The notes under the pieces: generated by a model | Databases searched by the model: none | What the model was told of the DNA's origin: nothing | Seen by the model: only the letters and a program-made list of their open reading frames with translations | Translations under genes and position numbers: made by a program | Virus record (IMG/VR): IMGVR_UViG_3300029728_000017 | DNA length: 51,722 nt | Strand: one strand, 5' to 3' | Origin: a virus | In this document: positions 1 through 51,722 of the stretch, one piece after another | How the letters are laid out: the number at the start of each line of letters is the position of its first letter | Numbering within the stretch: position 1 is the stretch's first letter

Positions 1-99
1 GCAAATACCGACGGGCAGGGCAGCGACCAGTCGATGATCTCCGATGCACAGCGCCACTTGGGCAGTCCATCCGCGCCGGTTTTGCTGTGGGTGGGCTTC
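1..99. repeat. Terminal overlap identical to 51624..51722 (closure of a circular contig)
   Basis: Both window ends read gcaaataccgacgggcagggcagcgaccag...ttttgctgtgggtgggcttc. They match at all 99 positions by eye. Confidence 0.95.
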
Positions 100-665
100 G
101 GCCACACGATGGGCTTCCTGTCGCAGCGGGCGACCATGTAGAATCTCTTGCGGGAGGTGGGTGCGCCGTAGTCCGCCGCGATCAACTCCCGATACTCCAC
201 GGTGTACCCCAACTCAGTGAGTTGGTCGATGAACTTCCGGAACGTGGTGCCCGCCAGCTTCTTCACCGGCTTGCCCTTCCGCACCGGCCCCCACGTCTGG
301 AACTCCTCCACGTTTTCAAGGATAATGACGCGGGGCCGCACCTTCGCCGCCCAGCGCAGGGTGATCCACGCAAGGCCGCGAATCTTCCGGTCAACCAGCG
401 CCGCACCCTTTGCTTTGGAAAAATGCTTGCAGTCCGGCGAGAACCACGCCAGCCCCACGCGCCGCCCACGGCACACGGCCACGGGGTCAATGTCCCACAC
501 GGACGCCTGAAAGTGTTCCGTATACGGGTGGTTTGTCTTGTGCATCAGAATAGCCGCCGGGTCGTGGTTAATGGCAATCGCCACCGCCATGCCCGTTGCA
601 ATCTCGATACCTGTCGACGCCCCGCCGCCACCGGCGAAATTGTCCACGATGATCTCGCCGGTCAT
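1..665 (-). CDS. DNA (cytosine-5)-methyltransferase, N-terminal part. The ORF runs off the window start and continues in frame at 51623.
   Basis: Absent from the ORF track because it is edge-truncated. Manual translation from the ATG at 663-665 gives MTGEIIVDNFAGGGGASTGIE (motif I), WFSPDCKHFSKAKG (Pro-Cys motif IV), VIILENVEEF (motif VI) and ADYGAPTSRKR (motif VIII). The codon phase matches ORF 50516..51607 through the overlap. Confidence 0.9.
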   Translation of the reverse strand, partial: MTGEIIVDNFAGGGGASTGIEIATGMAVAIAINHDPAAILMHKTNHPYTEHFQASVWDIDPVAVCRGRRVGLAWFSPDCKHFSKAKGAALVDRKIRGLAWITLRWAAKVRPRVIILENVEEFQTWGPVRKGKPVKKLAGTTFRKFIDQLTELGYTVEYRELIAADYGAPTSRKRFYMVARCDRKPIVWPKPTHSKTGADGLPKWRCASEIIDWSLPCPSVF

Positions 666-687
666 CGTCTCTTGTGCAAAAATCATC

Positions 688-963
688 TCAATCTCCAAAC
701 ACCACGCCGCACTCGTCCTTCAGCACATCCTTGATGTGCTTCCGCTTGATACGGCCCTCGTTTATCTCCTCTGCCAGCTTCTCCAAGCACTCATACAGAT
801 ACGCGATGCTGTGGGTGTCCCGGCTGTCCGATGTCTCCTCAAAGACGTGCCAGCCGCACTTGTCCATCAGCACCATCGCCACCATGTCCATGTTTTCCTG
901 CGTTCCCTTCAAGCGGCCTTGCATAATCAGCCGCTCATCACGGGATAGATGCTGCTTACCCAT
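688..963 (-). CDS. Hypothetical 91-aa protein, copy 1 of a duplicated gene (paralog at 48005..48280)
   Basis: ORF track. It differs from the 48005..48280 product at 8 of 91 residues and lies immediately upstream of the methyltransferase start. Confidence 0.8.
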   Translation of the reverse strand: MGKQHLSRDERLIMQGRLKGTQENMDMVAMVLMDKCGWHVFEETSDSRDTHSIAYLYECLEKLAEEINEGRIKRKHIKDVLKDECGVVFGD

Positions 964-1189
964 TTTCTCGCCCCCTTGCCACCAGCCCGGCCCGGTTCAT
1001 GGTGTACCGGCGCAGTTTTGTCATGCTCTGTTTCCGTCCACAGCGCTCACATACGCCGCTCTCCCAGCGATCCTTCACCGGGTCGCGCCGCTGTTCGCGG
1101 GTAGGCTGGATAATATATTCGTGGATCATGTCTATCTGGCAGGCCCAGCAAAGCCTCGCCGTCTCCACTTTCCAGATCCCGTTTTTCAT
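956..1189 (-). CDS. Small Cys-rich (CxxC...CxxC) zinc-ribbon-like protein, function unknown
   Basis: ORF track, 77 aa, with CWAC and CERC pairs. It overlaps both neighbours in an operon-style arrangement. Confidence 0.7.
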   Translation of the reverse strand: MKNGIWKVETARLCWACQIDMIHEYIIQPTREQRRDPVKDRWESGVCERCGRKQSMTKLRRYTMNRAGLVARGRENG

Positions 1190-1572
1190 GGTTCCACCTC
1201 CGTGACCGTCACGCGTATGTAGGGCTTGTCGTGGAAATAGTGCTCAATGCCCCTCACCCACCGGCGGCTGTCGTCGTGGAGCAGAATGCCCTTCATGCCG
1301 TCCTCGATCAGCTTCGCCATGTAAGCGTGGTTGGAGCAATCCAGCCTGTCATTCCACTGGAAGGTCAGTACTGCGGGCCTTTCAAAAGGCCGCTTACGAA
1401 TGTGGGCGGCGTTGATAGCGCTCACCGTCAGCGTGTGCCACAGTCTCGCGTCGTCCCGCCGCTTCGACCAGTGCTTTCCCGCATAGATAGCATTCAGCCC
1501 ATATGCCTTGTTCCACGCCTTCCTTCCGGCGTCGGTGTCCGGATAGCGGATGATGAATGATTCTCTGCTCAT
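1186..1572 (-). CDS. RusA-like Holliday junction resolvase (putative)
   Basis: ORF track, 128 aa. IYAGKHWSKRRDDARLW and RLDCSNHAYMAKLIEDGMKGILLHDDSRRWV resemble the RusA DxDN...K...D...DD pattern of Gram-positive phages. Confidence 0.6.
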   Translation of the reverse strand: MSRESFIIRYPDTDAGRKAWNKAYGLNAIYAGKHWSKRRDDARLWHTLTVSAINAAHIRKRPFERPAVLTFQWNDRLDCSNHAYMAKLIEDGMKGILLHDDSRRWVRGIEHYFHDKPYIRVTVTEVEP

Positions 1573-1934
1573 GTCCGGCCCTCCAACGCCTTTTTCGCCT
1601 CGCCCCAGGTGATCCCATGCTCGGAGGCATATCGGGTAATCGGGTCAGGCGTGTGGGGCGGCAGTTTCTCCAGCAGCTCGTCGATCCAGTCCGGCCCGGA
1701 CTTCTCCGGTTCCGTTATCTCTGGTGTCAGACCTGCCGTCAGGTTCGCCACATCCGGAAAATAGTTCCCTTTCGGCGACCGGGCATAGGCAATGATCTTC
1801 TCCCGCACGCCGCCCTGATAGGGGTACGGCTTCAGCGCCAGCCACCACGCCGCCTTCCGGCTGTCCGAAACGGTTTCCCGCGGCCAGAACAGCCCCAGCG
1901 CCGTGAAAACCTGTTCAAATTCTTCTTTCGTCAT
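1569..1934 (-). CDS. G39P-like replicative helicase loader / replisome organiser (putative)
   Basis: Internal Met 60 of ORF 1569..2111 is preceded by GGAGAAGGAGAG. MTKEEFEQVFTALGLFWPRE...AAWWLALKPYPY resembles the G39P loader family. The longer ORF upstream of it is low-complexity. Confidence 0.5.
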   Translation of the reverse strand: MTKEEFEQVFTALGLFWPRETVSDSRKAAWWLALKPYPYQGGVREKIIAYARSPKGNYFPDVANLTAGLTPEITEPEKSGPDWIDELLEKLPPHTPDPITRYASEHGITWGEAKKALEGRT

Positions 1935-1971
1935 GTTCTCTCCTTCTCCCGTACTGCCCTCTATACACCCC

Positions 1972-2047
1972 CCACAAGAAGAAATATCTCTCTTGTTGTG
2001 GGTGTGTAAGGGGGATATAGGGGGATAGATAGGGGGACAAAGGGGGA
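1972..2047. repeat. Imperfect hairpin followed by four phased AGGGGGA iteron-like repeats
   Basis: The hairpin is CCACAAGAAGA-aatatctc-TCTTGTTGTGG with one mismatch. AGGGGGA then occurs at 2009, 2019, 2031 and 2041, a spacing of 10, 12 and 10 bp, in the ssb-loader intergenic gap. Confidence 0.6.
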
Positions 2048-2152
2048 TTTTCGCCCGCGCCGCCGTCGTGCGCTGGCTCGATCCCGGCCAGCCGTCACGG
2101 TTCGCGCCCACGATACGCCCCGCTGTGTTGTCCTCTTCCTTCCACTCTCACC

Positions 2153-2599
2153 TCAAAACGGCAAATCTTCTTCGTCCTCGATCTCGGCAAACTCTCCCTC
2201 GCCCGGCTCCACGTCCACGGCCTTGCCTGCCGCCTTGTAGCCGCCAACAGGAGCGCCGCCATAGTCGCCACCGTACTCCTTCTTGCTGTCGCCGAAGTAC
2301 ACGTTGTCGGCCACGACCTCTGCATTGCGGCGCTTGTTGCCGTCCTTGTCCGTCCAGTCACGAATCTGCAACCGGCCCTCCACGATAGCCATACGGCCCT
2401 TGGCGAAGTACTTGCTGACGAACTCGGCGCTGCTGCGCCATGCCACCACCTCGATGAAGTCCGTCTCTTTGGTGCCGTCGGCGTTCTTAAAATCCCGGTC
2501 AACGGCCAGCGCGAACCCGGCCACCGCCGTACCGTTCTGCGTCCGCCGCAGCTCCGGATCACGGGTCAGGCGTCCCATGATGAAAATCTTGTTCAGCAT
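2153..2599 (-). CDS. ssb: Single-stranded DNA-binding protein
   Basis: ORF track, 148 aa. It has an OB-fold N-terminus (MLNKIFIMGRLTRDPELR), a Gly-rich linker and an acidic tail EDEEDLPF. Confidence 0.95.
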   Translation of the reverse strand: MLNKIFIMGRLTRDPELRRTQNGTAVAGFALAVDRDFKNADGTKETDFIEVVAWRSSAEFVSKYFAKGRMAIVEGRLQIRDWTDKDGNKRRNAEVVADNVYFGDSKKEYGGDYGGAPVGGYKAAGKAVDVEPGEGEFAEIEDEEDLPF

Positions 2600-2811
2600 T
2601 TCTTGTCCTCCAATCTGTATTCGGCGAAGCTCACGCTCTCGCCGTATCGGTTCTTGTTTGTCACTGTCCGCTTGCTGATGGCGTGTCCTGCGTGGCGTAA
2701 GTCCCAGATTCTCGCGCCCAGACGGTAGCAGCCAAACTCGCGGGCGGCGTCCAACTGTGTAATGGGGCCTACCGTCTCCATATACTCAAGAATTCTGTCG
2801 CACTGTGTCAT
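2593..2811 (-). CDS. Winged-helix / HTH DNA-binding protein
   Basis: ORF track, 72 aa. ILEYMETVGPITQLDAAREFGCYRLGARIWDLRHAGHAI is typical of small phage HTH proteins. An SD GGAGGG lies upstream. Confidence 0.7.
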   Translation of the reverse strand: MTQCDRILEYMETVGPITQLDAAREFGCYRLGARIWDLRHAGHAISKRTVTNKNRYGESVSFAEYRLEDKKC

Positions 2812-2819
2812 AAGCCCTC

Positions 2820-3108
2820 CTATAAGTACGATTTCCCGAACTCGCGCCGGAAATCATCTTCCGTCCAGCCATGCTCCTGCATGGCCTTTAGCTGTCCGTA
2901 TCGCCGCAGCCTGCGCATTTGTTCGCCGCTGCGGTGTACTGCCGTCTTTCCGTTCCTGTGGCACCTGTTGCCGCATAGATAGACCACAAGGCCGTATTTT
3001 TCGCTTTTCTTGCGATATGCTGCACCAAATATGTGGCTAATGGTGCCGTTCTAATGGATCGCTTGCGTCACATCTTCCGCAAAGAAAACATTTCCTGTTA
3101 TTTGGCAC
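2820..3108 (-). pseudogene. Small Cys/His-rich (HNH/NinG-like) gene split by an apparent +1 frameshift
   Basis: Manual read. From the GTG at 3106-3108: (M)PNNRKCFLCGRCDASDPLERHH, then TAG at 3037-3039. The next frame continues SHIFGAAYRKKSEKYGLVVYLCGNRCHRNGKTAVH...FGKSYL to a stop at 2820-2822. Skipping one base at 3039 joins the two pieces. Confidence 0.5.
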
Positions 3109-3637
3109 CGTTTATCACCTCATTTCTGAACCGAATCGCATCAGATAGGTTCTTAAAATCTCTGCTTGTTTTCGCCCACTTGATATTCACGCGATATCCT
3201 TTTTTGTAGCGAATTATGTATTTCTCCCCGGTTGATGACGGTCTATAGCGGCCTTTTTGGTGACGCATAAGATGCCTCGATCGACCGACATTTTCTTTTT
3301 GCGTAACCCACTCCAAGTTATTTACCACATTATTGCTCCTGTTGTGATCGCGGTGATCGACAACCAAGTTTTCCCCTTCCGGTTTATCAAGAAACACTTC
3401 CGCTACAAGGCGATGAACATAATAATTAGTCCTTACTCCATTATCGCGGAGTGACACATAGGCGTACCCGTTTCCGTTGTTTCCTGGCGCCAAAACGTGT
3501 CCTTTATCCGTTCGCGGCGAAGTCCCACCGTGGCAATTATTTACAATCCGCGTTCTCGTTAGTGAGCGCAACCGTCCCATATTGCTTATTTCGTAAGCCC
3601 CTTCATAACCAGGAACGGGTTTCCAAATTTCACCCAT
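3098..3637 (-). CDS. HNH homing endonuclease (NUMOD4-like N-terminus plus HNH_3-type core)
   Basis: ORF track, 179 aa, with WKPVPGYEGAYEISNMGRLRS and VDHRDHNRSNNVVNNLEWVTQKEN. It is visibly AT-richer than its flanks and overlaps both neighbouring genes. Confidence 0.9.
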   Translation of the reverse strand: MGEIWKPVPGYEGAYEISNMGRLRSLTRTRIVNNCHGGTSPRTDKGHVLAPGNNGNGYAYVSLRDNGVRTNYYVHRLVAEVFLDKPEGENLVVDHRDHNRSNNVVNNLEWVTQKENVGRSRHLMRHQKGRYRPSSTGEKYIIRYKKGYRVNIKWAKTSRDFKNLSDAIRFRNEVINGAK

Positions 3638-4193
3638 TCACCAGCACCTCCGTTCCGTCAGGTACATACTCTGGGCAGTAATGGATGGCGAAAGATGTGA
3701 CCTCGCCCGCATTCCCCTGATATTTCGTGGTGGGGGTCGCGTCCCAGCCCTTCACAGGCTCCGGGTACTTCTGCGACCAACTGCACCCTCCGGCGTAGTT
3801 CCGGCACGTCCAACATGGTTGTGGATGGCCGGGGCGGCGGTCTGCCTTTCTCCTCGCCTTACAGCCGCAGCTGTATGCGCCTCTCAGATTCCGCGCCAGT
3901 ACCACCCGCGTCTTGCCGCAGTCGCACACGCAGAGCCATTTCGGCCCATCCGGCCCCGATCCGAGGCAGTGGTCGACCACCAGCATCCCGTGCCGCTCTC
4001 CTGTGTGGTCAGTGCGGCGCGAACCTGTTGTGCCGCCCCGGTGCAGTTGCTTTCCCGGTGTGAAGGTCGCTTCCGGCGTCCACCCCCTGTCCAGCCGGTT
4101 CCGCAGCGTCTTTTGCGGCAGATTTAGTTCCTTCGCCCATTGCCGCATGGTCAGGGACTTTCCGTGGGCGGTATAGATTTTTGCTGTGCTCAT
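3630..4193 (-). CDS. HTH plus Cys-rich DNA-binding protein, function unknown
   Basis: Met 80 of ORF 3630..4430 has an ATGA overlap with the upstream stop. LTMRQWAKELNLPQKTLRNRLDRGW is HTH-like, and several CxC/CxxC pairs follow. Confidence 0.7.
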   Translation of the reverse strand: MSTAKIYTAHGKSLTMRQWAKELNLPQKTLRNRLDRGWTPEATFTPGKQLHRGGTTGSRRTDHTGERHGMLVVDHCLGSGPDGPKWLCVCDCGKTRVVLARNLRGAYSCGCKARRKADRRPGHPQPCWTCRNYAGGCSWSQKYPEPVKGWDATPTTKYQGNAGEVTSFAIHYCPEYVPDGTEVLVNG

Positions 4194-4735
4194 ACGCTCA
4201 CCTCGCCCCACCGGGACACCAGCGCATCCAGCTCTCTGGGCGTCATGGTCTCGATACCGTTCTCCTTGCAGTCCGCCACCACCAACACAATGAGCTGTGA
4301 CATCTGAGCCGTGTCGTAATCGCTGGAAGATAGGTAAGACCGGACATTGTGATAGCCCTTGATATTCCGGCACGGCCCCATGTCCTCGATCATTCGGCCT
4401 ATGTGGCCGCTGCACCAGACTTTTTCCCATGCGTCAATGCGATCCTCCCGCACCGGCACCACCTCATAGCCGCCGCCGATATCCGGGATATAGGCCCGGT
4501 AGATGCCCTCCGGCTCGATCTTCAGCTTGTCCGCCAGCCGGTTCACCAGCACCCAGAAATAGGCATTGGCGTCCAGACTGCGGCCCTTGCGCTTCAACGT
4601 CAGGCTGTACTCTTTTCCCGCTTTCAGGCTGTCGCACACGTCCATAGCCGTCTTGTCGCTGCCTACCCGGAAGGCCAGCCACGACCCGTCGCCGTCCCGC
4701 AGCCACCGTGCGGCGTCCACCGTCACCTGCTGCAT
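4190..4735 (-). CDS. NinB/Orf-like recombination mediator (putative)
   Basis: Met 30 of ORF 4190..4822 is preceded by AGGAGG. KRKGRSLDANAYFWVLVNRLADKL parallels lambda NinB RNRSLDQNRKLWACLGDVSRQV. Confidence 0.5.
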   Translation of the reverse strand: MQQVTVDAARWLRDGDGSWLAFRVGSDKTAMDVCDSLKAGKEYSLTLKRKGRSLDANAYFWVLVNRLADKLKIEPEGIYRAYIPDIGGGYEVVPVREDRIDAWEKVWCSGHIGRMIEDMGPCRNIKGYHNVRSYLSSSDYDTAQMSQLIVLVVADCKENGIETMTPRELDALVSRWGEVSV

Positions 4736-5307
4736 GGCGCTTCCTCCTTTCGGGGCCACCGGCCTGTTTTCAGGCACGTGGCCAGATACCGCAGCCGGGG
4801 CAGGTACTTCTCCTCCACCCACGTTTCATCGTACTCGATGGGCCACAGGCTGATCCTGCCGGGGTCGACGGGCAAAAAGAAGTTCTGCTTCTCCGCTTCG
4901 CCGACCGGATAGGCCGCGATCCGGCACATCTTCCGCCGCCGCAGGCCCCACCCACTGGCAAACATCTCCACCTGACACTGCATCCAGTAGGCGCGGCTCA
5001 CCTTGAAGGGAGCCTTGCTGTAGGTCTTGACCTCCGTAACGGTCTGGGCATCGTCCCCGTCGTAGTTCACCCGCAGCCGCAGGGCGTAAACCTTGATCTG
5101 GCGGTCGCGGGTCTTTACCCCCATCGCGTCCAGAATCTTGTGTTCATAGGCCGTGCCCGCCTGCATGGCGGCGTTGGTGTAGTGATCCTGCCGGATGCCC
5201 AGCTTCACCGCCCACCACTTTCGGAACGTCTCCGTCTCCCACGATCCCATGATGGTGGCCGTGTCCGATGCCCCGAACCACCCGCTCCTGTCCTGATCGT
5301 GGATCAC
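4723..5307 (-). CDS. YqaJ-like recombination exonuclease
   Basis: ORF track, 194 aa. GWFGASDTATIMG...FRKWWAVKLG...MQAGTAYEHKI matches the YqaJ / lambda-exo-type signature. The start has an ATGA overlap with the annealase gene. Confidence 0.8.
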   Translation of the reverse strand: MIHDQDRSGWFGASDTATIMGSWETETFRKWWAVKLGIRQDHYTNAAMQAGTAYEHKILDAMGVKTRDRQIKVYALRLRVNYDGDDAQTVTEVKTYSKAPFKVSRAYWMQCQVEMFASGWGLRRRKMCRIAAYPVGEAEKQNFFLPVDPGRISLWPIEYDETWVEEKYLPRLRYLATCLKTGRWPRKEEAPCSR

Positions 5308-5954
5308 AGCTTGCTCACCGCTTTCTCAAGGCCGTCCAGCTTGGCGAAGTAGCCCATCAGCTGGTTCAGCTGCTTGTCGTTGATCCGCAGGGCGGCCAGC
5401 AGGTCTTTGTGATCCAGCCCCGCCTTTTCCTTGGCGGTAATGGCCCGCTCCAGCCGCTCCCGGATGGCCCAGATGCTGTGGCGGCTCAGATCGTCCTCGC
5501 CGTCGTCCCCGTCGCCGCTCTCGGCCCACAGGTCGAAGCCCAGCCCCGTCCGCAGGCCCACACCCTTCACGAAGGCGCGGGCCTGCGCGTTGGAAATACG
5601 CAGCTGGTTCAGCGTGTCCTCATAGACCACCAGCGCCCCGTTCAGCAGCGGCGTGTCCATGTTGAACACCAGCTCGTCGATGTGGATTTCCACGCTGACG
5701 AACCAGCACTGCGTCTTGTAGCCCTTCCGGGTGGTCACGTCCGCCTGCGGCCACAGATAGGTCTTTGTCTCCGGGCAGACGCGGGGTGTAAACCATACGT
5801 CCTTCGCGCCGTTCTCGTGCAGCAGCTTCACACACTTGGCCCAGTTCAGATAGGGGATATCCACCACGTTTCCGTTGTCGTCCTTGGCCTTCCGCGTCTC
5901 GCAGAAGGGTCTCACATCGACCTTAATCAGTTCTTCAAAGGGTAGCAGTGCCAT
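5304..5954 (-). CDS. Rad52-superfamily single-strand annealing protein (Sak3/DUF1071-like, putative)
   Basis: ORF track, 216 aa. It has DIPYLNWAKCVKLLHENG, an acidic SGDGDDGEDD linker, and sits directly upstream of the exonuclease. Confidence 0.6.
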   Translation of the reverse strand: MALLPFEELIKVDVRPFCETRKAKDDNGNVVDIPYLNWAKCVKLLHENGAKDVWFTPRVCPETKTYLWPQADVTTRKGYKTQCWFVSVEIHIDELVFNMDTPLLNGALVVYEDTLNQLRISNAQARAFVKGVGLRTGLGFDLWAESGDGDDGEDDLSRHSIWAIRERLERAITAKEKAGLDHKDLLAALRINDKQLNQLMGYFAKLDGLEKAVSKL

Positions 5955-6303
5955 TTGTCTTTGCCTCCTTATAACGTTTCTTCAAATCCGCCCAGCTGCC
6001 GCCGTCCAGTACGTCGTCCAGCCAAGCTTCTTCCGTGTCGCCCAACTCCTGAGCGCCTTTTTCAAACAGGTTGACGATGGCGACCTTCCGGCAGGCAGGA
6101 CACAGGAAGCTGTTTCCATACTTGCTTCCAACATGCCCGTCGTCCCACGTCACGTGAGCGCAGCAGATATCGCACTCAAACACCTCGTCATAGTCGGTGT
6201 CGCCGCAGCAGGGACACACCTTCGCCCCGTCGCCTTTGTTCCAGAAGTCGGGATCGTACCGGGGTTCCTCAAACTCCCGCCCGGTCTCATTGCATCGGTA
6301 CAT
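5935..6303 (-). CDS. Cys-rich zinc-ribbon protein, function unknown
   Basis: Met 70 of ORF 5935..6510 is preceded by GAGGAG. Contains CPCCGDTDYDEVFECDICC and CPAC. Confidence 0.7.
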   Translation of the reverse strand: MYRCNETGREFEEPRYDPDFWNKGDGAKVCPCCGDTDYDEVFECDICCAHVTWDDGHVGSKYGNSFLCPACRKVAIVNLFEKGAQELGDTEEAWLDDVLDGGSWADLKKRYKEAKTNGTATL

Positions 6304-6315
6304 GCGCTTCTCCTC

Positions 6316-6344
6316 TTGACAGGCGGCCAAAAAGCCGCTATCAT
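6316..6344 (+). promoter_or_regulatory. Near-consensus sigma-70-type promoter on the plus strand
   Basis: TTGACA (6316-6321), a 17-bp spacer, then TATCAT (6339-6344). It points away from the minus-strand gene that starts at 6303. Confidence 0.55.
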
Positions 6345-6350
6345 AAGCTT

Positions 6351-6414
6351 GTAAAATCTTTTTCAAGGGTTTTGCCCGCCCAGACGGAGTGCCAGCTCCG
6401 CCGGGGCTTTTTTT
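6351..6414 (+). ncRNA. Candidate small RNA of about 64 nt, running from the 6316 promoter to an intrinsic terminator
   Basis: The hairpin AGCTCC-gcc-GGGGCT (6394-6408) includes one T-G pair that only works on the plus strand, and seven T follow it. There is no plus-strand ORF. It is antisense to the minus-strand intercistronic RNA. Confidence 0.35.
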
Positions 6415-6416
6415 AC

Positions 6417-7160
6417 TTACATCATCACGACCACACTGCCGTCGTCGATCATGTCCTTCAGCGCTTCCTCCAGATATGCCTTGATGGTCTTGCGGGCCGC
6501 CAGTTTCCACATGCCGCCGTCCGCCTCCGTGAAGGTAATGCCCCGCTCGTCAATGCGGATCAGGAACAGGCCCTCCGGTTGTTCCACCTCCTGGAAGGTG
6601 CGGTAAGGCCGCAGCTTTACCAGCGGGCGGATGGTGCTGTTCTGCTGGAGGCTTACGCCCTTCTGCGTGACTACCGTCGTCGCCACGCCAATGTCGTTGT
6701 ATGTGACCTTCGCGCCGCAAGTGATCTGGCTCAGCAACGTCAGCGTGTAATCGCGGTCGCCGCCATCCTGAAAACGGGTCTGCAAGGCCACAGCCGCCTT
6801 GTCAAAGGCCATCTTCACCTCGCCGTACCAGCCGGGAACGTCCTTCGCCTGCGCCTCGTAGTAGAAAATACGCGCCTCCCGCAAGTCCTTCTGCGGATGG
6901 CCGAAGCAGGCCACGGTCATGTGATCCTTCACGGACAGATACAGTTTGTCCGCACAGCGATCAACGCTGACGCCCTCCGTCCTGACCATCTGCACCAGCG
7001 CGTCTAGACTGTTCAGTTCCAGACAGACCTGATAGACCGCCTCCGGGATAATCTCCCGCGCCTCGCCGTCCTTGTCTACCACATATGCCTTTCCGAGTGC
7101 ATCCTTGTAGATTTCCGGCTTTGCCAATTTCTCGATCTTCTCAATAGCTTCCTTCAACAT
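6417..7160 (-). CDS. Conserved phage early protein, function unknown
   Basis: ORF track, 247 aa, with globular composition. No motif recognised. Confidence 0.8.
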   Translation of the reverse strand: MLKEAIEKIEKLAKPEIYKDALGKAYVVDKDGEAREIIPEAVYQVCLELNSLDALVQMVRTEGVSVDRCADKLYLSVKDHMTVACFGHPQKDLREARIFYYEAQAKDVPGWYGEVKMAFDKAAVALQTRFQDGGDRDYTLTLLSQITCGAKVTYNDIGVATTVVTQKGVSLQQNSTIRPLVKLRPYRTFQEVEQPEGLFLIRIDERGITFTEADGGMWKLAARKTIKAYLEEALKDMIDDGSVVVMM

Positions 7161-7260
7161 GATTTGTTCTCCTTTTCATTGGTGGTGTGCCCGTTCCACA
7201 GGGCCGAAGAGGCGTACACATTGCTGGCCCGATTCTCCGGCGAGATGTAGATCTTATATT

Positions 7261-7566
7261 TCATTTCCCGCACACCTCCATCACCTCGATGCCATACACG
7301 ATGGCGCAATGGTTTTCCACACTACACCCTCTGGCGTTCTCCCAACCAGGCGCAAACACGGCCACGTCCGCCGTGCTCAGCAGCTCCAGCGACTTGCCCA
7401 GGAACCACAGCGGCCGTGCATCTGCCGGGGCGTTCTCAAAGAAGCTGTCAATCACCTGGATGTTCTCGCCGTAATGCTCCCGTGCTTTGGCGATCAAGCG
7501 CTCCCGTTCGGCCTTGATCTCCTCATTGGTCTTGCCCTTCATGGGCTGGCTGATAAAGATTTTCAT
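7261..7566 (-). CDS. DUF4406-like (nucleoside 2-deoxyribosyltransferase-fold) protein (tentative)
   Basis: ORF track, 101 aa. The MKIFISQPMKGKT N-terminus and overall size recall that family. This is recognition from memory only. Confidence 0.45.
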   Translation of the reverse strand: MKIFISQPMKGKTNEEIKAERERLIAKAREHYGENIQVIDSFFENAPADARPLWFLGKSLELLSTADVAVFAPGWENARGCSVENHCAIVYGIEVMEVCGK

Positions 7567-7581
7567 GCTCGTGTTCTCCTT

Positions 7582-7950
7582 TTATTCAAAATTGACCAGC
7601 TTCAAGCGGGCCGGTGCTTCCTGTTCGCTGCCGTCAACGGCAATCTGGCCGGGAATCTGCGGCACCATCTCCACCACCGTATGCTCGTCTACGGCGTACA
7701 GCATCGTGGTAGCGGGGTTGGACGGGGCCAGCGTCGTCTTGACCAGACAGTTGACCACGATGTTCTGGCGGGTGTCGTCGGGGCAAAGCTCCAGCGTGAT
7801 GGTCACCTTGCGCTTTGCCTTGGCAGCTGTGTTGGGGTCGAAGATGTTTTCCATCAGGTGCGGCATTTCGTAGTCCACGCGCTCCTGAAAGGCGCCCCGG
7901 CACATCTGCAAGATAGACCGCTGGGCCTCTTCTCGGTTTTCGATCTGCAA
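7582..7950 (-). CDS. Hypothetical protein
   Basis: ORF track, 122 aa, tightly packed in the minus-strand operon. Confidence 0.75.
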   Translation of the reverse strand: MQIENREEAQRSILQMCRGAFQERVDYEMPHLMENIFDPNTAAKAKRKVTITLELCPDDTRQNIVVNCLVKTTLAPSNPATTMLYAVDEHTVVEMVPQIPGQIAVDGSEQEAPARLKLVNFE

Positions 7951-7987
7951 AATAATTCCTCCTTTTCAGCGGGCGTTACCCGCAAAA

Positions 7988-8224
7988 TCATCTCTTGTGC
8001 CTGTGCTTCATTCTGGCCTTCTTCACGGAAGCTTTCCGCTTTCCGGCGCTGGCGTCCCGCGAAGCCTCGGCGGCTGCGGCCCGTGCGACATACACCTTGT
8101 CCCGCGCCGCCCGATACTCGGCGTACCAGTGGGAGCAGTGCAGCATGCAGTCGCCGCTTCTGTCCGGGCAGTCCGGCGTACAGGGGCTTTGCGGCACGAT
8201 CTGGTGCTCCAGCATCACGCTCAT
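7988..8224 (-). CDS. Hypothetical Cys-rich protein with a basic tail
   Basis: ORF track, 78 aa. Contains CTPDCPDRSGDCMLHC and a C-terminal KKARMKHRHKR. Confidence 0.65.
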   Translation of the reverse strand: MSVMLEHQIVPQSPCTPDCPDRSGDCMLHCSHWYAEYRAARDKVYVARAAAAEASRDASAGKRKASVKKARMKHRHKR

Positions 8225-8538
8225 ACCACCACCCCCAGCACCTCCAGCAGCTTGTCCCGCTTGCGGAAGGTCTCCAGCGGCTGCGCCCCGGTCTCCAGCC
8301 GTGTGATCGTCGCCTGACTCACGCCGACACTGTGGGCCACCGCCTCCTGTGACCAGCCCAGACGCATGCGGGCCTCTTGCAAAAACCGCTGTTCCTCCGC
8401 ATACCGGCGCTGATTCTCCCGGTAATATCCGCTGGCATACTTGGCGATCAGCACGGAATTTTTCCTGCGGTACGCGGCAAAATACGGCTTGTTGGCCGCG
8501 TAATACGCCTTCTGATAGGCGTTTCTCTTGCCGTTCAT
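8221..8538 (-). CDS. XRE-family HTH protein
   Basis: Met 78 of ORF 8221..8769 is preceded by GGGAGG. LGWSQEAVAHSVGVSQATITRLETG is a classic HTH_3 motif. Confidence 0.75.
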   Translation of the reverse strand: MNGKRNAYQKAYYAANKPYFAAYRRKNSVLIAKYASGYYRENQRRYAEEQRFLQEARMRLGWSQEAVAHSVGVSQATITRLETGAQPLETFRKRDKLLEVLGVVV

Positions 8539-8627
8539 CACCGCCTCCCTTCCAGCCGGTCTATCAGGTGCATGAATTGCACCGAGACCGTCAGCGCTCC
8601 GATGATGATCATGATGTAGGCGATCAT
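8538..8627 (-). CDS. Possible 29-aa single-pass membrane peptide
   Basis: Manual read gives MIAYIMIIIGALTVSVQFMHLIDRLEGRR. The stop overlaps the next start (TGATG). It is too short for the ORF track. Confidence 0.3.
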   Translation of the reverse strand: MIAYIMIIIGALTVSVQFMHLIDRLEGRR

Positions 8628-8629
8628 GT

Positions 8630-8830
8630 TTACACCGTCCTTTCTTCGATCCATTTGTCCAGCAGCGCCCGGAAGATCTGGAACGACCGTCGGCCCTGAT
8701 CGTTGACGATGCAAAAGCCAAACTCAAACTTGCCTTGTTCCAGTCCGTTTGCCAGCACCACGTTACCAATCTTAAAGCCGTGGCCGCGCAGATACTCCGC
8801 AGCTTGATTCAAGCTCAATGTTTCGATCAT
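8630..8830 (-). CDS. Small HTH-like protein
   Basis: Met 15 of ORF 8630..8872 is preceded by GGAAGGAG. LSLNQAAEYLRGHG looks like a MerR/excisionase-type helix. Confidence 0.6.
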   Translation of the reverse strand: MIETLSLNQAAEYLRGHGFKIGNVVLANGLEQGKFEFGFCIVNDQGRRSFQIFRALLDKWIEERTV

Positions 8831-8858
8831 TGGTATCTCCTTCCCATGGTAAGATAGC

Positions 8859-9074
8859 TTACTCGTGGTCAATTGCTTCGCTGATCGCGCCGTCCACGAT
8901 TTTCAGCACGATGCGGCATTCCTCATAGCTCACGGCCAGATCGGCCGTGACCAGCAAATTAAGGATCTTGCCTGCGGCTTTCATCAGGTTTGCCATGCGG
9001 GCCGGTGTGATGTAGTAGCCGCACTGCTGTATCACCCGTTCTTTTTCCGCGTTCAGTTTTTCAATTGGTGTCAT
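8859..9074 (-). CDS. Hypothetical protein
   Basis: ORF track, 71 aa. Confidence 0.7.
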   Translation of the reverse strand: MTPIEKLNAEKERVIQQCGYYITPARMANLMKAAGKILNLLVTADLAVSYEECRIVLKIVDGAISEAIDHE

Positions 9075-9085
9075 TTATTTGTTGC

Positions 9086-9114
9086 TTGCCTTTCCCCCAC
9101 GGAAGTGATATACT
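9086..9114 (+). promoter_or_regulatory. Plus-strand promoter with an extended -10
   Basis: TTGCCT (9086-9091), a 17-bp spacer, then TGaTATACT (9106-9114). It is divergent from the gene starting at 9074. Confidence 0.45.
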
Positions 9115-9120
9115 GTCCGT

Positions 9121-9189
9121 AGGAACATGTGGTTTGTGTTCTTCTCTCGCCCTGTTCGGTCTGCTACACCGGGCAGGGCCCTCTTTTTA
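9121..9189 (+). ncRNA. Candidate small RNA of about 70 nt ending in a strong intrinsic terminator
   Basis: A 12-bp stem GCCCTGTTCGGT-ctgctac-ACCGGGCAGGGC (9149-9179) contains two T-G pairs that are valid only on the plus strand. It is followed by CCTCTTTTTAT. No ORF is present. Confidence 0.35.
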
Positions 9190-9473
9190 TGGGCAATTGC
9201 GCATCCCACCGAAGCAGCTCGGTGCTTCACCATGCTCGTCACCACCGCGCTTTACCTTTGCAAAACTATCCGTCGCTAATCGTTACGGTTCCATACCTTT
9301 GCTTGGCATATCGAAGCTCCTCGAATCCTTTGCTGCGCGGGTCAATGCGTCTCGATTCCGTCACAGGTCAAAACTACGCATCGCCTTTGCCGCTCAATGC
9401 TCCAGCATTCCGCACGTCACCATTGCCATGCAATTCGTTTCCCTACCGTTGCCAAACTACGCCTCGGCCTGCC

Positions 9474-10079
9474 TTACCCTTGCTTGATGTTGACTTCCTC
9501 CCAGGTGAATCGCCCTTTCCCACTGTTGCGCCACTGACCCATTCCGGAGTACCGTCCGTAGTCCAGCCACTCTCGCACAGCCTTCTCGTGGTCGTCGCAC
9601 AGGCACACAATGGTAAAGTCACACGTTGCGCCGGCGGGAATCTGCTCAGACAGCGCCAGACTCACGCGCTCACCCTGCATAGTCTGTGCCCGAAGAGGTC
9701 TGCTGCATTCGCCGATCTCACCGGCAAAAAAGACGGGGATGGTGCGCGGCTCCACGAAGATCAGTTTGTCGATTTCCTTCTTGTATGCCTTGATACCGCT
9801 GGATTTTGTTCCCTTGACACGCCGCAGGCCGCCGCAGGTATCCTTGAAAAAGCCCTTAATCTGATAATCGTAGAAGAACGGCGTGCCATCGTCCAGCTTC
9901 GGGAAAATGGTCTTGCCTTTCTCAACAACGCCCTCTACGCCGAGGGCGGCAACCTCATCCTCAAGGGTGTAAGCATCCGGCGCGTTGCCTCCGATAAACT
10001 CACGATAGATGTCAGGATTACCGGGGCAGGTGCCCAGCACCGCTTCCGTAAAAGTCAGTTTCACTTTGATCTCTTTCAT
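9474..10079 (-). CDS. Conserved phage early protein, function unknown
   Basis: ORF track, 201 aa. It is the first gene downstream of the cro-like gene. The C-terminus carries a Gly-rich loop GMGQWRNSGKGRF. Confidence 0.8.
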   Translation of the reverse strand: MKEIKVKLTFTEAVLGTCPGNPDIYREFIGGNAPDAYTLEDEVAALGVEGVVEKGKTIFPKLDDGTPFFYDYQIKGFFKDTCGGLRRVKGTKSSGIKAYKKEIDKLIFVEPRTIPVFFAGEIGECSRPLRAQTMQGERVSLALSEQIPAGATCDFTIVCLCDDHEKAVREWLDYGRYSGMGQWRNSGKGRFTWEEVNIKQG

Positions 10080-10109
10080 TTTTCATTCTCCTCGTTTCTT
10101 CATTTCTCC

Positions 10110-10325
10110 TTATTTCTCTTTCCGTCCCTCCGCCGTACACCGCATGGCGTCCTCAATTTCCGCCACCGTCACGCCGTAAAGCCTTGCCAGCGTCTTGTGG
10201 TACTTCCTTGCGATGCCGTTCACGCGGTTCTCCCAGTTCGACACGGCAGCGACAGTCACATTGCACTTCTTCGCAACGTAGCTCTGGCTCAAGCCCGCGT
10301 TTTCTCGCAGCGCCTTTAATTCCAA
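10110..10325 (-). CDS. Cro-like XRE-family HTH regulator
   Basis: ORF track, 71 aa, with a TTG start 8 nt after AAAGGAGGG. LSQSYVAKKCNVTVAAVSNWENR is an HTH motif. The gene faces the lysogeny genes divergently. Confidence 0.85.
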   Translation of the reverse strand: MELKALRENAGLSQSYVAKKCNVTVAAVSNWENRVNGIARKYHKTLARLYGVTVAEIEDAMRCTAEGRKEK

Positions 10326-10361
10326 GCTCTCAGCCCTCCTTTCAGTGTTCAGAACTTTATC

Positions 10362-10390
10362 TTGACAAACGCTATACCAACCGTTATTAT
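10362..10390 (+). promoter_or_regulatory. Near-consensus promoter for the plus-strand (lysogeny-side) genes
   Basis: TTGACA (10362-10367), a 17-bp spacer, then TATTAT (10385-10390), within the divergent cro/repressor gap. Confidence 0.55.
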
Positions 10391-10495
10391 GTAAGTGTCA
10401 GCCAACAAAATATCGGCTATAAGCCCGCAAAACGGAGGTTTCCGATGGGGGTTTGGTTTTTTGTTGTCTGCTTCAAGTTCTGTAAGGCTATTATA

Positions 10496-10542
10496 AACGA
10501 AATTTTTTCGTTAGTCAAGATTATTGGCGAATTTTTTTCGTT
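10496..10542. promoter_or_regulatory. Two similar inverted-repeat operator-like sites
   Basis: AACGAAAtttTTTCGTT (10496-10512) and GCGAAtttttTTCGTT (10527-10542), about 30 bp apart in the switch region. Confidence 0.4.
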
Positions 10543-10598
10543 GATAAATTGCATAAAAAAAGATGCTAATTTTGGACATCTTGTAGAAAGGGTATACT

Positions 10599-11396
10599 GT
10601 GGGATTGTTTAGTAAGTTTCTGGGAAAGCCGGAAAAGCTTCAAAATAATGCAATATCTCCTGTTGAAAAACAGGGCTCGCTGCGTTTTGACTATTTACAA
10701 ACCAATGAGCCTGTCGAGAAAATAGCATTGTTGTTAAAAGGCAGATGCATAAAAGAAAATCTTTCAAAACAAGATTGGCTGAAAGCAAGCAGCGCAATTG
10801 AATACGAAATGGGGAATTACGTATTTATGCCTTTTCAGGTTTGCAACTGTTCTTATATTGGAGAAGGAAAAGCCTGGACAAGTTATAATCTAAACAACAA
10901 AAGGGCTTTAAGCTTGGCAATAAATGAAATAAATTATCATTTGAGCACATTACGCGAACTTGAACCGGAGCAAGATGCCATACCTAAAATTGTTCCTTTG
11001 GACTACAATATAAAATTCGGAACAATTTGTTTTGATTATTCTTCCGTTGTGCGAGCCGGAGATTTTCCAAGAAGCTATATTGTGTATGCGCCAAAAACAA
11101 AAACTGGAAAGCGATCTCAATACCCTCTTATCGCATTTTTTAATACGATCAAAAATAGTGAAAATAATAATGGCGGTGAAAACTACTGTGGAGAACTGTA
11201 TTACTCCATAAATGGTGACCTGTCAAAAGCAACCGTTCATTGCTGGAAACACAGGAAATTTACAGAGTTTAATTTTTCCGTTGTCGGCCGAACTTTTTTA
11301 ATTTCATCAATTAAAACGGTAGACGAAAACGGTCGAATGTTCTCTGTATACGATTGCAATTGGAAATTTACAGATTACGCCGACTTTTCAGATTAA
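10599..11396 (+). CDS. Hypothetical 265-aa protein (AT-rich lysogeny-side cargo)
   Basis: ORF track, GTG start. It is visibly AT-rich compared with the rest of the phage. No motif recognised. Confidence 0.75.
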   Translation: MGLFSKFLGKPEKLQNNAISPVEKQGSLRFDYLQTNEPVEKIALLLKGRCIKENLSKQDWLKASSAIEYEMGNYVFMPFQVCNCSYIGEGKAWTSYNLNNKRALSLAINEINYHLSTLRELEPEQDAIPKIVPLDYNIKFGTICFDYSSVVRAGDFPRSYIVYAPKTKTGKRSQYPLIAFFNTIKNSENNNGGENYCGELYYSINGDLSKATVHCWKHRKFTEFNFSVVGRTFLISSIKTVDENGRMFSVYDCNWKFTDYADFSD

Positions 11397-11412
11397 ATTT
11401 GAGGTAATTGTT

Positions 11413-11880
11413 GTGCCAAAAAGAGATACCGTCTTTATAAATTATGAAAAAACTGTTCAGCTGATAAAAGAAAAATATAGAAATAATACTATTTTTTGCG
11501 AAGCCATCAACAAAGCGATGGGAACAGAGCGTACAACAAAGTGGGTAAGTGAGTGGAAAAGAAACAGTAATCTTCCTTCCCCGGAAGAAGCGGTTTACAT
11601 TTGCGTCTTGCTCCAAACCACCCCAGAAGAAATCCTTCTCCACGAGGGCGAAACCGAAGAGGAAACCGCCAAGTGCCAGAAGGACATTGCCCTTGTCCGT
11701 GACCTGCTTGATCAGCAGGGCGCAAAAAAAGCGCCCACTGAAACCAGTGAGCGCGAATTTGTACCATCTTATGAAGATTGGGAAAAGCAGGCTGAAAACT
11801 GGACGATAGACCAGCTGGATAACGCCATCTGGAAGCTGTTCCAGATCAAGAGGAAAAGAGAAGGTAAACATGGCGATTGA
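11413..11880 (+). CDS. CI-like HTH repressor candidate with no recognisable S24 peptidase domain
   Basis: ORF track, 155 aa. The HTH-like segment is FCEAINKAMGTERTTKWVSEWKRNSNLPSPEEAVYICVLLQTTPEEILL. Its position is opposite the cro-like gene. Confidence 0.55.
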   Translation: MPKRDTVFINYEKTVQLIKEKYRNNTIFCEAINKAMGTERTTKWVSEWKRNSNLPSPEEAVYICVLLQTTPEEILLHEGETEEETAKCQKDIALVRDLLDQQGAKKAPTETSEREFVPSYEDWEKQAENWTIDQLDNAIWKLFQIKRKREGKHGD

Positions 11881-12154
11881 ATTGACCAAAAGCGCAAAGA
11901 AATCTCTGGCGACACTCTACCGCGAGTATTGCCAGAGATTAAACGCGGGTGAAAAGAAAGCGCAGGCTGCGTCTTTCCAGTCTTACAGTGAATTTGTGAT
12001 GGACAATCGGAAAGAGCTGAAAGACGCGGGATTTATTCGAGTTGACCTTTTGGGTAATATTTATTTGACGGACAAGGCCATTATTTACATGGAAAATAAG
12101 ACGGCAGACGCCATCAAAGAATGGCTGTCATTCGGCACACAATTTATACCCTAA
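11870..12154 (+). CDS. Hypothetical protein
   Basis: ORF track, 94 aa. The start overlaps the repressor-candidate stop. Confidence 0.7.
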   Translation: MAIELTKSAKKSLATLYREYCQRLNAGEKKAQAASFQSYSEFVMDNRKELKDAGFIRVDLLGNIYLTDKAIIYMENKTADAIKEWLSFGTQFIP

Positions 12155-12352
12155 ATTGTTTTCGATGAAATCAAGGAACTGCTTCCCGGTAAACAGGTTC
12201 CCGGCGTGGGCTTTTTCAATGCTGAAAGATACGTCGCATCCATCAGCGTAAAATTTGAATTCTTCGCAGCGGATCGGCAGGCCGTTTACAATGACATACG
12301 TCTTGTCCCCGTCAGACGCGATCAGAATTTTCGGGTTTGATAGTTCCATCAT
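12128..12352 (-). CDS. Hypothetical protein (ATG at 12352 preferred over the TTG at 12358)
   Basis: ORF track 12128..12358. GGAG lies 7 nt upstream of the ATG at 12350-12352. It is convergent with 11870..12154. Confidence 0.65.
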   Translation of the reverse strand: MMELSNPKILIASDGDKTYVIVNGLPIRCEEFKFYADGCDVSFSIEKAHAGNLFTGKQFLDFIENNLGYKLCAE

Positions 12353-12485
12353 TTTCAAGCTCCTTCCATAATTTGTTTTGCTCTTCCTTTGTCAACGTTG
12401 CTACAGCAGAAAGAAATTTCTCCCGCAGCGCCATGATCATTGTACCACAGTTTTCGTTTTGTCTCAAGTGTACCTGTTCCGTCAT
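12312..12485 (-). CDS. Possible 57-aa protein (below the ORF-track length cut-off)
   Basis: Manual read gives GGAGGAAAGGAAGC-ATG then MTEQVHLRQNENCGTMIMALREKFLSAVATLTKEEQNKLWKELENDGTIKPENSDRV. The stop TGA is at 12312-12314. Confidence 0.45.
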   Translation of the reverse strand: MTEQVHLRQNENCGTMIMALREKFLSAVATLTKEEQNKLWKELENDGTIKPENSDRV

Positions 12486-12542
12486 GCTTCCTTTCCTCCA
12501 TCCAAATTTCTGCGTTAGAACAAGCGTTTCATTTGTGTGCTT

Positions 12543-12571
12543 ATTGTAACATAACCTTAACTGTTTTGCAA
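12543..12571 (-). promoter_or_regulatory. Minus-strand promoter for the 12485 and 12352 genes
   Basis: On the minus strand: TTGCAA (12566-12571), a 17-bp spacer, then TACAAT (12543-12548). Confidence 0.5.
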
Positions 12572-12581
12572 CCGCTAGATG

Positions 12582-12590
12582 TGGTATAAT
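12582..12590 (+). promoter_or_regulatory. Extended -10 promoter element on the plus strand, back to back with the minus promoter
   Basis: TGgTATAAT at 12582-12590. No good -35 is present at a 17-bp spacing. Confidence 0.4.
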
Positions 12591-12660
12591 TTTTGTGAAA
12601 GATCACTATCGTCAAGGGAGGCGTTCCGCCCATGTCCCATCGTTATAACTGGCCTGTGTA

Positions 12661-12700
12661 AGCCCTCCGCCGTCTCCGCAACAACGGCGGAGGGCTTTTC
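12661..12700 (+). terminator. Strong hairpin in the leader of the HTH-membrane/integrase operon (terminator or attenuator)
   Basis: A 13-bp perfect stem AGCCCTCCGCCGT-ctccgcaaca-ACGGCGGAGGGCT is followed by TTTTCC. It is preceded by an SD plus a 9-codon ORF (MSHRYNWPV). Confidence 0.5.
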
Positions 12701-12846
12701 CCGACGGGCACCCACCATGCCCGCCGTGCAAAAACAGGGTAGCAACAACAACTTGGGTAGGTCAATGCCGAAGATGGGTATTTGACAAAACTAGACATGC
12801 CGACATTCGGGCATCTCCTACCCAACAATGGGGAGAGGAGCAGAAA

Positions 12847-13398
12847 ATGAGCAAGTCTTTACAGGATATATGCAGAGAGGCCAGAGACCGACAGGGTATG
12901 ACCAATCAGGACGTTGCAGACAATTCCAACGTGCCGCTTTCCAGTGTGCAAAACTTTTTTGCATCTACATCTAAAACGCCAACTGTAAATAACTCCGGCA
13001 ACATATGCCGGGCCTGTGGTGTTTCGCTGGACAAGTATTTTAGCATCACGCCGGATGTTCTGCCGGAAGAGCAAATAGAACAAATGGAACGCGATCACAA
13101 AGCGGAGCTGGTAATGGCAAATCTGGAAGGACGGATAGAACAGCTTTCCAAGACCGAGAAGCGTATGCGAATATCGCTTTACAGTATCTCCGTCCTTGCT
13201 GTGGTTTTGCTAATGACGTTAATCGGCTATGTGGCGTTTGACTATCAGTTGCCCAACGTCGGTCTTATTCAGGGCAGACAGGCCAGCACTTTGGCGTGGA
13301 TCGTCATCATCCTGCTGGCTGTCGGCGCTGGTGTGATCGTATCTGCGTTTTTGAGCGCCCTGCGATACGGTAAATTTATTGCACCGAAGGAAAAATAG
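12847..13398 (+). CDS. Membrane-anchored XRE-type HTH regulator
   Basis: ORF track, 183 aa. The N-terminal HTH is GMTNQDVADNSNVPLSSVQNFF. A coiled segment follows, then two hydrophobic helices (ISLYSISVLAVVLLMTLIGYVAF and LAWIVIILLAVGAGVIVSAFL). Confidence 0.75.
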   Translation: MSKSLQDICREARDRQGMTNQDVADNSNVPLSSVQNFFASTSKTPTVNNSGNICRACGVSLDKYFSITPDVLPEEQIEQMERDHKAELVMANLEGRIEQLSKTEKRMRISLYSISVLAVVLLMTLIGYVAFDYQLPNVGLIQGRQASTLAWIVIILLAVGAGVIVSAFLSALRYGKFIAPKEK

Positions 13399-13400
13399 AC

Positions 13401-14492
13401 ATGGAATGTAAGAGCTGCAAAAAAGAAATACCGGACGGCGCGGTGTTTTGCCCCTGGTGCGGAAAGAAACAGGCCACAGCGCCCCGCAAGGCGTTGAAGC
13501 GTCCCAACGGAGCCGGGACTGTTTATAAGCTCTCAGGCCGCCGTACAAGGCCGTGGGTGGCCGCGAAAAACAAGGTCATCGTCGGATACTACGAGAAGAA
13601 AACGGACGCTCTGGCGGCCTTGGAAAAGCTTTCCGGCAAGGACTTGGATGAGCGGTACAACATGACGTTCGCGGAAGTCTTTACAGAGTGGAAAGCGGAG
13701 CATTACCGCGAGATTGGCGAAAAGGGCATTGAGACTTACGAACGTGCTTATGTGATTTTTCAACCGCTGCACGATAAGAAATTCCGCAGTCTGCGCACCG
13801 CCGATTTTCAAGCTGTGATCGACCAGCACATGAGCAAAAGCCACTCCACAGTCAACAAGTACAAGCAGCTCATTACCCAGATGTCCACATGGGCCGTGCG
13901 GGAGGAGATTTGCACCACCAACTTTGCCCGGTTTGTGAAGCTTCCGGAAAACGTCAAAAAAGAAAAGGACGTGTTCACTTCCGCCGAAATCAAAAAGCTG
14001 GAAAAGGACGGCAGCGATACCGCCAAGATCATCCTCATGCTCCTTGCCACCGGTATGCGTATTGGCGAACTGTTCAACTTACCACTGAAAGATTATCACG
14101 GTGACTATGTGATCGGCGGCGAAAAGACGGAAGCGGGCAAAAACCGCATTATCCCCATCCGGCCAGAAGGCCAAGAGTATTTTGCATACTTTGCAAAAAA
14201 AGCAAACGGCAGTTTACTAATTTCAGGCTATGATGGGCAAAAAGTCCCCGCCAATTTCCGCAGGCGGGAATATTACCCCTTGCTGGAAAAGCTCAAGATA
14301 GAGAAAAAGACCCCCCATGCCACGCGGCACACTTACGCCACCCGCGCAGTCAAGGAAGGTCTTGCCCCTGAATATCTGCAAAAAATTCTTGGCCATGCCA
14401 ATTATGCCACCACCGCCGACGTTTACACCCACATTGACGCCGAAACGCTGGTTGGTGCGGTTACTAGCGCGTTACTAGCAAAGCAAAAATAG
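13401..14492 (+). CDS. int: Tyrosine integrase with an N-terminal zinc ribbon
   Basis: ORF track, 363 aa. Contains CKSCKKEIPDGAVFCPWCG. The catalytic region reads HATRHTYATRAV...LGHANYATTADVYTH. Confidence 0.93.
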   Translation: MECKSCKKEIPDGAVFCPWCGKKQATAPRKALKRPNGAGTVYKLSGRRTRPWVAAKNKVIVGYYEKKTDALAALEKLSGKDLDERYNMTFAEVFTEWKAEHYREIGEKGIETYERAYVIFQPLHDKKFRSLRTADFQAVIDQHMSKSHSTVNKYKQLITQMSTWAVREEICTTNFARFVKLPENVKKEKDVFTSAEIKKLEKDGSDTAKIILMLLATGMRIGELFNLPLKDYHGDYVIGGEKTEAGKNRIIPIRPEGQEYFAYFAKKANGSLLISGYDGQKVPANFRRREYYPLLEKLKIEKKTPHATRHTYATRAVKEGLAPEYLQKILGHANYATTADVYTHIDAETLVGAVTSALLAKQK

Positions 14493-14505
14493 CAGAAAAA
14501 GAAAA

Positions 14506-14539
14506 ATCCCCGTAACCCGTATGGTTACGAGGATTTTTT
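14506..14539 (+). terminator. Intrinsic terminator after int
   Basis: ATCCCCGTAACC-cgtat-GGTTACGAGGAT with one mismatch, followed by TTTTTT. Confidence 0.75.
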
Positions 14540-14586
14540 GGTGCCCCGTCGGGGATTCGAACCCCGGACACCCTGCTTAAAAGGCA
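14539..14586 (-). other. attP core candidate: a copy of the 3' part of a tRNA (anticodon loop CTTTTAA, Lys-UUU-like) including CCA
   Basis: The minus strand reads tgcCTTTTAAgcaggGTGTCcggggTTCGAATccccgACGGGGCaCCA. No D arm or 5' acceptor strand lies upstream, so it is a fragment rather than a gene. Confidence 0.7.
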
Positions 14587-14718
14587 TAGCCAGCAATCAA
14601 AAGTCGAGTACAAGTTGGTATTTCCCAGAAATACACGGCAATATTGCAAGTTTTTCTCAAAAAATGTTTCTTTGTTCCCGCGTGTTTTCACCGGGTAGCT
14701 AGCAAATTACTAACAATT

Positions 14719-15045
14719 TTACCGCCCCAGCTTTGCCATCACGCTGTTGTACACTCGGCTATTGGAAATGATCAGCGCATCCATTAGCTCATCCATCACG
14801 CCCCACGCCTTTTCCGGCGACACTTTGGCAACCGCCTGTAAAAACGGGCTGTCGCCGTACTCGCCTACCAACTGCATTTCCGGAGCGGGCGCGGCGGAGT
14901 ACATGACCGGCATTTCCGAAAGGCTTACCTTTTTGTGTTGATTTGCGATGGTGTATAACGCGGCTAGCTTTTCATAGTTGCTCCAGCTGGATTCTTCGGT
15001 TTCAAGCCTACTAATCCATAGTTGCACTTCCTTCTCGTCGATCAC
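14719..15045 (-). CDS. Hypothetical protein (last gene before attP)
   Basis: ORF track, 108 aa. Confidence 0.7.
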   Translation of the reverse strand: MIDEKEVQLWISRLETEESSWSNYEKLAALYTIANQHKKVSLSEMPVMYSAAPAPEMQLVGEYGDSPFLQAVAKVSPEKAWGVMDELMDALIISNSRVYNSVMAKLGR

Positions 15046-15059
15046 GGGGGCGCACCCCC

Positions 15060-15434
15060 TTACATGTTCTCCATCTGCGTCATGCAGCGCCGCAGAACTT
15101 CACGCACGTTGTCATCGTCGGTGTCGCGGATCATGTCCTGCAGCTGGCGGCGCATATGCTCACGGGAATCATCCCGGCTATAGCGGCCCATAGAATCGCG
15201 GTGGCGGCCACGGTAAGAACTGCCCCGCCCGTAAGTGCCGCGAATGTTGGCATCCCAATCGCCGCTGCGGGAATAGCCGCCGTCGTACATTTCGATCTTG
15301 TCGATGTTCTTGATGGAAGAAACGGCCTTGTGGATGATCTCCAGATCGCCGGCACCCAGCTCGCCCTTGCGGGCCAGCTCGTCCAGTTCCTCGCACAGCA
15401 TATCCCGGATATCGTTTAATGCTTTTATGCTCAT
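15060..15434 (-). CDS. Hypothetical protein with an Arg/Ser/Tyr/Asp-rich low-complexity core
   Basis: Met 18 of ORF 15060..15485 is preceded by AAAGGAG. The core reads GGYSRSGDWDANIRGTYGRGSSYRGRHRDSMGRYSRDDSREH. Confidence 0.7.
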   Translation of the reverse strand: MSIKALNDIRDMLCEELDELARKGELGAGDLEIIHKAVSSIKNIDKIEMYDGGYSRSGDWDANIRGTYGRGSSYRGRHRDSMGRYSRDDSREHMRRQLQDMIRDTDDDNVREVLRRCMTQMENM

Positions 15435-15447
15435 GTTATCGCTCCTT

Positions 15448-15870
15448 TCAAGAAATTCGGTCAACGGCCATGTTGGAGTAGGCAAAGCTGACGGCCTGCG
15501 TGCTGGTGTTTTCCATTGCCACAGTCAGGCAGCAGTTGCGCGGTACCTCCACGATGGTGCTGACGTAGATATTGAAGTAGTTTTCCACCGCCGCAGGCGT
15601 AACAATAGCTGTCGCGCTGTTCAGCGGTTCACCGTTAATCGCCAGAGCTGCGCTGATTGCCTCCACCGTGCCGCCGGTGGGGATAGCGATGTTGCCGCCA
15701 AAAGCGACGCGGAACCGGGCTTTACACTGGTTGGTTAAACCCCGCAACGTTACAATTCCAGCGCCAGGACGGTGAACGATGCAAGGCTTGCTATTGACCG
15801 CAGTTTCAGTAAGCGGAACATTCTGACTGGCGGCAACAGTCTGAATTGCCACAGAAGTAAATTCTGCCAT
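15448..15870 (-). CDS. Hypothetical beta-rich protein (possibly a BclA-C-terminal/C1q-like fold, tentative)
   Basis: ORF track, 140 aa, rich in Ala/Val/Thr with a strand-like periodicity. The fold suggestion is from memory only. Confidence 0.6.
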   Translation of the reverse strand: MAEFTSVAIQTVAASQNVPLTETAVNSKPCIVHRPGAGIVTLRGLTNQCKARFRVAFGGNIAIPTGGTVEAISAALAINGEPLNSATAIVTPAAVENYFNIYVSTIVEVPRNCCLTVAMENTSTQAVSFAYSNMAVDRIS

Positions 15871-15885
15871 TTATATCATTCCTTT

Positions 15886-15922
15886 CTCAAAAAATACAGC
15901 GGCGGAGCCAAAGCCCCGCCGC
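15886..15922 (-). terminator. Intrinsic terminator after the 15990..16715 gene
   Basis: The minus strand reads GCGGCGG-ggctttggct-CCGCCGC, then a T-rich run (TGTATTTTTTG). A second hairpin GTTCGG-aaatt-CCGAAC lies just upstream. Confidence 0.65.
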
Positions 15923-15989
15923 GTTGGTGTCAGTATCAGCACGGGGCTGAACAGTTCGGAAATTCCGAACAGCTGATGCTATGCAGTTT

Positions 15990-16715
15990 TCAGCAGCCGC
16001 AACCGGTTCCGCATCCGCCATAGCTGCTGCCCGACCAAGGATTACAAGTGATGTAAGCCGGGGTGGGGCAAGGGCGCAGCTGGGAGATCAGGTAGTTGTT
16101 CTGTGCAGCCTGAGAAGCGGCAAGGCGCAGCTCCTGATTGGCACTTTCCAGATCGCGCATCTTGCTCTGCGTCAGGAAGTCAAGGATGGCGCGGCTATTC
16201 TGGTTCTGGTTGTCGATGATGTCACGCGCAGCGGTGTTGACCGTGTTGCGGGTATCGCACGCCTGCGTCGCCATGTCGTACCGCACCTGGGCAATAGCCG
16301 CCCGGTTCTCGCAGCAGCACTCCTGGTTCTGCATCTGCATGGCGTTGAGCTGCTGCATCAGCGCCGCCTGCTGGTTGCTGCGGGAAAGCTCGGCCTGTGC
16401 AAAGCCGTTTGCCATTGCCATGTTGGTGCCGTTGACAAGCTGCGCCTGCTGGTAAAATCCGTCGCAAAGACCCTGATTTACGCTGTCGATCTTGCGCTCG
16501 ACATTAGCAAAATCAGAGGTCAGCACATAACCGTCGACCACGCCGCCGGAATTGCCGTTGTTGCCCCAGCTGTTGCCGCCCCAGCCAAAGACGGCAAAAA
16601 TGAGGAAGAGAATAATGAGCCATGCGCCGTCACCGCCCCAGCCGAAACCGCCGCCGTTGTTGGTAGGCGAAACCGGCATGGTCAGCATGGGAGCGCCGCC
16701 ATCGGAAAGAGACAT
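15990..16715 (-). CDS. Gly-rich membrane protein with a Gln/Asn coiled coil and a Cys-rich tail
   Basis: ORF track, 241 aa. It has GGGFGWGGDGAWLIILFLIFAVFGWGGNSWGNNGN, long Q/N-rich helices and a C-terminal SSYGGCGTGCGC. Confidence 0.75.
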   Translation of the reverse strand: MSLSDGGAPMLTMPVSPTNNGGGFGWGGDGAWLIILFLIFAVFGWGGNSWGNNGNSGGVVDGYVLTSDFANVERKIDSVNQGLCDGFYQQAQLVNGTNMAMANGFAQAELSRSNQQAALMQQLNAMQMQNQECCCENRAAIAQVRYDMATQACDTRNTVNTAARDIIDNQNQNSRAILDFLTQSKMRDLESANQELRLAASQAAQNNYLISQLRPCPTPAYITCNPWSGSSYGGCGTGCGC

Positions 16716-16798
16716 AGTATCACTCCTTTTAATTAAAGTCAGTTTTATCTAAATCGTGGCCACGATAAAGAATTAAAGAAAACGCTGTAAACATTTAA

Positions 16799-17011
16799 TT
16801 ACTGCATCAGGCTTTGGAACTGCTTTGCCATCTGCTGAAGCTGGTTAAGCTGCTGCTGATTCAGTTTACCGCTCTGCAAGAGCTTCTCGACCTCTGCTTT
16901 TGGATCACCCTGAAAATTCGCCTTGAACTGCTGAAACTGCTGCATCATCTGGGCAAAGTTGCCCATAGGGCCATGCCCGCCGCCCAGCGCGGCCATGAAC
17001 GGATTACTCAT
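16799..17011 (-). CDS. Gln-rich small protein
   Basis: ORF track, 70 aa. Contains QMMQQFQQFKANFQ and QQQLNQLQQMAKQFQSLMQ. Confidence 0.65.
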   Translation of the reverse strand: MSNPFMAALGGGHGPMGNFAQMMQQFQQFKANFQGDPKAEVEKLLQSGKLNQQQLNQLQQMAKQFQSLMQ

Positions 17012-17447
17012 CGTCCTCTTCCTCCTCCGCCTTGCGTTTCTTCTTACCCTTTATTTCGCCCACAAGTGCCGCCAGCGCGTCGAACTCCTTCCGGGTGACA
17101 AATTCCACGCCAGGCTTTTGCGGCGCTTCTTGGGGCGTTTCTGTGCGTTCTACAAGGTCATAAATTTTAAGGGACGGTTTCCCGCTTGCGTCCGCCTGCT
17201 TGAGGTACACCGTCGGCGCGGTGCTGTCCCACAAGGCAACGGCAGCATTGGGCGCGATCATCCAGTTACGCGCCTCCTGTTCGCCGCTCACCCACTGCAC
17301 ACCGCCCTGCGCGATGGGATTCTGTGGGGGCATTTGCTGAGGCATTTGCGGCATTATCTGCTGCTGCCGCATTTGCATAAGGTTGTCCTGCATCGGAGGG
17401 GGATAATAGGGGTTCTGGTAGCCATAAGGGTTAAAAGCCATTGTCAT
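17004..17447 (-). CDS. Pro/Gln-rich protein with a globular core and a Lys/Glu tail
   Basis: The ATGA-coupled Met 6 of ORF 17004..17462 is preferred. Contains YQNPYYPPPMQ...PQMPQQMPPQNP, a globular segment, then KGKKKRKAEEEEDDE. Confidence 0.7.
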   Translation of the reverse strand: MTMAFNPYGYQNPYYPPPMQDNLMQMRQQQIMPQMPQQMPPQNPIAQGGVQWVSGEQEARNWMIAPNAAVALWDSTAPTVYLKQADASGKPSLKIYDLVERTETPQEAPQKPGVEFVTRKEFDALAALVGEIKGKKKRKAEEEEDDE

Positions 17448-17836
17448 TCCGTCCTTTCCCAATAATACAAAACTGTTTCGTTTGAGCTATCCCAGCTGTC
17501 GTATAAAACGCCGTCACGCACACACACCACATGGCCGGACAGGGCGAGGATGTACGTCCCTACCGGATGCTCGTCCGCAAATTGCCCCACCGTGTAGCAG
17601 TCCGGGCAGGTGTCCGGCACGATATGCCGCCGGAAGCCTATTGACCGCAGATAAGCGCCCCAGCAGGAGTTTGCCGACGGCATGTCCCCATCAAGATAGC
17701 CCTGTACGCACAGCCAGAGATACGCCTCTCCCCAATCCATCCCGGTGGCCTTTGAGATGGCGCGGACGGTGCAATCTCCCGTGTTTTTCCCCTTTGGGTT
17801 TTCGTTGTAATAGCTATACATATTCCCGTCTGTCAT
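17444..17836 (-). CDS. Papain-like cysteine peptidase fold protein (putative). The start is uncertain between 17836 and 17821.
   Basis: ORF 17444..17893. It has an NTGDCTVRAISKATG (Cys) and a LALSGHVVCV (His) pair. The region upstream of Met 20 looks non-coding. Confidence 0.5.
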   Translation of the reverse strand: MTDGNMYSYYNENPKGKNTGDCTVRAISKATGMDWGEAYLWLCVQGYLDGDMPSANSCWGAYLRSIGFRRHIVPDTCPDCYTVGQFADEHPVGTYILALSGHVVCVRDGVLYDSWDSSNETVLYYWERTE

Positions 17837-17963
17837 CGAAAAACAGTTCAATGATGTGGACAAACATAGAAAGCCCGGATTCGTCGTTTTCATACAGTCG
17901 GCAGATATCCGCTGCCATTTCCTCTGTGTATCCGCACTCGATCAATCGCTCTCTGTTGCTCAT
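17814..17963 (-). CDS. Small 49-aa protein
   Basis: Met 131 of ORF 17814..18353 is preceded by a perfect AAGGAGGTG. Sequence MSNRERLIECGYTEEMAADICRLYENDESGL... The rest of the long ORF is Arg/Ser-rich junk that spans a terminator. Confidence 0.6.
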   Translation of the reverse strand: MSNRERLIECGYTEEMAADICRLYENDESGLSMFVHIIELFFDDRREYV

Positions 17964-17991
17964 GTCCGCACCTCCTTGTTGCTTCCAGTGT

Positions 17992-18044
17992 AAAAGAAAA
18001 AAGACCAAACAAATGGCCGATAAATGGTCATTGTTTGGTCTTTT
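17992..18044 (-). terminator. Intrinsic terminator, bidirectional in form
   Basis: A 10-bp stem AGACCAAACA...TGTTTGGTCT (18002-18041) is flanked by an A-run on one side and a T-run on the other. Confidence 0.7.
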
Positions 18045-18046
18045 GA

Positions 18047-18286
18047 CTATAAATTCTTTATATGGTCTGCGATTTTCCCGTAAGCGCGTCGTCTGCGCCG
18101 GTTGATGTATTCCGGCGTGACATATTGCTGTGTGCATAGCTGTGCGTAGCTTTTGCCTTTTACGTCGCACTCGATCAGGAAAAATGCTTCGTCGCTTGGC
18201 AATCCCAGACCGGCGATGAAACTCACCGCCCGCTGGGGCGCCATAGACTGCAACTTTGCTCGGATAGCTCGATGTGTCGGATTCAT
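18047..18286 (-). CDS. Sigma-70 region-4-like / ArpU-RinA-like HTH protein (tentative regulator)
   Basis: ORF track 18047..18298. KSYAQLCTQQYVTPEYINRRRRRAYGKIADHI resembles region-4-type HTH regulators. The start is uncertain. Confidence 0.4.
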   Translation of the reverse strand: MNPTHRAIRAKLQSMAPQRAVSFIAGLGLPSDEAFFLIECDVKGKSYAQLCTQQYVTPEYINRRRRRAYGKIADHIKNL

Positions 18287-18374
18287 GCTGATTCCCACGC
18301 CGTGAGCTTGCGGAGCTTGCGCGGAGACGGAGGGCGGCGGATCGTAGCCTCACGCCTCGCTCAGATGCAAGTTT

Positions 18375-19571
18375 TTATTTCGTCGCCTTTGTAATAAACG
18401 CGTTCGGGTACACCTTCTGCACTTCCTTGAGAAATGCACCCGCATTGGCTTTTACGCTGAATGCGCCGATCTGCACGCGGTAGATTACATTCCCGGCCGT
18501 GGTGGGTTTGTTGGCCGACTTGAAGGTCACACCAAGGTAATTGCAGATTCCTTTTGCAATGGTCTCACCGATTAGTTCGGTATTATTGATGATCCATTGC
18601 GCCACATCTGGCACATCGTGGAAATCCACCTCAATGTAAACGGTGGGAGCGGCGGGTGTTTTCACCTCGAATAGCGACGGGTTGGCCTTGATGTTCTCAC
18701 TGGTGCCCGGAGTAACCGGAGCCAGCACATCAAACACAGCTTTTGCCGCCTTGTACCCCTCGCTGGACTTGTCCAGCTGATAGCAAAAAATCCGCGTGCC
18801 GCTGGCCTTTCCGTTGGCGGCGTTGGTGTGGATCGGTACATGCAGGTCGGCCATGAAGTTGTCGGATGCTTTGCATCGGTTTGCCATGGTGTCATATTGA
18901 CCGACCATGACCTTCACACCGCTGCGCTCCAGCGCCGTCTTGCACGCTGCCGCAATTTTGCCGCACTGCACATCCTCCGTGGTGTTGCCCACGGCGTAAG
19001 TGTTGCTCTTCTGATTGGAGGGAGACAGATAAACTTTCTTTTCCATAGCTTCTTCCTTTCCATAGGATGGGTGAAAGATCGCCCACGTTCCGCTGGTGGG
19101 CATAACGCGCTTTTTATAGCCGATTCCCTCAAAGGCACCAGTTCCCGCCGTAGACAACTTGGCTTTTTCTGCGGTGGAAAACACCATGTTGTTTCCTTCC
19201 AGCGTGATAAAGGTCGTACCGTCAAGCTTCTCGTAAATGAAAAACACATGCTGGTACATCCAGCGGCTTTCTTTCTGGTTGTATTCGCAATAAAAGGCAA
19301 TGTCACCCTTCTGCGCCTTGCTGTTGTCCTTGAGCCGCCATCCCTTGGCCGTCAACCACTCTCCGAGAGAACGGCACCACGCCGGGTTTTGGCAGCCGTC
19401 CAGCAGATACGGCTTTCCGCTCTGCCGGTCGGCGTACCAGATGGTGTACCCGCAGTACGCCACACCCATAGCGTTCCAGTACTTGTTTACCGTGGTGTTG
19501 TTCCCGGTGCCGGTTTCTCGCTCGCCCGCCAGCTTTTCCACCGGGGCAAGCATCTGAGATACAGACTTCAT
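18375..19571 (-). CDS. Three-domain endolysin: CHAP-like, N-acetylmuramoyl-L-alanine amidase, SPOR
   Basis: ORF track, 398 aa. The CHAP-like part has AYCGYTIWY...GDIAFY...QHVFFIY, the amidase_3-like part has VYLSPSNQ...DLHVPIHTNA...GTRIF, and the SPOR-like part has YRVQIGAFSVKANAGAFLKEVQ. Confidence 0.9.
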   Translation of the reverse strand: MKSVSQMLAPVEKLAGERETGTGNNTTVNKYWNAMGVAYCGYTIWYADRQSGKPYLLDGCQNPAWCRSLGEWLTAKGWRLKDNSKAQKGDIAFYCEYNQKESRWMYQHVFFIYEKLDGTTFITLEGNNMVFSTAEKAKLSTAGTGAFEGIGYKKRVMPTSGTWAIFHPSYGKEEAMEKKVYLSPSNQKSNTYAVGNTTEDVQCGKIAAACKTALERSGVKVMVGQYDTMANRCKASDNFMADLHVPIHTNAANGKASGTRIFCYQLDKSSEGYKAAKAVFDVLAPVTPGTSENIKANPSLFEVKTPAAPTVYIEVDFHDVPDVAQWIINNTELIGETIAKGICNYLGVTFKSANKPTTAGNVIYRVQIGAFSVKANAGAFLKEVQKVYPNAFITKATK

Positions 19572-19584
19572 AGGGCGTCACCTC

Positions 19585-19923
19585 TTAGTCCGCTTTCCCC
19601 TCGCCGTTGACCACCTTCGCCGCAGCGCAGATGGCGTCGATCATCTCGCTGACTTTCTGTGCCGCTACATCGTCATAGGGGAAATTGGCGCTCTTGGCGG
19701 CGCTCTGCACGCCCGCCATGACCCACGCCTTGCGGGCCGCGCCTTCGGCAAACAGCCCCTCTGCCTGCTGCATCAGATCCAGCACAATGGCCACGATCTG
19801 AGACCAGTTCTTCTCCTGCACAGCCGCCTTGACGGTCTGCACCAGCTTGACCACCAGCGGAATGCACACGGCCAGACCGCTCAAAATGCTTACTACGATT
19901 TCAACCCAACTCAGATTATTCAT
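19585..19923 (-). CDS. Holin (LL-H-like)
   Basis: ORF track, 112 aa. It has an N-terminal TM helix IVVSILSGLAVCIPLVV and lies directly upstream of the endolysin. Confidence 0.7.
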   Translation of the reverse strand: MNNLSWVEIVVSILSGLAVCIPLVVKLVQTVKAAVQEKNWSQIVAIVLDLMQQAEGLFAEGAARKAWVMAGVQSAAKSANFPYDDVAAQKVSEMIDAICAAAKVVNGEGKAD

Positions 19924-20147
19924 GACATTACCTCATCTTTCGTTTTGATTTTTATCCCTGCCAGCAGGGCCAATTCAACTGTCCACGCCGAAAACCACGC
20001 TACCGTCAGCGCGTCCGGCACCATCTTATTGAAGAACGCCGCCACGATCACGGCGATGCAGTACCACGTCAGGTTGACCACCGCCAGAATCGTGAACTTT
20101 GTCCTCCGCTTCATTTTGGGCTTTTTCGCCACCCGCTTGCCGCTCAT
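19920..20147 (-). CDS. Two-TM membrane protein (holin-like or lysis accessory)
   Basis: ATGA-coupled Met 25 of ORF 19920..20219. It has a basic N-terminus followed by FTILAVVNLTWYCIAVIVAAFF and VAWFSAWTVELALLAGI. Confidence 0.6.
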   Translation of the reverse strand: MSGKRVAKKPKMKRRTKFTILAVVNLTWYCIAVIVAAFFNKMVPDALTVAWFSAWTVELALLAGIKIKTKDEVMS

Positions 20148-20692
20148 GGCTCCACCCAGTTCAGAGAGCTGGCGACGCAGAGCTTGTTGTAGTCGATCAA
20201 GCTCACCGTCTCGCTCCAATTATCCAGCACCAGCAGGAACTTCGCCCGCTGGTACTCCTCCACGCCCACCAGCACCACGCTGTGGTCGTGGTAGTAGCCC
20301 CGACCGTCGTCCCACAGGTTGAGGACGGCGGGAATGCCCCGTTCCGCCAGCCTACGGGCCGTCAGCCAGTTCCAGCCCACCACCTTGCCGTAGGCGCTGC
20401 GGGGCGTTCCCGGCTCATGCAGCACCCGCAAAAGCTCCTTGGTGATGGCCTTGACCGTCAGGGGATTCGTCCCCTTCTTGTCACCGTCGTAGCCGTGTTC
20501 CAAGGCGATGTGCTCGATAACGCCGTACCACCGCGCCCCGTAGATGCAGGCCAGCGAGGTTAGCGTACAGTCCAGCTCCTTGCCGTAGTTCTTTTGGAGC
20601 AGGCCCGTCATGGGGATCAGTTTCCGGTAAGTCTGCTTGCCCCGGTTGGGGTACTCCGCTTCCAGCCGCTTGTAGTCCAGTCTGTGGGTCAT
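20144..20692 (-). CDS. Papain-like/C39-like cysteine peptidase fold protein (possible second lytic enzyme)
   Basis: ORF track, 182 aa. It has an LDCTLTSLACIYG (Cys) and a YHDHSVVLVGV (His) pair. Confidence 0.5.
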   Translation of the reverse strand: MTHRLDYKRLEAEYPNRGKQTYRKLIPMTGLLQKNYGKELDCTLTSLACIYGARWYGVIEHIALEHGYDGDKKGTNPLTVKAITKELLRVLHEPGTPRSAYGKVVGWNWLTARRLAERGIPAVLNLWDDGRGYYHDHSVVLVGVEEYQRAKFLLVLDNWSETVSLIDYNKLCVASSLNWVEP

Positions 20693-21003
20693 GCCGGTTC
20701 CCCCTTTCGGATGGGCAGGCGGCGCACCTCCTCCATCACGCGCTTGGCGCTGCCGTTGCCACCCATTTTCTCATACGGCGCGTAGAGGTAGTCGTTTAGG
20801 TTTTCGTACTCATCCTGCGTAATGTGCCCCCGCTGCACATACACCATACCCAGATGCACGATCCGGTCATGGGCCAAGCCGACCAGCATCTTGCGCTCTG
20901 CGTCGTTTTTGTCGGCCCGTTTGGCTACCAGCGCCCACAGGCCGCCGCTGGTCAGCGCGGCCACCACAATGGCGCTGATGGCCGGAATAACATATTGCCA
21001 CAT
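20689..21003 (-). CDS. N-terminally membrane-anchored protein, function unknown
   Basis: ORF track, 104 aa. TM helix YVIPAISAIVVAALTSGGLWALV. Confidence 0.7.
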   Translation of the reverse strand: MWQYVIPAISAIVVAALTSGGLWALVAKRADKNDAERKMLVGLAHDRIVHLGMVYVQRGHITQDEYENLNDYLYAPYEKMGGNGSAKRVMEEVRRLPIRKGEPA

Positions 21004-21020
21004 GTCAAATCACCTCTTTC

Positions 21021-21638
21021 TCACGTCGTCGCCGTTCCATACGGCAAAAACTCATCGTATAACTGGTCATACAGCCCAACCACGCCGTCGCTGTTGCGCA
21101 CGAAGGGCCGCCACTCTCTCTGATCACCGCCGCTGCTGTGATGCTCCACCTTGTACAGCCGTATCGGTTGATTCGCGCCGCCGATTATCAGATTTGTGTC
21201 GGCGGTGAACGCCGGAACGCCGCTCATGTCGACCTTCTGTTCGCCATCCATGTACACCTTCTGCTCGGTCATCCACATCTCATGCTGCTCTCCGACAACC
21301 ACAGGCTTCCAGATTTGCTGGTTGTGCCAGTCGATCTTGCCGTATACGCCGTTTGCGCCGTCGATATAAAATCGCATGTTTTTGGTGTTGCCCGCATGGA
21401 TGACAGCGCCATAGGTCGTCGCCGCCAGCGGCGCCCACGCCACAAACATGTAGTCAGTGGACTTGCATGCTACGCCGGTGTCCAGTGTCGCGCCAGCGGG
21501 AATGTCAAGGCTGGGGATAAAGGTGTATTCGTCCGCCGCCGGTTTCTGCCACAGCACAGTACCCGCCGCATTGGTGATCTTTGCCACGCTGCCCTCTGGG
21601 ATGGTAAGGCTTTTCACTTGTGAAAAATCCATAGCCAC
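21021..21638 (-). CDS. Tail fibre-associated / receptor-binding module protein
   Basis: ORF track, 205 aa. The N-terminal IPEGSVAKITNAAGTVLWQK is typical of fibre-tip proteins in Firmicutes phages. Confidence 0.55.
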   Translation of the reverse strand: MAMDFSQVKSLTIPEGSVAKITNAAGTVLWQKPAADEYTFIPSLDIPAGATLDTGVACKSTDYMFVAWAPLAATTYGAVIHAGNTKNMRFYIDGANGVYGKIDWHNQQIWKPVVVGEQHEMWMTEQKVYMDGEQKVDMSGVPAFTADTNLIIGGANQPIRLYKVEHHSSGGDQREWRPFVRNSDGVVGLYDQLYDEFLPYGTATT

Positions 21639-21639
21639 C

Positions 21640-22221
21640 TCACAAAATCTGAGATACGCCGGTCACAATGGTCTTTGTGACCTCACTGCCGTCCTCCAGC
21701 GTAAATGTCCAAGTCTCAATTGCAAGTTGCTGAGCGCTCCAAGCGCCATTTGTTACTGCCAACACCTTGCCATTGTCCTCGGCGGTTACAGGAACGGGAG
21801 CCATATAGTCAGTGCCCGGAAGTGCGTCGATAAACTGGTCAAAATTAGAATCGCGCTTCACAATGCTGCCACTTGCAACAAGCATTTTGGGGACGCTCGA
21901 ATAGTTAAAAGTCCAAGCGTCATTGTTATCAACAAACAGCGAAATTAACTGGCCAAAATTTTCGACAGAGGAAAAAATAATGACTGAAACGGGAGTGTCC
22001 CCAGAAAGCGTCACGTCATTAAAATAAATGGTTCCGTCCAGCACAGCCCTGACCATCTGCCCGCCATTGATAGCCGCCAGAATCTCGGCAAACGTCTTGT
22101 CTGCGGTATAGCCGTCATTGCCAGACGTGACGTTGACTGTCATGGTCTTTGGGATCGCGGCCAGCTTCTCGCCGATCTTGTTCCACAAATAAGCAAGGCC
22201 ATCCTTATCCAGAAAGCTCAT
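21640..22221 (-). CDS. Tail fibre protein (shares an N-terminal motif with 22234..22857)
   Basis: ORF track, 193 aa. MSFLDKDGLAYLWNKIGEKL compares with MSKYLDQDGLLYLWNSKIKPAL in the neighbour. Confidence 0.6.
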   Translation of the reverse strand: MSFLDKDGLAYLWNKIGEKLAAIPKTMTVNVTSGNDGYTADKTFAEILAAINGGQMVRAVLDGTIYFNDVTLSGDTPVSVIIFSSVENFGQLISLFVDNNDAWTFNYSSVPKMLVASGSIVKRDSNFDQFIDALPGTDYMAPVPVTAEDNGKVLAVTNGAWSAQQLAIETWTFTLEDGSEVTKTIVTGVSQIL

Positions 22222-22233
22222 AGCTCGCCCTCC

Positions 22234-22857
22234 TTACGTCTCCGCCGTGATGGTATCGATCTCTGTGTTTGTGATAGCCTCGATTTCAAACATAGTGCCC
22301 AGGGCGTCCCAGCCGTCGCCGGTCCAGGCGTAGTTCATGCCGGTGTCCTCCACGTTCCACACATCGCCAACCTCGTTGCCGGTGGCAGGCAGCAGCGCGT
22401 AGTTGGCCTTGCTGCCCTTGTACTTATACAGACCTGAGATATCACTTTTCTTGGCGTAGTCACTGGGGGAAGAAAATCCCGCCAGCTTGGCATAGTCAGC
22501 CGCCGACATCAGACCGGGCGTGCTGGCCGTAGCGGCTTCGTAAGTGGTGTCCGTGAACGCAGCGTCCTCCGGAACGTCCTTCGCCACCGTGTGGCCACCC
22601 ACCTTCTCGGCGTTGTCCACAATGCCGTTGCCGTTGGTGTCGTACACGCTTTTCAGCATGTCGCCGCCGCCCGCGTTGCCCACGGAGTCATCCACGTACT
22701 TCTTGGTGGCCGCGTCCATGTCCTCGGTGGGCGCCCCGGAGAGCTTCAGCTTGCCGGTCATGGTGCCGCCCGCCAGGGGCAGGTACTTGGCCAGCGCGGG
22801 CTTGATCTTGCTGTTCCACAGGTACAGCAGGCCGTCCTGATCCAGATATTTGCTCAT
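22234..22857 (-). CDS. Tail fibre protein
   Basis: ORF track, 207 aa. Carries the fibre signature LPLAGGTMTGKLKLSGAPTEDMDAATKKYVDD. Confidence 0.75.
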   Translation of the reverse strand: MSKYLDQDGLLYLWNSKIKPALAKYLPLAGGTMTGKLKLSGAPTEDMDAATKKYVDDSVGNAGGGDMLKSVYDTNGNGIVDNAEKVGGHTVAKDVPEDAAFTDTTYEAATASTPGLMSAADYAKLAGFSSPSDYAKKSDISGLYKYKGSKANYALLPATGNEVGDVWNVEDTGMNYAWTGDGWDALGTMFEIEAITNTEIDTITAET

Positions 22858-23117
22858 TTCAACAACTCCTCTATTTCCGTATTTGTCAGTCTTTCCGTGG
22901 CGGGCGGGACGATAGCACGCAGCGCCCCGCCTGTAACACCGAGGTTCTCCCCAATCGTTTCAAACGGCTTCTCCCGCAGCTGCCCCCACGTGGACGCGCC
23001 GCCGGAGGCCTGTGGGATCGCCACAGCCCCGGCCAGAGCCCCCTTGCCGGACATGCGGCCCGCCAGCGCACCGGTGGCCTGCACCGTGCCCCGCAGCTTC
23101 CCGCACTGCTCACTCAT
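22854..23117 (-). CDS. Hypothetical tail-module protein
   Basis: ATGA-coupled Met 14 of ORF 22854..23156. Confidence 0.6.
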   Translation of the reverse strand: MSEQCGKLRGTVQATGALAGRMSGKGALAGAVAIPQASGGASTWGQLREKPFETIGENLGVTGGALRAIVPPATERLTNTEIEELLK

Positions 23118-23449
23118 GGCGTCGTCACCTCCACCAACAGGTGGAACTCGCTGCACTGGATGACGGTGTAGATGTCCGCGCCCGTCCGCAGCTCCACATC
23201 ATATTTGTAGGTGCCGGTAGCCATCTGAGCGGTATCCTCCGGAGTCAGATGGATATCGCTGCTGCCCTTGACGGTCTTTTGCAGCAGCACCGGAGACGCT
23301 TCATAGGCCTGCTTCCGTACCGTCAGGATCAGCGTATCGTTCGGCTGCATTTCATAGGCGTCGCCGCTGGCATTGTTGGTAATGCCAACACTCAGATGCG
23401 CCGTGTCGCCCTTCGTCAGATAGATGTCACTGCCGTTGATCTCAAGCAT
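23114..23449 (-). CDS. Hypothetical tail-module protein (Ig-like beta composition)
   Basis: ORF track, 111 aa. Confidence 0.65.
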   Translation of the reverse strand: MLEINGSDIYLTKGDTAHLSVGITNNASGDAYEMQPNDTLILTVRKQAYEASPVLLQKTVKGSSDIHLTPEDTAQMATGTYKYDVELRTGADIYTVIQCSEFHLLVEVTTP

Positions 23450-24023
23450 TTTGCACCTCCCACGCTGATGCGTACTCTGTCGGGCTGTACGCCGTATCTT
23501 GCAGGCACTTATACAGCACGCCGTCCAGCGTCATGTACTCGCCCTTCTTGTAGATATCGTGCGCTCCCGTGGGAGCCACAAAAGGCCGGGCCTGCTCCGG
23601 CGCGGTAGCGTGCAGCGGGCGGTGGAACGTGCCCCACGCCGTGCCGCCCGGCACGATATCCGGATACACGGCATTGTCGTAGCCCTGAATGCACTCCCAC
23701 ACCTGCCCGCGGGCGGTGTAGATGTCGCCCCTGCTGTGCGCTCCCGCTGCCCACTTGGGATACAGAGCACCGGCGGCCAGCCGGTCATTATCGGCCACCA
23801 CGAACCGCAGCACCGCCACCGCCGCCGTCTGCATGGCGGCGATCTCCTCGTCGGACGTCAGAAGTTCTTCACCATCCCGCCAGAACTTGCCATCCTGATA
23901 ACTGTCCCCGATGCCCACCGGGCGGTCATGGAGCGCTACTGCACCGGGGAAATCCCCGGCGTTGGTCTCCCACAGAGTAATGACGTTGGTCACGGCCTCT
24001 TCCGTGATAACTGCATATCTCAT
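23442..24023 (-). CDS. Tail-module protein with carbohydrate-binding-like repeats (tentative)
   Basis: ORF track, 193 aa. It has repeated segments of the G-x-Y-x-x-G-x-V-W-x-C-x-Q type (GDIYTARGQVWECIQ and GEYMTLDGVLYKCLQ). Confidence 0.55.
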   Translation of the reverse strand: MRYAVITEEAVTNVITLWETNAGDFPGAVALHDRPVGIGDSYQDGKFWRDGEELLTSDEEIAAMQTAAVAVLRFVVADNDRLAAGALYPKWAAGAHSRGDIYTARGQVWECIQGYDNAVYPDIVPGGTAWGTFHRPLHATAPEQARPFVAPTGAHDIYKKGEYMTLDGVLYKCLQDTAYSPTEYASAWEVQNA

Positions 24024-24754
24024 GCCGCCACCTCCTTGTGCTGCCGGATGACCACAATGCCGTCGGCAGGTTTAACGCTGGTGCTACCTCCATAATAACC
24101 GCCGTTGCCGGAGTTAGGTACGGTGGCTTTCAGGTTTCCGCCTCCGCCGGAAGCGTAAAGGTCGCCGTCCGCTTCGCCAAATTCGCGGGTGGTAGTACCC
24201 TGGCCCTTGCCGCCATTGCTGCTGAGGGAGCCGGAACCATTTGCTCCGTCGCCACCATCTATGCCACCACCACCACTAGCAGCAAAACCAGCGCCACCAG
24301 AGCCACCATTGGCACCATTCTTTACAGAGGTTTTGCTCCCCTTAACTGAACGTTCGCCGCCATTTGCTACTGCGGCGAACGCCGACGTTGTGCCACCCTT
24401 TGTGGCGGCAGTGCCGCTGTAGTTACCATTTGTGCCCGCCGCACCTATCACGAGGGGATAGGCGGTATTGGCCGCCAGCACCACAGACCGTACTGTGGTG
24501 GTGTAGCCTGCGCCACCAGCACCGCAGTAATCACTGCCACTACCACCACCGGCACCTAACAGAAATGCATCAATCACCATGTTTTTCAACGGCGTGAACG
24601 TGCCGCTGGACAGAAACTTGATGCGCCAGTTGCCACCGCCATCGTCCAGCGCCTGATATGTGCCGTCGCCGCCTGTCCAGTTGAAGTCCTCGCCGATGAT
24701 GGGCGCGGAAATGGCGCTGCCGCCCGTGGCGGGGCCTGTCATGTTAAGGATCAT
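24020..24754 (-). CDS. Glycine-rich tail fibre/tip protein
   Basis: Met 93 of ORF 24020..25030 is preceded by AGGAGG. Contains GAGGGSGSDYCGAGGAGY...GANGGSGGAGFAASGGGGIDGGDGANG. Confidence 0.7.
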   Translation of the reverse strand: MILNMTGPATGGSAISAPIIGEDFNWTGGDGTYQALDDGGGNWRIKFLSSGTFTPLKNMVIDAFLLGAGGGSGSDYCGAGGAGYTTTVRSVVLAANTAYPLVIGAAGTNGNYSGTAATKGGTTSAFAAVANGGERSVKGSKTSVKNGANGGSGGAGFAASGGGGIDGGDGANGSGSLSSNGGKGQGTTTREFGEADGDLYASGGGGNLKATVPNSGNGGYYGGSTSVKPADGIVVIRQHKEVAA

Positions 24755-24765
24755 GTGATCTCCTC

Positions 24766-25839
24766 CTAACCCAGAATAATAACGTTGGCGGTCACAGCTT
24801 CCTCCGGCACCGTCTCGCAGGTGAAGGTCAGCGCCCCCGTGCCCTGCGCCGTGCCGCGGATACCCGCCTGCGCGTAGGCCATGAAGCTGTCCGGAGCCGC
24901 GCTGACGATAATGTTGGCGCTGGCCGTCATGTCGCTGACGGGGACGGTCTGCTGCTTGGTATCCGCGTTCCAACCGGACGCCAGCAGGAGCACGGAACGA
25001 GGCTTGGGAGCGTCCGCCTTGGCGTTCCACACAGCTTTCTCCGCGTCGGACGTGTGCAGGCTGATGCTGTCAGCATGCGCGTTCAGCGCGGTTTGGATCG
25101 CGTCGGCGTAGGCGAAGATGTCACGCGCCTTTCCCTGCGGGTCGTAAACGGCTTGCGTCATATCGCCGGAGCCGTCGCCATCCCGGCCATTGTAGACCAT
25201 GAACGTCGTCGTGCTGCCGTCTGTCAGCGTAACGGTGTAGGTGTCGGTCGTGCCGGGCGCACCGGTTCCGCTCGTCCGGTTGATAGACTGGATAGAAGAG
25301 CCGTCATCGCCGTTCCAGATGGTTACATTTGTACTGTTTTGAGTCGGAGCGCTGCCGCTGTACGAATAGACCGTTTCGGTGATGGTCAGCGTCTTTCCGC
25401 CGCTGGGGTGCTCGTCGGTCGCCGCCGCGTCAGAGACCGCCACGCTGACATCGCTGCCGTGAACGCCGATATCTCCCTTGACGCCTTTGGCCCCGTCGTA
25501 CAACGTGAAAACGTGGTCTCCGTCCTTGTCGGTGATGGTGATAAGATAGGCGGCGGGGGTGGTAGGTGTGGCGGGTGCTTGCAGCACACTCACCGTCGGG
25601 CTGACGCCATCAGGCCCGCGCAGGCTGTTCGATGTCCACACCGCGCCGTCCGCGGCGGTGATCGTCATGGTGTCGTTGTCATTAAAGTCAATGTCCGCGA
25701 TGCCACCGTGGCCGTCCAGCCACGCCAGCAGCGTCCGTCCCGGCACCTTCTTGGCCGTTCCAGCCTGCTCCATGACTAGCAGGTCGGTAGCGCCGATGGT
25801 GGTAGCCTCCGGCAGCTGGCCGATAGATCTGTCAGCCAT
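24766..25839 (-). CDS. Tail fibre / baseplate upper protein-like
   Basis: ORF track, 357 aa. The N-terminal IGQLPEATTIGATDLLVMEQAGTAKKV is a common fibre N-terminus. Confidence 0.65.
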   Translation of the reverse strand: MADRSIGQLPEATTIGATDLLVMEQAGTAKKVPGRTLLAWLDGHGGIADIDFNDNDTMTITAADGAVWTSNSLRGPDGVSPTVSVLQAPATPTTPAAYLITITDKDGDHVFTLYDGAKGVKGDIGVHGSDVSVAVSDAAATDEHPSGGKTLTITETVYSYSGSAPTQNSTNVTIWNGDDGSSIQSINRTSGTGAPGTTDTYTVTLTDGSTTTFMVYNGRDGDGSGDMTQAVYDPQGKARDIFAYADAIQTALNAHADSISLHTSDAEKAVWNAKADAPKPRSVLLLASGWNADTKQQTVPVSDMTASANIIVSAAPDSFMAYAQAGIRGTAQGTGALTFTCETVPEEAVTANVIILG

Positions 25840-25996
25840 CTTCCGTCACCTCCGTCTCCTCCGTTGCTGTAGCCAGCAGCCTGTCCAGCGCTTGAATGCA
25901 CCCCAGCAGCAAGTCAAGATTGCCGCTGCCGTGTACCTCGATCCGATCCAGCGCCAGCCGGACGGACTGAATGGTGTTTCTTTCGGTTGTTTTCAT
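25832..25996 (-). CDS. Small hypothetical protein
   Basis: Met 11 of ORF 25832..26026 is preceded by AAGGAGGG. Confidence 0.55.
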   Translation of the reverse strand: MKTTERNTIQSVRLALDRIEVHGSGNLDLLLGCIQALDRLLATATEETEVTEDG

Positions 25997-26006
25997 TGAG
26001 CCCTCC

Positions 26007-26795
26007 TTATGTGGCCGCCAGTACACGCTTTGACGTGGTGACGCCGTCCTCGTTTTTGTAGCGGATGACCGTGCCTACATACTGTGCGCCGTTGACGTAG
26101 AGGCTTGGAGTAGAGATTAACCCCGTGTAGGTCTCGCCTGAAAATAGCTTGCTGATGTTGGCCACCTTCGCCGACAATGAAGCCACGCTCGCCTTCGTCG
26201 CGTAGACCTCACCGAAATTAGCGATGTCTGCGGATATCGATGAGATCGCGCGGGCGTTGGTGGCGATGTCGCCCGCATTTGTCTCGATATCGCTGGTATT
26301 GGTAGCAATGTCCGCCGTGTTCTGCGCCGTCTGCTTCTTCTGCCGCACGGCGTCCCGCTCCTGCGCGGACAGGTACGGATACTCGTTGTCGATCTCCTCC
26401 TCCGCCGGAGCGCTCACCGTCGCCCGGAACAGCCGGGAAAACGTGGTCGTCTTGGCGTGTATCCCGCCGTAGATGCCGCCCACGGTCACGCCGTCGCCCA
26501 GCTCCGCCGCCGGGTCTAAAAGAGCGTCAGCGGCCTCGTAGGGCTGATAGCGGTAGTTCTTAACCGCCGCCAGAATATTCGCCGCCAGCGTGTCGCCCTT
26601 GATGCTGGGCAGCAGCGGCACATTGACCGTCAGCTCCCGTCCCGTATTGTCGCCGGACGTGTAGCTGTTGGTGCCGTCCGTCACCGTTACCTTGCTGTAG
26701 GGCTGCAGCTTGTCCGCCTCTGTCAGACTGGACGCACTGTTTCCTACAAAAATTTTACCCGACAAGAATCCTGTCACCTCCAAACGTGATGGCAT
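26007..26795 (-). CDS. Tail/baseplate protein with a coiled-coil C-terminal part
   Basis: ORF track, 262 aa. Contains the repetitive segment NTADIATNTSDIETNAGDIATNARAISSISADIANF. Confidence 0.65.
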   Translation of the reverse strand: MPSRLEVTGFLSGKIFVGNSASSLTEADKLQPYSKVTVTDGTNSYTSGDNTGRELTVNVPLLPSIKGDTLAANILAAVKNYRYQPYEAADALLDPAAELGDGVTVGGIYGGIHAKTTTFSRLFRATVSAPAEEEIDNEYPYLSAQERDAVRQKKQTAQNTADIATNTSDIETNAGDIATNARAISSISADIANFGEVYATKASVASLSAKVANISKLFSGETYTGLISTPSLYVNGAQYVGTVIRYKNEDGVTTSKRVLAAT

Positions 26796-27468
26796 TGCCG
26801 CCGTTGTCCACCAGATAATTGGTCTCCTTCGGCAGACTGTTCAGCAGCACCAGCCGCAGCTTGCCCACCGGCGTCATGCACCAGTTGCCGCCGTACCACC
26901 CGGCGATCGCCTGTAGCAGCTCCCGGCAGGTGTAGTTTCTGGGCTTTGTCACCTTGTATTTCTTGCCGCTGGCGGAAAAGAAGCTGTCCGTCTCGCTGTC
27001 CAGCGTGATCCCGACCTGGGTACAGACCCGGTTGACGATGGTGATATCCGTCACGCCGCCGGTGCCCACGCTGCCGGTATACCACTGCTCCGTGGCCAGC
27101 ATCTTGTCATAGCCGTGCAGCGTCAGCACGCCGGTCTGCTTGTTGTAGCTCCGCTTGTCCACGTTGTAGACCCCCTGAGCCACCCATTCGCTGGGCTCGC
27201 CGGAATCGCCCACAAGCCGCACCTGCGGCCTTAATTCAGCCATTCTGGCCACGCTGGAGGAGAGCACCCCCAGCAGCTGCACGGATATCTCCCCGGCCAC
27301 CGCCCCGCCCACAGTGGGGATATCCCCCTGGAATAGAGAGTTCTTCGTTTGAAGAGACCCCTCCATAATCTTTTCTTCGCCGTAGACTACATTGTCAATG
27401 TAAAGTTGCGTCTGCATCCGGTGGGTGCTTGCCAGCAGTTCCTGATATCTTGCGTTCGTGCTCTGCAT
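26755..27468 (-). CDS. Tail-associated (Tal-like N-terminal) protein
   Basis: ORF track, 237 aa. It is the second gene after the tape measure. Confidence 0.6.
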   Translation of the reverse strand: MQSTNARYQELLASTHRMQTQLYIDNVVYGEEKIMEGSLQTKNSLFQGDIPTVGGAVAGEISVQLLGVLSSSVARMAELRPQVRLVGDSGEPSEWVAQGVYNVDKRSYNKQTGVLTLHGYDKMLATEQWYTGSVGTGGVTDITIVNRVCTQVGITLDSETDSFFSASGKKYKVTKPRNYTCRELLQAIAGWYGGNWCMTPVGKLRLVLLNSLPKETNYLVDNGGNAITFGGDRILVG

Positions 27469-27478
27469 TTCGCCCTCC

Positions 27479-27874
27479 TTACTGCTCTACCAGCGGGAAC
27501 GAAATGCCAGACCACAGCGATTCTCCTGTTTTTGGGTCTACCGTCGTCACCGTGGCAGGCACGTTGTTGGAATAAAACTGCGCCACAACCGTCTCGTACA
27601 ACGGATGCAGATTGGTTTCCACTGTGACAAATTCCGGAAGAATTAATTTCATCAGCATCATCAATTCATTCCGGTATAGATCCATGCAGCGAATGTTGAC
27701 CTTGTACTTGATTGCAACGCGACCGCGGTGCATGGTGCCGTCCATGGTTCTCCCTGCTTCTGAATTGTCAAGGTCGTTGCGGGACCATTCCATACCTTCT
27801 TCTCGCACGAAACGGAGAATGTCCGTACCATTGATCTTGAAATACGGTGCGCTCACAGGCTTCCACCTCCCCAC
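27479..27874 (-). CDS. Distal tail protein-like
   Basis: ORF track, 131 aa, immediately downstream of the tape measure gene. Confidence 0.55.
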   Translation of the reverse strand: MGRWKPVSAPYFKINGTDILRFVREEGMEWSRNDLDNSEAGRTMDGTMHRGRVAIKYKVNIRCMDLYRNELMMLMKLILPEFVTVETNLHPLYETVVAQFYSNNVPATVTTVDPKTGESLWSGISFPLVEQ

Positions 27875-29955
27875 GATCTCTGGTTTTGCCGCTGCTGCCG
27901 CGTGATCTCTGGCGTCAGCACTCTTGCCAACTGAGCCAACTCTCCGGTAAACCGGATCACAATGTCGCCGCCGGAATTGCCGCTCTCCTCGCGGAATATC
28001 TGCCGGATCAGGTCAGCGGGTGCTTCAATGTTGGTGCCTCGTTTCTGGTCGCCCAGCACCGCGAGAAATTCCCGGTTGGCCGGTATAACGGCGCCCTGTG
28101 CCAGGGCGGGCACTTGCACGGCCCGCAACGCAGGCATAGTTTGCTTCTTGTATCCACCGATACCACCGGAGCCAAGATTATTTCGTGAGGCAAACGTGCC
28201 TTTACCGCCGCTCAGAAAATTCAGTACGCTGCTAAAAGCGTTGGTGATCCATTTCACCGCGTTTGTCACCCAAGTAACTACGACTTTCCACTTGTTGATT
28301 AGCCCCGCCAAAAGGCCACCGATTATTTTTAAGCCCAGCTGCGCCCACCAGTGTTCAGACACAAACTTTTTTACCTTTGTGTTCCACCAGTTTTTGATGC
28401 TTTCCCAGCATCCAACCAACTTTTCTTTTAAAAAGTTCCAGTTGGGTGCGATGGCCGCTGCCAAGCCTGTTGCGCCAATCAGAATTAAGCCTAGTCCAAG
28501 CGGAACGCCAACGCCGGTAAATAAAAGAACAATGCCAAGCACTAACAGCGCCGCGCCCAGCAAGCCAACAACCAATCCAAGCGGCCCTTGCAGTGCTTCC
28601 ACAATGTAGTTCCAGTTGGCCGCCACAGCAGATGCGAGGCCGATAGCTCCCATAATTAACAGTCCCAAGCCAAGCGGAATATTTGCGCCAGAAAAGATCA
28701 GGATAGCGCCAATTACCAGAGCCGCCACACTAAGAATGGAAACGGCCCAGCCAAGCGGCCCCTGCAGCATTTCTTTTATCGCGTCCCAGTTTTCAGAAAT
28801 AGCGTCCCAGATTGCAATAGCGCCCAACACCATCAATGCAATACCCAGCGGAATATTTGCGCCGGAGAAGGTCAGAACAGCGCCCAGCGCCAGCAGCGCC
28901 GCGCCGGTGAACAGTTCCAGAATGGCGCTTAAACTGTCGTCGATCATGCTGGTAAAGTCCGGCGCGATGCCTCCGCTGGTATCAAACCCGCCGCTGCCGC
29001 TTGCCGAAGAATTGTCCTGGCTGTCCATCACGTTCAGCTCGTCAAACCCCGCCAAGTACTTACTGGCTTCTTTCGCCGCTTCTCCTACGCCGTCAATCGC
29101 GTCCTTCTGCTTGTTCAGCGCTTTCGCGCCAGCCGCCGATTTCTGGATCGTGGTGCCAAACAACATGGAGATCAGCTTTGCGACCGCCGTCACAATGCGG
29201 GTGATCACATTGATCAGCACCGTAAACGCCGGGATCACCACCTCCACAATAGGCTGCGCCAGCGTCATCAACGCGCCTTTCAGCCGCGCGATGGCAGCCA
29301 CAGCCTCGTCGTTTTGCTGAATGGCTTCCCACAAATAGTTTTTCAGTGCCCGTAGTCCCACTGTGATCAGCGAAAACACCAGCACACGTTTTGCCAAAGT
29401 TTTTACGTGCTGACTGAATTTGTCCATGCGCTTTGCCGCTTCCTCTGCCGCCGCGCTCATACCGACTGTTTGGTCTTTTGCACCGGCCAGCCTTGCAGCA
29501 AGGTCACCCGCGGCACCTTTTGCGCTGTTCAGCGCCGCTGTTTGATCTTCAATCTTTTTTGTTACGCGGTCATACTGCTTTCCCAGAGATTCGATTTCTC
29601 TATCCTGATTTTTAAGCAAATCCTGCTGCCCTTTCAGGTCTGCAATAAGCTGCCCTTGACGATCTTCCGCCTGTTGCCATTCCGCATCAGAAAGTGTAAT
29701 CTTCCCGCTGGCAATATCTTCGTTAAGTGCTAACTCAGATTTAAGTGCATCCATAATGCGCGTGATTTCTTGCTCGGTTTGTTTGGCAGCACCTTTGGCA
29801 TCGTCCAGTTGTTTTTCAATGGCGCTTTTCTTCCCGGTACTTTCGCTAAGTTCTGATTCTATTTTTTGGATTTTTTCTTCCAGCTTTTTTAAGTCCGCCT
29901 GTGCTTTCTTGTCGTCAATTTCCGTGCTGAACACAATAGACCCGTCAGCCGCCAT
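27853..29955 (-). CDS. Tape measure protein
   Basis: ORF track, 700 aa. It has an N-terminal coiled coil, hydrophobic Gly/Ala/Leu repeat blocks, and sits after the chaperone genes. Confidence 0.9.
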   Translation of the reverse strand: MAADGSIVFSTEIDDKKAQADLKKLEEKIQKIESELSESTGKKSAIEKQLDDAKGAAKQTEQEITRIMDALKSELALNEDIASGKITLSDAEWQQAEDRQGQLIADLKGQQDLLKNQDREIESLGKQYDRVTKKIEDQTAALNSAKGAAGDLAARLAGAKDQTVGMSAAAEEAAKRMDKFSQHVKTLAKRVLVFSLITVGLRALKNYLWEAIQQNDEAVAAIARLKGALMTLAQPIVEVVIPAFTVLINVITRIVTAVAKLISMLFGTTIQKSAAGAKALNKQKDAIDGVGEAAKEASKYLAGFDELNVMDSQDNSSASGSGGFDTSGGIAPDFTSMIDDSLSAILELFTGAALLALGAVLTFSGANIPLGIALMVLGAIAIWDAISENWDAIKEMLQGPLGWAVSILSVAALVIGAILIFSGANIPLGLGLLIMGAIGLASAVAANWNYIVEALQGPLGLVVGLLGAALLVLGIVLLFTGVGVPLGLGLILIGATGLAAAIAPNWNFLKEKLVGCWESIKNWWNTKVKKFVSEHWWAQLGLKIIGGLLAGLINKWKVVVTWVTNAVKWITNAFSSVLNFLSGGKGTFASRNNLGSGGIGGYKKQTMPALRAVQVPALAQGAVIPANREFLAVLGDQKRGTNIEAPADLIRQIFREESGNSGGDIVIRFTGELAQLARVLTPEITRQQRQNQRSWGGGSL
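28417..28863 (-). repeat. About 2.5 tandem copies of a 58-aa (174-bp) hydrophobic unit inside the tape measure gene
   Basis: The units are GANIPLGIALMVLGAIAIWDAISENWDAIKEMLQGPLG..., GANIPLGLGLLIMGAIGLASAVAANWNYIVEALQGPLG... and GVGVPLGLGLILIGATGLAAAIAPNWNFLKEKL. Confidence 0.7.
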
Positions 29956-29982
29956 ATACTCACCACGCTTTCACTGTTTTTG

Positions 29983-30011
29983 TGGACATTTGATAAACTA
30001 TGTGCTATAAT
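29983..30011 (+). promoter_or_regulatory. Promoter of the PH-domain moron
   Basis: TGGACA (29983-29988), a 17-bp spacer, then the extended -10 TGcTATAAT (30003-30011). GGAGGTG follows 6 nt before the ATG at 30033. Confidence 0.6.
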
Positions 30012-30032
30012 TTGCACATGGAGGTGTGAGAA

Positions 30033-30416
30033 ATGATAAATTTTAACAAAAATTCTGTTTGGAATCTTCGCCCGATAAATGTCAATGAGGTTCGAAATGA
30101 GCTTTACGGTCTGCTTTTGAACGACGAAGTGATTTTGTCGGCATTTAAAACCATCCGCGACCAACTTGTTTTTACAAACAAGCGCATTGTCGCAATCGAC
30201 GTGCAGGGAATCACCGGATCAAAGCGCTCTTTTTCCTCCCTGCCTTACTCCAAAGTTCAGTTTTTTGCCATCCAAACACCAAGCGTTATGGAAATGGTCA
30301 AGGATTCCGAGTTGTACCTTGAATTCTCAAGCGGCTTTTCTGCCACATTTGAGTTTAAAGGCGATGTAGACATTGGTCAAATCGGAAGAATGGTCTCCAA
30401 GTACGTCATTTCTTGA
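30033..30416 (+). CDS. Bacterial PH-domain (YokE-like) protein, an opposite-strand moron
   Basis: ORF track, 127 aa. LLLNDEVILSAFKTIRDQLVFTNKRIVAIDVQGITGSKRSFSSLPYSKV matches the bPH pattern. It is AT-rich relative to its flanks. Confidence 0.7.
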   Translation: MINFNKNSVWNLRPINVNEVRNELYGLLLNDEVILSAFKTIRDQLVFTNKRIVAIDVQGITGSKRSFSSLPYSKVQFFAIQTPSVMEMVKDSELYLEFSSGFSATFEFKGDVDIGQIGRMVSKYVIS

Positions 30417-30419
30417 GCC

Positions 30420-30446
30420 AGCCGCCCCAAAATGGGGCGGCTTTTT
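30420..30446 (+). terminator. Intrinsic terminator of the moron
   Basis: AGCCGCCCC-aaaat-GGGGCGGCT followed by TTTT, abutting the stop codon of the convergent gene at 30446. Confidence 0.75.
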
Positions 30447-30994
30447 CACACCCACTCCCGTATCTTGTCAGTCTCCCACTCGGTGTATCTCTGCTTCAGG
30501 TCAACAAGATTTCGGTTGTTTCGGTAGAAATCTCTCTCGCTTTTGTCCAGAGATTTGCCGTTGGCAAGCTTCTGCCGGATGCCCACGATCTGGGCAAACA
30601 GACAATCGCCGATCTCCTGATATGCCCCGATGAACGTCCACCAATGCAGATAATCCAGCAATCGAACTTCCGTTCCTATCACGCGATTCACCGGCGCCAC
30701 GATCACGGGAAAGTCCTGCTGCCAGTCCACCAGCTTTTTGGGTTTCTTCCCGGCATCGTTTTCCTGTCCGCAGTTGATGAACCACATGCACTTTGCAATG
30801 GCTTCTTCGTAGTCATCGGATGGCATGTCCTCAAAGCCGGGATAGAAAATATCCAGCACAACCGCCGCCCGCTCCTGGTCGTCCAGCTCCACGTCGTTAA
30901 TGGCTTCCAGGATATCCAGAATGGCACGGAAATCCGACCGCACCTCGTACTCCTGCCCGTTGATCTCAACGGATGTCGGCAGCGTGTACGTCAT
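30446..30994 (-). CDS. Gp15-like tail assembly protein (T part of a possible G/GT pair)
   Basis: ATGA-coupled Met 56 of ORF 30446..31159. MTYTLPTSVEINGQEYEVRSDFRAILDILEAI resembles the phage Gp15 family. Confidence 0.65.
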   Translation of the reverse strand: MTYTLPTSVEINGQEYEVRSDFRAILDILEAINDVELDDQERAAVVLDIFYPGFEDMPSDDYEEAIAKCMWFINCGQENDAGKKPKKLVDWQQDFPVIVAPVNRVIGTEVRLLDYLHWWTFIGAYQEIGDCLFAQIVGIRQKLANGKSLDKSERDFYRNNRNLVDLKQRYTEWETDKIREWV

Positions 30995-31410
30995 TTGTGG
31001 TACTTCTTGGTGTACTTGGCGATGCGGGGGTTCATGGCTTTCTTCTCTCGCATAACCGTCTCGTCCATTTCGTCCATGATCGCCAACAGCAGGTTGGCCC
31101 AAAGGGGCAAACCCTCCGCCAGCGCATACACATTCAGCTCTCCGAAAAGGCCGTTGCACACATCGAACTCAAAAACGTCGTTGATGATATCCCGCATTTC
31201 GCCGTCCAGCTTTCGCACCACGTCAAAAAGCTCTCTCTTGCCCTCAGCTTTTCCAACCTCAGCTTTGTAGGATTCCTGACGCTTGTCCAGCGTATCAAAC
31301 GCGTTGAAAAGCTTTTCACCAAACGCAGCATCTGTGGGGTTGAAAGAGACTTCAACGGAATCGTTCAGCTTATAGGTCTCAACGCCGGTTGCGATTTTCA
31401 GTTCCTTCAT
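30991..31410 (-). CDS. Tail assembly chaperone (G-like)
   Basis: ORF track, 139 aa, lying between the major tail and tape measure genes. Confidence 0.65.
   Translation of the reverse strand: MKELKIATGVETYKLNDSVEVSFNPTDAAFGEKLFNAFDTLDKRQESYKAEVGKAEGKRELFDVVRKLDGEMRDIINDVFEFDVCNGLFGELNVYALAEGLPLWANLLLAIMDEMDETVMREKKAMNPRIAKYTKKYHK
31108..31114 (-). promoter_or_regulatory. Candidate -1 programmed frameshift heptamer G GGT TTG
   Basis: In the zero frame of 30991..31410 (codons E99-G100-L101). The -1 frame is open from 31159 through the whole Gp15-like gene. Confidence 0.4.
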
Positions 31411-31432
31411 TTTTCGCGCCTCCTTCGGTCAG

Positions 31433-31960
31433 TTACTCCGAATCCGCCGTGAACGTCAACACACCGGCAGTCACGGAAGCGGTGCCGGTGGTGCGAGTGC
31501 CGCCGTAAGTCACGTCAATGGGCATGCCCACAAAGCCGCCGCCCTCGCCGCCGAGACTGGAGGGCTTCACCATTGCACCTTCGTAGCGCTCGGCAAACAC
31601 AGCCGTCTTTGCGGTGCCCGCGTAGTGGTGGACGATCAGCACGTCTTGATTGGCCAGTGCCGCCGCATCCTGCTTCTTTACGGCCAACTCCCAAATCTTC
31701 GTCAGCGCCTTGTCGCCGCTGTCCAAGTAGCAGGGGTCAAAGGTCTGCGTGACAATGGGCTTCTTCATGGTGGTGCGGGTGGTGCCCAGGATGTCCTTTT
31801 CAGAACTCTCCTGCCAGTCATATTCCATGCTGGAATCCGCCACGCGGGTGCCAAAGGCAGACCACTCCGGGGAAGCGCTGGTGCCGGTGTTTAAGTACGC
31901 GATCAGAAGCTCACGGTCAATGGTCTGGCCCGCTGTCGTGTTAAAAATGTTATCAGGCAT
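31433..31960 (-). CDS. Major tail protein
   Basis: ORF track, 175 aa. The call rests on position and a phi13-like N-terminus, with no sheath gene present. Confidence 0.75.
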   Translation of the reverse strand: MPDNIFNTTAGQTIDRELLIAYLNTGTSASPEWSAFGTRVADSSMEYDWQESSEKDILGTTRTTMKKPIVTQTFDPCYLDSGDKALTKIWELAVKKQDAAALANQDVLIVHHYAGTAKTAVFAERYEGAMVKPSSLGGEGGGFVGMPIDVTYGGTRTTGTASVTAGVLTFTADSE

Positions 31961-32414
31961 TTGTTATCACCTCGTAAGTCATTTTCATGAGGATCTGATG
32001 ATCCTCGTCGCCGTTGTCGTATGCGCCGAACAATGCGGAGCGCGTGGTGGCTTCCACGCGAACCACCCGTGCGTCGTCCCCGATGTCCGGCCCGCCGTCT
32101 GCCGCCCAATCTGCCAGACTGTCCAACAGTTCGTCGGCTTTCAGGCGCTTGTCGTTGCTGTTGCCCGGCTTTAGCCGGTAGATCACCTTGAACTGGTACT
32201 CCGCTTGATGGCCGCCCAAAATGTAACGCCGTGTAATGTATGTCCCCTGAATGGTCGAAAGCGCCATTGCGCCCTCGCTGTCAGCGGGAAGAAACTCATA
32301 CCGGATCACATCCACCGGCTTATCCGGCCATGTGTTCAGCCATACCAGCATCGCGCGGGAGATTTTGTCCTCCTCTGCCGCCGAAACTAGTTTCTTCGGC
32401 TTGTCATTTGCCAT
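31953..32414 (-). CDS. Tail completion / tail terminator-like protein
   Basis: ORF track, 153 aa. Called from position in the connector block. Confidence 0.55.
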   Translation of the reverse strand: MANDKPKKLVSAAEEDKISRAMLVWLNTWPDKPVDVIRYEFLPADSEGAMALSTIQGTYITRRYILGGHQAEYQFKVIYRLKPGNSNDKRLKADELLDSLADWAADGGPDIGDDARVVRVEATTRSALFGAYDNGDEDHQILMKMTYEVITNA

Positions 32415-32823
32415 ATTTCGCCACCGCCTTTTGCGCTACGCGCACCCATTTTTCAATGTTCTGCGCCTTGGATGCCTCGCACCAATGCGCCTGCGCGTTT
32501 GGGTGCATGGCTTGTGAAAATACCAGATTTCGGTCTGTCAGAACCTTCGTCGCGCCTTTCTTGGCCCACGGGCTTCCCGTATCGGGATCGACCATCAACT
32601 TTCCGTAATAAAGGTATCTGGCGTAAGGCCCCGGATACACCACCGTTTTCCCGATGGCCCGTGTCCTCTGGGTCAGGGAGCCGGTCAGCGCCGGAACGTA
32701 CGGCACCGTGTCGGCTTCCACCTGAATAGCAAGAACGTGTTCGGCCTTATCACAGGCAAGCGCCAGCTGCCGCCGCACATCGTCCATGCCCTCGGTGTGT
32801 ACGCTGAATTTCAGCCCCATCAC
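32404..32823 (-). CDS. Head-tail joining protein (minor capsid protein 2 / HK97 gp10-like)
   Basis: ORF track, 139 aa. Contains VPYVPALTGSLTQRT...YARYLYYGK. Confidence 0.6.
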   Translation of the reverse strand: MMGLKFSVHTEGMDDVRRQLALACDKAEHVLAIQVEADTVPYVPALTGSLTQRTRAIGKTVVYPGPYARYLYYGKLMVDPDTGSPWAKKGATKVLTDRNLVFSQAMHPNAQAHWCEASKAQNIEKWVRVAQKAVAKYGK

Positions 32824-33266
32824 TTACCTCCCACGGCCCAGTGCTTTAGGTCACCGTAGTCTTTCATGTCCACCTTTGTCACCTCGTAGCAGTCGTCGTG
32901 CGCCCTTGCCACAGTCTCGTTGTCTGTGACAAATCGCCCCTTGACGAAAAAGCTCTCTCCGCCGTTGCCGTTGGTGGAAAGTGTCCACAGTCCGGACTTT
33001 TCCTCCGCGTTCCAGAAGTCCTGCGGCCCTGCATACCGTTTCTTTTTGCCAGTCGTTGCATCTTTTGCAACAACTGAAAACGGGATGTACAGGTTTACCG
33101 CATCGGCCCCTTCCAGGCCGCTGGCCCTTACGTTGGCCGCCTTGGAAGCGGACAGCAGCACACCCTCAAGCACCGTCACATAGAGCTTCGTCACGTCCTG
33201 CATGGTGCCGGTGTCCGTCTCGTGGGTCACGTTATAGAGCGTTACCGTGTGGGGGAACATGGACAT
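32820..33266 (-). CDS. Head closure protein (minor capsid protein 1-like)
   Basis: ORF track, 148 aa. Called from position. Confidence 0.55.
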   Translation of the reverse strand: MSMFPHTVTLYNVTHETDTGTMQDVTKLYVTVLEGVLLSASKAANVRASGLEGADAVNLYIPFSVVAKDATTGKKKRYAGPQDFWNAEEKSGLWTLSTNGNGGESFFVKGRFVTDNETVARAHDDCYEVTKVDMKDYGDLKHWAVGGK

Positions 33267-33658
33267 GATCCGTACCCCCTTGCTTTCAGTAGTCCGTAAG
33301 GTGCCAGATACATGGCCGCGATCTCCCGCTTTCTTGCTTCCAGCAGCTGCATATCGGCGGCAGATACCGCTTTCGTGCCGTAGCTTTTTGACCAGTCGCC
33401 CACGGATTCGCTTGCTACAGGTCTTTCGGCGTTAAAGGCGACGCTGTTCAGCCGTTCGCCGTCCTGCATCACCTCTGCTAATGCGCACACCGCGTTCTGC
33501 ACGGCGGTCATGGCGTCGCCGGTGACATTTCTGGCGCGGTTCATGGTCACATAGTCCACATAGGCCGATGCCCTACCAGCCAGGGCCTGGAAAGCGTCCA
33601 CGTCAATGGCCGTGCCGTAGAACTCGGTAGCGTAGTATTCATAATCTGCGTATGCCAT
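33242..33658 (-). CDS. Head-tail connector / adaptor protein
   Basis: Met 99 of ORF 33242..33952 is preceded by AAGGAGG. The N-terminus reads MAYADYEYYATEFYGTAIDVDAF. Confidence 0.55.
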   Translation of the reverse strand: MAYADYEYYATEFYGTAIDVDAFQALAGRASAYVDYVTMNRARNVTGDAMTAVQNAVCALAEVMQDGERLNSVAFNAERPVASESVGDWSKSYGTKAVSAADMQLLEARKREIAAMYLAPYGLLKARGYGSCPCSPTR

Positions 33659-33683
33659 GTTTTCCGCCTCCTTTATATCGTTT

Positions 33684-33721
33684 CCTCCCCGCCCGTCAGG
33701 TTTTCCATCGGGGCGGGGAGG
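33684..33721 (-). terminator. GC-rich hairpin just after the capsid gene with no U-tract (partial terminator or RNA stabiliser)
   Basis: CCTCCCCGCCC...GGGCGGGGAGG, a stem of about 11 bp, lies 9 nt after the capsid stop codon. Confidence 0.4.
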
Positions 33722-33729
33722 AGGCGCGC

Positions 33730-34767
33730 TTACTTGCTGGTGTCGGCTGCGATAAACAGGCCGTTGGGATTGGGCACCACGGGGATAAACACGCCGCTGG
33801 CCTTTGTCCACACCGCCACGGGGTCGGGAGTGGCCCACTGGGTAATGGTGATGAACTGGTTGGCGCTCTTTTCGTTGTACTGCCCGTAGTCGGCTTCCTC
33901 TGGGGTCACACCCCACAGGCCAACGCCGAAGGAGGAAGACGTGCCATTGCACAGGAACGCCATCTTGTCTTCGGGGAAAAAGCGCTTGGTGGCCTCGTTG
34001 CCGCTGGCGGTCTGGGTCTTATAACGCAGGTCATTGGTGGTGATGACGCCAAAGCCAAACAGTTCCGCGAACAGAGAACGGATTCTCTCGGCAGGAACAT
34101 AAGTGCCAGCACCCACAGTGCCATAGATCAGCGTCTGAATGCCCTTGTTGGCAGCCAGCTTGCGCAGAATTTTGGTGGAGGTCACGATTTCGGTCAGGGC
34201 GTTGCCGGACTCAGCGGCATCGTCAGCCACGGCCATGATTTGGCCCACGATATCAGCGTTGGGGCCGAAGTCGATCTTGTAGCCGGTGTTCTTGGTGGGA
34301 ACACCGTAGTCCACCTTGAGGTTCAGGTTGTTCTCGTTGATGGTCATCTTGCCGGTGGCCAGCACTTCCATCTTGGCAACCTCAGTGCGGGTCTTGACGG
34401 CCTCGGCCATCTGGCGCATGTCGTCAAAGACATAGCGGATGATCTCGTTCTCGTCGCTTACGCCGTTTTCGATCATCAGCCGCACGCGCTCAGTCTGGTT
34501 GATCTTGCGCTTGATCAGCAGCTTTTCCACCTCGGTCTTCTCGAACACGGGGCGGGTGCCGATCTCGGCCTCAGTGTCAAAGGCGTGTACGGTTGCCATC
34601 ACGGGGATGTTGGCACCATCGGCCAGACGCAGATACTCCGCCTTGAGATTGGCGGTCTTCTGGTCGGGGAAAATGCGGTCGCCGATGTAAGCGGGCCGCG
34701 CAACAGACAGATTCTGTGCAAATTCCAGGCGCTCAGCGCTGGAAATCATGTTCAGGATATCGGGCAT
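33730..34767 (-). CDS. Major capsid protein (protein E-like family)
   Basis: ORF track, 345 aa. Called from size, position after the scaffold gene, and MPDILNMISSAERLEFAQNL...IFPDQKT. Confidence 0.85.
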   Translation of the reverse strand: MPDILNMISSAERLEFAQNLSVARPAYIGDRIFPDQKTANLKAEYLRLADGANIPVMATVHAFDTEAEIGTRPVFEKTEVEKLLIKRKINQTERVRLMIENGVSDENEIIRYVFDDMRQMAEAVKTRTEVAKMEVLATGKMTINENNLNLKVDYGVPTKNTGYKIDFGPNADIVGQIMAVADDAAESGNALTEIVTSTKILRKLAANKGIQTLIYGTVGAGTYVPAERIRSLFAELFGFGVITTNDLRYKTQTASGNEATKRFFPEDKMAFLCNGTSSSFGVGLWGVTPEEADYGQYNEKSANQFITITQWATPDPVAVWTKASGVFIPVVPNPNGLFIAADTSK

Positions 34768-34785
34768 AGTTTCTTACCTCCTTAC

Positions 34786-35343
34786 TTAGCCGTTGGTCGT
34801 CCACACGGGGTACAGGGTCACATTGCCGGTGATCTCCACCTCAGTCACAGCAGCGCCGCCCTTGCTGGTGCTCCAGCCGGTCTGCTTATTGCCGCTCTTG
34901 GTCAGCGGATAACTGGTGGAAACCGGCGCGATGGAACCCTCGAAATAGGTGTTGCCATCCACGGGAGGCGTACCGGTACCGTCGTTCTTGTCATAAGTCA
35001 CGGTGTAGCCGCGAGTAATGGCGGGGGTGTCGACGAACACGATGCCCTTACCGGCCAGTGCGGTCTTGGCGGCGGTCTGGAGATTCAGGTTCTCCGCCAG
35101 CACGCGGCCAGCTACCAGCACGGAACCGGGCATATTGCCGCTGGTCACGTCCACGGGCTCAAATACGATGCCAACAGCGTTACCATCGTTAGAGGGGAAA
35201 GGGGTGCCTGCTGCAACGATCTTGTAATTACCGTCTTGCACGCCCATAGAGGCGGGAATCTCGCGGGTCTTTAGCACCAGGCCAACTTCGCTTTCCAGGA
35301 AATTAGGCCGCTTGGTGCAGGTCGTATTGGTCACAAAAGACAT
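34786..35343 (-). CDS. Head decoration-like protein with a C-terminal Listeria-Bacteroides-repeat-like domain
   Basis: ORF track, 185 aa. The C-terminal YTVTYDKNDGTGTPPVDGNTYFEGSIAPVSTSYPLTKSGNKQTGWSTSKGG...VTLYPVW fits the flg_new repeat pattern. Confidence 0.55.
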   Translation of the reverse strand: MSFVTNTTCTKRPNFLESEVGLVLKTREIPASMGVQDGNYKIVAAGTPFPSNDGNAVGIVFEPVDVTSGNMPGSVLVAGRVLAENLNLQTAAKTALAGKGIVFVDTPAITRGYTVTYDKNDGTGTPPVDGNTYFEGSIAPVSTSYPLTKSGNKQTGWSTSKGGAAVTEVEITGNVTLYPVWTTNG

Positions 35344-35351
35344 GGATCAAA

Positions 35352-35942
35352 TCACTCCTTCGTAGTTGTCTGCGCATACTGCGCGTTGAATTGTTTTGCG
35401 TACATTGCGCCCAGACCCTCCGCTTTAGGAGCGCCGCCGGTACCGACGGGCTTTGCAAACGTGGGGGCGGGCTTGCCGGTCTGAAACGCGCTGGGGTCTG
35501 CGTCCATCTGCGCCTTGTGCCACTCGTCAAATCCCTCAAACACGCCGTTTTCCAGTTTCAGGCCCCTTGTTTTCAGGTCTGCGACATAGGCACGTTCCGC
35601 CGCCTTGGAGCTGAATTTGATGCCCTTGTCGTTGATGACCTTGGCAATCGCGTCGGAATAGTCCCGGTCAGCGATCTGGGCCTTGTACTCGGCGGTTTCC
35701 TTGGTGTACTTGCCTTGCAGCTCCTCCAGCTGCTTGCGGATGCCCTCCGCGTCGCCGCTGGATTTCTTTAGCTCCTCGATGTCCTTGTCGCGGTCGGCAA
35801 GATTCTTCTGCGCCGCCGCCAAGTCCTCCTTGGCCTGATCCGCTTTCTGCTTCTCCCGGCCAATGTCCCGGCTGTTTTCGTCGAGGATCTTGTCCACAAC
35901 GTCCTTTTCCAGCCCCAGACCTTCCAAAAAATCGCGTTTCAT
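35352..35942 (-). CDS. Scaffolding protein (GP20-like)
   Basis: ORF track, 196 aa. It is a charged coiled coil lying directly upstream of the decoration and capsid genes. Confidence 0.8.
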   Translation of the reverse strand: MKRDFLEGLGLEKDVVDKILDENSRDIGREKQKADQAKEDLAAAQKNLADRDKDIEELKKSSGDAEGIRKQLEELQGKYTKETAEYKAQIADRDYSDAIAKVINDKGIKFSSKAAERAYVADLKTRGLKLENGVFEGFDEWHKAQMDADPSAFQTGKPAPTFAKPVGTGGAPKAEGLGAMYAKQFNAQYAQTTTKE

Positions 35943-36032
35943 GTCTGCTCCTTCGCCACCTCGCTTTTTTCGCGTGGGTCGCCTCCACTGTGGCCCCGTA
36001 GTTTTGCGACGTCGGGCCGGTCAAAAATTTTG

Positions 36033-36084
36033 AAAAAAAGAAAGAGGGGCTAACCAACTACAATTCGTAGTCAGTTAGCCCCTC
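36033..36084 (-). terminator. Strong intrinsic terminator closing the accessory island
   Basis: The minus strand reads GAGGGGCTAAC-tgactacgaattgtagttg-GTTAGCCCCTC, followed by TTTCTTTTTTT. Confidence 0.8.
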
Positions 36085-36168
36085 TCGGCTCTTCTCACTC
36101 ACCGCTTAGAGCGAGGTCGAATATTTGTTTGATTTATTATACCATACCACGCGACCGGTGGCAAGCGC

Positions 36169-36402
36169 TTATTCGTCGATTCCGGCAAGATATCCGTCGA
36201 TCCAGCCGGAAATCTTGGCTTCCTCCACATGGGCCAGGATCAGATCAATGAGCTTGTTGTTGTCCTTTGCCGAAAGCGACAGTCCCTTGATAAACTCAGA
36301 AAGCGTCCTGCCTGTTGCGGCAAAAGCTTCCGTCGTCTGCGTAAGGTGCTGCTCCATGGGTACATCCTCGCTTTGGTCGAGGAACTTGACGACCTTCATC
36401 AT
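36169..36402 (-). CDS. Hypothetical protein
   Basis: ORF track, 77 aa. Confidence 0.65.
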   Translation of the reverse strand: MMKVVKFLDQSEDVPMEQHLTQTTEAFAATGRTLSEFIKGLSLSAKDNNKLIDLILAHVEEAKISGWIDGYLAGIDE

Positions 36403-37214
36403 TACGACACGCGCCCCCGATCCATCATCGCCACGATGCCGCGCTTCTCAAGAATGTTGTGGATCATCAGGCGTCCCTTCTGCGTCCACTGTGTATGGAG
36501 CTTCGTGTCGGCGCGTCCGTCCGAATGTGTGAACCGGAAAGTCTTGCTCTTGGTATAGCCCTTGTTCATGTGCTTCTTGTAAAGCAGCCATTGGCCGTTT
36601 ACCTTGTGCTGAACGCCCTCGTCACGAAGGATCTTATTCAGCTGCTGGGCGCTCATACCGTAATCGGCGGCGATCTGCGAGGTCGCCAGCGCATCCGGAC
36701 TTTCCAGAATGATATCCACATACTGCCGAATCGGTTCAAACTCTGCGATCACCTGTGCCTGACGCTCATTCTCCGCCGCCAGTGTCGCATTGGAAGCTTC
36801 CAGCGCCATGCGCTGTTCCTCGCTGTCAGCCAGCGCACGCAGCGCGGAGGGATAATCCTTCGGCAGCAGATACATACCGTTCTTGCGGATCGTGGGCAGA
36901 ACTTCTCCCGTGACCCAATCTGTAAACTTCTCCGCCGCAGGCAACTTTGAGCTAAACACAAGGCGATAAAGGTCACTCTCCGGAATAAACAACATTTCCG
37001 TCTCTTGCTCCGTTGTGACCCCATACTGATTTGTGGTAGTAGAGACCCCGCCCCGTTTCAGGGCACCCTTGCAGTGAGCCGCAATCGCGTTTCTTGGCTT
37101 TGCGTAACCGAGCGCTCTTGCTACATCACTTGCGCAGAACAGTACCGCGCCGTTCTCCTCTAAAGTTCTGACCCGCCCAAATTCAGGATTATCAAAAATC
37201 ATCAGTTCGTTCAT
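36402..37214 (-). CDS. Antirepressor (Bro-N domain plus KilAC/ANT C-terminal domain)
   Basis: ORF track, 270 aa. The Bro-N part is LMIFDNPEFGRVRTLEENGAVLFCASDVARALGY and the KilAC-like part is ATSQIAADYGMSAQQLNKILRDEGVQ. Confidence 0.88.
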   Translation of the reverse strand: MNELMIFDNPEFGRVRTLEENGAVLFCASDVARALGYAKPRNAIAAHCKGALKRGGVSTTTNQYGVTTEQETEMLFIPESDLYRLVFSSKLPAAEKFTDWVTGEVLPTIRKNGMYLLPKDYPSALRALADSEEQRMALEASNATLAAENERQAQVIAEFEPIRQYVDIILESPDALATSQIAADYGMSAQQLNKILRDEGVQHKVNGQWLLYKKHMNKGYTKSKTFRFTHSDGRADTKLHTQWTQKGRLMIHNILEKRGIVAMMDRGRVS

Positions 37215-37453
37215 GCAATATCCTCCTTCTTCATCGGTTTCATTTTTACCGTGATGTAAAAATCATCCTCGCCCATTGCAGAAATGTCCTCTACAAGGAA
37301 ATCGCCGAAATATCCCATCATGATCTCGTCGATGCCGTTCTTGTCCCGATACTTTATGGTGTATTGGCACCCGTCCATCGATAGCAGAATCTCCTTCGGT
37401 GTGTAGAGCAACGTGCAGGCTTCTCTAACAGTAAGCATAATAAAAAACCTCAT
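37211..37453 (-). CDS. Hypothetical protein
   Basis: ORF track, 80 aa, with an ATGA-type overlap with the antirepressor gene. Confidence 0.65.
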   Translation of the reverse strand: MRFFIMLTVREACTLLYTPKEILLSMDGCQYTIKYRDKNGIDEIMMGYFGDFLVEDISAMGEDDFYITVKMKPMKKEDIA

Positions 37454-37458
37454 TTCTC

Positions 37459-37488
37459 TTGACTCTGAGGCTTCCCCGATGATAGAAT
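37459..37488 (+). promoter_or_regulatory. Plus-strand promoter inside the minus-strand intercistronic gap
   Basis: TTGACT (37459-37464), an 18-bp spacer, then TAGAAT (37483-37488). It begins 6 nt from the start codon at 37453. Confidence 0.45.
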
Positions 37489-37494
37489 GGATTT

Positions 37495-37566
37495 ACCAAT
37501 GGGGAAACCTGTGGTGATTTGAACGCTCACGTTGTCTTGGTCGGACGGTGGGCGTTCTTTTTATTT
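37495..37566 (+). ncRNA. Candidate Sar-like antisense small RNA of about 70 nt
   Basis: A 10-bp stem GAACGCTCAC...GTGGGCGTTC (37521-37557) contains one T-G pair that is valid only on the plus strand, followed by TTTTTATTT. It lies between the Arc-like gene and the antirepressor operon. Confidence 0.35.
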
Positions 37567-37734
37567 GCCGATTTCTTCTTCAAGCTTTTTTCTAAACCAC
37601 TCTGTTCGTCCCTCGCCCTTTTCGGCCAGTTTCTTGTCGAGTGCTTCAGCTTTTTCCTTGTCCACCATAAACACAAGTTGTTTCATGGACTTTCTGCGCT
37701 CTCTAAAATACTCGGCGCGGCTTTTTTCAGCCAC
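37561..37734 (-). CDS. Arc/CopG-like ribbon-helix-helix protein
   Basis: ORF 37561..37761. An internal GTG at 37734, 5 nt after AAAGGAGGTG, is preferred. KQLVFMVDKEKAEALDKKLAEKGEGRTEWFRKKLEEEI has a strand-helix-helix layout. Confidence 0.55.
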   Translation of the reverse strand: MAEKSRAEYFRERRKSMKQLVFMVDKEKAEALDKKLAEKGEGRTEWFRKKLEEEIGK

Positions 37735-37765
37735 TTCCTCACCTCCTTTGTAGCTAACCACAAAG

Positions 37766-37933
37766 TCAAGAGTTTTTTTCGATTTTCTTCAAATTCACAT
37801 TCTCTCGCCGGATATGTATCACCCGCACCCCGTCTTTGGTGGGGATCAGCTCTACCCGGTCGCCCTTCTTCAAAACGCCATCAATGGCGTGCAAGGTGTT
37901 GGTATCAAAAAGAGAAGTCGCGTTATCTGTCAT
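37766..37933 (-). CDS. Possible 55-aa protein (below the ORF-track cut-off)
   Basis: Manual read gives MTDNATSLFDTNTLHAIDGVLKKGDRVELIPTKDGVRVIHIRRENVNLKKIEKNS. It fills the gap between two genes. Confidence 0.5.
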   Translation of the reverse strand: MTDNATSLFDTNTLHAIDGVLKKGDRVELIPTKDGVRVIHIRRENVNLKKIEKNS

Positions 37934-37943
37934 ACAGCACCCC

Positions 37944-38261
37944 TCACGGAATCAAGTCCACAGCGCCCTTTGCCGCGTTGTACAGCTTCTTCATGATCGA
38001 GTTTTCCTGCAAGTATTCCAGACCTTTCAGCGTGATCCGTATTTTGCGCGAGTTTCTGAGACAGAGGTCGCCGGTCACGCTGGTGTACAAGTCTGCGTTT
38101 TTGATAAGGCCCGCGTCTTGCAGCATTTCCAGATAGCGATGCAGGCGCTCCGCAGTGACGCCCATTTCTTCCAGCTGAAGCGCGTCAATATCAAACGCTG
38201 GCAAGTCCATGGAACGTTCCAATGCAAGCAGCAGCTTATAAATCGCCTTGAAGTTGTCCAT
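37944..38261 (-). CDS. YjcQ-like winged-helix protein
   Basis: ORF track, 105 aa. IYKLLLALERSMD...RYLEMLQDAGLIK resembles the YjcQ family. Confidence 0.6.
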   Translation of the reverse strand: MDNFKAIYKLLLALERSMDLPAFDIDALQLEEMGVTAERLHRYLEMLQDAGLIKNADLYTSVTGDLCLRNSRKIRITLKGLEYLQENSIMKKLYNAAKGAVDLIP

Positions 38262-38455
38262 CAGCCATCGTCCTCAACAACATACCATTTGCATTCTTCG
38301 CAAACCTCGTTCGCTCTGTCCATGTCAAACGGTTCTCTCAGCCGTGCGGCGTCCATTTCATCCTCGCGGACTTCCTGCACCTCTACGCACTCCGACCATG
38401 TGGTTTCTCTCTCATACAGTGGGCAATTATGCCGTGCGATAGGACTTCTTGCCAT
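38261..38455 (-). CDS. Small acidic Cys-containing protein
   Basis: Met 19 of ORF 38261..38509 starts just after the stop of the upstream gene. Confidence 0.55.
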   Translation of the reverse strand: MARSPIARHNCPLYERETTWSECVEVQEVREDEMDAARLREPFDMDRANEVCEECKWYVVEDDG

Positions 38456-38456
38456 G

Positions 38457-40004
38457 TTATTTCCCCTCCAAATAATCGCGGTACTTCTTGCGAAGTTTTT
38501 CCGGTACAACGGTCACGATTTCGTTCTTCGTGTTGAGCATAACATATCCGTTGTCTGCAAGAAATTTAAGGGTTTGCCGGTCTGTCTGGTACAACGTCAG
38601 TCTGCTGTTGTTGATTATATCCTGTGCAGCCTCAAGGTTCAAGCTGCTTCTGTCCGGCCTGTTCTCAAGATTGTCCCAAAAGTGCTGTTTTGCACCGGAA
38701 ATCTGTGGTTTCCCAACGTCAATCACATATTGACGATCAGAAAACCTATCTTTGATCTTCCATGTACCGGCGTATTCTTTCAACGGCGCGAACTTCTTGG
38801 AATCCGTCAGCTGCCCGCCATACAGCACCTTTAACCTTTCCTTCTGCTCCGGCAGCCCCGCCGCCTTGCTGAACTCCTTGTATTTGGCGTTCAGGCGACG
38901 CAACTTGATGTTGGCGGCGGTCTCATCATCTTTCAGCCCTGCGGCCTTATAAGCGTCTCTGAGACGCCTCTGCTTGCGTATTTGGCGCTCTATGCTGCGC
39001 TGCATCTGTGTAGCTGTGTACCCGTCGTATTCCTTGCCATCAAACACAAACTTGCGGTTTTCGCCTTTCATGGCGTCAAGATCGGCCTGTGAATATGTCG
39101 GCTCACTGACACCCTCCACGAACGGGTAAAAGGTGTGTCGGCAGTTCCAGCCGCCCAGTCCAGCGCCCTGGCCGTAGCCCGTGGTGGCAACAAAATCCTT
39201 GTACTCGCCCTTTGAATCTCCGGGCTTCTCAGCCCAACGATACACGCCGCCTTGCCAACTCTCATGGTTTTCCAGCCCGTTTCCCGTGTTTCGCGCCCCA
39301 ATATGGGCGCTTACTTCCACAAGATCAGTCTCCAGATAGTCGGCGGATTGCTCCGCATACTTCTGGTTGAGGGCATTCACGCCGGTCATCACGGCACGTC
39401 TTGCCGCCACGTCTACCTGATCCCGATGCCCACTTTCGTAGTCCACCGTTTTCAGGCCACTGTCCGCCAGCTGCTTGACCGCGTTGGATATCGCCTGATT
39501 GTAGGAAATCGCGCCGCTCTGCACCTGCATAAGGGCCGAATCGCAACACCATTGGTATGCTTTTGCAGGCGGCAGCATCGTTCGCCCATTGTCCACCAAA
39601 AAGCCCATGCTTCTGGTGATGTTCCGGCACTCCTGCTTTGTCTGTGCATAGATTGCCGCGATAGCCGCCGCATCCACCAGCACATCAGGCCGCGTCACAT
39701 CCGCTAACGTGATAAGCTCGGTGTAATACGCTTGATTCCGCACCACCACATCGTCCAGCAGCTTCTTGAGCTTCTGCTCACTGATGCCCGCGGTCTTGCG
39801 TATGGCTTTCTCGATCTCTTTCAGGTCAATGCCATGCGCCCGCAGCGCCTTGATGTCCTGCACCGTGACCTCATTCAACTCGTCCGCAGCCTTGAGCCGG
39901 GAGCATATCTCCATCAGCAAGGTATCTTCCAGCCCACGATACAACTCAGCCAGTTCCTCCGGCAGAGCGTCCAGCAATTCGGGCGTAAAGTCGTACTTTC
40001 TCAT
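38457..40004 (-). CDS. Minor head protein (SPP1 gp7 / Mu F-like)
   Basis: ORF track, 515 aa. Contains GGWNCRHTFYPF and lies directly after the portal gene. Confidence 0.85.
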   Translation of the reverse strand: MRKYDFTPELLDALPEELAELYRGLEDTLLMEICSRLKAADELNEVTVQDIKALRAHGIDLKEIEKAIRKTAGISEQKLKKLLDDVVVRNQAYYTELITLADVTRPDVLVDAAAIAAIYAQTKQECRNITRSMGFLVDNGRTMLPPAKAYQWCCDSALMQVQSGAISYNQAISNAVKQLADSGLKTVDYESGHRDQVDVAARRAVMTGVNALNQKYAEQSADYLETDLVEVSAHIGARNTGNGLENHESWQGGVYRWAEKPGDSKGEYKDFVATTGYGQGAGLGGWNCRHTFYPFVEGVSEPTYSQADLDAMKGENRKFVFDGKEYDGYTATQMQRSIERQIRKQRRLRDAYKAAGLKDDETAANIKLRRLNAKYKEFSKAAGLPEQKERLKVLYGGQLTDSKKFAPLKEYAGTWKIKDRFSDRQYVIDVGKPQISGAKQHFWDNLENRPDRSSLNLEAAQDIINNSRLTLYQTDRQTLKFLADNGYVMLNTKNEIVTVVPEKLRKKYRDYLEGK

Positions 40005-41389
40005 TCAATTTCGCTTTGAGCTTCAGTCACAATGTCCTGCATCTTCGGCAGCGCCGCCTTTGCGGTCGCCTCGTCCTCGTTGAAATATTTTGCTCTAAAC
40101 TCCCAGTCATTCATGATCCCGGCGTTCAGCAGCTGCAAATCGCGGGAAAACTCGTTGTCCTTGGTTTCCTGATCGTCAAGGATACTGTCACCCCAATCGT
40201 AAGTAACCTCATACTCGCCATCCGCAGCCAGACCGTAGAGCGTGGCATACACATCCATTGCGTAAATCAACGCATCAAACGTGTGTTCAAGCGCCGTCTG
40301 GATGCTGCTAATCAGCACATACTTTCGCTGCTTGCCGCTTCTGATCTCTGTTGCAGTCTTTTCTACCGTCTGGGGGTCGGAAATATCACCGTAAGACAAG
40401 CCTACGTTAAACTCAATGCGCCGAATAACGTCCTGAAAGCCCTTGTAAACCGCGTCATTCCGCAGTTCAGGATTAAGGAACTGGTAGAAGTCGCCGTCAG
40501 CCGTAAAAGCGCCAATTTCAAACAGCCGCTTGTCAAACATGTTGGCCGTGCTTGTGTTGCCGTCCATCAGCACCTTGCGCTCACCGGACTTGTACTCCCA
40601 CCGCAGACGCTCCCACTGTTCATCGGCCTGTTTGATCAGTTCCACCGTCGCCGCGTCACCGTAGATGGACATGCCACACAAGCTGTTGGTATCCGCCGTG
40701 TTGGCGATAGGCGGCTTGAAGTAGGCGAACAACGGCCCGTCCATGTTCTGGATGGTCACTTCCTCCTGAATGTCCGCCCATTCCGGCACCACGTCCAGCG
40801 GCGCAGGCGCACCCACAGAGCCGGTAGAATCGCTGTAATACGCCTTGTTCTTGATGGTGTAAACAGTATCGGTCAGGTCGTGGGATTCCAGCCGCACATA
40901 ATACTTGCCATTGACCTTCACCGGCTTGTCGCGGAACACGCCGCCGATGCATCGCCCGGTCGGGTCAAACTTCGTCGGCTGAAAACCCGCCGCGCCGGTC
41001 ATGTCCACCAACAGCTTGTCTCCGTAGATGTAAGGCTTTAATGCCACACCGCCAAGCGCAAGCCCCAGCTCCAGCGCCTTGCCGAAGTTTTCTTTCGCCA
41101 ACTGAAAGCCATCGTTAAGATAGTCCGCCCGCTGGCTGCCCGTGATGTTGGCCGTAAACTCCACCAGCGTTGGCCGCGTCACCTCTCGGCAGATGGCGGC
41201 AGGCAGTCCCACCGCTTTCACATTGCAGTCCTGCCAGGGCGGCGTATTGACCAGCATTGCATACCATAGCGCGATCTGCTGCTCCATCGTCATGCTGACA
41301 GCCGGAGATGTGCCAAATTCCCGCTCGGCCACAGCCCGCGGGAACAGTGCGCGCCTTACCGTATTAACGAAATTTCCCAAAAAGCTCAT
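40001..41389 (-). CDS. Portal protein
   Basis: ORF track, 462 aa. Called from size and position between the large terminase and minor head protein genes. Confidence 0.88.
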   Translation of the reverse strand: MSFLGNFVNTVRRALFPRAVAEREFGTSPAVSMTMEQQIALWYAMLVNTPPWQDCNVKAVGLPAAICREVTRPTLVEFTANITGSQRADYLNDGFQLAKENFGKALELGLALGGVALKPYIYGDKLLVDMTGAAGFQPTKFDPTGRCIGGVFRDKPVKVNGKYYVRLESHDLTDTVYTIKNKAYYSDSTGSVGAPAPLDVVPEWADIQEEVTIQNMDGPLFAYFKPPIANTADTNSLCGMSIYGDAATVELIKQADEQWERLRWEYKSGERKVLMDGNTSTANMFDKRLFEIGAFTADGDFYQFLNPELRNDAVYKGFQDVIRRIEFNVGLSYGDISDPQTVEKTATEIRSGKQRKYVLISSIQTALEHTFDALIYAMDVYATLYGLAADGEYEVTYDWGDSILDDQETKDNEFSRDLQLLNAGIMNDWEFRAKYFNEDEATAKAALPKMQDIVTEAQSEIE

Positions 41390-42582
41390 CTTAACTCTCT
41401 CCTAAGTACAGTCTGGCATAGGTACCTGCACTGATCCATGCTGTGATCGTTCTCTTTGATGACCTTATCTTCTGCCGCTTCTGAATCCCAGCTATAAAGC
41501 CCAAACTCCTCAAACGTTTTCACGCAGCTCTCGTGGAATTTCAGCTTCCCGGCCTTGAGTAGCGCACCCGTCAGCCGAATTCCGTCCAACACGGCATTGT
41601 TGGCGTTCCACACGGGAAACTTGCCATGTCGCCGTATGCACTCCGCAAACGATGCGGCGCTGGGGTCAATGATGATCCGTTCGATCTTGTACCCAGCCGC
41701 AAAGCGTTCCAGGTCTTGGTAATATTCTTCATCCGTCTTCTGCCGGTTGGTCTTGCGCCCGCTGTGATAGTATTCCTTCTCCATCACAGCCTCGCCCTTG
41801 TGTACGCGCCACAGGCCAAACACTGTGGGATTCTGCGTACCGTAGTCGCAGCTGATGTAATACGTCCCCGGCCCACCGCGTTCACTTGTCACATTGACCC
41901 CCCGGGAAAACATAGGATATACCAGACCTTCGGCAATCACCCACAGCCCCCGGATATACCTGTCGTAGAACACGCCGGAAAACATTGCTTGATAGCGTTC
42001 CAGCGTTTTTTGAGATAAGCCAGGGTTGTCCGTCATTTCAAAATGCAGATACAGCGCGTTTCGCTCCTTGTTCCGCCGTATCCACTCTGTATAAAACCAG
42101 TGCTGCGGACTTCCCGGGTTACAGGAAAACCACAGCTTCGCACCGGCTACGGAGCAGCGGGTCAATGCCTGTTCCACAAACGAGCGCGGCATCAGAACAA
42201 CCTCGTCCAGCAGCACACCCGCCAACGTGCGGCCTTGGATCAGCGTATAGCTGGCCTCGTCCTTGCCGCCGAACACCTCAAAGTAATTCGTTACGGCTCC
42301 GCGCCGCACCTCAAGGATTTTGTCAGACCGCCGCCACCGGATAATATAACGCTCCTTCGTCAAAGACATGGACGTAAACGGAACGACTATGTTCTTCACG
42401 CACGAATCCACTGTCTTTCCGCAAATTCCAAACCTCTGTCCACTGAAATTTTCCGTCGCCCACTGCACAAACGCCCACATCATGATAGACGTTTTACCGG
42501 AACGCACAGCACCATCACAGATCAGCGCATCATAGTTTGTGTATGGAAAAGCCAGTATCTTGGCCTGCTTTCTGCTAATCAT
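41386..42582 (-). CDS. terL: Terminase large subunit (PBSX-type)
   Basis: ORF track, 398 aa. It has the Walker A CDGAVRSGKTS and a nuclease-domain C-terminus. Confidence 0.92.
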   Translation of the reverse strand: MISRKQAKILAFPYTNYDALICDGAVRSGKTSIMMWAFVQWATENFSGQRFGICGKTVDSCVKNIVVPFTSMSLTKERYIIRWRRSDKILEVRRGAVTNYFEVFGGKDEASYTLIQGRTLAGVLLDEVVLMPRSFVEQALTRCSVAGAKLWFSCNPGSPQHWFYTEWIRRNKERNALYLHFEMTDNPGLSQKTLERYQAMFSGVFYDRYIRGLWVIAEGLVYPMFSRGVNVTSERGGPGTYYISCDYGTQNPTVFGLWRVHKGEAVMEKEYYHSGRKTNRQKTDEEYYQDLERFAAGYKIERIIIDPSAASFAECIRRHGKFPVWNANNAVLDGIRLTGALLKAGKLKFHESCVKTFEEFGLYSWDSEAAEDKVIKENDHSMDQCRYLCQTVLRRELR

Positions 42583-42997
42583 CGCCTTGCAAGTCCTCCG
42601 CCAGTTCCCTCAGGCTTTGACTCAGCGCGTCATCCTTTGCGGTATCAGCAGGAGCGCCGCCAATCATGGCCCACTTGTCGATCACCGTGCCCATCGCAGT
42701 GGTAATTTGGCTCAGATTTGCCGCCGCCAACTTATCGGGGTCATTAAGCATTTCAAGCCCCTTGCCAATAAAGGAGCACACCATGTCTTTATGCGCATCC
42801 ATATACGCCAAAATGTCGGCGGTATTCTCCTCTTTTTTTTGCTCGCACTTTTTCACAATGTCCAAATTTGCAAGAACAATGTTCTTGACAGTTGTAGCAG
42901 AAACTCCATTTATTTTCGCGGTGGCGCAATAATTGTTCGTCTGCACATAGTCCGCCAGTATTTTCTTTTTCTGCCGGTCTGTCAGACGCGCGGCCAT
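42575..42997 (-). CDS. terS: Terminase small subunit
   Basis: ORF track, 140 aa. It has the N-terminal HTH YCATAKINGVSATTVKNIV and overlaps terL. Confidence 0.8.
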   Translation of the reverse strand: MAARLTDRQKKKILADYVQTNNYCATAKINGVSATTVKNIVLANLDIVKKCEQKKEENTADILAYMDAHKDMVCSFIGKGLEMLNDPDKLAAANLSQITTAMGTVIDKWAMIGGAPADTAKDDALSQSLRELAEDLQGDD

Positions 42998-43016
42998 TGT
43001 CCCCCACCTCTTTTGT

Positions 43017-43247
43017 CTATTCTTCTCCCTCTATCCGCTCGCCATCCACACGCACCAAACTCCGGAAACAACGAAAGTCATCGCAATACCCGCAAGTCGC
43101 GGCAATGTCCTGATGCTCTTTGTCCTTGTGCAATTTGCAGCCAATAGGCCCACCAGGTACACGTTTGCCGTCAACTACTACTGTGCCGTGTTTGACGTGG
43201 GTGCAGAAGTCACAGCATGGTGTGCAGTCTTTACCGCAGAGAATCAT
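43017..43247 (-). CDS. Cys-rich small protein
   Basis: ORF track, 76 aa. Contains CGKDCTPCCDFC and CGYCDDFRC. Confidence 0.65.
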   Translation of the reverse strand: MILCGKDCTPCCDFCTHVKHGTVVVDGKRVPGGPIGCKLHKDKEHQDIAATCGYCDDFRCFRSLVRVDGERIEGEE

Positions 43248-43612
43248 TTGCCATCCTCCTCTACCAACTCGCTATCCACCTGTATCAAGTCGTGGCTGCT
43301 GTCGCCTACATAGAAACGCGCCGTTTTGCCGTTTACCGTGCAGGTGCATATACCGTATTCCTTGGATATGATCTCCGCCGCTACATCAGACGGAACGCAG
43401 GTGATCCGATAGCATACAAACGTCTGCGAATGTTCTTTCCCTTTGATGTCGCGGTATCTGTCGTGTAGGCTATATTTGACCAGCAATGCCTTAATGTGCC
43501 GATCCAGTTCGTGGATGTAGACATCAAGCGCACCGTCTGGCGTTTCGCCTTTTTGCATGATTATGTTGCAGTGCATATCATTCTCCCAGAATACCGCTGA
43601 TTGTGTCAGCAT
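43244..43612 (-). CDS. Hypothetical protein
   Basis: ORF track, 122 aa. Confidence 0.7.
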   Translation of the reverse strand: MLTQSAVFWENDMHCNIIMQKGETPDGALDVYIHELDRHIKALLVKYSLHDRYRDIKGKEHSQTFVCYRITCVPSDVAAEIISKEYGICTCTVNGKTARFYVGDSSHDLIQVDSELVEEDGK

Positions 43613-43820
43613 TTGCCTTGATGATATCCATCACGATGTCGGACTGGATATTGTGCGCAAAAACGGCCTTGTCCGTCGCGTCTGCATTATAATAGCCGGT
43701 GAACACCGTGCCGTCTGCTTTTGTCGCTGCAAAGCAAATACAGCAAGGGTCAAGCCCTGCAATAGTTGCTATGCTTTCTTCAAGCCATTTGGCGTATGGC
43801 TGCTTTGTGATATCGTCCAT
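43578..43820 (-). CDS. Hypothetical protein
   Basis: ORF track, 80 aa. An SD GAGGAG lies upstream. Confidence 0.7.
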   Translation of the reverse strand: MDDITKQPYAKWLEESIATIAGLDPCCICFAATKADGTVFTGYYNADATDKAVFAHNIQSDIVMDIIKANADTISGILGE

Positions 43821-44445
43821 GCTGTTCTCCTCTTTGTTCGGCTTCCCGCTTAGATTGTCACGCGCTCATGCCCGCTTAAGGCCCCGCAAGCATCTCAAGC
43901 GCCACCGTTCGGTCATGGCAAGGAGGACGCATCCTCACGCGCAGTTTTCAGCGAGCATTGTCATTTCCACGTCGGGCATGCCGATACGCTCCGACATTGT
44001 CCGGGCGCTACCCGGCCTCTGGTGCGGCATTGCAGTCCTGCCCTGCTTTAGCGCTTCAAGGGAAAAGCCCCCGCCACTCGCTGTGGTCTCCCCTTACTGG
44101 GCACCTATGCCGCGTATTGGGCGTTTTCTTTCGGCTTCCGCCTATCCGCCTTGAGGAATACGCACAACCCTTCGGAACTCCACGGTAAACGCATGGCGGA
44201 GCGCCTACCGCTTCAATGTTCTGGCACACTTTCGGGCGGGACGCTATGCCACTTGCCTGCGGTAGTGCCGCACCGCTTTTTTCGTCGCGGATTCCGTCTC
44301 TACAGGCTCCGTATTGCCCAGCCGTTTTCTATGTGTCGGCACACTGTGACCGGATGGGAGGCGCGACCTCCCGCCCCTGATCGTGGGGTATCTCACGAAG
44401 TCCGGCGTATACCCGTCATATACCGCTGGCGGGAAAGCGGTTGAA
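43821..44445 (-). ncRNA. Candidate large structured ncRNA (ROOL/GOLLD-like class). The strand is not settled.
   Basis: About 625 nt with no credible ORF, GC-rich, with many short perfect helices. It is directly adjacent to a tRNA-like gene. See the findings. Confidence 0.4.
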
Positions 44446-44529
44446 TGGAGGCATTGGCGGGAATCGAACCCTGCATCGTCCATCGGCGGCAATTTCCGCC
44501 GTGCGCTCTTCCAACTGAGCTACAATGCC
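44446..44529 (-). tRNA. tRNA-like element of 84 nt with encoded CCA and a non-canonical anticodon arm. No anticodon can be assigned.
   Basis: It reads GGCATTG-TA-GCTC-AGTTGGAA-GAGC-G-[CACGGCGG-AAATTG-CCGCCGaTG]-GACGAT-GCaGGG-TTCGATT-CCCGC-CAATGCC-T-CCA. The acceptor stem and D arm are perfect, but the anticodon arm is an 8-bp stem closing a 6-nt loop. Confidence 0.6.
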
Positions 44530-44716
44530 GTGTGTGCCCGCCGCCGTGCAACGACGGGCCACAGAAAGGAGAATGAAAAATGAATGCAAGCAAGATGATG
44601 AATAGGAGGTGTCATAGGGTCTGCACGTCCCCATGACTATTGTACCACACTTTTTGCAATGTTTATAGTGCAAAAACGCGGATTTTCTAAAGTAGTTATT
44701 CTAATTAAACACTTTT

Positions 44717-45301
44717 TCACACTTCCTCGAAATACTTCACATCTCCGATGCTGCAAACGTAAATCTGCCCCTCGTGGTATTCGCTGTGTCCGGCGATCTG
44801 GGGATTATAAAACACCGTCGCGTTGCCGATGTCGGTAAATGTTTCGCCGTATACAAACACCTCGCAAAAGGCGTTTAGCGCCGCGTCAGACACCCAGCTT
44901 GCTGGGGTGGTGTACTGATACTCCCTGCATACGTCCTCCGGCGTGTAGCGGTTCCTGTGGCGATTGCAAGCGTTAAACAGGGCTTGTACAATGCCACGGC
45001 ACTGGTCGGCATCGTTTCCCGCTTCTGCCGTGACAATCTGAAGCACCTTCGACACATCGTAGCCGAAGGTCTCAAACTCTCGGTCCGTTCCGATGGCTGA
45101 AATCACCGCCTCCGCGCTTTTCTCCGCTTCGTCCGGGTCTTCGTATGCTTCTTCGTGCGGGCCGCCCTCGATCACCAGAATCGTGCGCTCCTCGTGTTCC
45201 GGCCCCTTCTCAGAAAAGCCTGTCAGCACCACCAGCGCCGCCGCCAGTATCAGCAGCACCCACGCAGCGGCAATAATGCGGTCATTTGTCGTTGGTTTCA
45301 T
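44717..45301 (-). CDS. Membrane-anchored SleB-like cell wall hydrolase (putative)
   Basis: Met 56 of ORF 44717..45466. It has the TM helix IIAAAWVLLILAAALVVL, and IVQALFNACNRHRNRYTPEDVCREYQYT resembles the Hydrolase_2 family. Confidence 0.5.
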   Translation of the reverse strand: MKPTTNDRIIAAAWVLLILAAALVVLTGFSEKGPEHEERTILVIEGGPHEEAYEDPDEAEKSAEAVISAIGTDREFETFGYDVSKVLQIVTAEAGNDADQCRGIVQALFNACNRHRNRYTPEDVCREYQYTTPASWVSDAALNAFCEVFVYGETFTDIGNATVFYNPQIAGHSEYHEGQIYVCSIGDVKYFEEV

Positions 45302-45314
45302 TTGTTTTATGACG

Positions 45315-45548
45315 CTATTCCTCCTTTCTCTCGCCGTATGAGCAGAAATCGTCATACCCGCTGGCAACCATCCGACAAGCGTATGTTTTGAACTTGCGGC
45401 AATCGCGGCACCGCACCACTGACTCCACATCAGCCGGGAACATATCCGCAAGTGCACGCTTGGCATCCGCCATGGTAGCCGTGGGCATTGTCATTTCTAT
45501 ATAGGTCAGCCGCGCAATCGCTACGGACTGGTCAATGTATTTCGCCAT
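45315..45548 (-). CDS. Hypothetical protein
   Basis: Met 6 of ORF 45315..45563. The start overlaps the upstream stop (TGATG). Confidence 0.6.
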   Translation of the reverse strand: MAKYIDQSVAIARLTYIEMTMPTATMADAKRALADMFPADVESVVRCRDCRKFKTYACRMVASGYDDFCSYGERKEE

Positions 45549-45673
45549 CACTCCACCTCCCATTTCAATTCTTCATACAGTTCAGCAAACCGCTTGTTCC
45601 ACTTCCGCATGCCGCGGAATACATACACGGCAAGTGCAATCCAGATAATTGATGCAATATCACTCATGCTCAT
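45548..45673 (-). CDS. Small single-TM protein
   Basis: An internal Met of ORF 45548..45754 lies 9 nt after GAGGAGG. Sequence MSMSDIASIIWIALAVYVFRGMRKW. Confidence 0.5.
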   Translation of the reverse strand: MSMSDIASIIWIALAVYVFRGMRKWNKRFAELYEELKWEVE

Positions 45674-45953
45674 GCTCATTCGCCTCCTCAATCCGCCCCG
45701 CCAGCCGTTCCAACTTGTACTGGCGGTACTTGTCCACAGTCTCCTTGCAGTCAAACAGAATCACCAACTGCTGAAGCATGATCTCCACGTCGGCGATCTC
45801 CTCCGCAATGTGCGGGGTGTTCTCCTGCCCTCTGCTGTTTTTGCAAAGCTCCTTTGTCGGTTCGCTCATTTCCTCGATGGCCATTGTCACCTGTAATTCC
45901 TTCCCGAAGGTTTCCAGCGCCGCCTGACAAATTGCGTTATCGTGTAGTATCAT
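45660..45953 (-). CDS. MazG-like nucleotide pyrophosphohydrolase (putative)
   Basis: ORF track, 97 aa. LQVTMAIEEMSEPTKEL...IAEEIADVEIMLQQL shows the EExxE...ExxD helix pattern. Confidence 0.55.
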   Translation of the reverse strand: MILHDNAICQAALETFGKELQVTMAIEEMSEPTKELCKNSRGQENTPHIAEEIADVEIMLQQLVILFDCKETVDKYRQYKLERLAGRIEEANEHEHE

Positions 45954-46810
45954 TTTGCGGTCACCACCGTATCAGCGCCCTGTACAGTCACCCAGCCATG
46001 CTTGAGACGCGCCTCCGCTTCCTTCATCTGGATTAGCTCCGGCGTAATGGATTCCGCAATGGTCTTGTTGGCTTTTGCCTCAGCTTCCGCCTCAATGATC
46101 TTTACAGCAGCCTCAGATTCAGCGATAACGCGATTTGTTTCTGCCTGCGCTTCCGCCGTCTGTTTGGCAAGTTCTGCGATCTCTGCATCCTGCTTGGCCT
46201 GCTCTTTTGCCCGTACCTTTTCCTGCAACGCGGAATCCAGTTCCACGTCAATGATCAGGGCACTGGACACGTTGATACCATACTCGGTACTAAGTTTCTC
46301 ATTCAGGTAGTCGGTAATAGCCTTGTTTACCTCTGACTTTTTGTCGGAATAGATGTCCATAACGGAGAATCTGGGGGTAACTTCCTTCACATAGGCAATA
46401 ATGCTGTTCTGCACGCGACCCTCTACAATGGCCTCTCCGTCCATGCCGTTAAATTTCTCGTACAGGCTCACCACGCGGTCAGGCAGGAAATTGTAGTTGA
46501 CCGTCAGGTTAATGCCCACCATGCCGCCGTTGGCAGGGGCATCAATATGCCAATCTGCATGTTCGTCTGTGTTGTAGTCAGATGGATCGTCGGAAAAAAC
46601 AATCTGCTGCTGACTAACGGGAAACTGCTTGACGTGCTTCAATGGTGATAGCCAATGCCAGCCCTGTGTCAGCGTGTTTTGCTCCACGCCCTTTGCGGAA
46701 TACACAACGCCCACATAGCCCACCTTGATTCTTGTCAGGCAGATGATGCAGAAAACAGCAACAACCACCGCCAGCACGGCGGAAACAGCAATAGCGATAC
46801 CTTTTTTCAT
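45950..46810 (-). CDS. SPFH/band-7 (prohibitin/HflC-like) membrane protein
   Basis: ORF track, 286 aa. It has an N-terminal TM helix, an SPFH-like core (VGVVYSAKGVEQNTLTQGWHWLSP) and an Ala/Glu-rich coiled coil. Confidence 0.8.
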   Translation of the reverse strand: MKKGIAIAVSAVLAVVVAVFCIICLTRIKVGYVGVVYSAKGVEQNTLTQGWHWLSPLKHVKQFPVSQQQIVFSDDPSDYNTDEHADWHIDAPANGGMVGINLTVNYNFLPDRVVSLYEKFNGMDGEAIVEGRVQNSIIAYVKEVTPRFSVMDIYSDKKSEVNKAITDYLNEKLSTEYGINVSSALIIDVELDSALQEKVRAKEQAKQDAEIAELAKQTAEAQAETNRVIAESEAAVKIIEAEAEAKANKTIAESITPELIQMKEAEARLKHGWVTVQGADTVVTAK

Positions 46811-47115
46811 GACTTTTTACCTCCAAAAATGTTATAAATTACGACAAACGATACGCCAAATACAATGATGAATAGTGTGATAATCTCTTTCATCTTTTTT
46901 CCCTCCGGCGTACTTAACGCCGCCAGATTAAACCGCAGCCCCTCATTGGCCTGCCGCAGCGCTTCTATCTCCCGCTGCTGGTTCTCGATCAGGTAGGTGG
47001 CGAGACCCGCCATTTTTTCAATGCAGTCTGGGTCGTCAAGTCCAATCGGGCATTCATTACATCCCGCTTTTTCGGCACAGCACCGCAGCGCGGTCACGAT
47101 CTCATCTCTTGTCAT
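46807..47115 (-). CDS. Cys-rich protein with a C-terminal TM helix
   Basis: Met 12 of ORF 46807..47148 lies 6 nt after AAGAGGAGG. Contains ALRCCAEKAGCNECP...DPDC and ends IITLFIIVFGVSFVVIY. Confidence 0.65.
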   Translation of the reverse strand: MTRDEIVTALRCCAEKAGCNECPIGLDDPDCIEKMAGLATYLIENQQREIEALRQANEGLRFNLAALSTPEGKKMKEIITLFIIVFGVSFVVIYNIFGGKKS

Positions 47116-47128
47116 GTCATTCCTCCTC

Positions 47129-48001
47129 TTACCCAGTAAATTCTTCAAAGCTGCACGACTGGAACGCCGCCCGCATATTTACCCATCGTGCAAGGCGCTT
47201 CTGTTCGGCAGTCGGCTCTCCGCCGTCGTAGTCGCGGTACGGCTGGGCAAACGGCTCCACGCCCATGTCCCGCAAGGCAAGAATGCGCTTATAGCTTTCC
47301 TCCACATCCTGCACAAGTACATAGCACCAAAAACGCCACGGCCGCACACCCGCCTCTTCCAGATACGCCGTGGCCTGTTTGATTACCGGCAGCATGGTAG
47401 AGGTGTCACAGCTCATGCGGACAAACCTGATCCATTTCAGCCCTGCCAACAGCTTTGCCGTCTGCGGCGTGATGAGCCGTGCGTCCAAGCCCTGATTAAA
47501 GTCCACCCGCACATTCTCATGCCCCATGCGCTCGATCTGCTCTAAGCCGTGGTCGTGCGCCAAAACGTTGTTGTCCATGAAAATGATGTCCCGGCTGTCA
47601 GGGCGTTTTACTTCCTCCCATGTTGCCGCCGGTCGGATAAGCCCTTCTTTCTTCGGCACGATGCACCAAGGGCAGTTGCGGATGCAGCCGCGTGTTAGAA
47701 AGCCGATGGCCGGTTTCCACGCCGGATACAGCGAGTAGTCAGGTCGCATTCTCTCTACCTCGTCCGGCAGAGCGCCGTAATCCTTGTAGCCTGTGCCGCC
47801 TGTAATAATCTCATCGGCATTGATGCAGGTATCCACATCAGGGGAAAACGTAAAAACCTTACTCATGTACACCCGGTCATAGTGTTTGAACCCGTCCCAC
47901 CACTCCACGCTGTCACAACGGGCTTTGTAGTAGGCAGACAGCCGCATCAATGCGAGGTTCGGAAAGTTGTGACCGTCTACGTCGATCAATCCAATGTTCA
48001 T
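47129..48001 (-). CDS. Radical SAM enzyme
   Basis: ORF track, 290 aa. It has a CX3CX2C cluster in FLTRGCIRNCPWCIVP. The start lies 3 nt after the stop of 91-aa gene copy 2. Confidence 0.8.
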   Translation of the reverse strand: MNIGLIDVDGHNFPNLALMRLSAYYKARCDSVEWWDGFKHYDRVYMSKVFTFSPDVDTCINADEIITGGTGYKDYGALPDEVERMRPDYSLYPAWKPAIGFLTRGCIRNCPWCIVPKKEGLIRPAATWEEVKRPDSRDIIFMDNNVLAHDHGLEQIERMGHENVRVDFNQGLDARLITPQTAKLLAGLKWIRFVRMSCDTSTMLPVIKQATAYLEEAGVRPWRFWCYVLVQDVEESYKRILALRDMGVEPFAQPYRDYDGGEPTAEQKRLARWVNMRAAFQSCSFEEFTG

Positions 48002-48004
48002 GTC

Positions 48005-48280
48005 TCAATCTCCAAACACAACGCCGCACTCGTCCTTCAGCATATCCTTGATGTGCTTCCGCTTGATGCGGCCTTCGTTTATCTCCTCTGCCAGCTTTTC
48101 CAGGCACTCATACAGATACGCGATGCTCTGCGTGTCCCGGCTGTCCGATGTCTCCTCAAAGACGTGCCAGCCGCATTTGTCCATCAGCACCATTGCCACC
48201 ATGTCCATGTTCTCCTGTGTGCCTTGCAGCTTGCCACGCATAAAGATGCGGTCGTCCCTGCTCAAATGCTGTTTACCCAT
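48005..48280 (-). CDS. Hypothetical 91-aa protein, copy 2 of the duplicated gene (paralog of 688..963)
   Basis: ORF track. Its protein matches copy 1 at 83 of 91 residues, and the DNA similarity begins and ends at the ORF boundaries. Confidence 0.8.
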   Translation of the reverse strand: MGKQHLSRDDRIFMRGKLQGTQENMDMVAMVLMDKCGWHVFEETSDSRDTQSIAYLYECLEKLAEEINEGRIKRKHIKDMLKDECGVVFGD

Positions 48281-48281
48281 C

Positions 48282-49364
48282 TCAATACCTCACTCCTATG
48301 TAGTCCAGCACCCGCGCATAGCCAAGGCCGTCTTTCGTGGGTTTCCACAGCCCATCCGTGTCGAATGCCCCGCCGCCGATGCAGAACGCATAGTGCTTCG
48401 GGTGCGTGTGCTTCATGCACTCAAACCGGTTTTCTCCTTTTTCGAGGTGTGCCCCGAACGCGCAAAACATGCACCCCGTCCTCTGGCACCCCGTGCAATG
48501 CAGCGGCTTTTCGATTAGCGTTGACGGATAATCATTCTCGCCGTCGCTCGCCACGATGTTGCCGTATACGCTGCAATACGGGATGTTTTCGTCCTTTAGG
48601 AACGCAAGCACGTCCTGTTCTGTCCAGAAGCTCATAGGCTTGCTCATGGGGCGCTTGCCGTCAAAGGCGTTGCAGCCCGTGCGCTTCCACTCTTTTTCTC
48701 GCTGCTGGCTCTCGCTCGCCATCATCGCGGTAAATGGCACACATCCGCTCGTAGCTTCGTATCGCTTGGCGGGTGCTTTTTTCATCACGTCGCAGCATTG
48801 CTCGCTAATGCGGAACGGCGCATCCTTGAGATAATGCCACTTGTCCGCCAGTTTCATCGTCGAGCAGTAAACGCCCTTCCGGTTGTATCCGGTCAGATAC
48901 AGATTGACCGTTGCATCGTTCTGCCCGTGCGCGTTTTGTAAATCGCGGATAAAGCGCGCCTGTTTTTTGCCGATGACGGGATACCCGTGCTTTGCTATGA
49001 CCTGCCGAATGTTGAGCTTTGGCCTCAGCCGCACGAGCTGCACCTTGATCCGCGGGAACTTCCTTTGCAGCCAATCCGCGTACTCATTGACGAATTTCTG
49101 AATTTCAGGGTATTCCAGCCCTGTGTTCACAAACACCAGATTCAGCTCCCACGGCGGTGTCCTGAAGCTCGACAGGTACCGCGCCGCCAGATACGCCAGC
49201 ACCGTGCTATCCTTTCCGCCGGAGAAACTGACGTAGCACTGCCCGCCCCATGCGGTGTACCATTCGTCTAGCTTTTCGTAGGTCAGTATCTCCTTGTCCT
49301 GCACGTCCAGCGCCATCAGTTTCTTCGCCGCTTCATTCGTCAGCGGCTGATTGATTGGCAGCAT
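48282..49364 (-). CDS. PAPS-reductase-family PP-loop protein (DndC-like) with a C-terminal Cys cluster
   Basis: ORF track, 360 aa. It has the PP-loop VSFSGGKDSTV and the C-terminal cluster HCTGCQRTGCMFCAFG. Confidence 0.8.
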   Translation of the reverse strand: MLPINQPLTNEAAKKLMALDVQDKEILTYEKLDEWYTAWGGQCYVSFSGGKDSTVLAYLAARYLSSFRTPPWELNLVFVNTGLEYPEIQKFVNEYADWLQRKFPRIKVQLVRLRPKLNIRQVIAKHGYPVIGKKQARFIRDLQNAHGQNDATVNLYLTGYNRKGVYCSTMKLADKWHYLKDAPFRISEQCCDVMKKAPAKRYEATSGCVPFTAMMASESQQREKEWKRTGCNAFDGKRPMSKPMSFWTEQDVLAFLKDENIPYCSVYGNIVASDGENDYPSTLIEKPLHCTGCQRTGCMFCAFGAHLEKGENRFECMKHTHPKHYAFCIGGGAFDTDGLWKPTKDGLGYARVLDYIGVRY

Positions 49365-50404
49365 TACTCAGCCTCCACCAACTTGCCGTTTACCAGCTTA
49401 TACCATGTGTCCGCTCTGATGTCCGTGCCGTCTACGACAAACGCTTTCCACTCTTTGATGTCCCAATTGTCCTCGTTTTCCTCACAGATCACCAGCACAG
49501 CACCAAGACCGCCTTTAATCTTCACATCGTTACCTCGAACAAGGCCGCATCCATTTTTGCCAACAGAAACAGATCCTTTTGCGGTGGCTGCGCCGCGATA
49601 GCCTGCGGTGGCTGCGCCGTAAGCGCCTGCGGTGGCTGCGCCGCTATCGCCTGCGGTGGCTGCGCCGTAAGCGCCTGCGGCGGCTGCGCCGCTATCGCCT
49701 GCGGTGGCTGCGCCGTAAGCGCCTGCGGTGGCTGCGCCGTAAGCGCCTGCGGTGGCTGCGCCGTAAGCGCCTGCGGTGGCTGCGCCGCGATAGCCTGCGG
49801 TGGCTGCGCCGTAAGCGCCTGCGGCGGCTGCGCCGCTATCGCCTGCGGTGGCTGCGCCGTAAGCGCCTGCGGTGGCTGCGCCGCTATCGCCTGCGGTGGC
49901 TGCGCCGCGATAGCCTGCGGTGGCTGCGCCGTAAGCGCCTGCGGTGGCTGCGCCGTAAGCGCCTGCGGTGGCTGCGCCGCTATCGCCTGCGGTGGCTGCG
50001 CCGCTATCGCCTGCGGTGGCTGCGCCGCTATCGCCTGCGGTGGCTGCGCCGCAAGCGCCTGCGGTGGCTGCTTTCTGGTCGGTATGTTCCATTGTGGTAT
50101 GCGCCTTGACGTACTCAACGTGAGCCTTTACCAGACCGGGAATGCCGATCTCCGCGCCCACCGTAAGCTTCTTGGCAACGCGCTTGCTATCATCTCCACG
50201 TTCGTCGCTCACGCCGTCCATTTCCACTTCGCAATACCGGCTTCCTTCGCCGGGCGCGTAATATCTGAACACATCCAACGGCGCTTCACAAGCGTGCAAG
50301 CCCTGATTGCACAGCTTCACTTTGTCAACTTCCTGCGTGCCGCCGATCTCATACTGCAAACCTCTGCACTGCAAATTCTTGTCAAAACCCTTGTAAGCTT
50401 TCAT
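49364..50404 (-). CDS. Octapeptide-repeat protein: a globular N-terminal domain, 20.5 copies of GAATAG(DS/AY/YR), and a globular C-terminal domain
   Basis: ORF track, 346 aa. The flanking non-repeat domains fix the frame (MKAYKGFDKNLQCRGLQYEIGG...LHACEAPLDVFRYY and ...WKAFVVDGTDIRADTWYKLVNGKLVEAE). The stop overlaps the next start. Confidence 0.8.
   Translation of the reverse strand: MKAYKGFDKNLQCRGLQYEIGGTQEVDKVKLCNQGLHACEAPLDVFRYYAPGEGSRYCEVEMDGVSDERGDDSKRVAKKLTVGAEIGIPGLVKAHVEYVKAHTTMEHTDQKAATAGACGAATAGDSGAATAGDSGAATAGDSGAATAGAYGAATAGAYGAATAGYRGAATAGDSGAATAGAYGAATAGDSGAAAAGAYGAATAGYRGAATAGAYGAATAGAYGAATAGAYGAATAGDSGAAAAGAYGAATAGDSGAATAGAYGAATAGYRGAATAKGSVSVGKNGCGLVRGNDVKIKGGLGAVLVICEENEDNWDIKEWKAFVVDGTDIRADTWYKLVNGKLVEAE
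49580..50071 (-). repeat. Tandem array of 20.5 copies of a 24-bp unit, in frame within 49364..50404
   Basis: The plus-strand unit is gcggtggctgcgccg-NNNNNN-cctg, with three recurrent cores: gctatcgc (Asp-Ser), gtaagcgc (Ala-Tyr) and gcgatagc (Tyr-Arg). Confidence 0.95.
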
Positions 50405-50515
50405 TTTTCATTCTCCTTATCGATATCTTCTTGCTGAAATCTCCGTAATGGCATAGCCGTATCTGGCGTGAAACATTCGGGCCTTGATAGAGTAGCTTTC
50501 AGTCCTTACCCCCTT

Positions 50516-51722
50516 CTATACCGCCACGCAGTCCATCAGCTGCGCCATTGTCGTTATGGTCACGCCGCACCACTCCGGCAGGTTGGCCCGCACCAGAGCG
50601 GACGCCACCGGCGGGCAGACGGCATTGCCGCACCGCGCCACCTGTGCGCTCTTTTTGTACTTATTGCCCTCATAATCACGGTCAATGATGTAATCCGGCG
50701 GGAATCCCATAGCGTTGTACAGCTCACGGGGCGACAGCATCCGCAGTCCGATATCCGCGATGTAGTACAGTGCGCCGCCGATCTCCAGCAGCAACACATC
50801 ATCATCCGCCAGCGCATAGCCGCAGAATTCATTCAGCAGGGCGCGAATCTCGGGCCAGTGGCCCAGATCGTCACCGCTGCGCATCTTTGCCAGATACGCC
50901 TTGCACACGGCGAACTCCCCGGCGCTGGTGGTCACTGTCTGCATCGGCTCATCTGCCCCATGCCCCAGGTTGTCACCCTTGAACTTTACAACATGGGCGG
51001 CGACCACCGCCTCACGGTCGTGGCTGGTAACGGTGTGCATGGGGTCTTGCACATCCAGCGGCCTGCCGCCGGTGTAATACTCCACCAGATTGGCGCAGGT
51101 CAGGCCGTATCGGTTGGAGGCGTCCACCGTGTGGATAGGCGTCCCCAGCCCGGATGCCCGAACGTGTTCCGTCTGTTCCGTGTGATACTGGATCAGCGCG
51201 GGCGCCACGATGCCGCCGGTATGCTTGGCGGTGATGGTCTTGTGAGCATCCGTCACAGGTGCAATATGCCCGCCGCCAGAGTGGTTGCACTCCGCAAGGA
51301 AGGGCGTTACCAGCATCTGATTCCCTGCGGTCGTTACGGTATGTACCGGCGCTCCGACCGTCCCGCCCACGCTGTTGCTGGTGTTGGTCACCGTCACAGG
51401 TGCCAGCAGCGGCTTGCACAATTCATGCGCTCCTACCGCCGTAACAGTCGTCAATGGCTTTTCGATGTTCTGCGCAGCGTTCTGGAATTTCTGCTGTACG
51501 ATGAACGGCTTGCCGCTGCGGATGGTGAACTTGTCCACGCCCCGGATGATCCGCCGCATAGTGTTCTTCGCCAGCGGGCGCACCGCTTTCAGGCCGTATT
51601 TGTCCATGATCTGCGCCTTAGATGCAAATACCGACGGGCAGGGCAGCGACCAGTCGATGATCTCCGATGCACAGCGCCACTTGGGCAGTCCATCCGCGCC
51701 GGTTTTGCTGTGGGTGGGCTTC
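50516..51722 (-). CDS. DNA (cytosine-5)-methyltransferase, C-terminal part, with an expanded target-recognition region (same gene as 1..665)
   Basis: ORF track 50516..51607, and the frame stays open to the window end. It has RMLSPRELYNAMGFPPDY (motif IX) and CGNAVCPPVA (motif X). The joined gene is 1773 nt, or 590 aa. Confidence 0.9.
   Translation of the reverse strand, partial: KPTHSKTGADGLPKWRCASEIIDWSLPCPSVFASKAQIMDKYGLKAVRPLAKNTMRRIIRGVDKFTIRSGKPFIVQQKFQNAAQNIEKPLTTVTAVGAHELCKPLLAPVTVTNTSNSVGGTVGAPVHTVTTAGNQMLVTPFLAECNHSGGGHIAPVTDAHKTITAKHTGGIVAPALIQYHTEQTEHVRASGLGTPIHTVDASNRYGLTCANLVEYYTGGRPLDVQDPMHTVTSHDREAVVAAHVVKFKGDNLGHGADEPMQTVTTSAGEFAVCKAYLAKMRSGDDLGHWPEIRALLNEFCGYALADDDVLLLEIGGALYYIADIGLRMLSPRELYNAMGFPPDYIIDRDYEGNKYKKSAQVARCGNAVCPPVASALVRANLPEWCGVTITTMAQLMDCVAV
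51624..51722. repeat. Terminal overlap identical to 1..99
   Basis: See the feature at 1..99. Confidence 0.95.

Follow-up and report, generated by a model that had tools for sequence, protein, structure and literature searches.

A predicted countertranscript RNA between a small repressor-like gene and an antirepressor-type gene in phages of gut Clostridia

The 107-nt gap that separates a small repressor-like gene from an antirepressor-type gene in a 51,722-nt stretch of viral DNA (IMG/VR record IMGVR_UViG_3300029728_000017; the whole stretch is called the window below) very probably holds a real antisense RNA gene. A first-pass annotation, made from the letters of the window, had predicted an RNA of about 70 nt, antisense to the intercistronic mRNA, as part of a secondary immunity module resembling immI of Salmonella phage P22. 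Comparison with relatives gave this RNA strong support from its promoter, from the covariation of its paired bases and from the strand on which its terminator is stable. We also consider it likely that the RNA down-regulates the genes that follow the gap, here called the cargo.

Results

Gene order and setting of the module

The module is located within a late-gene cluster, where it is flanked by the genes for minor capsid protein 2 (38457..40004) and the scaffold protein (35352..35942); upstream of the RHH-like gene lie, on the same strand, an ORF of 55 aa and one of the YjcQ family. When the sequence was re-read, the gene coordinates, the 107-nt gap, the 80-aa ORF and the Bro-N/KilAC gene all lay where the first-pass annotation had put them. 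So did the two elements that it had placed on the plus strand of the gap, namely TTGACT and TAGAAT 18 bp apart (37459-37488) and a 10-bp hairpin with a T.G pair followed by a T-run (37521-37566); scored as a promoter, the first has 10 of 12 matches and a TG extension. The features are collected in Table 1.

Table 1. Features of the module in the window
Feature	Coordinates	Strand	Remarks
Operon promoter remnant	37750..37769	-	-35 TTGACT (37769-37764) and single operator GTGGTTAGCTAC
RHH-like ORF, 57 aa	37734..37561	-	GTG start at 37734, seven bases past SD AAAGGAGG (37749-37742); SRAEYFR family (phrog_3896, E 3e-16); putative autorepressor
Intercistronic gap, RHH-like ORF to cargo			107 nt; antisense RNA elements on the + strand
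Predicted countertranscript, about 72 nt	37495..37566	+	From folds, covariance-model match, covariation and terminator strand bias
RNA promoter	37459..37488	+	TTGACT, 18-bp spacer, TGaTAGAAT; 10/12 matches, TG-extended
RNA 5' stem-loop	37495-37515	+	Followed by linker, then terminator hairpin (37521-37557)
Terminator stem, 10 bp	37521-30 and 37548-57	+	GAACGCTCAC with GTGGGCGTTC; one T.G pair
Terminator T-run	37558-66	+	TTTTTATTT; overlaps stop codon of the 57-aa RHH-like gene
hp2, hairpin in sense mRNA	37468..37510	-	-20.9 kcal/mol; assigned to the mRNA from geometry
hp3, alternative hairpin	37442..37476	-	GGAAGCCUCA (hp2 3' arm) with SD UGAGG (37452-37448) and U-run
First cargo ORF	37211..37453	-	80 aa if ATG 37453; likelier 75 aa, ATG 37438
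Antirepressor-type protein, 270 aa	36402..37214	-	Bro-N and KilAC (ANT) domains
Final operon ORF, 77 aa	36169..36402	-	
Operon end	36042..36118	-	Strong intrinsic terminator, overlapping Rfam gut-2 RNA match

The likelier start codon of the first cargo ORF sits 9 nt past UGAGG. This ORF is kept in close relatives, and neither it nor the 77-aa ORF at the end of the operon matched a known family in Pfam and PHROGs searches. The protein encoded between the two gave Pfam matches to Bro-N (E 3e-23) and KilAC (E 8e-31) and matched phrog_130, 'anti-repressor Ant', with an E value of 3e-79. The antirepressor gene named in the first-pass annotation was confirmed at the level of domains; as annotated, Bro-N/KilAC cargo may act as an antirepressor in these hosts. 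A blastn search of the region against GenBank phages returned short Ant and gut-2 matches only.

The first-pass annotation had also pointed to a CI-like repressor candidate (11413..11880), which it took as a sign of antirepressor-driven induction. Its identity as CI was not confirmed, as no family was found for it in Pfam, PHROGs or PADLOC, and its only NCBIfam match, to a histidine kinase, was at chance level (E 7e-4). A better-supported regulator is an HTH_3 protein (12847..13398) for which membrane helices are predicted and the gene of which adjoins that of the integrase (13401..14492); a Cro-like HTH protein is encoded at 10110..10325.

A layout shared with relatives in Clostridia

Using the 57-aa protein as the query, we collected 25 loci from viral contigs, and a scan of genomes by protein alignment added 31 more from Oscillospiraceae and other Clostridia. 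Carriers include Faecousia, Muriventricola, Butyricicoccus, Colidextribacter, Oscillibacter and Flavonifractor; among them are the cultured strains Muriventricola aceti H5_61 (NZ_JAOQKF010000003.1, locus L030) and Colidextribacter sp. OB.20 (NZ_QWKG01000034.1, locus L034). One layout was common to 38 distinct intergenic regions located 3' of RHH homologues, down to 38% protein identity, and these regions were mostly unalignable in sequence. Read along the mRNA, the layout consists of the stop codon with an A-run, a first hairpin (hairpin 1), a short CACCA-like spacer and a second hairpin (hp2) whose loop is the complement of TGnTAnAAT, followed by the complement of TTGAnn, an SD sequence and the start codon of a variable gene. 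The layout was absent from five homologues (L033, L044, L048, L049 and L054).

An Ant-like ORF with Bro-N and/or KilAC domains was found at most 1.4 kb downstream in 24 of the 38 loci. The cargo of others encoded Rha, Rha with KilAC, ORF6N or DUF3102 proteins, and the remaining loci had small ORFs without a known family or a second repressor cassette; in some loci, cargo ORFs of 67-79 aa stood beside host genes. The cargo is therefore of the antirepressor type in most loci and not so in about a third. Clostridioides difficile phage CDMH1, which was reached by tblastn only from a divergent family member, has a comparable arrangement within its tail gene cluster, with gp19, a 117-nt gap and the gene of the Bro-N protein gp20.

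Structure and strand of the predicted RNA

The start of the RNA near position 37495 was placed from the -10 element only. Taken as 72-75 nt long, the predicted RNA folds at -27 to -28 kcal/mol (z = -3.7) and is fully complementary to the mRNA between the RHH-like gene and the cargo. The same shape was present in all 27 non-redundant loci: a stem-loop of 7-8 bp at +1, a linker of 3-5 nt, a terminator hairpin and a U-tail, with predicted lengths of 62-88 nt.

The terminator hairpin had been described in the first-pass annotation as valid only on the plus strand, and the relatives agree with this description. In 36 of the 38 loci hairpin 1 was stabler on the antisense strand (Wilcoxon p = 2e-7), with means of -20.2 kcal/mol on the antisense and -13.5 kcal/mol on the sense strand, and it contains G.U pairs on the antisense strand that are C.A mismatches in the mRNA.

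RNAalifold predicted no structure from a MAFFT alignment of 32 sequences, because of misalignment. The structure was supplied by hand, a covariance model was trained on 32 of the predicted RNAs and the sequences were realigned to it. The model-based alignment showed compensatory changes at 18 of 18 base pairs of both RNA hairpins, and one terminator pair was U.G in 23 sequences. The covariation score was 0.60, against 0.26 +/- 0.02 for shuffled data, with none of 500 shuffles as high and slid partners scoring at most 0.23; raw MAFFT alignments agreed with this result. In the window the model found a single copy (37496-37570 on the plus strand, 55 bits, E 2e-9). It also picked up copies outside its training set and cassettes arranged in tandem, and gave no match in the five RHH loci without this layout. 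In CDMH1 it produced a weak match at the expected place (20 bits, E 0.11).

A search of positions 37459-37566 against Rfam returned nothing at gathering thresholds; at E values up to 10, the best match, to ctRNA_pT181, scored 18.7 bits where the gathering score is 56, and with an E value of 9.4 it was no better than chance. The possibility that the RNA encodes a small peptide was rejected, since its sole ORF, the 7-codon MGKPVVI, is without an SD and is not conserved.

Promoter of the predicted RNA

The promoter assigned to the RNA has its -35 element at 37459-64 and its TG-extended -10 element at 37480-88. A stretch of 5.5 kb of the window contained 7 promoter-like sites where 3.4 +/- 1.8 were expected, which is not significant. 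The promoter match is therefore no better than chance in the window alone, and its significance rests on comparison with relatives. A sigma-70-type promoter stood at a fixed distance before 40 of 41 covariance-model matches from viral contigs and from Oscillospiraceae/Clostridia genomes, a count that takes in 7 copies chosen without the promoter pattern. It was TG-extended in 34 of the 41 copies and had a 17-bp spacer in 35, and the sequence around the -35, TG and -10 elements diverged completely among the copies.

These results bear on the view that there is no regulatory RNA at all, in which the hairpin and T-run would shield the RHH-like gene from stray plus-strand transcription, the promoter would be a chance match and hp2 an inverted repeat in the DNA. 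Both the chance-level promoter match in the window and the lack of a strand bias in hp2 (see below) speak for this view. By contrast, it does not account for -35, TG and -10 elements kept at a fixed distance in 40 of 41 copies amid diverged sequence, nor for a covarying 5' stem-loop that starts exactly at the predicted +1. The hp2 arms, moreover, are wholly different between the window and locus L008, in spite of RHH proteins that are 95% identical. We regard this view as very improbable. The dissimilarity of the arms next to such similar proteins also argues against hp2 as the binding site of that protein.

Alternative pairings in the leader mRNA

Within hp2, the 5' arm lies inside the part of the leader that the RNA covers, the loop is complementary to the -10 element of the RNA promoter and the 3' arm corresponds to the promoter spacer. 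The spacer is an inverted repeat of about the first 17 nt of the RNA. The two arms covary across loci: native pairs averaged -20 kcal/mol as compared with -10 kcal/mol for chimeric ones, and at most loci the native arm paired better than any of 26 foreign arms. An early idea that the wobble pairs of hp2 are valid on the sense strand only was dropped, because the sense strand was stabler in just 21 of the 38 loci; without a strand bias, wobble pairs are no proof that hp2 acts in the mRNA.

The 3' arm of hp2 can also pair with the SD of the cargo. Constrained folding of the window sequence paired GGAAGCCUCA with UGAGGUUUUU at -12.2 kcal/mol, giving the alternative hairpin hp3, which is predicted to form only while the RNA occupies the 5' arm of hp2. 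When the part of the leader complementary to the RNA was blocked, predicted SD accessibility fell from 0.40 to 0.01 in the window; across loci the same blocking lowered the mean from 0.42 to 0.18, the free state being only moderately accessible. Native 3' arms sequestered the SD better than shuffled arms (0.16 versus 0.42, p = 3e-5), and at most 5% of shuffled arms matched the native sequestration in 13 of the 22 non-redundant loci. In an AT-rich subgroup (L040, L041, L053 and L056) the native arm was no better than shuffled arms. A T-run of at least 4 follows the SD in 13 of the 22 loci, with part of the run used in the stem.

In the mechanism that we propose, a constitutive promoter would yield a countertranscript of about 70 nt with a 5' stem-loop, a terminator hairpin and a U-tail. 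A leader mRNA that has not met this RNA would fold as hp2 and its SD would stay usable. The antisense RNA would pair with the upstream (5') arm of hp2 and set free the downstream arm, which it leaves uncovered because this arm is the spacer of its own promoter, and the freed arm would then pair with the SD as hp3. Expressed as a chain of alternative pairings, 1:2 would be the mirror of the 5' hairpin of the RNA, 2:3 would be hp2 and 3:4 the pairing of the 3' arm with the SD. About half of the loci have a U-run after the SD, and there the new hairpin may in addition terminate transcription; as the run is present in 13 of 22 loci only, termination would not be general and may operate in a subset. 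The distal genes (80-aa ORF, Ant and 77-aa ORF) would be silenced while the promoter-proximal RHH-like protein would still be made. As a mechanism, this anti-SD or terminator switch is suggested by the modelled pairings, and we put it forward as a possibility that falls slightly short of an even chance.

A direct block of the ribosome-binding site of the downstream gene by the paired RNA, as in the Sar type of P22, would be another mode of action. The small repressor, the antisense RNA and Ant follow one another as they do in P22, and the RNA has a 5' segment almost identical in sequence to the 3' arm of hp2, which can pair with the SD, so that the RNA could reach the SD in trans as well, imperfectly. 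However, the segment covered by the RNA lies about 43-45 nt upstream of the cargo SD. The -35 element of the RNA promoter (37459-64) stands between the SD and the RNA start near 37495, and in many relatives it overlaps the SD itself; the RNA is therefore not complementary to the ribosome-binding site in cis. A Sar-type block appears improbable to us.

The RNA could also be real and act without any structural switch, either through cleavage of the duplex by RNase III, which would split the transcript into a stable message for RHH and an unstable one for the cargo, or through interference between convergent promoters, or both. Cleavage of such duplexes is common among the cis-antisense RNAs of Firmicutes. 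The RNA and the mRNA would form a perfect 72-bp duplex (predicted -143 kcal/mol), and the facing promoters are about 300 bp apart. Such modes leave unexplained, on the other hand, the covariation between the promoter spacer and the early transcribed region, as well as the better pairing of the native 3' arm with the SD when compared with shuffled arms. As the sole explanation we consider them unlikely; as parallel or alternative modes, they are plausible and not exclusive of the proposed switch.

The small repressor-like protein and its promoter

The family of the 57-aa protein comprises over 240 clusters when grouped at 90% identity and 107 when grouped at 50%. The motif SRAEYFR..R is invariant in this family and is followed by a strand-helix-helix-like pattern, KQLVFMV / DKEKAEALDKKLAEKG / RTEWFRKKLEEEI. 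No Pfam family was found above threshold for the protein itself. Below the cut-offs, RHH_1 was matched by 7 of 17 family members (best E 0.0024) and RepB-RCR_reg (PF10723) by 5 of 24 divergent members (best E 3e-4), and NCBIfam gave a VapB antitoxin match (E 0.0017; 18.9 bits, cut-off 60). The AlphaFold2 monomer was of low confidence (pLDDT 66), with three helices and no β-strand, and profile searches of the PDB with the family returned nothing meaningful, the top chain (E 0.049) being unrelated. Comparison of the family profile by hhalign with the sequences of Arc and CopG gave a probability of 0.2% for Arc and no significant result for CopG. Searches by tblastn with the window protein found no matches among phages and no relative among 72,556 plasmids. 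The RHH fold is accordingly a sub-threshold assignment, not an established one.

In all relatives the operon promoter follows one conserved plan, TTGACw-GTnGnTAnCnAC-TATAAT-GTnGnTAnCnAC and then the SD, in which two 12-bp pseudo-palindromes flank the -10 element with their centres 21 bp apart. By inspection, the core of these sites varies together with residues of the putative β-strand. Because the conserved promoter holds paired pseudo-palindromes whose core tracks the putative β-strand residues, we infer that the 57-aa protein represses its own operon promoter through two putative operators. CDMH1 shares this promoter and operator plan. The first-pass annotation had called the protein Arc-like RHH: the behaviour of a small self-regulating repressor is consistent with the paired operators of relatives, whereas homology to Arc was not borne out and the RHH assignment stays below threshold.

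The window itself departs from this plan. Compared with the 98%-identical relatives L002, L004 and L006, which have TTGACT-operator-TATAAT-operator, it carries a clean 21-bp deletion between the direct repeats that took out the -10 element and one operator, and the operator sequence occurs exactly once in the window. With the -10 element lost, the operon would be readable only by read-through from the upstream late genes, and the antisense RNA would be left as the main brake in this phage. Together, the RHH-like protein acting on the operon promoter and the RNA acting on the leader would form a two-layer lock on the antirepressor. Considered as a whole, the explanation that combines the countertranscript RNA, the switch between hp2 and SD pairing and the two-layer lock is the best that we have, and we hold it to be somewhat more probable than its negation.

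The module might instead be a toxin-antitoxin or defence system, with the RHH protein as antitoxin to a downstream toxin or with the RNA as a type I or type III antitoxin. The sub-threshold VapB match (E 0.0017) and the 67-79-aa cargo ORFs near host genes in some loci would fit. However, the lone PADLOC match was at chance level, the cargo is mostly a Bro-N, KilAC, Rha or ORF6N DNA-binding protein and not a short hydrophobic peptide, and a gap of 107 nt that holds a promoter of its own sets the module apart from type II operons. We find this explanation hardly credible, and a type II toxin-antitoxin or defence system was rejected, with PADLOC and NCBIfam giving chance-level or sub-threshold matches only.

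Discussion

Control of antirepressors by antisense RNA is textbook knowledge for the enterobacterial phages P22, P1 and N15. Our literature search found no equivalent module described for Gram-positive phages. We rate the kind of circuit as known and this real variant of it as undescribed, with an RNA that belongs to no described family.

The analogy with P22 immI drawn in the first-pass annotation proved partly apt. In P22, the 'ant moron' is a module within the late operon (PMC2629481). The present module likewise lies within late genes and has a small repressor gene followed by an antirepressor gene on one transcript, with a predicted short cis-antisense RNA that has its own promoter and comes from the intercistronic region; its role would also be to keep Ant off. 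Architecture, late-gene location and probable role are thus alike. Homology is not: the repressor has no sequence relation to Arc, and Rfam yielded no family for the RNA. Nor does the overlap with the ribosome-binding site hold, as the RNA falls short of that site, which a Sar-type RNA would cover, and there is no divergently transcribed, Mnt-like second repressor. Further differences are the Gram-positive hosts (Clostridia), a small additional ORF between the RNA and Ant, and cassettes that can be stacked in tandem. Judging by analogy, the antirepressor is probably kept silent by an antisense RNA, as in P22 and in some plasmids, with a different construction.

Two plasmid systems resemble that construction. 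In the copG - RNAII - repB region of pMV158, a rolling-circle plasmid, an autoregulating repressor and a countertranscript derived from the gap act together (PMC5717011). The present module similarly combines a putative, RHH-like autorepressor of about 50 aa on a single operon promoter with a countertranscript from the gap between repressor and cargo, and some divergent family members have weak RepB-RCR_reg (PF10723) and RHH_1 matches. These family matches are sub-threshold, however, and the cargo is an antirepressor or other phage gene, not a Rep initiator. Plasmids pT181, pIP501 and pAMbeta1 use countertranscript-driven attenuation, in which the antisense RNA is complementary to a part of the leader that precedes the ribosome-binding site, not to that site itself. 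The predicted RNA would target the leader in the same region, and in the modelled pairings, which are mutually exclusive, it would favour 3:4 before the start codon. Unlike in pT181, a convincing U-run is present in about 13 of 22 loci only, and the Rfam match to ctRNA_pT181 was at chance level; the element is found in phages and does not control replication.

The c4 RNA of P1 and P7 and the CA RNA of N15 block antirepressor (icd-ant) synthesis upstream of ant and not at its ribosome-binding site. They are processed from the sense transcript and act through repeated target sites and Rho-dependent polarity. The likeness lies in an antisense-type RNA that acts upstream of ant in the lysogen; the RNA predicted here differs in being a separately promoted, fully complementary countertranscript. 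On these comparisons, we infer a circuit whose function parallels that of P22 immI and whose mechanism comes closest to those of CopG/RNAII and pT181/pIP501.

Tentatively, we suggest an undescribed modular cassette of gut Clostridia phages, made of a small repressor and a countertranscript, in which a single DNA segment would serve on one strand as the spacer of the RNA promoter and on the other, in the mRNA, as the anti-SD (or terminator) arm of a three-way switch. Such a cassette would be portable between at least two unrelated repressor families (SRAEYFR and classical CopG-type) and stackable two to three times before one cargo gene. It would gate antirepressors and other small phage genes, and so help to control lysogeny in abundant prophages of the human gut, among them C. 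difficile phage CDMH1.

The element is widespread; the 107 clusters (50% identity) of the partner family come from phages of Oscillospiraceae, Lachnospiraceae-like hosts and Clostridioides. Its design, with a promoter spacer that would double as an anti-SD arm, is compact and could be reused in synthetic biology, as the pT181 attenuator already has been. The module would connect the immunity modules of phages with the copy-control cassettes of plasmids, through their logic and perhaps also through their origin. With cultured carriers in existence (C. difficile phage CDMH1, Muriventricola aceti H5_61 and Colidextribacter sp. OB.20), it offers a testable handle on how gut prophages may lock and release their antirepressors.

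Tandem cassettes and the genes they probably control

Several loci carry two or three cassettes, each consisting of a promoter, a small repressor gene and an antisense RNA, in series upstream of a single cargo gene. The additional cassettes encode another small repressor, a classical CopG-type ribbon-helix-helix (RHH) protein (e.g. MSPRTGRPPKE...RTEVIEKGIDLV). Because an antisense RNA element and promoter identical in kind to those of the main cassette lie 3′ of the stop codon of the CopG-type gene, we conclude that the RNA module is common to at least two repressor families. Where the unit that follows a cassette is another cassette rather than a cargo gene, a mini-ORF of 4-25 codons (e.g. 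MAGR* and MPLRIL*) comes after the Shine-Dalgarno sequence of the first of the two.

At several loci the sole gene under probable cassette control is a small ORF of 67-79 aa. These cargo ORFs form one uncharacterised family (e.g. ...LRDGICALWVMSLAV...). At L036, L042 and L050, the next ORFs resemble, as judged by eye only, host housekeeping genes such as pyruvate phosphate dikinase-like and SpoIVA-like genes.

In most copies of the module, the 6-7 nt between the −10 element and the position at which the antisense RNA is predicted to begin are conserved as (A/G)GATTT; read in the mRNA, this is AAAUC(U/C), the loop of hairpin 2 in the RHH-to-cargo gap.

The RHH-Ant operon and its surroundings in the window

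When compared with the relatives L002, L004 and L006 (positions ~2950-3000), the window has a clean 21-bp deletion within 37735-37775 (minus strand), between two 13-bp direct repeats. It takes away the −10 element (TATAAT) of the RHH-Ant operon promoter and leaves this promoter with a single operator-like pseudo-palindrome instead of two, whereas the promoter is intact in these relatives, whose RHH proteins are 98% identical. At the other end of the operon, immediately upstream of the scaffold gene, its strong terminal intrinsic terminator is overlapped by a match to the Rfam gut-2 RNA, a stretch to which Flavonifractor phage Chenonceau shows 80% identity. A drum RNA match and a tRNA gene are located between the phage early region and the packaging region. 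No S24 peptidase domain was found among the scanned ORFs of the lysogeny region (10110-14492).

Coordinates of features in the window and at related loci
Feature	Position	Strand	Score
Lysogeny region	window 10110-14492
Cro-like HTH protein, divergent	window 10110-10325	−
Three ORFs, no family matches	window 10599-12154	+
HTH_3 protein, predicted membrane helices	window 12847-13398	+
Tyrosine integrase, N-terminal zinc ribbon	window 13401-14492	+
Rfam gut-2 RNA match	window 36071-36118	−	47 bits, E 9e-7
Conserved (A/G)GATTT	window 37489-37494; equivalent positions in relatives
Rfam drum RNA match	window 44116-44221	−	82 bits, E 6e-14
tRNA gene	window 44449-44529	−
Small cargo ORFs (67-79 aa)	L036 375-608; L042 2692-2904; L050 3287-3490; L030 4037-4276
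Tandem cassettes	L030 3001-4280; L037 2170-3250; also L014, L031, L032
Mini-ORFs	L014 ~3290-3320; L030 ~3290-3305, ~3655-3670; L031 ~2550-2630
CDMH1 module (L057)	NC_024144.1 12152-13399

A homologous module in a cultured myophage

The cultured C. difficile myophage CDMH1 has a homologous module within its tail gene cluster, as does phiCDKH02. In CDMH1, a 117-nt gap separates gp19, annotated as hypothetical, from the following gene, gp20, which encodes a Bro-N protein; the module shares promoter, operator and antisense layout with the other loci. CDMH1 offers a tractable system for experiments on the module.

What the first reader, a model, noticed from the sequence alone, without database searches (positions are those of the whole stretch)
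43821..44445. ORF-free, helix-dense region of about 625 nt beside a tRNA-like gene: candidate giant ornate ncRNA (ROOL/GOLLD class or a new relative)
Seen in sequence:
- Most intergenic gaps in this tightly packed genome are under about 120 nt, yet 43821-44445 has no credible ORF on either strand.
- The track ORFs here (43699..44154+, 43958..44188+, 44151..44444+, 44244..44492-) overlap each other and lack Shine-Dalgarno sites. They are Arg/Pro/Ser/Cys-rich, as random frames in GC-rich DNA are, and one runs through the tRNA-like gene.
- The stretch is packed with short perfect helices: GAGGA-cgca-TCCTC (43923-43936), CCGGG-cgcta-CCCGG (44001-44015), GGGAGG-cgcga-CCTCCC (44356-44372) and GTATA-cccgtca-TATAC (44407-44423).
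- It abuts the tRNA-like element at 44446-44529.
- A minus-strand extended -10 TGgTACAAT lies upstream at about 44639-44647.

Established knowledge: the large ROOL and GOLLD RNAs occur in Firmicutes prophages, typically next to tRNA genes, and their function is unknown.

Inference: this is a member or relative of that class. I cannot confirm the consensus by eye. The strand is also open, because a plus-strand terminator-like GCGGT-agtgccgc-ACCGC-TTTTTT sits at 44259-44282.
Basis: partly seen in the sequence, partly recalled or inferred. Interest (0 to 1): 0.85.

Follow-up and report, generated by a model that had tools for sequence, protein, structure and literature searches.

The report
Phage array of small structured RNAs
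The gene-free stretch is not one giant RNA but a string of small folded RNAs on the minus strand of a gut phage: one known "drum" RNA plus several widespread unnamed ones, including tRNA look-alikes, placed just ahead of the DNA-packaging genes.

Summary
43821-44445 has no credible gene, every quoted hairpin is at its stated coordinates, and a tRNA-like gene abuts the interval.

No ROOL, GOLLD, OLE, HEARO or raiA match exists, even at E<=10. Rfam finds a full-length drum RNA (RF02958, 82 bits against a cut-off of 43) at 44116-44221 on the minus strand.

Comparison with about 290 gut-phage contigs shows a mosaic of modules, all on the minus strand, that recur in different orders and combinations:
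- **C** (44346-44410): a junction of three helices.
- **F+E** (44222-44350): always travels with this type of drum.
- **A** (44020-44113): a 92-nt cloverleaf ending in CCA, called by neither tRNA tool.
- **B** (about 43840-44019): about 180 nt, with a long-range helix and a swappable central domain.

B and C show clear compensatory base changes, 97-99% paired against 33-51% in slid controls. B nearly always starts 2-3 nt after the CCA or CAA end of a tRNA or tRNA look-alike.

The best reading is a promoter-driven multi-RNA precursor, cut at its tRNA-shaped elements. A, B and C are absent from Rfam 15.

The parts
44639..44647 (-). Extended -10 promoter element TGGTACAAT, the likely start of the RNA array transcript.
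   Evidence: Read from the sequence. It is identical in the relatives L084, L048 and L032. A TGnTAnAAT lies at a fixed distance (179 or 255-283 nt) upstream of module C in 30 of 76 distinct contexts, against a background of 0.03 per 450 nt. The consensus promoter scan did not list it because there is no good -35.
44530..44638 (-). Transcribed leader between the promoter and the first tRNA-like element. Its structure is unresolved.
   Evidence: Homologs occur in only 10 closely related loci.
44446..44529 (-). T1: a tRNA-like element with normal acceptor, D and T arms and an encoded CCA. Its anticodon arm is aberrant (8 bp with a bulge and a 6-nt loop) and carries no stable anticodon.
   Evidence: ARAGORN calls it 'Phe(aaa)'. 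Rfam tRNA scores 35.9 bits against a cut-off of 29, with 24 nt where the model expects 17. The fold is shown. The anticodon region differs by substitutions and indels among near-identical relatives, and ARAGORN calls '???(ggaa)' in L048.
44410..44445 (-). Short linker with two small hairpins, including GTATA...TATAC. Its status is open.
   Evidence: Found in only 11 closely related loci, so no covariation test is possible.
44346..44410 (-). Module C: a 6-bp outer stem enclosing two hairpins (CCCC-ACGAUCA-GGGG and GGGAGG-UCGCG-CCUCCC).
   Evidence: The profile finds it in 134 of the 285 sources searched (284 fetched loci plus the window). Of the pair cells, 98.8% are paired against 38-51% when slid. 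The outer stem changes GGA/UCC to GUG/CAC to GCA/UGC, and the hairpin changes GGGAGG/CCUCCC to GAGAGG/CCUCUC. There is no Rfam hit.
44222..44350 (-). Segments F and E: about 130 nt that always accompany this type of drum, possibly a 5' extension of the drum RNA.
   Evidence: All the contigs carrying this drum subtype that were inspected share these bases, while the sequence after drum differs. F also occurs without drum in 8 further loci. The sequences are too alike for a covariation test.
44116..44221 (-). drum RNA (Rfam RF02958).
   Evidence: It scores 82 bits against a gathering score of 43, with E = 5.6e-14 and model positions 1-112 of 112. All model helices are formed. The same hit appears in L048, L084 and L040.
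44020..44113 (-). Module A: a 92-94 nt cloverleaf-shaped RNA. It has a 7-bp terminal stem (GCGGCAU/AUGCCGC), a long 'D' arm with a GUAA loop, a long arm with a variable tip and no anticodon, and a 4-bp 'T' arm, and it ends in ACCA.
   Evidence: Its 16-mer occurs in at least 119 viral contigs. The profile finds it in 168 of the 285 sources searched. Homology among loci starts at G1 and stops after CCA. RNAalifold gives a cloverleaf. ARAGORN does not call it, and the Rfam tRNA model misses it even at E<=10.
43840..44019 (-). Module B: a structured RNA of about 180 nt. It has two 5' hairpins, a long-range helix (CUCGCU/AGCGGG) and three GACAAU motifs. Its central domain exists in at least four versions.
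   Evidence: The profile finds it in 170 of the 285 sources searched. There are 31 pairs, 97.3% paired against 33-51% when slid, and 10 pairs change on both sides. It starts 2-3 nt after CCA or CAA of a tRNA, tRNA-like element or module A in nearly all of 83 contexts. There is no Rfam hit.
43578..43833 (-). Shine-Dalgarno GAGGAG (43826-43831) and the first downstream gene (80 aa, 43578-43820), followed by the small and large terminase genes.
   Evidence: ORF list and sequence. The large terminase is identified by PHROG and Pfam. No minus-strand terminator lies between the array and this gene.

Best explanation
The interval is the body of a promoter-driven array of small structured RNAs on the minus strand of a temperate gut phage. 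It sits at the head of the DNA-packaging (late) gene block.

The order is: promoter, leader, tRNA-like T1, linker, C, F+E+drum, A, B, then the first late gene. The modules are separate units, not domains of one fold.

**Proposed mechanism (inferred).** The array is transcribed as one precursor. It is then cut by the host tRNA-processing enzymes at its tRNA-shaped elements. RNase P would cut at the 5' end of T1 and of A. The 3' maturation nucleases would cut at their CCA ends. This releases drum (with its F+E extension), A and B as discrete stable RNAs, and it leaves the late mRNA with a defined, structured 5' end. Here A plays the part that a terminator plays after drum RNAs elsewhere.

**Shown.**
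- The identity of drum.
- The strand.
- The modular make-up.
- Conserved base pairing in B and C.
- The rule that B follows a CCA or CAA end.

**Inferred.**
- Co-transcription.
- The cleavage sites.
- That the products act in trans.

What the released RNAs then do is unknown. The strong sequence conservation of A and of B's unpaired stretches points to binding of a conserved host or phage factor, probably one that handles tRNA.

The confidence given (0.55) is for the whole statement including the processing mechanism. For the architecture alone (a minus-strand mosaic of separate RNA modules including drum) I would put it at about 0.9.
For: - **drum.** Full-length Rfam hit of 82 bits on the minus strand.
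- **Mosaic structure.** Blast shows the pieces in permuted order in other contigs. All eight presence/absence combinations of A, B and C occur among the 285 sources searched, and each module is single copy.
- **Breakpoints at module ends.** Near-identical relatives diverge exactly after A's CCA. Homology to A begins at G1. Homology ends right after drum.
- **Structure.** B is 97.3% paired and C 98.8% paired, against 33-51% for slid controls. The compensatory changes include a long-range helix in B.
- **Strand.** 146 G.U cells in B. Pairing drops to 82.5% if B is read on the other strand.
- **Punctuation.** B starts 2-3 nt after CCA or CAA in nearly all of 83 contexts. In 79 classified contexts the upstream element is a called tRNA in 40, and otherwise mostly an anticodon-less tRNA look-alike, A, or the CCA-ended module D. 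In 66 loci B is also followed directly by A. Modules are preceded by AU-rich AAUAU linkers.
- **Transcription.** A conserved extended -10 sits at a fixed distance upstream. The window has no minus-strand terminator inside the array. In L023 a terminator-like hairpin with a U run, read by eye, follows A, so the array may be a transcription unit of its own there.
- **Context.** Terminase, portal-region and capsid genes lie downstream. DNA-modification genes lie upstream.
Against: - There are no expression or end-mapping data, so co-transcription and cleavage are not shown.
- A is so conserved (partly because of how it was seeded) that its cloverleaf rests on few compensatory changes. Position 1/72 shows an A.C mismatch in 2 of the 38 aligned sequences, carried by five loci.
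- Single-sequence folding energies are not better than shuffles.
- tRNA genes with an encoded CCA are not RNase Z substrates in Firmicutes, so the enzyme that would free B's 5' end is unclear.
- C has no CCA-like end, so the punctuation model does not explain its ends.
- The window has no terminator before the first gene, which equally fits a purely cis-acting leader.
Confidence: 0.55

Rival explanations
1. One giant ornate RNA of the ROOL/GOLLD class or a new relative. The whole 625 nt would fold as a single conserved architecture.
For: - The stretch is a long gene-free region next to a tRNA-like gene in a phage.
- In near relatives the whole stretch from the promoter to A is about 95% identical.
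- F+E+drum do travel together as a unit of about 235-270 nt.
Against: - There is no ROOL, GOLLD, OLE, HEARO or raiA hit at the gathering score or at E<=10.
- The modules occur separately and in either order.
- Their breakpoints coincide with the ends of self-contained folds.
- The MFE is no better than shuffles.
Confidence: 0.03
2. A purely cis-acting leader of the late (packaging) operon. The folded elements would control read-through, stability or translation of the downstream mRNA and would not be released as separate RNAs.
For: - Arrays of this kind sit directly upstream of late-operon genes in the window and in the related loci inspected: a ParB-like gene, a small-terminase-like gene or the 80-aa gene, as read by eye from the translated starts.
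- The window has no terminator between B and the first gene.
- In the window, L040 and L048, B's 3' end lies within about 25 nt of the start codon.
Against: - Most copies of B are followed by A, not by a gene (66 against 7).
- In L023 the array ends in a terminator-like hairpin.
- drum is described as a stand-alone RNA that is rarely in a 5' UTR (PMC5737381).
- The array contains real tRNAs in many loci.
- A regulatory leader would not be expected to tolerate free reshuffling of its parts.
Confidence: 0.17
3. B is a processing element for the tRNA in front of it, possibly a new self-cleaving ribozyme. It would define the 3' end of the upstream tRNA or tRNA mimic, as HDV-like theta ribozymes do in other gut phages.
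For: - B begins 2-3 nt after the 3' end of a tRNA-shaped element in nearly all of 83 contexts, whatever the tRNA type.
- Its unpaired stretches are highly conserved and its peripheral domain is swappable, as in many ribozymes.
- There is a precedent: theta ribozymes lie within 5 nt of gut-phage tRNA ends (PMC10879173).
Against: - B's predicted topology is not HDV-like. Its first helix is a local hairpin with a 5-nt loop.
- No hit to any self-cleaving ribozyme family in Rfam at E<=10.
- The upstream tRNAs already encode CCA or CAA, unlike the tRNAs beside theta ribozymes, of which 4.5% encode CCA.
- The window encodes no CCA-adding enzyme or RNA ligase.
- The adjacency is equally explained if the tRNA serves to process B.
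Confidence: 0.1
4. The CCA-ended tRNA look-alikes (T1, A and related elements) are decoys or sponges for host factors that act on tRNA ends. Examples would be tRNA-targeting defence toxins or tRNA-modifying enzymes. The other modules would be unrelated passengers.
For: - Acceptor, D and T arms and the CCA are kept while the anticodon arm decays or is lost.
- A is over 90% identical across otherwise different phages.
- A's 23-mer is essentially absent from the representative genomes of 185,579 bacterial and archaeal species, with a single hit, so it is a phage invention.
Against: - No partner or target has been identified.
- It does not explain B, C or drum.
- It is compatible with, rather than an alternative to, the processing model.
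Confidence: 0.08
5. A DNA-level element (cos or pac site, origin, attachment site), or a protein-coding region missed by annotation.
For: - The position just upstream of the terminase genes is where cos sites often lie.
- ORFs of 76-151 aa can be drawn across the interval.
Against: - The many G.U pairs work on one strand only.
- There are Rfam drum and tRNA hits.
- The ORFs overlap one another, have no Pfam hit, and are cut by module boundaries.
- Compensatory changes preserve helices, not codons.
Confidence: 0.02

Closest known systems
drum RNA (Rfam RF02958; Weinberg et al. 2017, PMC5737381)
   Same: The stretch 44116-44221 (minus strand) is a full-length, high-scoring member of this family. 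As described for the family, its function is unknown. From memory of the family description, not tested here: drum RNAs occur near tRNA genes and in phages.
   Different: The paper describes drum RNAs as followed by a Rho-independent terminator. Here drum is followed 2 nt later by the tRNA-shaped module A. It is also always preceded by about 130 conserved nt (F+E) that the 112-nt model does not cover. The protein association mentioned in the paper could not be checked, and no DUF3800 gene is in the window.
ROOL and GOLLD RNAs
   Same: Phage or prophage setting, proximity to tRNA genes, unknown function (PMC5737381).
   Different: There is no sequence or structure match. ROOL and GOLLD are large RNAs with a single conserved architecture: ROOL averages 581 nt (PMC5737381), and about 800 nt for GOLLD is from memory. 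They form homo-oligomeric complexes (PMC12286853). Here the units are 65-270 nt and are reshuffled among phages.
HDV-like theta ribozymes of gut phages (Kienbeck et al. 2024, PMC10879173)
   Same: A structured RNA placed within a few nucleotides of the 3' end of phage tRNAs of many isotypes, in uncultured gut Caudoviricetes. This is the same positional rule that B follows.
   Different: Theta ribozymes are a refined minimal HDV-like motif with a catalytic C. They are found mostly in Bacteroidota phages, next to tRNAs that lack CCA. B is about 180 nt with a different predicted topology, has no HDV-family hit, and follows CCA- or CAA-ending elements. No cleavage has been shown.
Stable small RNAs in the phage T4 tRNA gene cluster (species 1 and 2 RNAs).
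   Same: Non-tRNA stable RNAs of unknown function, co-transcribed with phage tRNAs and matured by the host tRNA-processing enzymes.
   Different: No sequence relation was tested. The T4 RNAs are two fixed genes in one phage group. Here there are at least five modules that recombine freely among hundreds of gut-phage contigs.
tRNA-punctuated processing (mitochondrial transcripts, MALAT1-mascRNA, tRNA-snoRNA genes). Recalled from memory.
   Same: tRNA-shaped elements used as cleavage signals that release neighbouring RNAs.
   Different: These are eukaryotic or organellar systems. In bacteria and phages this has not been described for anticodon-less tRNA mimics, and it is only inferred here.

Membership tests
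ROOL (Rfam) and GOLLD (Rfam) | A match to the family covariance model | tested here: not met
   There is no hit at the gathering score on the whole window. There is none at E<=10 on 43500-44800, both strands.
ROOL and GOLLD | One large conserved multi-junction architecture (about 580 nt for ROOL, about 800 nt for GOLLD from memory) | tested here: not met
   The interval breaks into modules of 65-270 nt that occur independently and in permuted order.
OLE, HEARO, raiA | A match to the family covariance model | tested here: not met
   No hits.
drum RNA (RF02958) | Covariance-model score at or above the curated gathering score, over the full model | tested here: met
   82 bits against 43, model positions 1-112 of 112, E = 5.6e-14, all helices formed.
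drum RNA (RF02958) | Followed by a Rho-independent terminator (as described in PMC5737381) | tested here: not met
   No minus-strand terminator was found. Module A starts 2 nt after the end of the hit. This is a typical accompaniment rather than part of the model.
drum RNA (RF02958) | Association with a particular nearby protein family (PMC5737381; the details are in a supplement that is not held) | not testable with these tools
   The supplement is not available. No DUF3800 appears among 83 window ORFs.
tRNA (RF00005): element T1, 44446-44529 | Cloverleaf match, plus a 7-nt anticodon loop with a usable anticodon | tested here: inconclusive
   It scores 35.9 bits against 29 and ARAGORN calls it. 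The anticodon arm is 24 nt instead of 17, with a 6-nt loop. It varies by indels among near-identical relatives. It is best called tRNA-like.
tRNA (RF00005): module A, 44020-44113 | A match to the tRNA model, or an ARAGORN call | tested here: not met
   It is not called and has no hit at E<=10. Only the shape (7-bp terminal stem, three arms, NCCA) resembles a tRNA.
HDV-like / theta ribozymes: module B | Position within a few nt of a tRNA 3' end | tested here: met
   B begins 2-3 nt after CCA or CAA in nearly all of 83 contexts.
HDV-like / theta ribozymes: module B | Nested double-pseudoknot topology (P1 enclosing P2 and P3) and a match to the HDV family models | tested here: not met
   B's first helix closes a 5-nt loop, which leaves no room for P2 and P3. 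There is no HDV-family hit at E<=10.
HDV-like / theta ribozymes: module B | Self-cleavage at the 5' boundary | not testable with these tools
   This needs an in vitro transcription and cleavage assay.

The most novel reading that the evidence does not exclude
A, B and C (and perhaps D, E and F) would be new families of phage RNAs that form a toolkit built around tRNA ends. Anticodon-less, CCA-ended tRNA mimics would act as processing signals or decoys. B would be a new class of tRNA-linked catalytic or processing RNA, working like theta ribozymes with an unrelated fold. Hundreds of uncultured gut phages would use this toolkit at the switch to late gene expression.
Probability: 0.12. Interest if true: 0.85.

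Novelty: new variant of a known kind. Interest (0 to 1): 0.6.

Why it matters
Phage tRNA clusters are usually read as codon-usage aids. Here a large group of uncultured gut phages carries, at a fixed place ahead of the packaging genes, a reshufflable set of small folded RNAs.

Most of these RNAs are in no RNA family database. Each of three seed scans stopped at its limit of about 120 contigs. The set includes tRNA look-alikes that keep only the parts recognised by tRNA-processing enzymes.

The finding gives three things:
- A natural context for drum RNA, whose function has been open since 2017.
- At least three further well-supported RNA families to name and test.
- A concrete, testable rule: B always follows a CCA end. 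That rule suggests either tRNA-guided RNA processing or a new tRNA-end processing RNA.

It also warns annotators that such shared modules can break metagenome assemblies and can be mistaken for ORFs in GC-rich DNA.

Tried and rejected
- **Folding energies.** The whole interval and each module, compared with shuffles, give no useful signal: z from -2.2 to +0.6.
- **ORFs.** Pfam on the four ORFs inside the interval and Pfam and PHROG on the small flanking ORFs gave nothing. Only the 249-aa upstream ORF hits a PHROG of unknown function.
- **GenBank phage collection.** A and B occur in one unannotated faecal contig only, so no cultured phage or host can be assigned. Large-terminase relatives are too distant to assign a host.
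- **Bacterial and archaeal genomes.** A 23-mer of A gave one hit, in a metagenome-assembled genome. A is therefore not a host gene and not an attachment-site remnant.
- **tmRNA or permuted tmRNA.** Considered because of the permuted A/B order. Rejected because A is self-contained, ARAGORN finds no tmRNA, and the order simply varies.
- **HDV-like or hatchet ribozyme for B.** The topology does not fit and there is no Rfam hit.
- **tRNA-Sec or long-variable-arm tRNA for A.** Considered because of the long D stem with a 4-nt loop. Rejected because there is no 7-nt anticodon loop and the tip varies.
- **Module E.** I tried to define a structure by comparing the window with L098. The pairings differ, so it is left unresolved.
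- **Supplements.** Those of PMC5737381 (drum details) and PMC10690425 (8,495 unnamed IMG/VR candidate RNAs) are not held. I therefore cannot say whether A, B or C already carry a 'DNAVirus_n' label.
- **Not used.** The metagenome scan, protein homology and structure tools were not needed.
Full report
**Observation**

The four hairpins, the minus-strand TGGTACAAT at 44647..44639 and the plus-strand terminator-like site at 44259-44282 are all there. ARAGORN and the Rfam tRNA model both call a tRNA-like gene at 44446-44529 on the minus strand.

The ORFs that can be drawn through 43821-44445 overlap one another and have no Pfam hit. The non-coding stretch in fact runs from 43821 to 44716, about 900 nt.

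The one part of the observation that does not stand by itself is 'helix-dense'. The minimum free energy of the 625 nt is no better than that of shuffled sequence (z = -0.54 on the minus strand, +0.48 on the plus strand). The same is true module by module. The helices are shown to be real by comparison with other sequences, not by energy.

**Setting**

The window is a temperate tailed phage or prophage. It encodes an integrase, HTH repressors, an antirepressor, an amidase, a scaffold protein, minor capsid proteins and a large terminase.

On the minus strand the interval lies between a block of accessory and DNA-modification genes and the packaging genes. The upstream block holds SPFH, radical SAM, PAPS-reductase-like, MazG-like and methylase genes. 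The packaging block holds an 80-aa gene at 43578-43820, two small ORFs, a 140-aa ORF in the small-terminase position and the large terminase at 41386-42582.

**Known families**

A scan of the whole window against Rfam 15 gives three hits at the curated thresholds:
- drum RNA (RF02958) at 44116-44221 on the minus strand: 82 bits against a gathering score of 43, full length.
- The tRNA-like gene.
- A gut-2 RNA far away, at 36071-36118.

A permissive scan (E<=10) of 43500-44800 adds nothing credible. In particular it gives no ROOL, GOLLD, OLE, HEARO, raiA, tmRNA or self-cleaving ribozyme family.

**The rest of the interval is a mosaic**

A distant blastn search of GenBank phages found one unannotated faecal contig. 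It matches only 43833-44117, carries a 105-nt insertion, and places the match between two tRNA genes, with no drum.

Exact-seed scans of IMG/VR were run with short conserved words from three different parts of the interval. Blast and profile searches over the 284 fetched loci plus the window show that the interval consists of separable modules, all on the minus strand.

*Module A (44020-44113)*
- It is a 92-94 nt RNA whose ends pair (GCGGCAU/AUGCCGC) and which ends in ACCA.
- RNAalifold gives a cloverleaf. It has a 7-bp terminal stem and a 3+4-bp arm closed by GUAA. It has a long arm with an internal loop and a variable tip, so no constant anticodon. It has a 4-bp arm with the 7-nt loop GGCAGGA.
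- Homology among loci begins at G1 and ends after CCA.
- Neither ARAGORN nor the tRNA model recognises it.
- It is over 90% identical across phages with unrelated flanks. Its 23-mer occurs once in the representative genomes of 185,579 bacterial and archaeal species.

*Module B (about 43840-44019)*
- It has two 5' hairpins and a long-range helix (CUCGCU with AGCGGG), in which C-G changes to G-C in six sequences.
- It has three GACAAU motifs in unpaired stretches.
- Its central domain exists in at least four unrelated versions, each closed by its own stem.
- On 30 distinct sequences, 97.3% of pair cells are standard pairs, against 33-51% when the partners are slid. Ten pairs change on both sides.

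*Module C (44346-44410)*
- A 6-bp outer stem encloses two hairpins.
- The outer stem changes GGA/UCC to GUG/CAC to GCA/UGC. One hairpin changes GGGAGG/CCUCCC to GAGAGG/CCUCUC.
- 98.8% of cells are paired, against 38-51% when slid.

*Segments F and E (44222-44350)*
- They accompany drum in all the contigs with this drum subtype that were inspected, whereas the sequence after drum differs.
- drum may therefore be part of an RNA of about 235-270 nt here.
- The sequences are too similar to one another to test pairing.

**Strand**

drum and the tRNA-like gene are on the minus strand. B contains 146 G.U cells. Its pairs are 97.3% standard on the minus sense and 82.5% on the other strand.

An extended -10 is identical in close relatives. 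The motif lies at a fixed distance upstream of C in 30 of 76 distinct contexts, against a background of 0.03 per 450 nt.

**Not one RNA**

- All eight presence/absence combinations of A, B and C occur among the 285 sources searched. Each module is single copy.
- B is directly followed by A in 66 loci. The window's order, A then B, occurs in 7.
- Relatives that are about 95% identical to the window from the promoter to A's CCA switch to a different module exactly after the CCA.

**A positional rule**

In nearly all of 83 distinct contexts, B's first hairpin starts 2-3 nt after a CCA or CAA. Of 79 classified contexts:
- 40 have a normal tRNA of various isotypes upstream.
- 2 have module A upstream.
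- 37 are neither. Nearly all of the examples inspected are one of two things. Some are tRNA-shaped elements with good acceptor, D and T arms and a truncated or aberrant anticodon arm. The others are module D, which also has a terminal stem followed by ACCA.

The window's own T1 belongs to this anticodon-defective class. Its anticodon arm has 8 bp with a bulge and a 6-nt loop, and it differs by indels among near-identical relatives. Modules are commonly preceded by AAUAU.

**Interpretation**

The anatomy fits a multi-RNA precursor punctuated by tRNA-shaped elements. RNase P would cut at the 5' ends of T1 and A, and this would also make drum's 3' end, 2 nt upstream of A. The tRNA 3'-end pathway would free whatever follows a CCA, including B. 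This mechanism is inferred. No expression or end data are available.

Rival or complementary readings:
- A purely cis-acting late-operon leader. The window has no terminator before the first gene. Against this, B is usually followed by A rather than by a gene, and in L023 the array ends in a terminator-like hairpin.
- B as a processing RNA for the upstream tRNA. The closest precedent is the HDV-like theta ribozymes found within 5 nt of gut-phage tRNA ends (PMC10879173). B does not have that topology and matches no ribozyme family.
- tRNA mimics as decoys for tRNA-directed host factors.

DNA-level and coding explanations are excluded by the strand-specific G.U pairs, the Rfam hits and the compensatory changes.

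**Novelty**

drum here is simply another member of a known family, in a new arrangement: followed by a tRNA mimic instead of a terminator, and preceded by a conserved extension. A, B and C are absent from Rfam 15. They are also absent from all but one of 50,697 GenBank phage records.

They may be among the 8,495 unnamed IMG/VR candidates of Fremin et al. 2023 (PMC10690425). That supplement is not held. Stable non-tRNA RNAs inside phage tRNA clusters are known in principle (T4, from memory). I therefore rate the whole as a new variant of a known kind, of moderate to high interest.

The underlying hunch (conserved structured RNA beside a tRNA gene in a phage) is.

Noticed in passing
window 36071-36118 (minus strand): An Rfam gut-2 RNA (RF02990) scores 47 bits against a cut-off of 39.8, in a short gap among the capsid and structural genes. 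The same hit is present in relative L084.
   Followed up: no
L057, L054, L140, L035, L064, L119, L120 and others (elements directly upstream of module B): Many related phage contigs carry tRNA-shaped genes with normal acceptor, D and T arms and a CCA or CAA end. Their anticodon arm is shortened, replaced or missing, and ARAGORN does not call them. L072 and L023 carry 82-84 nt 'tRNAs' with 9-nt anticodon loops, called Asp(atc).
   Followed up: partly
L001 about 3140-3243 (minus strand); also L084, L048 and L032 directly after module A: A further module, D, is about 105 nt long. Its ends pair (CCACAC/GUGUGG) and it ends in ACCA. It sits between A and B in L001, and it replaces B after A in the window's closest relatives.
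   Followed up: partly
L098, L072, L023, L015, L002 and L007 (just upstream of the first gene after the array): A conserved 60-110 nt element ends in ...GGCCAAGGGGYGGGGGCUGGUAGCAAA, followed by a Shine-Dalgarno site. It precedes ParB-like or small-terminase-like genes. It is absent from the window, where B abuts the first gene.
   Followed up: no
L036, L104, L117, L030, L009 and L011 (matches at the very ends of loci or contigs): Several IMG/VR contigs or held stretches end inside or next to the RNA modules. Nearly identical modules shared by different phages may break metagenome assemblies at this spot.
   Followed up: no
window 45660-51607 (minus strand): Upstream of the array lies a run of accessory genes: a MazG-like NTP pyrophosphohydrolase, an SPFH/Band-7 protein, a radical SAM protein, a PAPS-reductase/PP-loop protein, DUF7666 and a cytosine methylase-like protein. 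This could be a DNA- or nucleotide-modification block.
   Followed up: no
window 43017-43247 (minus strand): A 76-aa cysteine-rich ORF lies just upstream of the 140-aa ORF that sits in the small-terminase position (42575-42997). It has no family hit.
   Followed up: no

Follow-up and report, generated by a model that had tools for sequence, protein, structure and literature searches.

The Bacillus phages SPR, phi3T and rho11s encode multispecific orphan C5 methyltransferases, in which several tandem target-recognition units lie in an enlarged variable region. Phage hypermodification clusters pair a C5 methyltransferase with a TET/JBP dioxygenase. In a vibriophage, a PAPS-Dam fusion acting with a neighbouring gene allows escape from Dnd (Piel et al. 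2022; bioRxiv 10.1101/2021.05.05.442762). The NinC protein of lambda is a nonessential member of the PAPS-reductase family (PMC10695390), and PAPS reductases have also been found in anti-defence operons regulated by Aca (PMC13551039).

The locus described here belongs to a phage sequence of 51,722 nt (the window), which a sequence-only reading had proposed to carry a DNA-modification/anti-restriction island. Such genes are indeed concentrated there, in a slot between NinB/Orf-SSB-RusA and the terminase; the idea that they make up a single joint system did not hold. The island is probably an accessory counter-restriction region of separately exchangeable cassettes, whose enzymes act independently and which corresponds to the lambda nin region. 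These cassettes derive from common phage families and represent no new multi-enzyme DNA-modification system; most likely, each enzyme has an independent protective or counter-defence function.

Layout of the circular genome and the island

The window begins and ends with the same 99 bases, as direct comparison showed, which makes the contig a 51,623-bp circle with the island, as proposed, spanning the linearisation point. The overlap is an artefact of circular-genome assembly. The phage, which encodes an integrase, is temperate and of the siphovirus type, and probably has gut Oscillospiraceae as its host group. Its genes run in the order RecE-like exonuclease, NinB/Orf, SSB, loader-like protein, RusA, island, non-coding RNAs, large terminase subunit and portal. 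The island genes, from p91a to the MazG-like gene in the order listed below, lie close together on the minus strand, with overlap between several starts and stops; an ORF check recovered every reading frame reported earlier, each with the same coordinates and strand. Family calls come from profile searches against Pfam, PHROGs, NCBIfam and PADLOC.

51624..51722, no strand: 99-bp terminal overlap, exact duplicate of window 1-99
1186..1572, minus strand: RusA-like Holliday junction resolvase (phrog_4632 at 9e-12; PF05866 at 20.7 bits, just below the 22.8-bit cut-off)
956..1189, minus strand: 77-aa protein, last backbone gene before the island (weak zinc-finger-like matches)
688..963, minus strand: p91a, 91-aa protein directly upstream of the C5 methyltransferase (ORF)
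1..665, minus strand: N-terminal part of the C5 cytosine DNA methyltransferase, carrying motifs I to VIII; continues over the circle junction
50516..51623, minus strand: C-terminal part of the C5 methyltransferase, a long variable region and then motifs IX and X (motif search and by-eye reading)
49364..50404, minus strand: DUF7666 protein, 346 aa, with about 20 octapeptide repeats (GAATAG-DS, -AY or -YR; PF24703)
49580..50071, no strand: tandem array of 24-bp units x 20.5 coding for the octapeptides (Tandem Repeats Finder score 746, 89% matches)
48282..49364, minus strand: PAPS-reductase-superfamily PP-loop protein, 360 aa (PF01507 and phrog_424)
48005..48280, minus strand: p91b, second 91-aa copy, its start overlapping the stop of the PAPS gene
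47129..48001, minus strand: radical SAM enzyme (rSAM), 290 aa, phrog_9298 (PHROGs and AlphaFold model)
46807..47148, minus strand: small Cys-rich protein, 113 aa, with a hydrophobic C-terminal segment (ORF)
45950..46810, minus strand: SPFH/Band 7 protein, 286 aa, a rare accessory gene (PF01145 at 85 bits)
45660..45953, minus strand: MazG-like nucleoside triphosphate pyrophosphohydrolase, 97 aa (phrog_2245 at 1e-30; called from PHROGs alone)

Co-occurrence and cassette boundaries

Co-occurrence was counted over approximately +/-10 kb around each anchor gene, and the counts are uncorrected for phylogeny. The rSAM gene was present in 2 and absent from 78 of 80 PAPS-anchored loci; conversely, a PAPS-superfamily gene (widened HMM) occurred in 18 of 80 rSAM-anchored loci and was missing from 62, and a C5 methyltransferase was found in 32. 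Both of these rates are exceeded in the SSB-anchored background (PAPS, 35/79; C5 methyltransferase, 54/79), against which neither gene is enriched near rSAM. Across 64 SSB-anchored loci, p91 was found in 54, the C5 methyltransferase in 43, PAPS in 29 and rSAM in 4, with no significant association between PAPS and rSAM (Fisher test p = 0.32). Moreover, only 3 of 20 well-flanked loci with rSAM homologues at 65-85% identity contain PAPS or a C5 methyltransferase, the largest rSAM subgroup (approx. 74% identity) has neither nearby, and in phiCT453B rSAM stands alone. The rSAM gene requires neither the PAPS gene nor a methyltransferase, an independence that these loci demonstrate.

The cassette ends are visible in a close relative, L002, which shares 90-97% nucleotide identity with the window in the backbone flanks. 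Exactly two segments are missing from it, window 957..678 (p91a) and 50519..48005 (DUF7666-PAPS-p91b), and its methyltransferase is followed directly by rSAM. Homology with L002 stops at window position 958, at the 77-aa gene; upstream, the accessory region is bordered by the RusA-like gene. Two other relatives, L133 and L047, have the order DUF7666-PAPS-p91-MTase, and indels in the region coincide with gene boundaries. Against the cassette reading, PAPS and rSAM adjoin in several independent lineages and the trio with the C5 methyltransferase occurs in several orders. In particular, PAPS genes of different subfamilies are immediate or near neighbours of rSAM in L009, L040, L045 (rSAM-PAPS), L057 (PAPS-rSAM), L075, L079 and Dulem virus 39, and the trio recurs in differing orders in the window, L047, L079 (C5 MTase-rSAM-PAPS) and Dulem virus 39. 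In the latter, MazG-like, C5 methyltransferase, PAPS and rSAM genes are contiguous, and the PAPS and rSAM proteins are approx. 36% identical to those of the window; LoVEphage carries PAPS, rSAM, Dam and an NTP pyrophosphatase inside 7 kb. Similar gene sets occur in distant phages, Dulem virus 39 among them.

It is unlikely that the island is unrelated cargo in a permissive slot, with the PAPS-like protein and rSAM acting on host metabolism or RNA and not on DNA or defence. Independent assortment and indels at gene boundaries would fit such cargo, as would the SPFH, small membrane and repeat proteins encoded in the same operon and the PAPS homologues found within head-morphogenesis modules. However, rSAM is often located among methyltransferase, Mom and PAPS genes, and among 20 diverse rSAM loci that were sampled, 8 have a methyltransferase gene (C5, Dam or Mom) or a PAPS gene directly beside rSAM. 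The anti-Dnd effect found experimentally for a phage PAPS domain and the Aca-regulated operons (PMC13551039) also argue against cargo.

Another explanation, put forward by the sequence-only reading, is that the combination installs a modification beyond 5mC: the C5 methyltransferase, the PP-loop protein and rSAM would act in sequence as one pathway of DNA hypermodification, for example by oxygen-independent functionalisation of 5-methylcytosine or of another base. The close packing on one strand with overlapping starts and stops speaks for it, as do the same families in distant phages (Dulem virus 39, L079, L045, L057, LoVEphage). The rSAM family occurs in phages of Bacteroides, Clostridium, Oscillospiraceae, Marinitoga and Methanomassiliicoccales; to our knowledge, all named hosts are strict anaerobes, so oxygen-dependent TET/JBP chemistry would be unavailable there. 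Nevertheless, the mutual absences (78/80 and 62/80), the lack of enrichment over background rates of the same phage group, the methyltransferase-rSAM order without PAPS in L002 and the partnerless largest rSAM subgroup make a common pathway quite improbable.

Proteins encoded by the island

The two methyltransferase segments (665..1 and 51623..50516) form, as predicted, one uninterrupted 590-aa reading frame, which hits PF00145 (89.8 bits) and phrog_116 (1e-99). Regular expressions located motif I (FAGGG), motif VI (ENV) and a motif VIII variant, TSRKR; the motif IV expression had no match, and visual inspection of the translation revealed a variant, SPDC. A motif search placed RELYNAMGFP and GNAV in the C-terminal part. 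The variable region holds six tandem units, five matching the pattern x-T-[VI]-[TD] (aa 280, 316, 386, 418 and 450) and one, KTIT near aa 352, read by eye. These units resemble target-recognition-domain cores, so the enzyme may methylate several sequence contexts. Its relatives have 3-7 such units each, and those of the phrog_116 subfamily are encoded by phages of Aeromonas, Pseudomonas, Vibrio and actinobacteria. The orphan enzyme would methylate cytosines on replicating phage DNA and thereby shield it from host restriction enzymes.

The 91-aa gene is indeed present twice, with 89% DNA identity confined to the ORF and ending exactly at its ends; in relatives, p91 is a conserved anchor gene, normally single, between PAPS and the methyltransferase. 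The commonest order there is p91 followed directly by the methyltransferase, and p91 lies directly downstream of PAPS in 38/80 PAPS-anchored loci. The two diverged alleles of this phage probably come from two cassettes, each with a p91 of its own, that recombination brought together. Searches of Pfam, PHROGs, NCBIfam and PADLOC gave no match to p91a; the p91 gene is lineage-specific and its family narrow (218 clusters, no Pfam domain).

The octapeptide-repeat protein was verified by its 24-bp tandem array and its DUF7666 domain (PF24703 over residues 1-93 at 1e-32); phrog_4433 spans residues 1-202, and the C-terminus matches phrog_27197. The homologue in L004 has 8 repeat units, and the position of the gene differs between relatives. 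Many public contigs break off within the array.

The PAPS-reductase-family assignment of the PP-loop protein stands (PF01507, 64.6 bits; phrog_424, 8e-47), and its SGGKDS is invariant among homologues, stand-alone forms of which occur in Vibrio, C. perfringens and Ruminococcus phages. The structure model is poor (pLDDT 56). Invariant or nearly invariant cysteines comprise a CC dyad (190-191), C231, C290, C293, C298, C301 and C328; given the invariant dyad and the C-terminal cluster, the protein is probably an Fe-S protein. The most likely activity of this ATP pyrophosphatase, judged by analogy with DndC, SspD, BrxP and the vibriophage PAPS-Dam anti-Dnd gene, is to adenylate a substrate, either a nucleic acid or a cofactor, and to transfer sulfur; its chemistry probably involves the Fe-S cluster and the Cys dyad. 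The outcome would be either an added protective mark or subversion of a host phosphorothioate-dependent defence. A true assimilatory PAPS/APS reductase (CysH), serving host sulfur assimilation as an auxiliary metabolic gene unrelated to DNA, is very unlikely: the Pfam PAPS_reduct match and the public naming of homologues as PAPS reductases suggest it, but the NCBIfam CysH equivalog NF002537 has a cut-off of 154 bits and gives only 24, CysD models also stay far under theirs, and the gene is located among DNA-metabolism genes. The C-terminal catalytic cysteine motif of CysH, ECGLH, is absent, and the cysteine of the window's FECMK is arginine in the homologue consensus.

The rSAM protein does not reach the Pfam gathering score (18.3 vs 29.5 bits); its radical SAM identity was nevertheless upheld by phrog_9298 (7e-98), a CX3CX2C motif at residues 106-113 with invariant C106/C110/C113 and an AlphaFold model (pLDDT 87) matching radical SAM barrels. 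Besides this motif, the protein has a short N-terminal beta-alpha-beta (Rossmann-like) domain and a partial TIM barrel. The enzyme would be stand-alone and oxygen-sensitive, and probably modifies a nucleic acid or inactivates a defence component. That it forms a QueE-like partner of a QueC-like PP-loop protein in 7-deazaguanine DNA modification is extremely unlikely: the two proteins, encoded close together, have only their superfamilies (PP-loop ATPase and radical SAM) in common with QueC and QueE, and QueE is among the weak structural matches of rSAM, but no QueC or QueE model in Pfam or NCBIfam matches, the QueE fold (TM 0.37) fits no better than unrelated radical SAM enzymes, FolE, QueD and DpdA/TGT are missing among the proteins scanned, and the PAPS and rSAM genes assort independently.

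The three downstream genes were found as described. The 113-aa Cys-rich protein, whose C-terminal segment probably spans the membrane, has no family match in Pfam, PHROGs, NCBIfam or PADLOC, and its homologues come after rSAM or the methyltransferase in many relatives. Of 160 loci anchored on rSAM or PAPS, L001 alone has a close homologue of the SPFH protein (PF01145); the MazG-like gene (phrog_2245) is present in 55/64 related loci.

Comparison with known systems

As in the clusters with TET/JBP dioxygenases, a C5 methyltransferase is encoded beside an enzyme capable of C-H activation; here, however, the candidate is an rSAM that shows no co-variation with the methyltransferase, and neither a glycosyltransferase nor any other downstream transferase was seen. 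The PP-loop protein is none of DndC, SspD and BrxP. It shares with them the PAPS-reductase superfamily, the PP-loop and a probable Fe-S cluster, and its invariant CC dyad is reminiscent of the cysteine dyad of DndC (PMC10853773), whereas it reaches only 13 to 32 bits against the PADLOC models, in the PP-loop region alone. Profile searches found no DndD/SspC/BrxC-type ATPase, DndE, DUF4007 domain or cysteine desulfurase among the island genes.

The methyltransferase resembles those of SPR, phi3T and rho11s as an orphan phage enzyme with tandem units in an enlarged variable region, although it belongs to another subfamily, phrog_116. The vibriophage locus, compared by description, likewise links a phage PAPS-superfamily domain with a DNA methyltransferase, in a counter-defence region that is variable, as do the PAPS-p91-MTase loci of the window's close relatives; in the window, however, the PAPS protein (360 aa, its C-terminal half rich in cysteine) is encoded separately, and its partner is a C5, not a Dam, methyltransferase. 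Lambda NinC is shorter (290 vs 360 aa), and its similarity is limited to the PP-loop (BLASTP 34 bits, E = 2e-6), with nothing significant outside it; yet both are nonessential PAPS-family genes and lie between replication/recombination genes (NinB/Orf, junction resolvase) and the late genes.

Genome form and cassette structure of the island

The 99 bases at the start of the window are identical to the 99 bases at its end, so the record represents a circular 51,623-bp genome. All open reading frames that the sequence-only reading had placed in a minus-strand DNA-modification or anti-restriction island were confirmed in position and strand. They include the 590-aa C5 methyltransferase (MTase), whose reading frame is intact when 665..1 is joined to 51623..50516 across the junction. 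Profile searches (Pfam, PHROGs, NCBIfam, PADLOC) likewise backed the family assignments.

Features of the island and its surroundings (window coordinates; genes and RNAs on the minus strand)
3098-4430, pair of neighbouring HNH endonuclease genes, recombination module, flanked by NinB/Orf and SSB
688-963, first copy of the 91-aa gene (p91a)
665-1 joined to 51623-50516, C5 methyltransferase
50516-51623 (aa 280-455), tandem units of the methyltransferase, approx. 32-36 aa each
49364-50404, DUF7666 repeat protein
49580-50071, tandem array coding for octapeptide repeats, 24 bp x 20.5
48282-49364, PAPS-reductase-like PP-loop protein
48005-48280, second copy of the 91-aa gene (p91b)
47129-48001, radical SAM protein (rSAM)
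45950-46810, SPFH protein, PF01145 match
45660-45953, MazG-like protein, phrog_2245 (match in PHROGs only)
44446-44529, tRNA-like gene
44116-44221, drum RNA, RF02958, 82 bits
36071-36118, gut-2 RNA motif, RF02990, 47 bits, inside the structural gene region

In order of transcription, the early operon encodes a RecE-like exonuclease, NinB/Orf, two HNH endonucleases, SSB, a loader-like protein and RusA, followed by a small zinc-finger-like protein, the island, the tRNA-like gene, the drum RNA, the large terminase subunit and the portal; an integrase gene lies elsewhere in the genome. Because the RecE-like/NinB/SSB/RusA and terminase genes flank the island in this order, its slot corresponds to the nin region of phage lambda. 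The drum RNA and the tRNA-like gene (Phe, anticodon AAA by ARAGORN; Rfam tRNA score 35.9 bits) both fall in the approx. 1 kb that separates the island from the terminase genes and holds no convincing gene. The SPFH (Band 7) gene is preceded by one for a small protein that is rich in cysteine and has a hydrophobic segment at its C-terminal end (45950-47148 for the two genes). Of 160 loci anchored on rSAM or PAPS, only the window phage and the near-identical locus L001 were found to carry SPFH, which looks like a rare accessory gene.

In related phages, the typical order is [DUF7666]-[PAPS]-p91-[C5 MTase]-...-MazG-like, in which p91 is near-constant and the PAPS and MTase genes are optional on either side. 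DNA comparison places the joints between relatives at gene boundaries. In particular, locus L002, whose backbone is 90-97% identical to the window, carries the zinc-finger-like gene, MTase and rSAM in this order and lacks exactly window 957..678 (p91a) and 50519..48005 (DUF7666-PAPS-p91b). The arrangement DUF7666-PAPS-p91-MTase is found in L133 and L047, and DUF7666-PAPS-p91-rSAM in L004. These joints indicate that the window is a recombinant of a p91-MTase unit and a DUF7666-PAPS-p91 unit, which accounts for its two diverged p91 alleles.

The duplication of the 91-aa gene, already noticed from the sequence, is borne out: p91a and p91b are 89% identical at the DNA level, and the homology stops exactly at the ORF boundaries. 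With 218 clusters the p91 family is narrow, and no domain could be recognised in it. Its relatives occur on contigs of metagenome-assembled genomes of Oscillospiraceae and other Clostridia, where they probably represent prophages. A faecal phage in GenBank shares with a 4.5-kb query only the p91 segment (95.7% identity), a match that fits p91 as a conserved recombination anchor. The p91 counts rest on strict phmmer and tblastn searches only; an iterated HMM drifted into unrelated phage proteins of 160-200 aa that share an LAEADKDGR-like motif, and its count was discarded. A role of p91 as a DNA mimic was set aside, as its pI of approx. 5.4 is not strongly acidic and nothing else supports the idea.

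The repeat protein carries an N-terminal DUF7666 domain (1e-32), for which our literature search found no paper. The window copy has 20 repeat units, compared with 8 in each of L004 and L132. Many IMG/VR contigs (L001, L007, L016, L020, L021, L035, L041, L047, L080 and others) start, at position 1, inside this gene; assemblies thus appear to break at the 24-bp tandem array.

The three enzymes of the island

The MTase is a C5 methyltransferase by score (PF00145, 89.8 bits against a cut-off of 22; also phrog_116) and by the presence of motifs I, IV, VI, VIII, IX and X. FAGGG, ENV, TSRKR, RELYNAMGFP and GNAV were located by regular expression, which missed motif IV; its variant, SPDC, was assigned by eye from the translation. 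The variable region of approx. 310 aa contains six tandem P-x-[HQT]-T-[VI]-[TD] units (five found by regular expression and one by eye), and their number in relatives ranges from 3 to 7. They resemble the core that is conserved in the target-recognition domains of C5 MTases. The sequence suggests that the enzyme may be multispecific.

The Pfam radical SAM call was weak (PF04055, 18.3 bits, under the cut-off of 29.5). It is secured by a phrog_9298 match at 7e-98, by the CX3CX2C cluster motif, whose C106, C110 and C113 are invariant among 37 homologues, and by an AlphaFold model (pLDDT 87) whose best PDB matches include BlsE, QueE, LipA, NifB and Mmp10, with weak E-values of 1e-3 or higher. The protein thus combines the cluster motif with the partial TIM-barrel fold of the superfamily. 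A PDB sequence and profile search gave no match, and neither sequence nor fold revealed a close characterised relative. The phage family is very large, a search having returned no fewer than 8,000 clusters (90% identity), and GenBank records name as its hosts Bacteroides, Phocaeicola, Clostridium tetani, Oscillospiraceae, Marinitoga and Methanomassiliicoccales. To our knowledge, the named hosts of the phrog_9298 phages found here are all strict anaerobes.

The PP-loop protein belongs to the PAPS-reductase superfamily (PF01507, 64.6 bits against a gathering cut-off of 22.5; also phrog_424). SGGKDS at residues 48-53 is invariant among 39 homologues, as is a CC dyad at 190-191, and the C-terminus carries a CxxC-x4-CxxC cluster. 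These features would be in keeping with a PP-loop enzyme that holds an Fe-S cluster and transfers sulfur. The structure model (pLDDT 56, from an alignment of 39 sequences at 67-89% identity) matched generic PP-loop enzymes only (NAD synthetase, TtuA, LarE and the PAPS domain of FAD synthase), and at this model quality the fold search did not tell subfamilies apart; PDB sequence and profile searches aligned the protein over the PP-loop only. This phage family, too, is very large (8,000 clusters or more at 90% identity). Stand-alone homologues occur in phages of Vibrio, Clostridium perfringens and Ruminococcus, those of the latter two in the head-morphogenesis module, an unusual location for a DNA-metabolism enzyme.

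Homologues and neighbours in other phages (coordinates of each locus)
L166 (Ruminococcus phage NatCom_23091), 4932-6017, PAPS-like homologue, 37-43% identity, head-morphogenesis module, between portal and maturation protease
L254 (Clostridium phage phiCP34O), 3426-4394, PAPS-like homologue, 37-43% identity, head-morphogenesis module
L039, 9046-10017, Dam-Mom fusion (PF05869 plus PF25680), adjoins a distant rSAM homologue
L045, 9104-9934, DUF5131 protein, adjoins a distant rSAM homologue

Association of the genes in related phages

As the data show, the PAPS-like and rSAM genes occupy a counter-defence hot-spot as cassettes independent of each other. Three samples of 80 IMG/VR loci each were compared: one anchored on rSAM (45-100% identity), one anchored on the PAPS-like gene (69-95% identity) and an SSB-anchored background from the same phage group. 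In the PAPS-anchored loci, rSAM was present in only 2/80 and a C5 MTase close to that of the window in 1/80 (tblastn); a widened HMM found a C5 MTase in 45/80. Around rSAM, PAPS-superfamily ORFs were found in 18/80 loci and C5 MTases in 32/80, compared with 35/79 and 54/79, respectively, in the background, and there was no enrichment of either gene near rSAM over this background. The first PAPS HMM had missed distant subfamilies beside rSAM that were seen by Pfam; after rebuilding with wider seeds (distant subfamilies, lambda NinC, LoVEphage and Dulem virus 39), the count was still 18/80. Of the well-flanked rSAM loci in the 65-85% identity range, 3/20 carried a PAPS or C5 MTase gene.

Of the background loci, 64 extend at least 8 kb beyond SSB on its downstream side. 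In these, p91 was present in 54, C5 MTase in 43, PAPS in 29, MazG-like in 55, DUF7666 in 16 and rSAM in 4, counted irrespective of phylogeny; PAPS and rSAM showed no significant association in them (Fisher p = 0.32, phylogeny ignored). A tendency of PAPS and C5 MTase to replace each other on the two sides of p91 was also considered. A narrow HMM gave an odds ratio of 0.09 (p = 1e-4, phylogeny ignored) in the SSB-anchored loci L167-L245; with a wider C5 HMM, the overlap was 19/79 against approx. 24 expected, only slightly below independence, and no weight was placed on the odds ratio.

A cooperative pathway, in which MTase, the PAPS-like protein and rSAM work together, could be read from several genomes. 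In several lineages, PAPS genes of different subfamilies adjoin rSAM, as in six of the loci (L009, L040, L045, L057, L075 and L079). Dulem virus 39 has MazG-like, C5 MTase, PAPS and rSAM genes side by side, the latter two encoding proteins approx. 36% identical to their window counterparts, and in LoVEphage, PAPS, rSAM, Dam and NTP pyrophosphatase genes all lie within 7 kb. These phages very commonly carry PAPS and C5 MTase genes, however, and all the genes in question share one small slot, so adjacency to rSAM is no evidence of dependence, and the co-occurrence data do not support such a pathway. A single co-inherited multi-gene system finds no support in the scarcity of rSAM in PAPS loci, in the below-background frequency of PAPS and MTase genes near rSAM, or in L002, which lacks the PAPS cassette. 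The term anti-restriction or DNA-modification island is therefore reasonable as the description of a hot-spot, and the suggestion of a new combined system is unsupported by the co-occurrence data.

What does hold for rSAM is its neighbourhood: among the longer immediate neighbours in 20 diverse loci, 8/20 had a C5 methyltransferase, a Dam-Mom fusion or a PAPS gene, which places the family in a DNA-modification and counter-defence setting. The independence of the PAPS-like and rSAM genes argues against chasing one pathway and favours per-gene tests. Moreover, L002 and the window phage form a natural pair differing by the PAPS cassette, which offers a clean comparison for the role of the PAPS-like gene.

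Comparison with known systems

The 7-deazaguanine pathway, which the sequence-only reading mentioned for PP-loop and radical SAM pairs (QueC and QueE), can be set aside: Pfam and NCBIfam gave no QueC or QueE match among the island proteins, the fold match of rSAM to QueE was generic (TM 0.37), and FolE, QueD and DpdA/TGT were absent from these scans, which covered the island proteins and part of the remaining genome. CysH and CysD were rejected as identities of the PP-loop protein, the former at 24.4 bits against the NCBIfam equivalog cut-off of 154 (NF002537), with the candidate C-terminal catalytic cysteine at position 316 varying among homologues, and the latter by failure of its NCBIfam model.

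Identity with DndC would call for a full-length model match with DndD and DndE nearby. PADLOC gave 13.3 bits (E = 0.0075), confined to residues 30-102, and no Dnd partner among the 10 island proteins scanned. BrxP of BREX type 4 and SspD would likewise be marked by full-length matches (with DUF4007 for BrxP) and by BrxC/Z/L or SspB/C neighbours. The BrxP match (32 bits) spans approx. 120 of 779 profile positions in the PP-loop region only, that to SspD (28 bits) residues 45-107, and PADLOC found none of their partner proteins among the island proteins. The PP-loop protein is thus none of the three. Gut bacteria have been reported to carry phosphorothioate-based systems, including BREX type 4 (PMC12914056), which makes the role of the PAPS-like gene a relevant question here.

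Members of the phrog_9298 family are repeatedly encoded amid PAPS-like PP-loop enzymes and methyltransferases of the C5, Dam and Mom types. It is conceivable, though improbable, that the family's rSAM is an oxygen-independent DNA hypermodification enzyme that, in phages such as this one, cooperates with the C5 MTase and the Fe-S PP-loop enzyme. If so, it would be an anaerobic counterpart of the phage TET/JBP dioxygenases, and its product would be a so far undescribed modification of the DNA base or backbone.

The region is a nin-like accessory region containing an orphan MTase, a NinC-like or anti-Dnd-like PAPS-superfamily enzyme and an uncharacterised phage rSAM. Experimental precedent for phage PAPS proteins is limited. 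A vibriophage PAPS-Dam fusion and its neighbouring gene confer escape from Dnd (bioRxiv 10.1101/2021.05.05.442762), and Aca-regulated anti-defence operons include PAPS reductases (PMC13551039). Lambda NinC is a nonessential PAPS-reductase-family protein encoded in the nin region (PMC10695390); its resemblance to the window protein is confined to the PP-loop.
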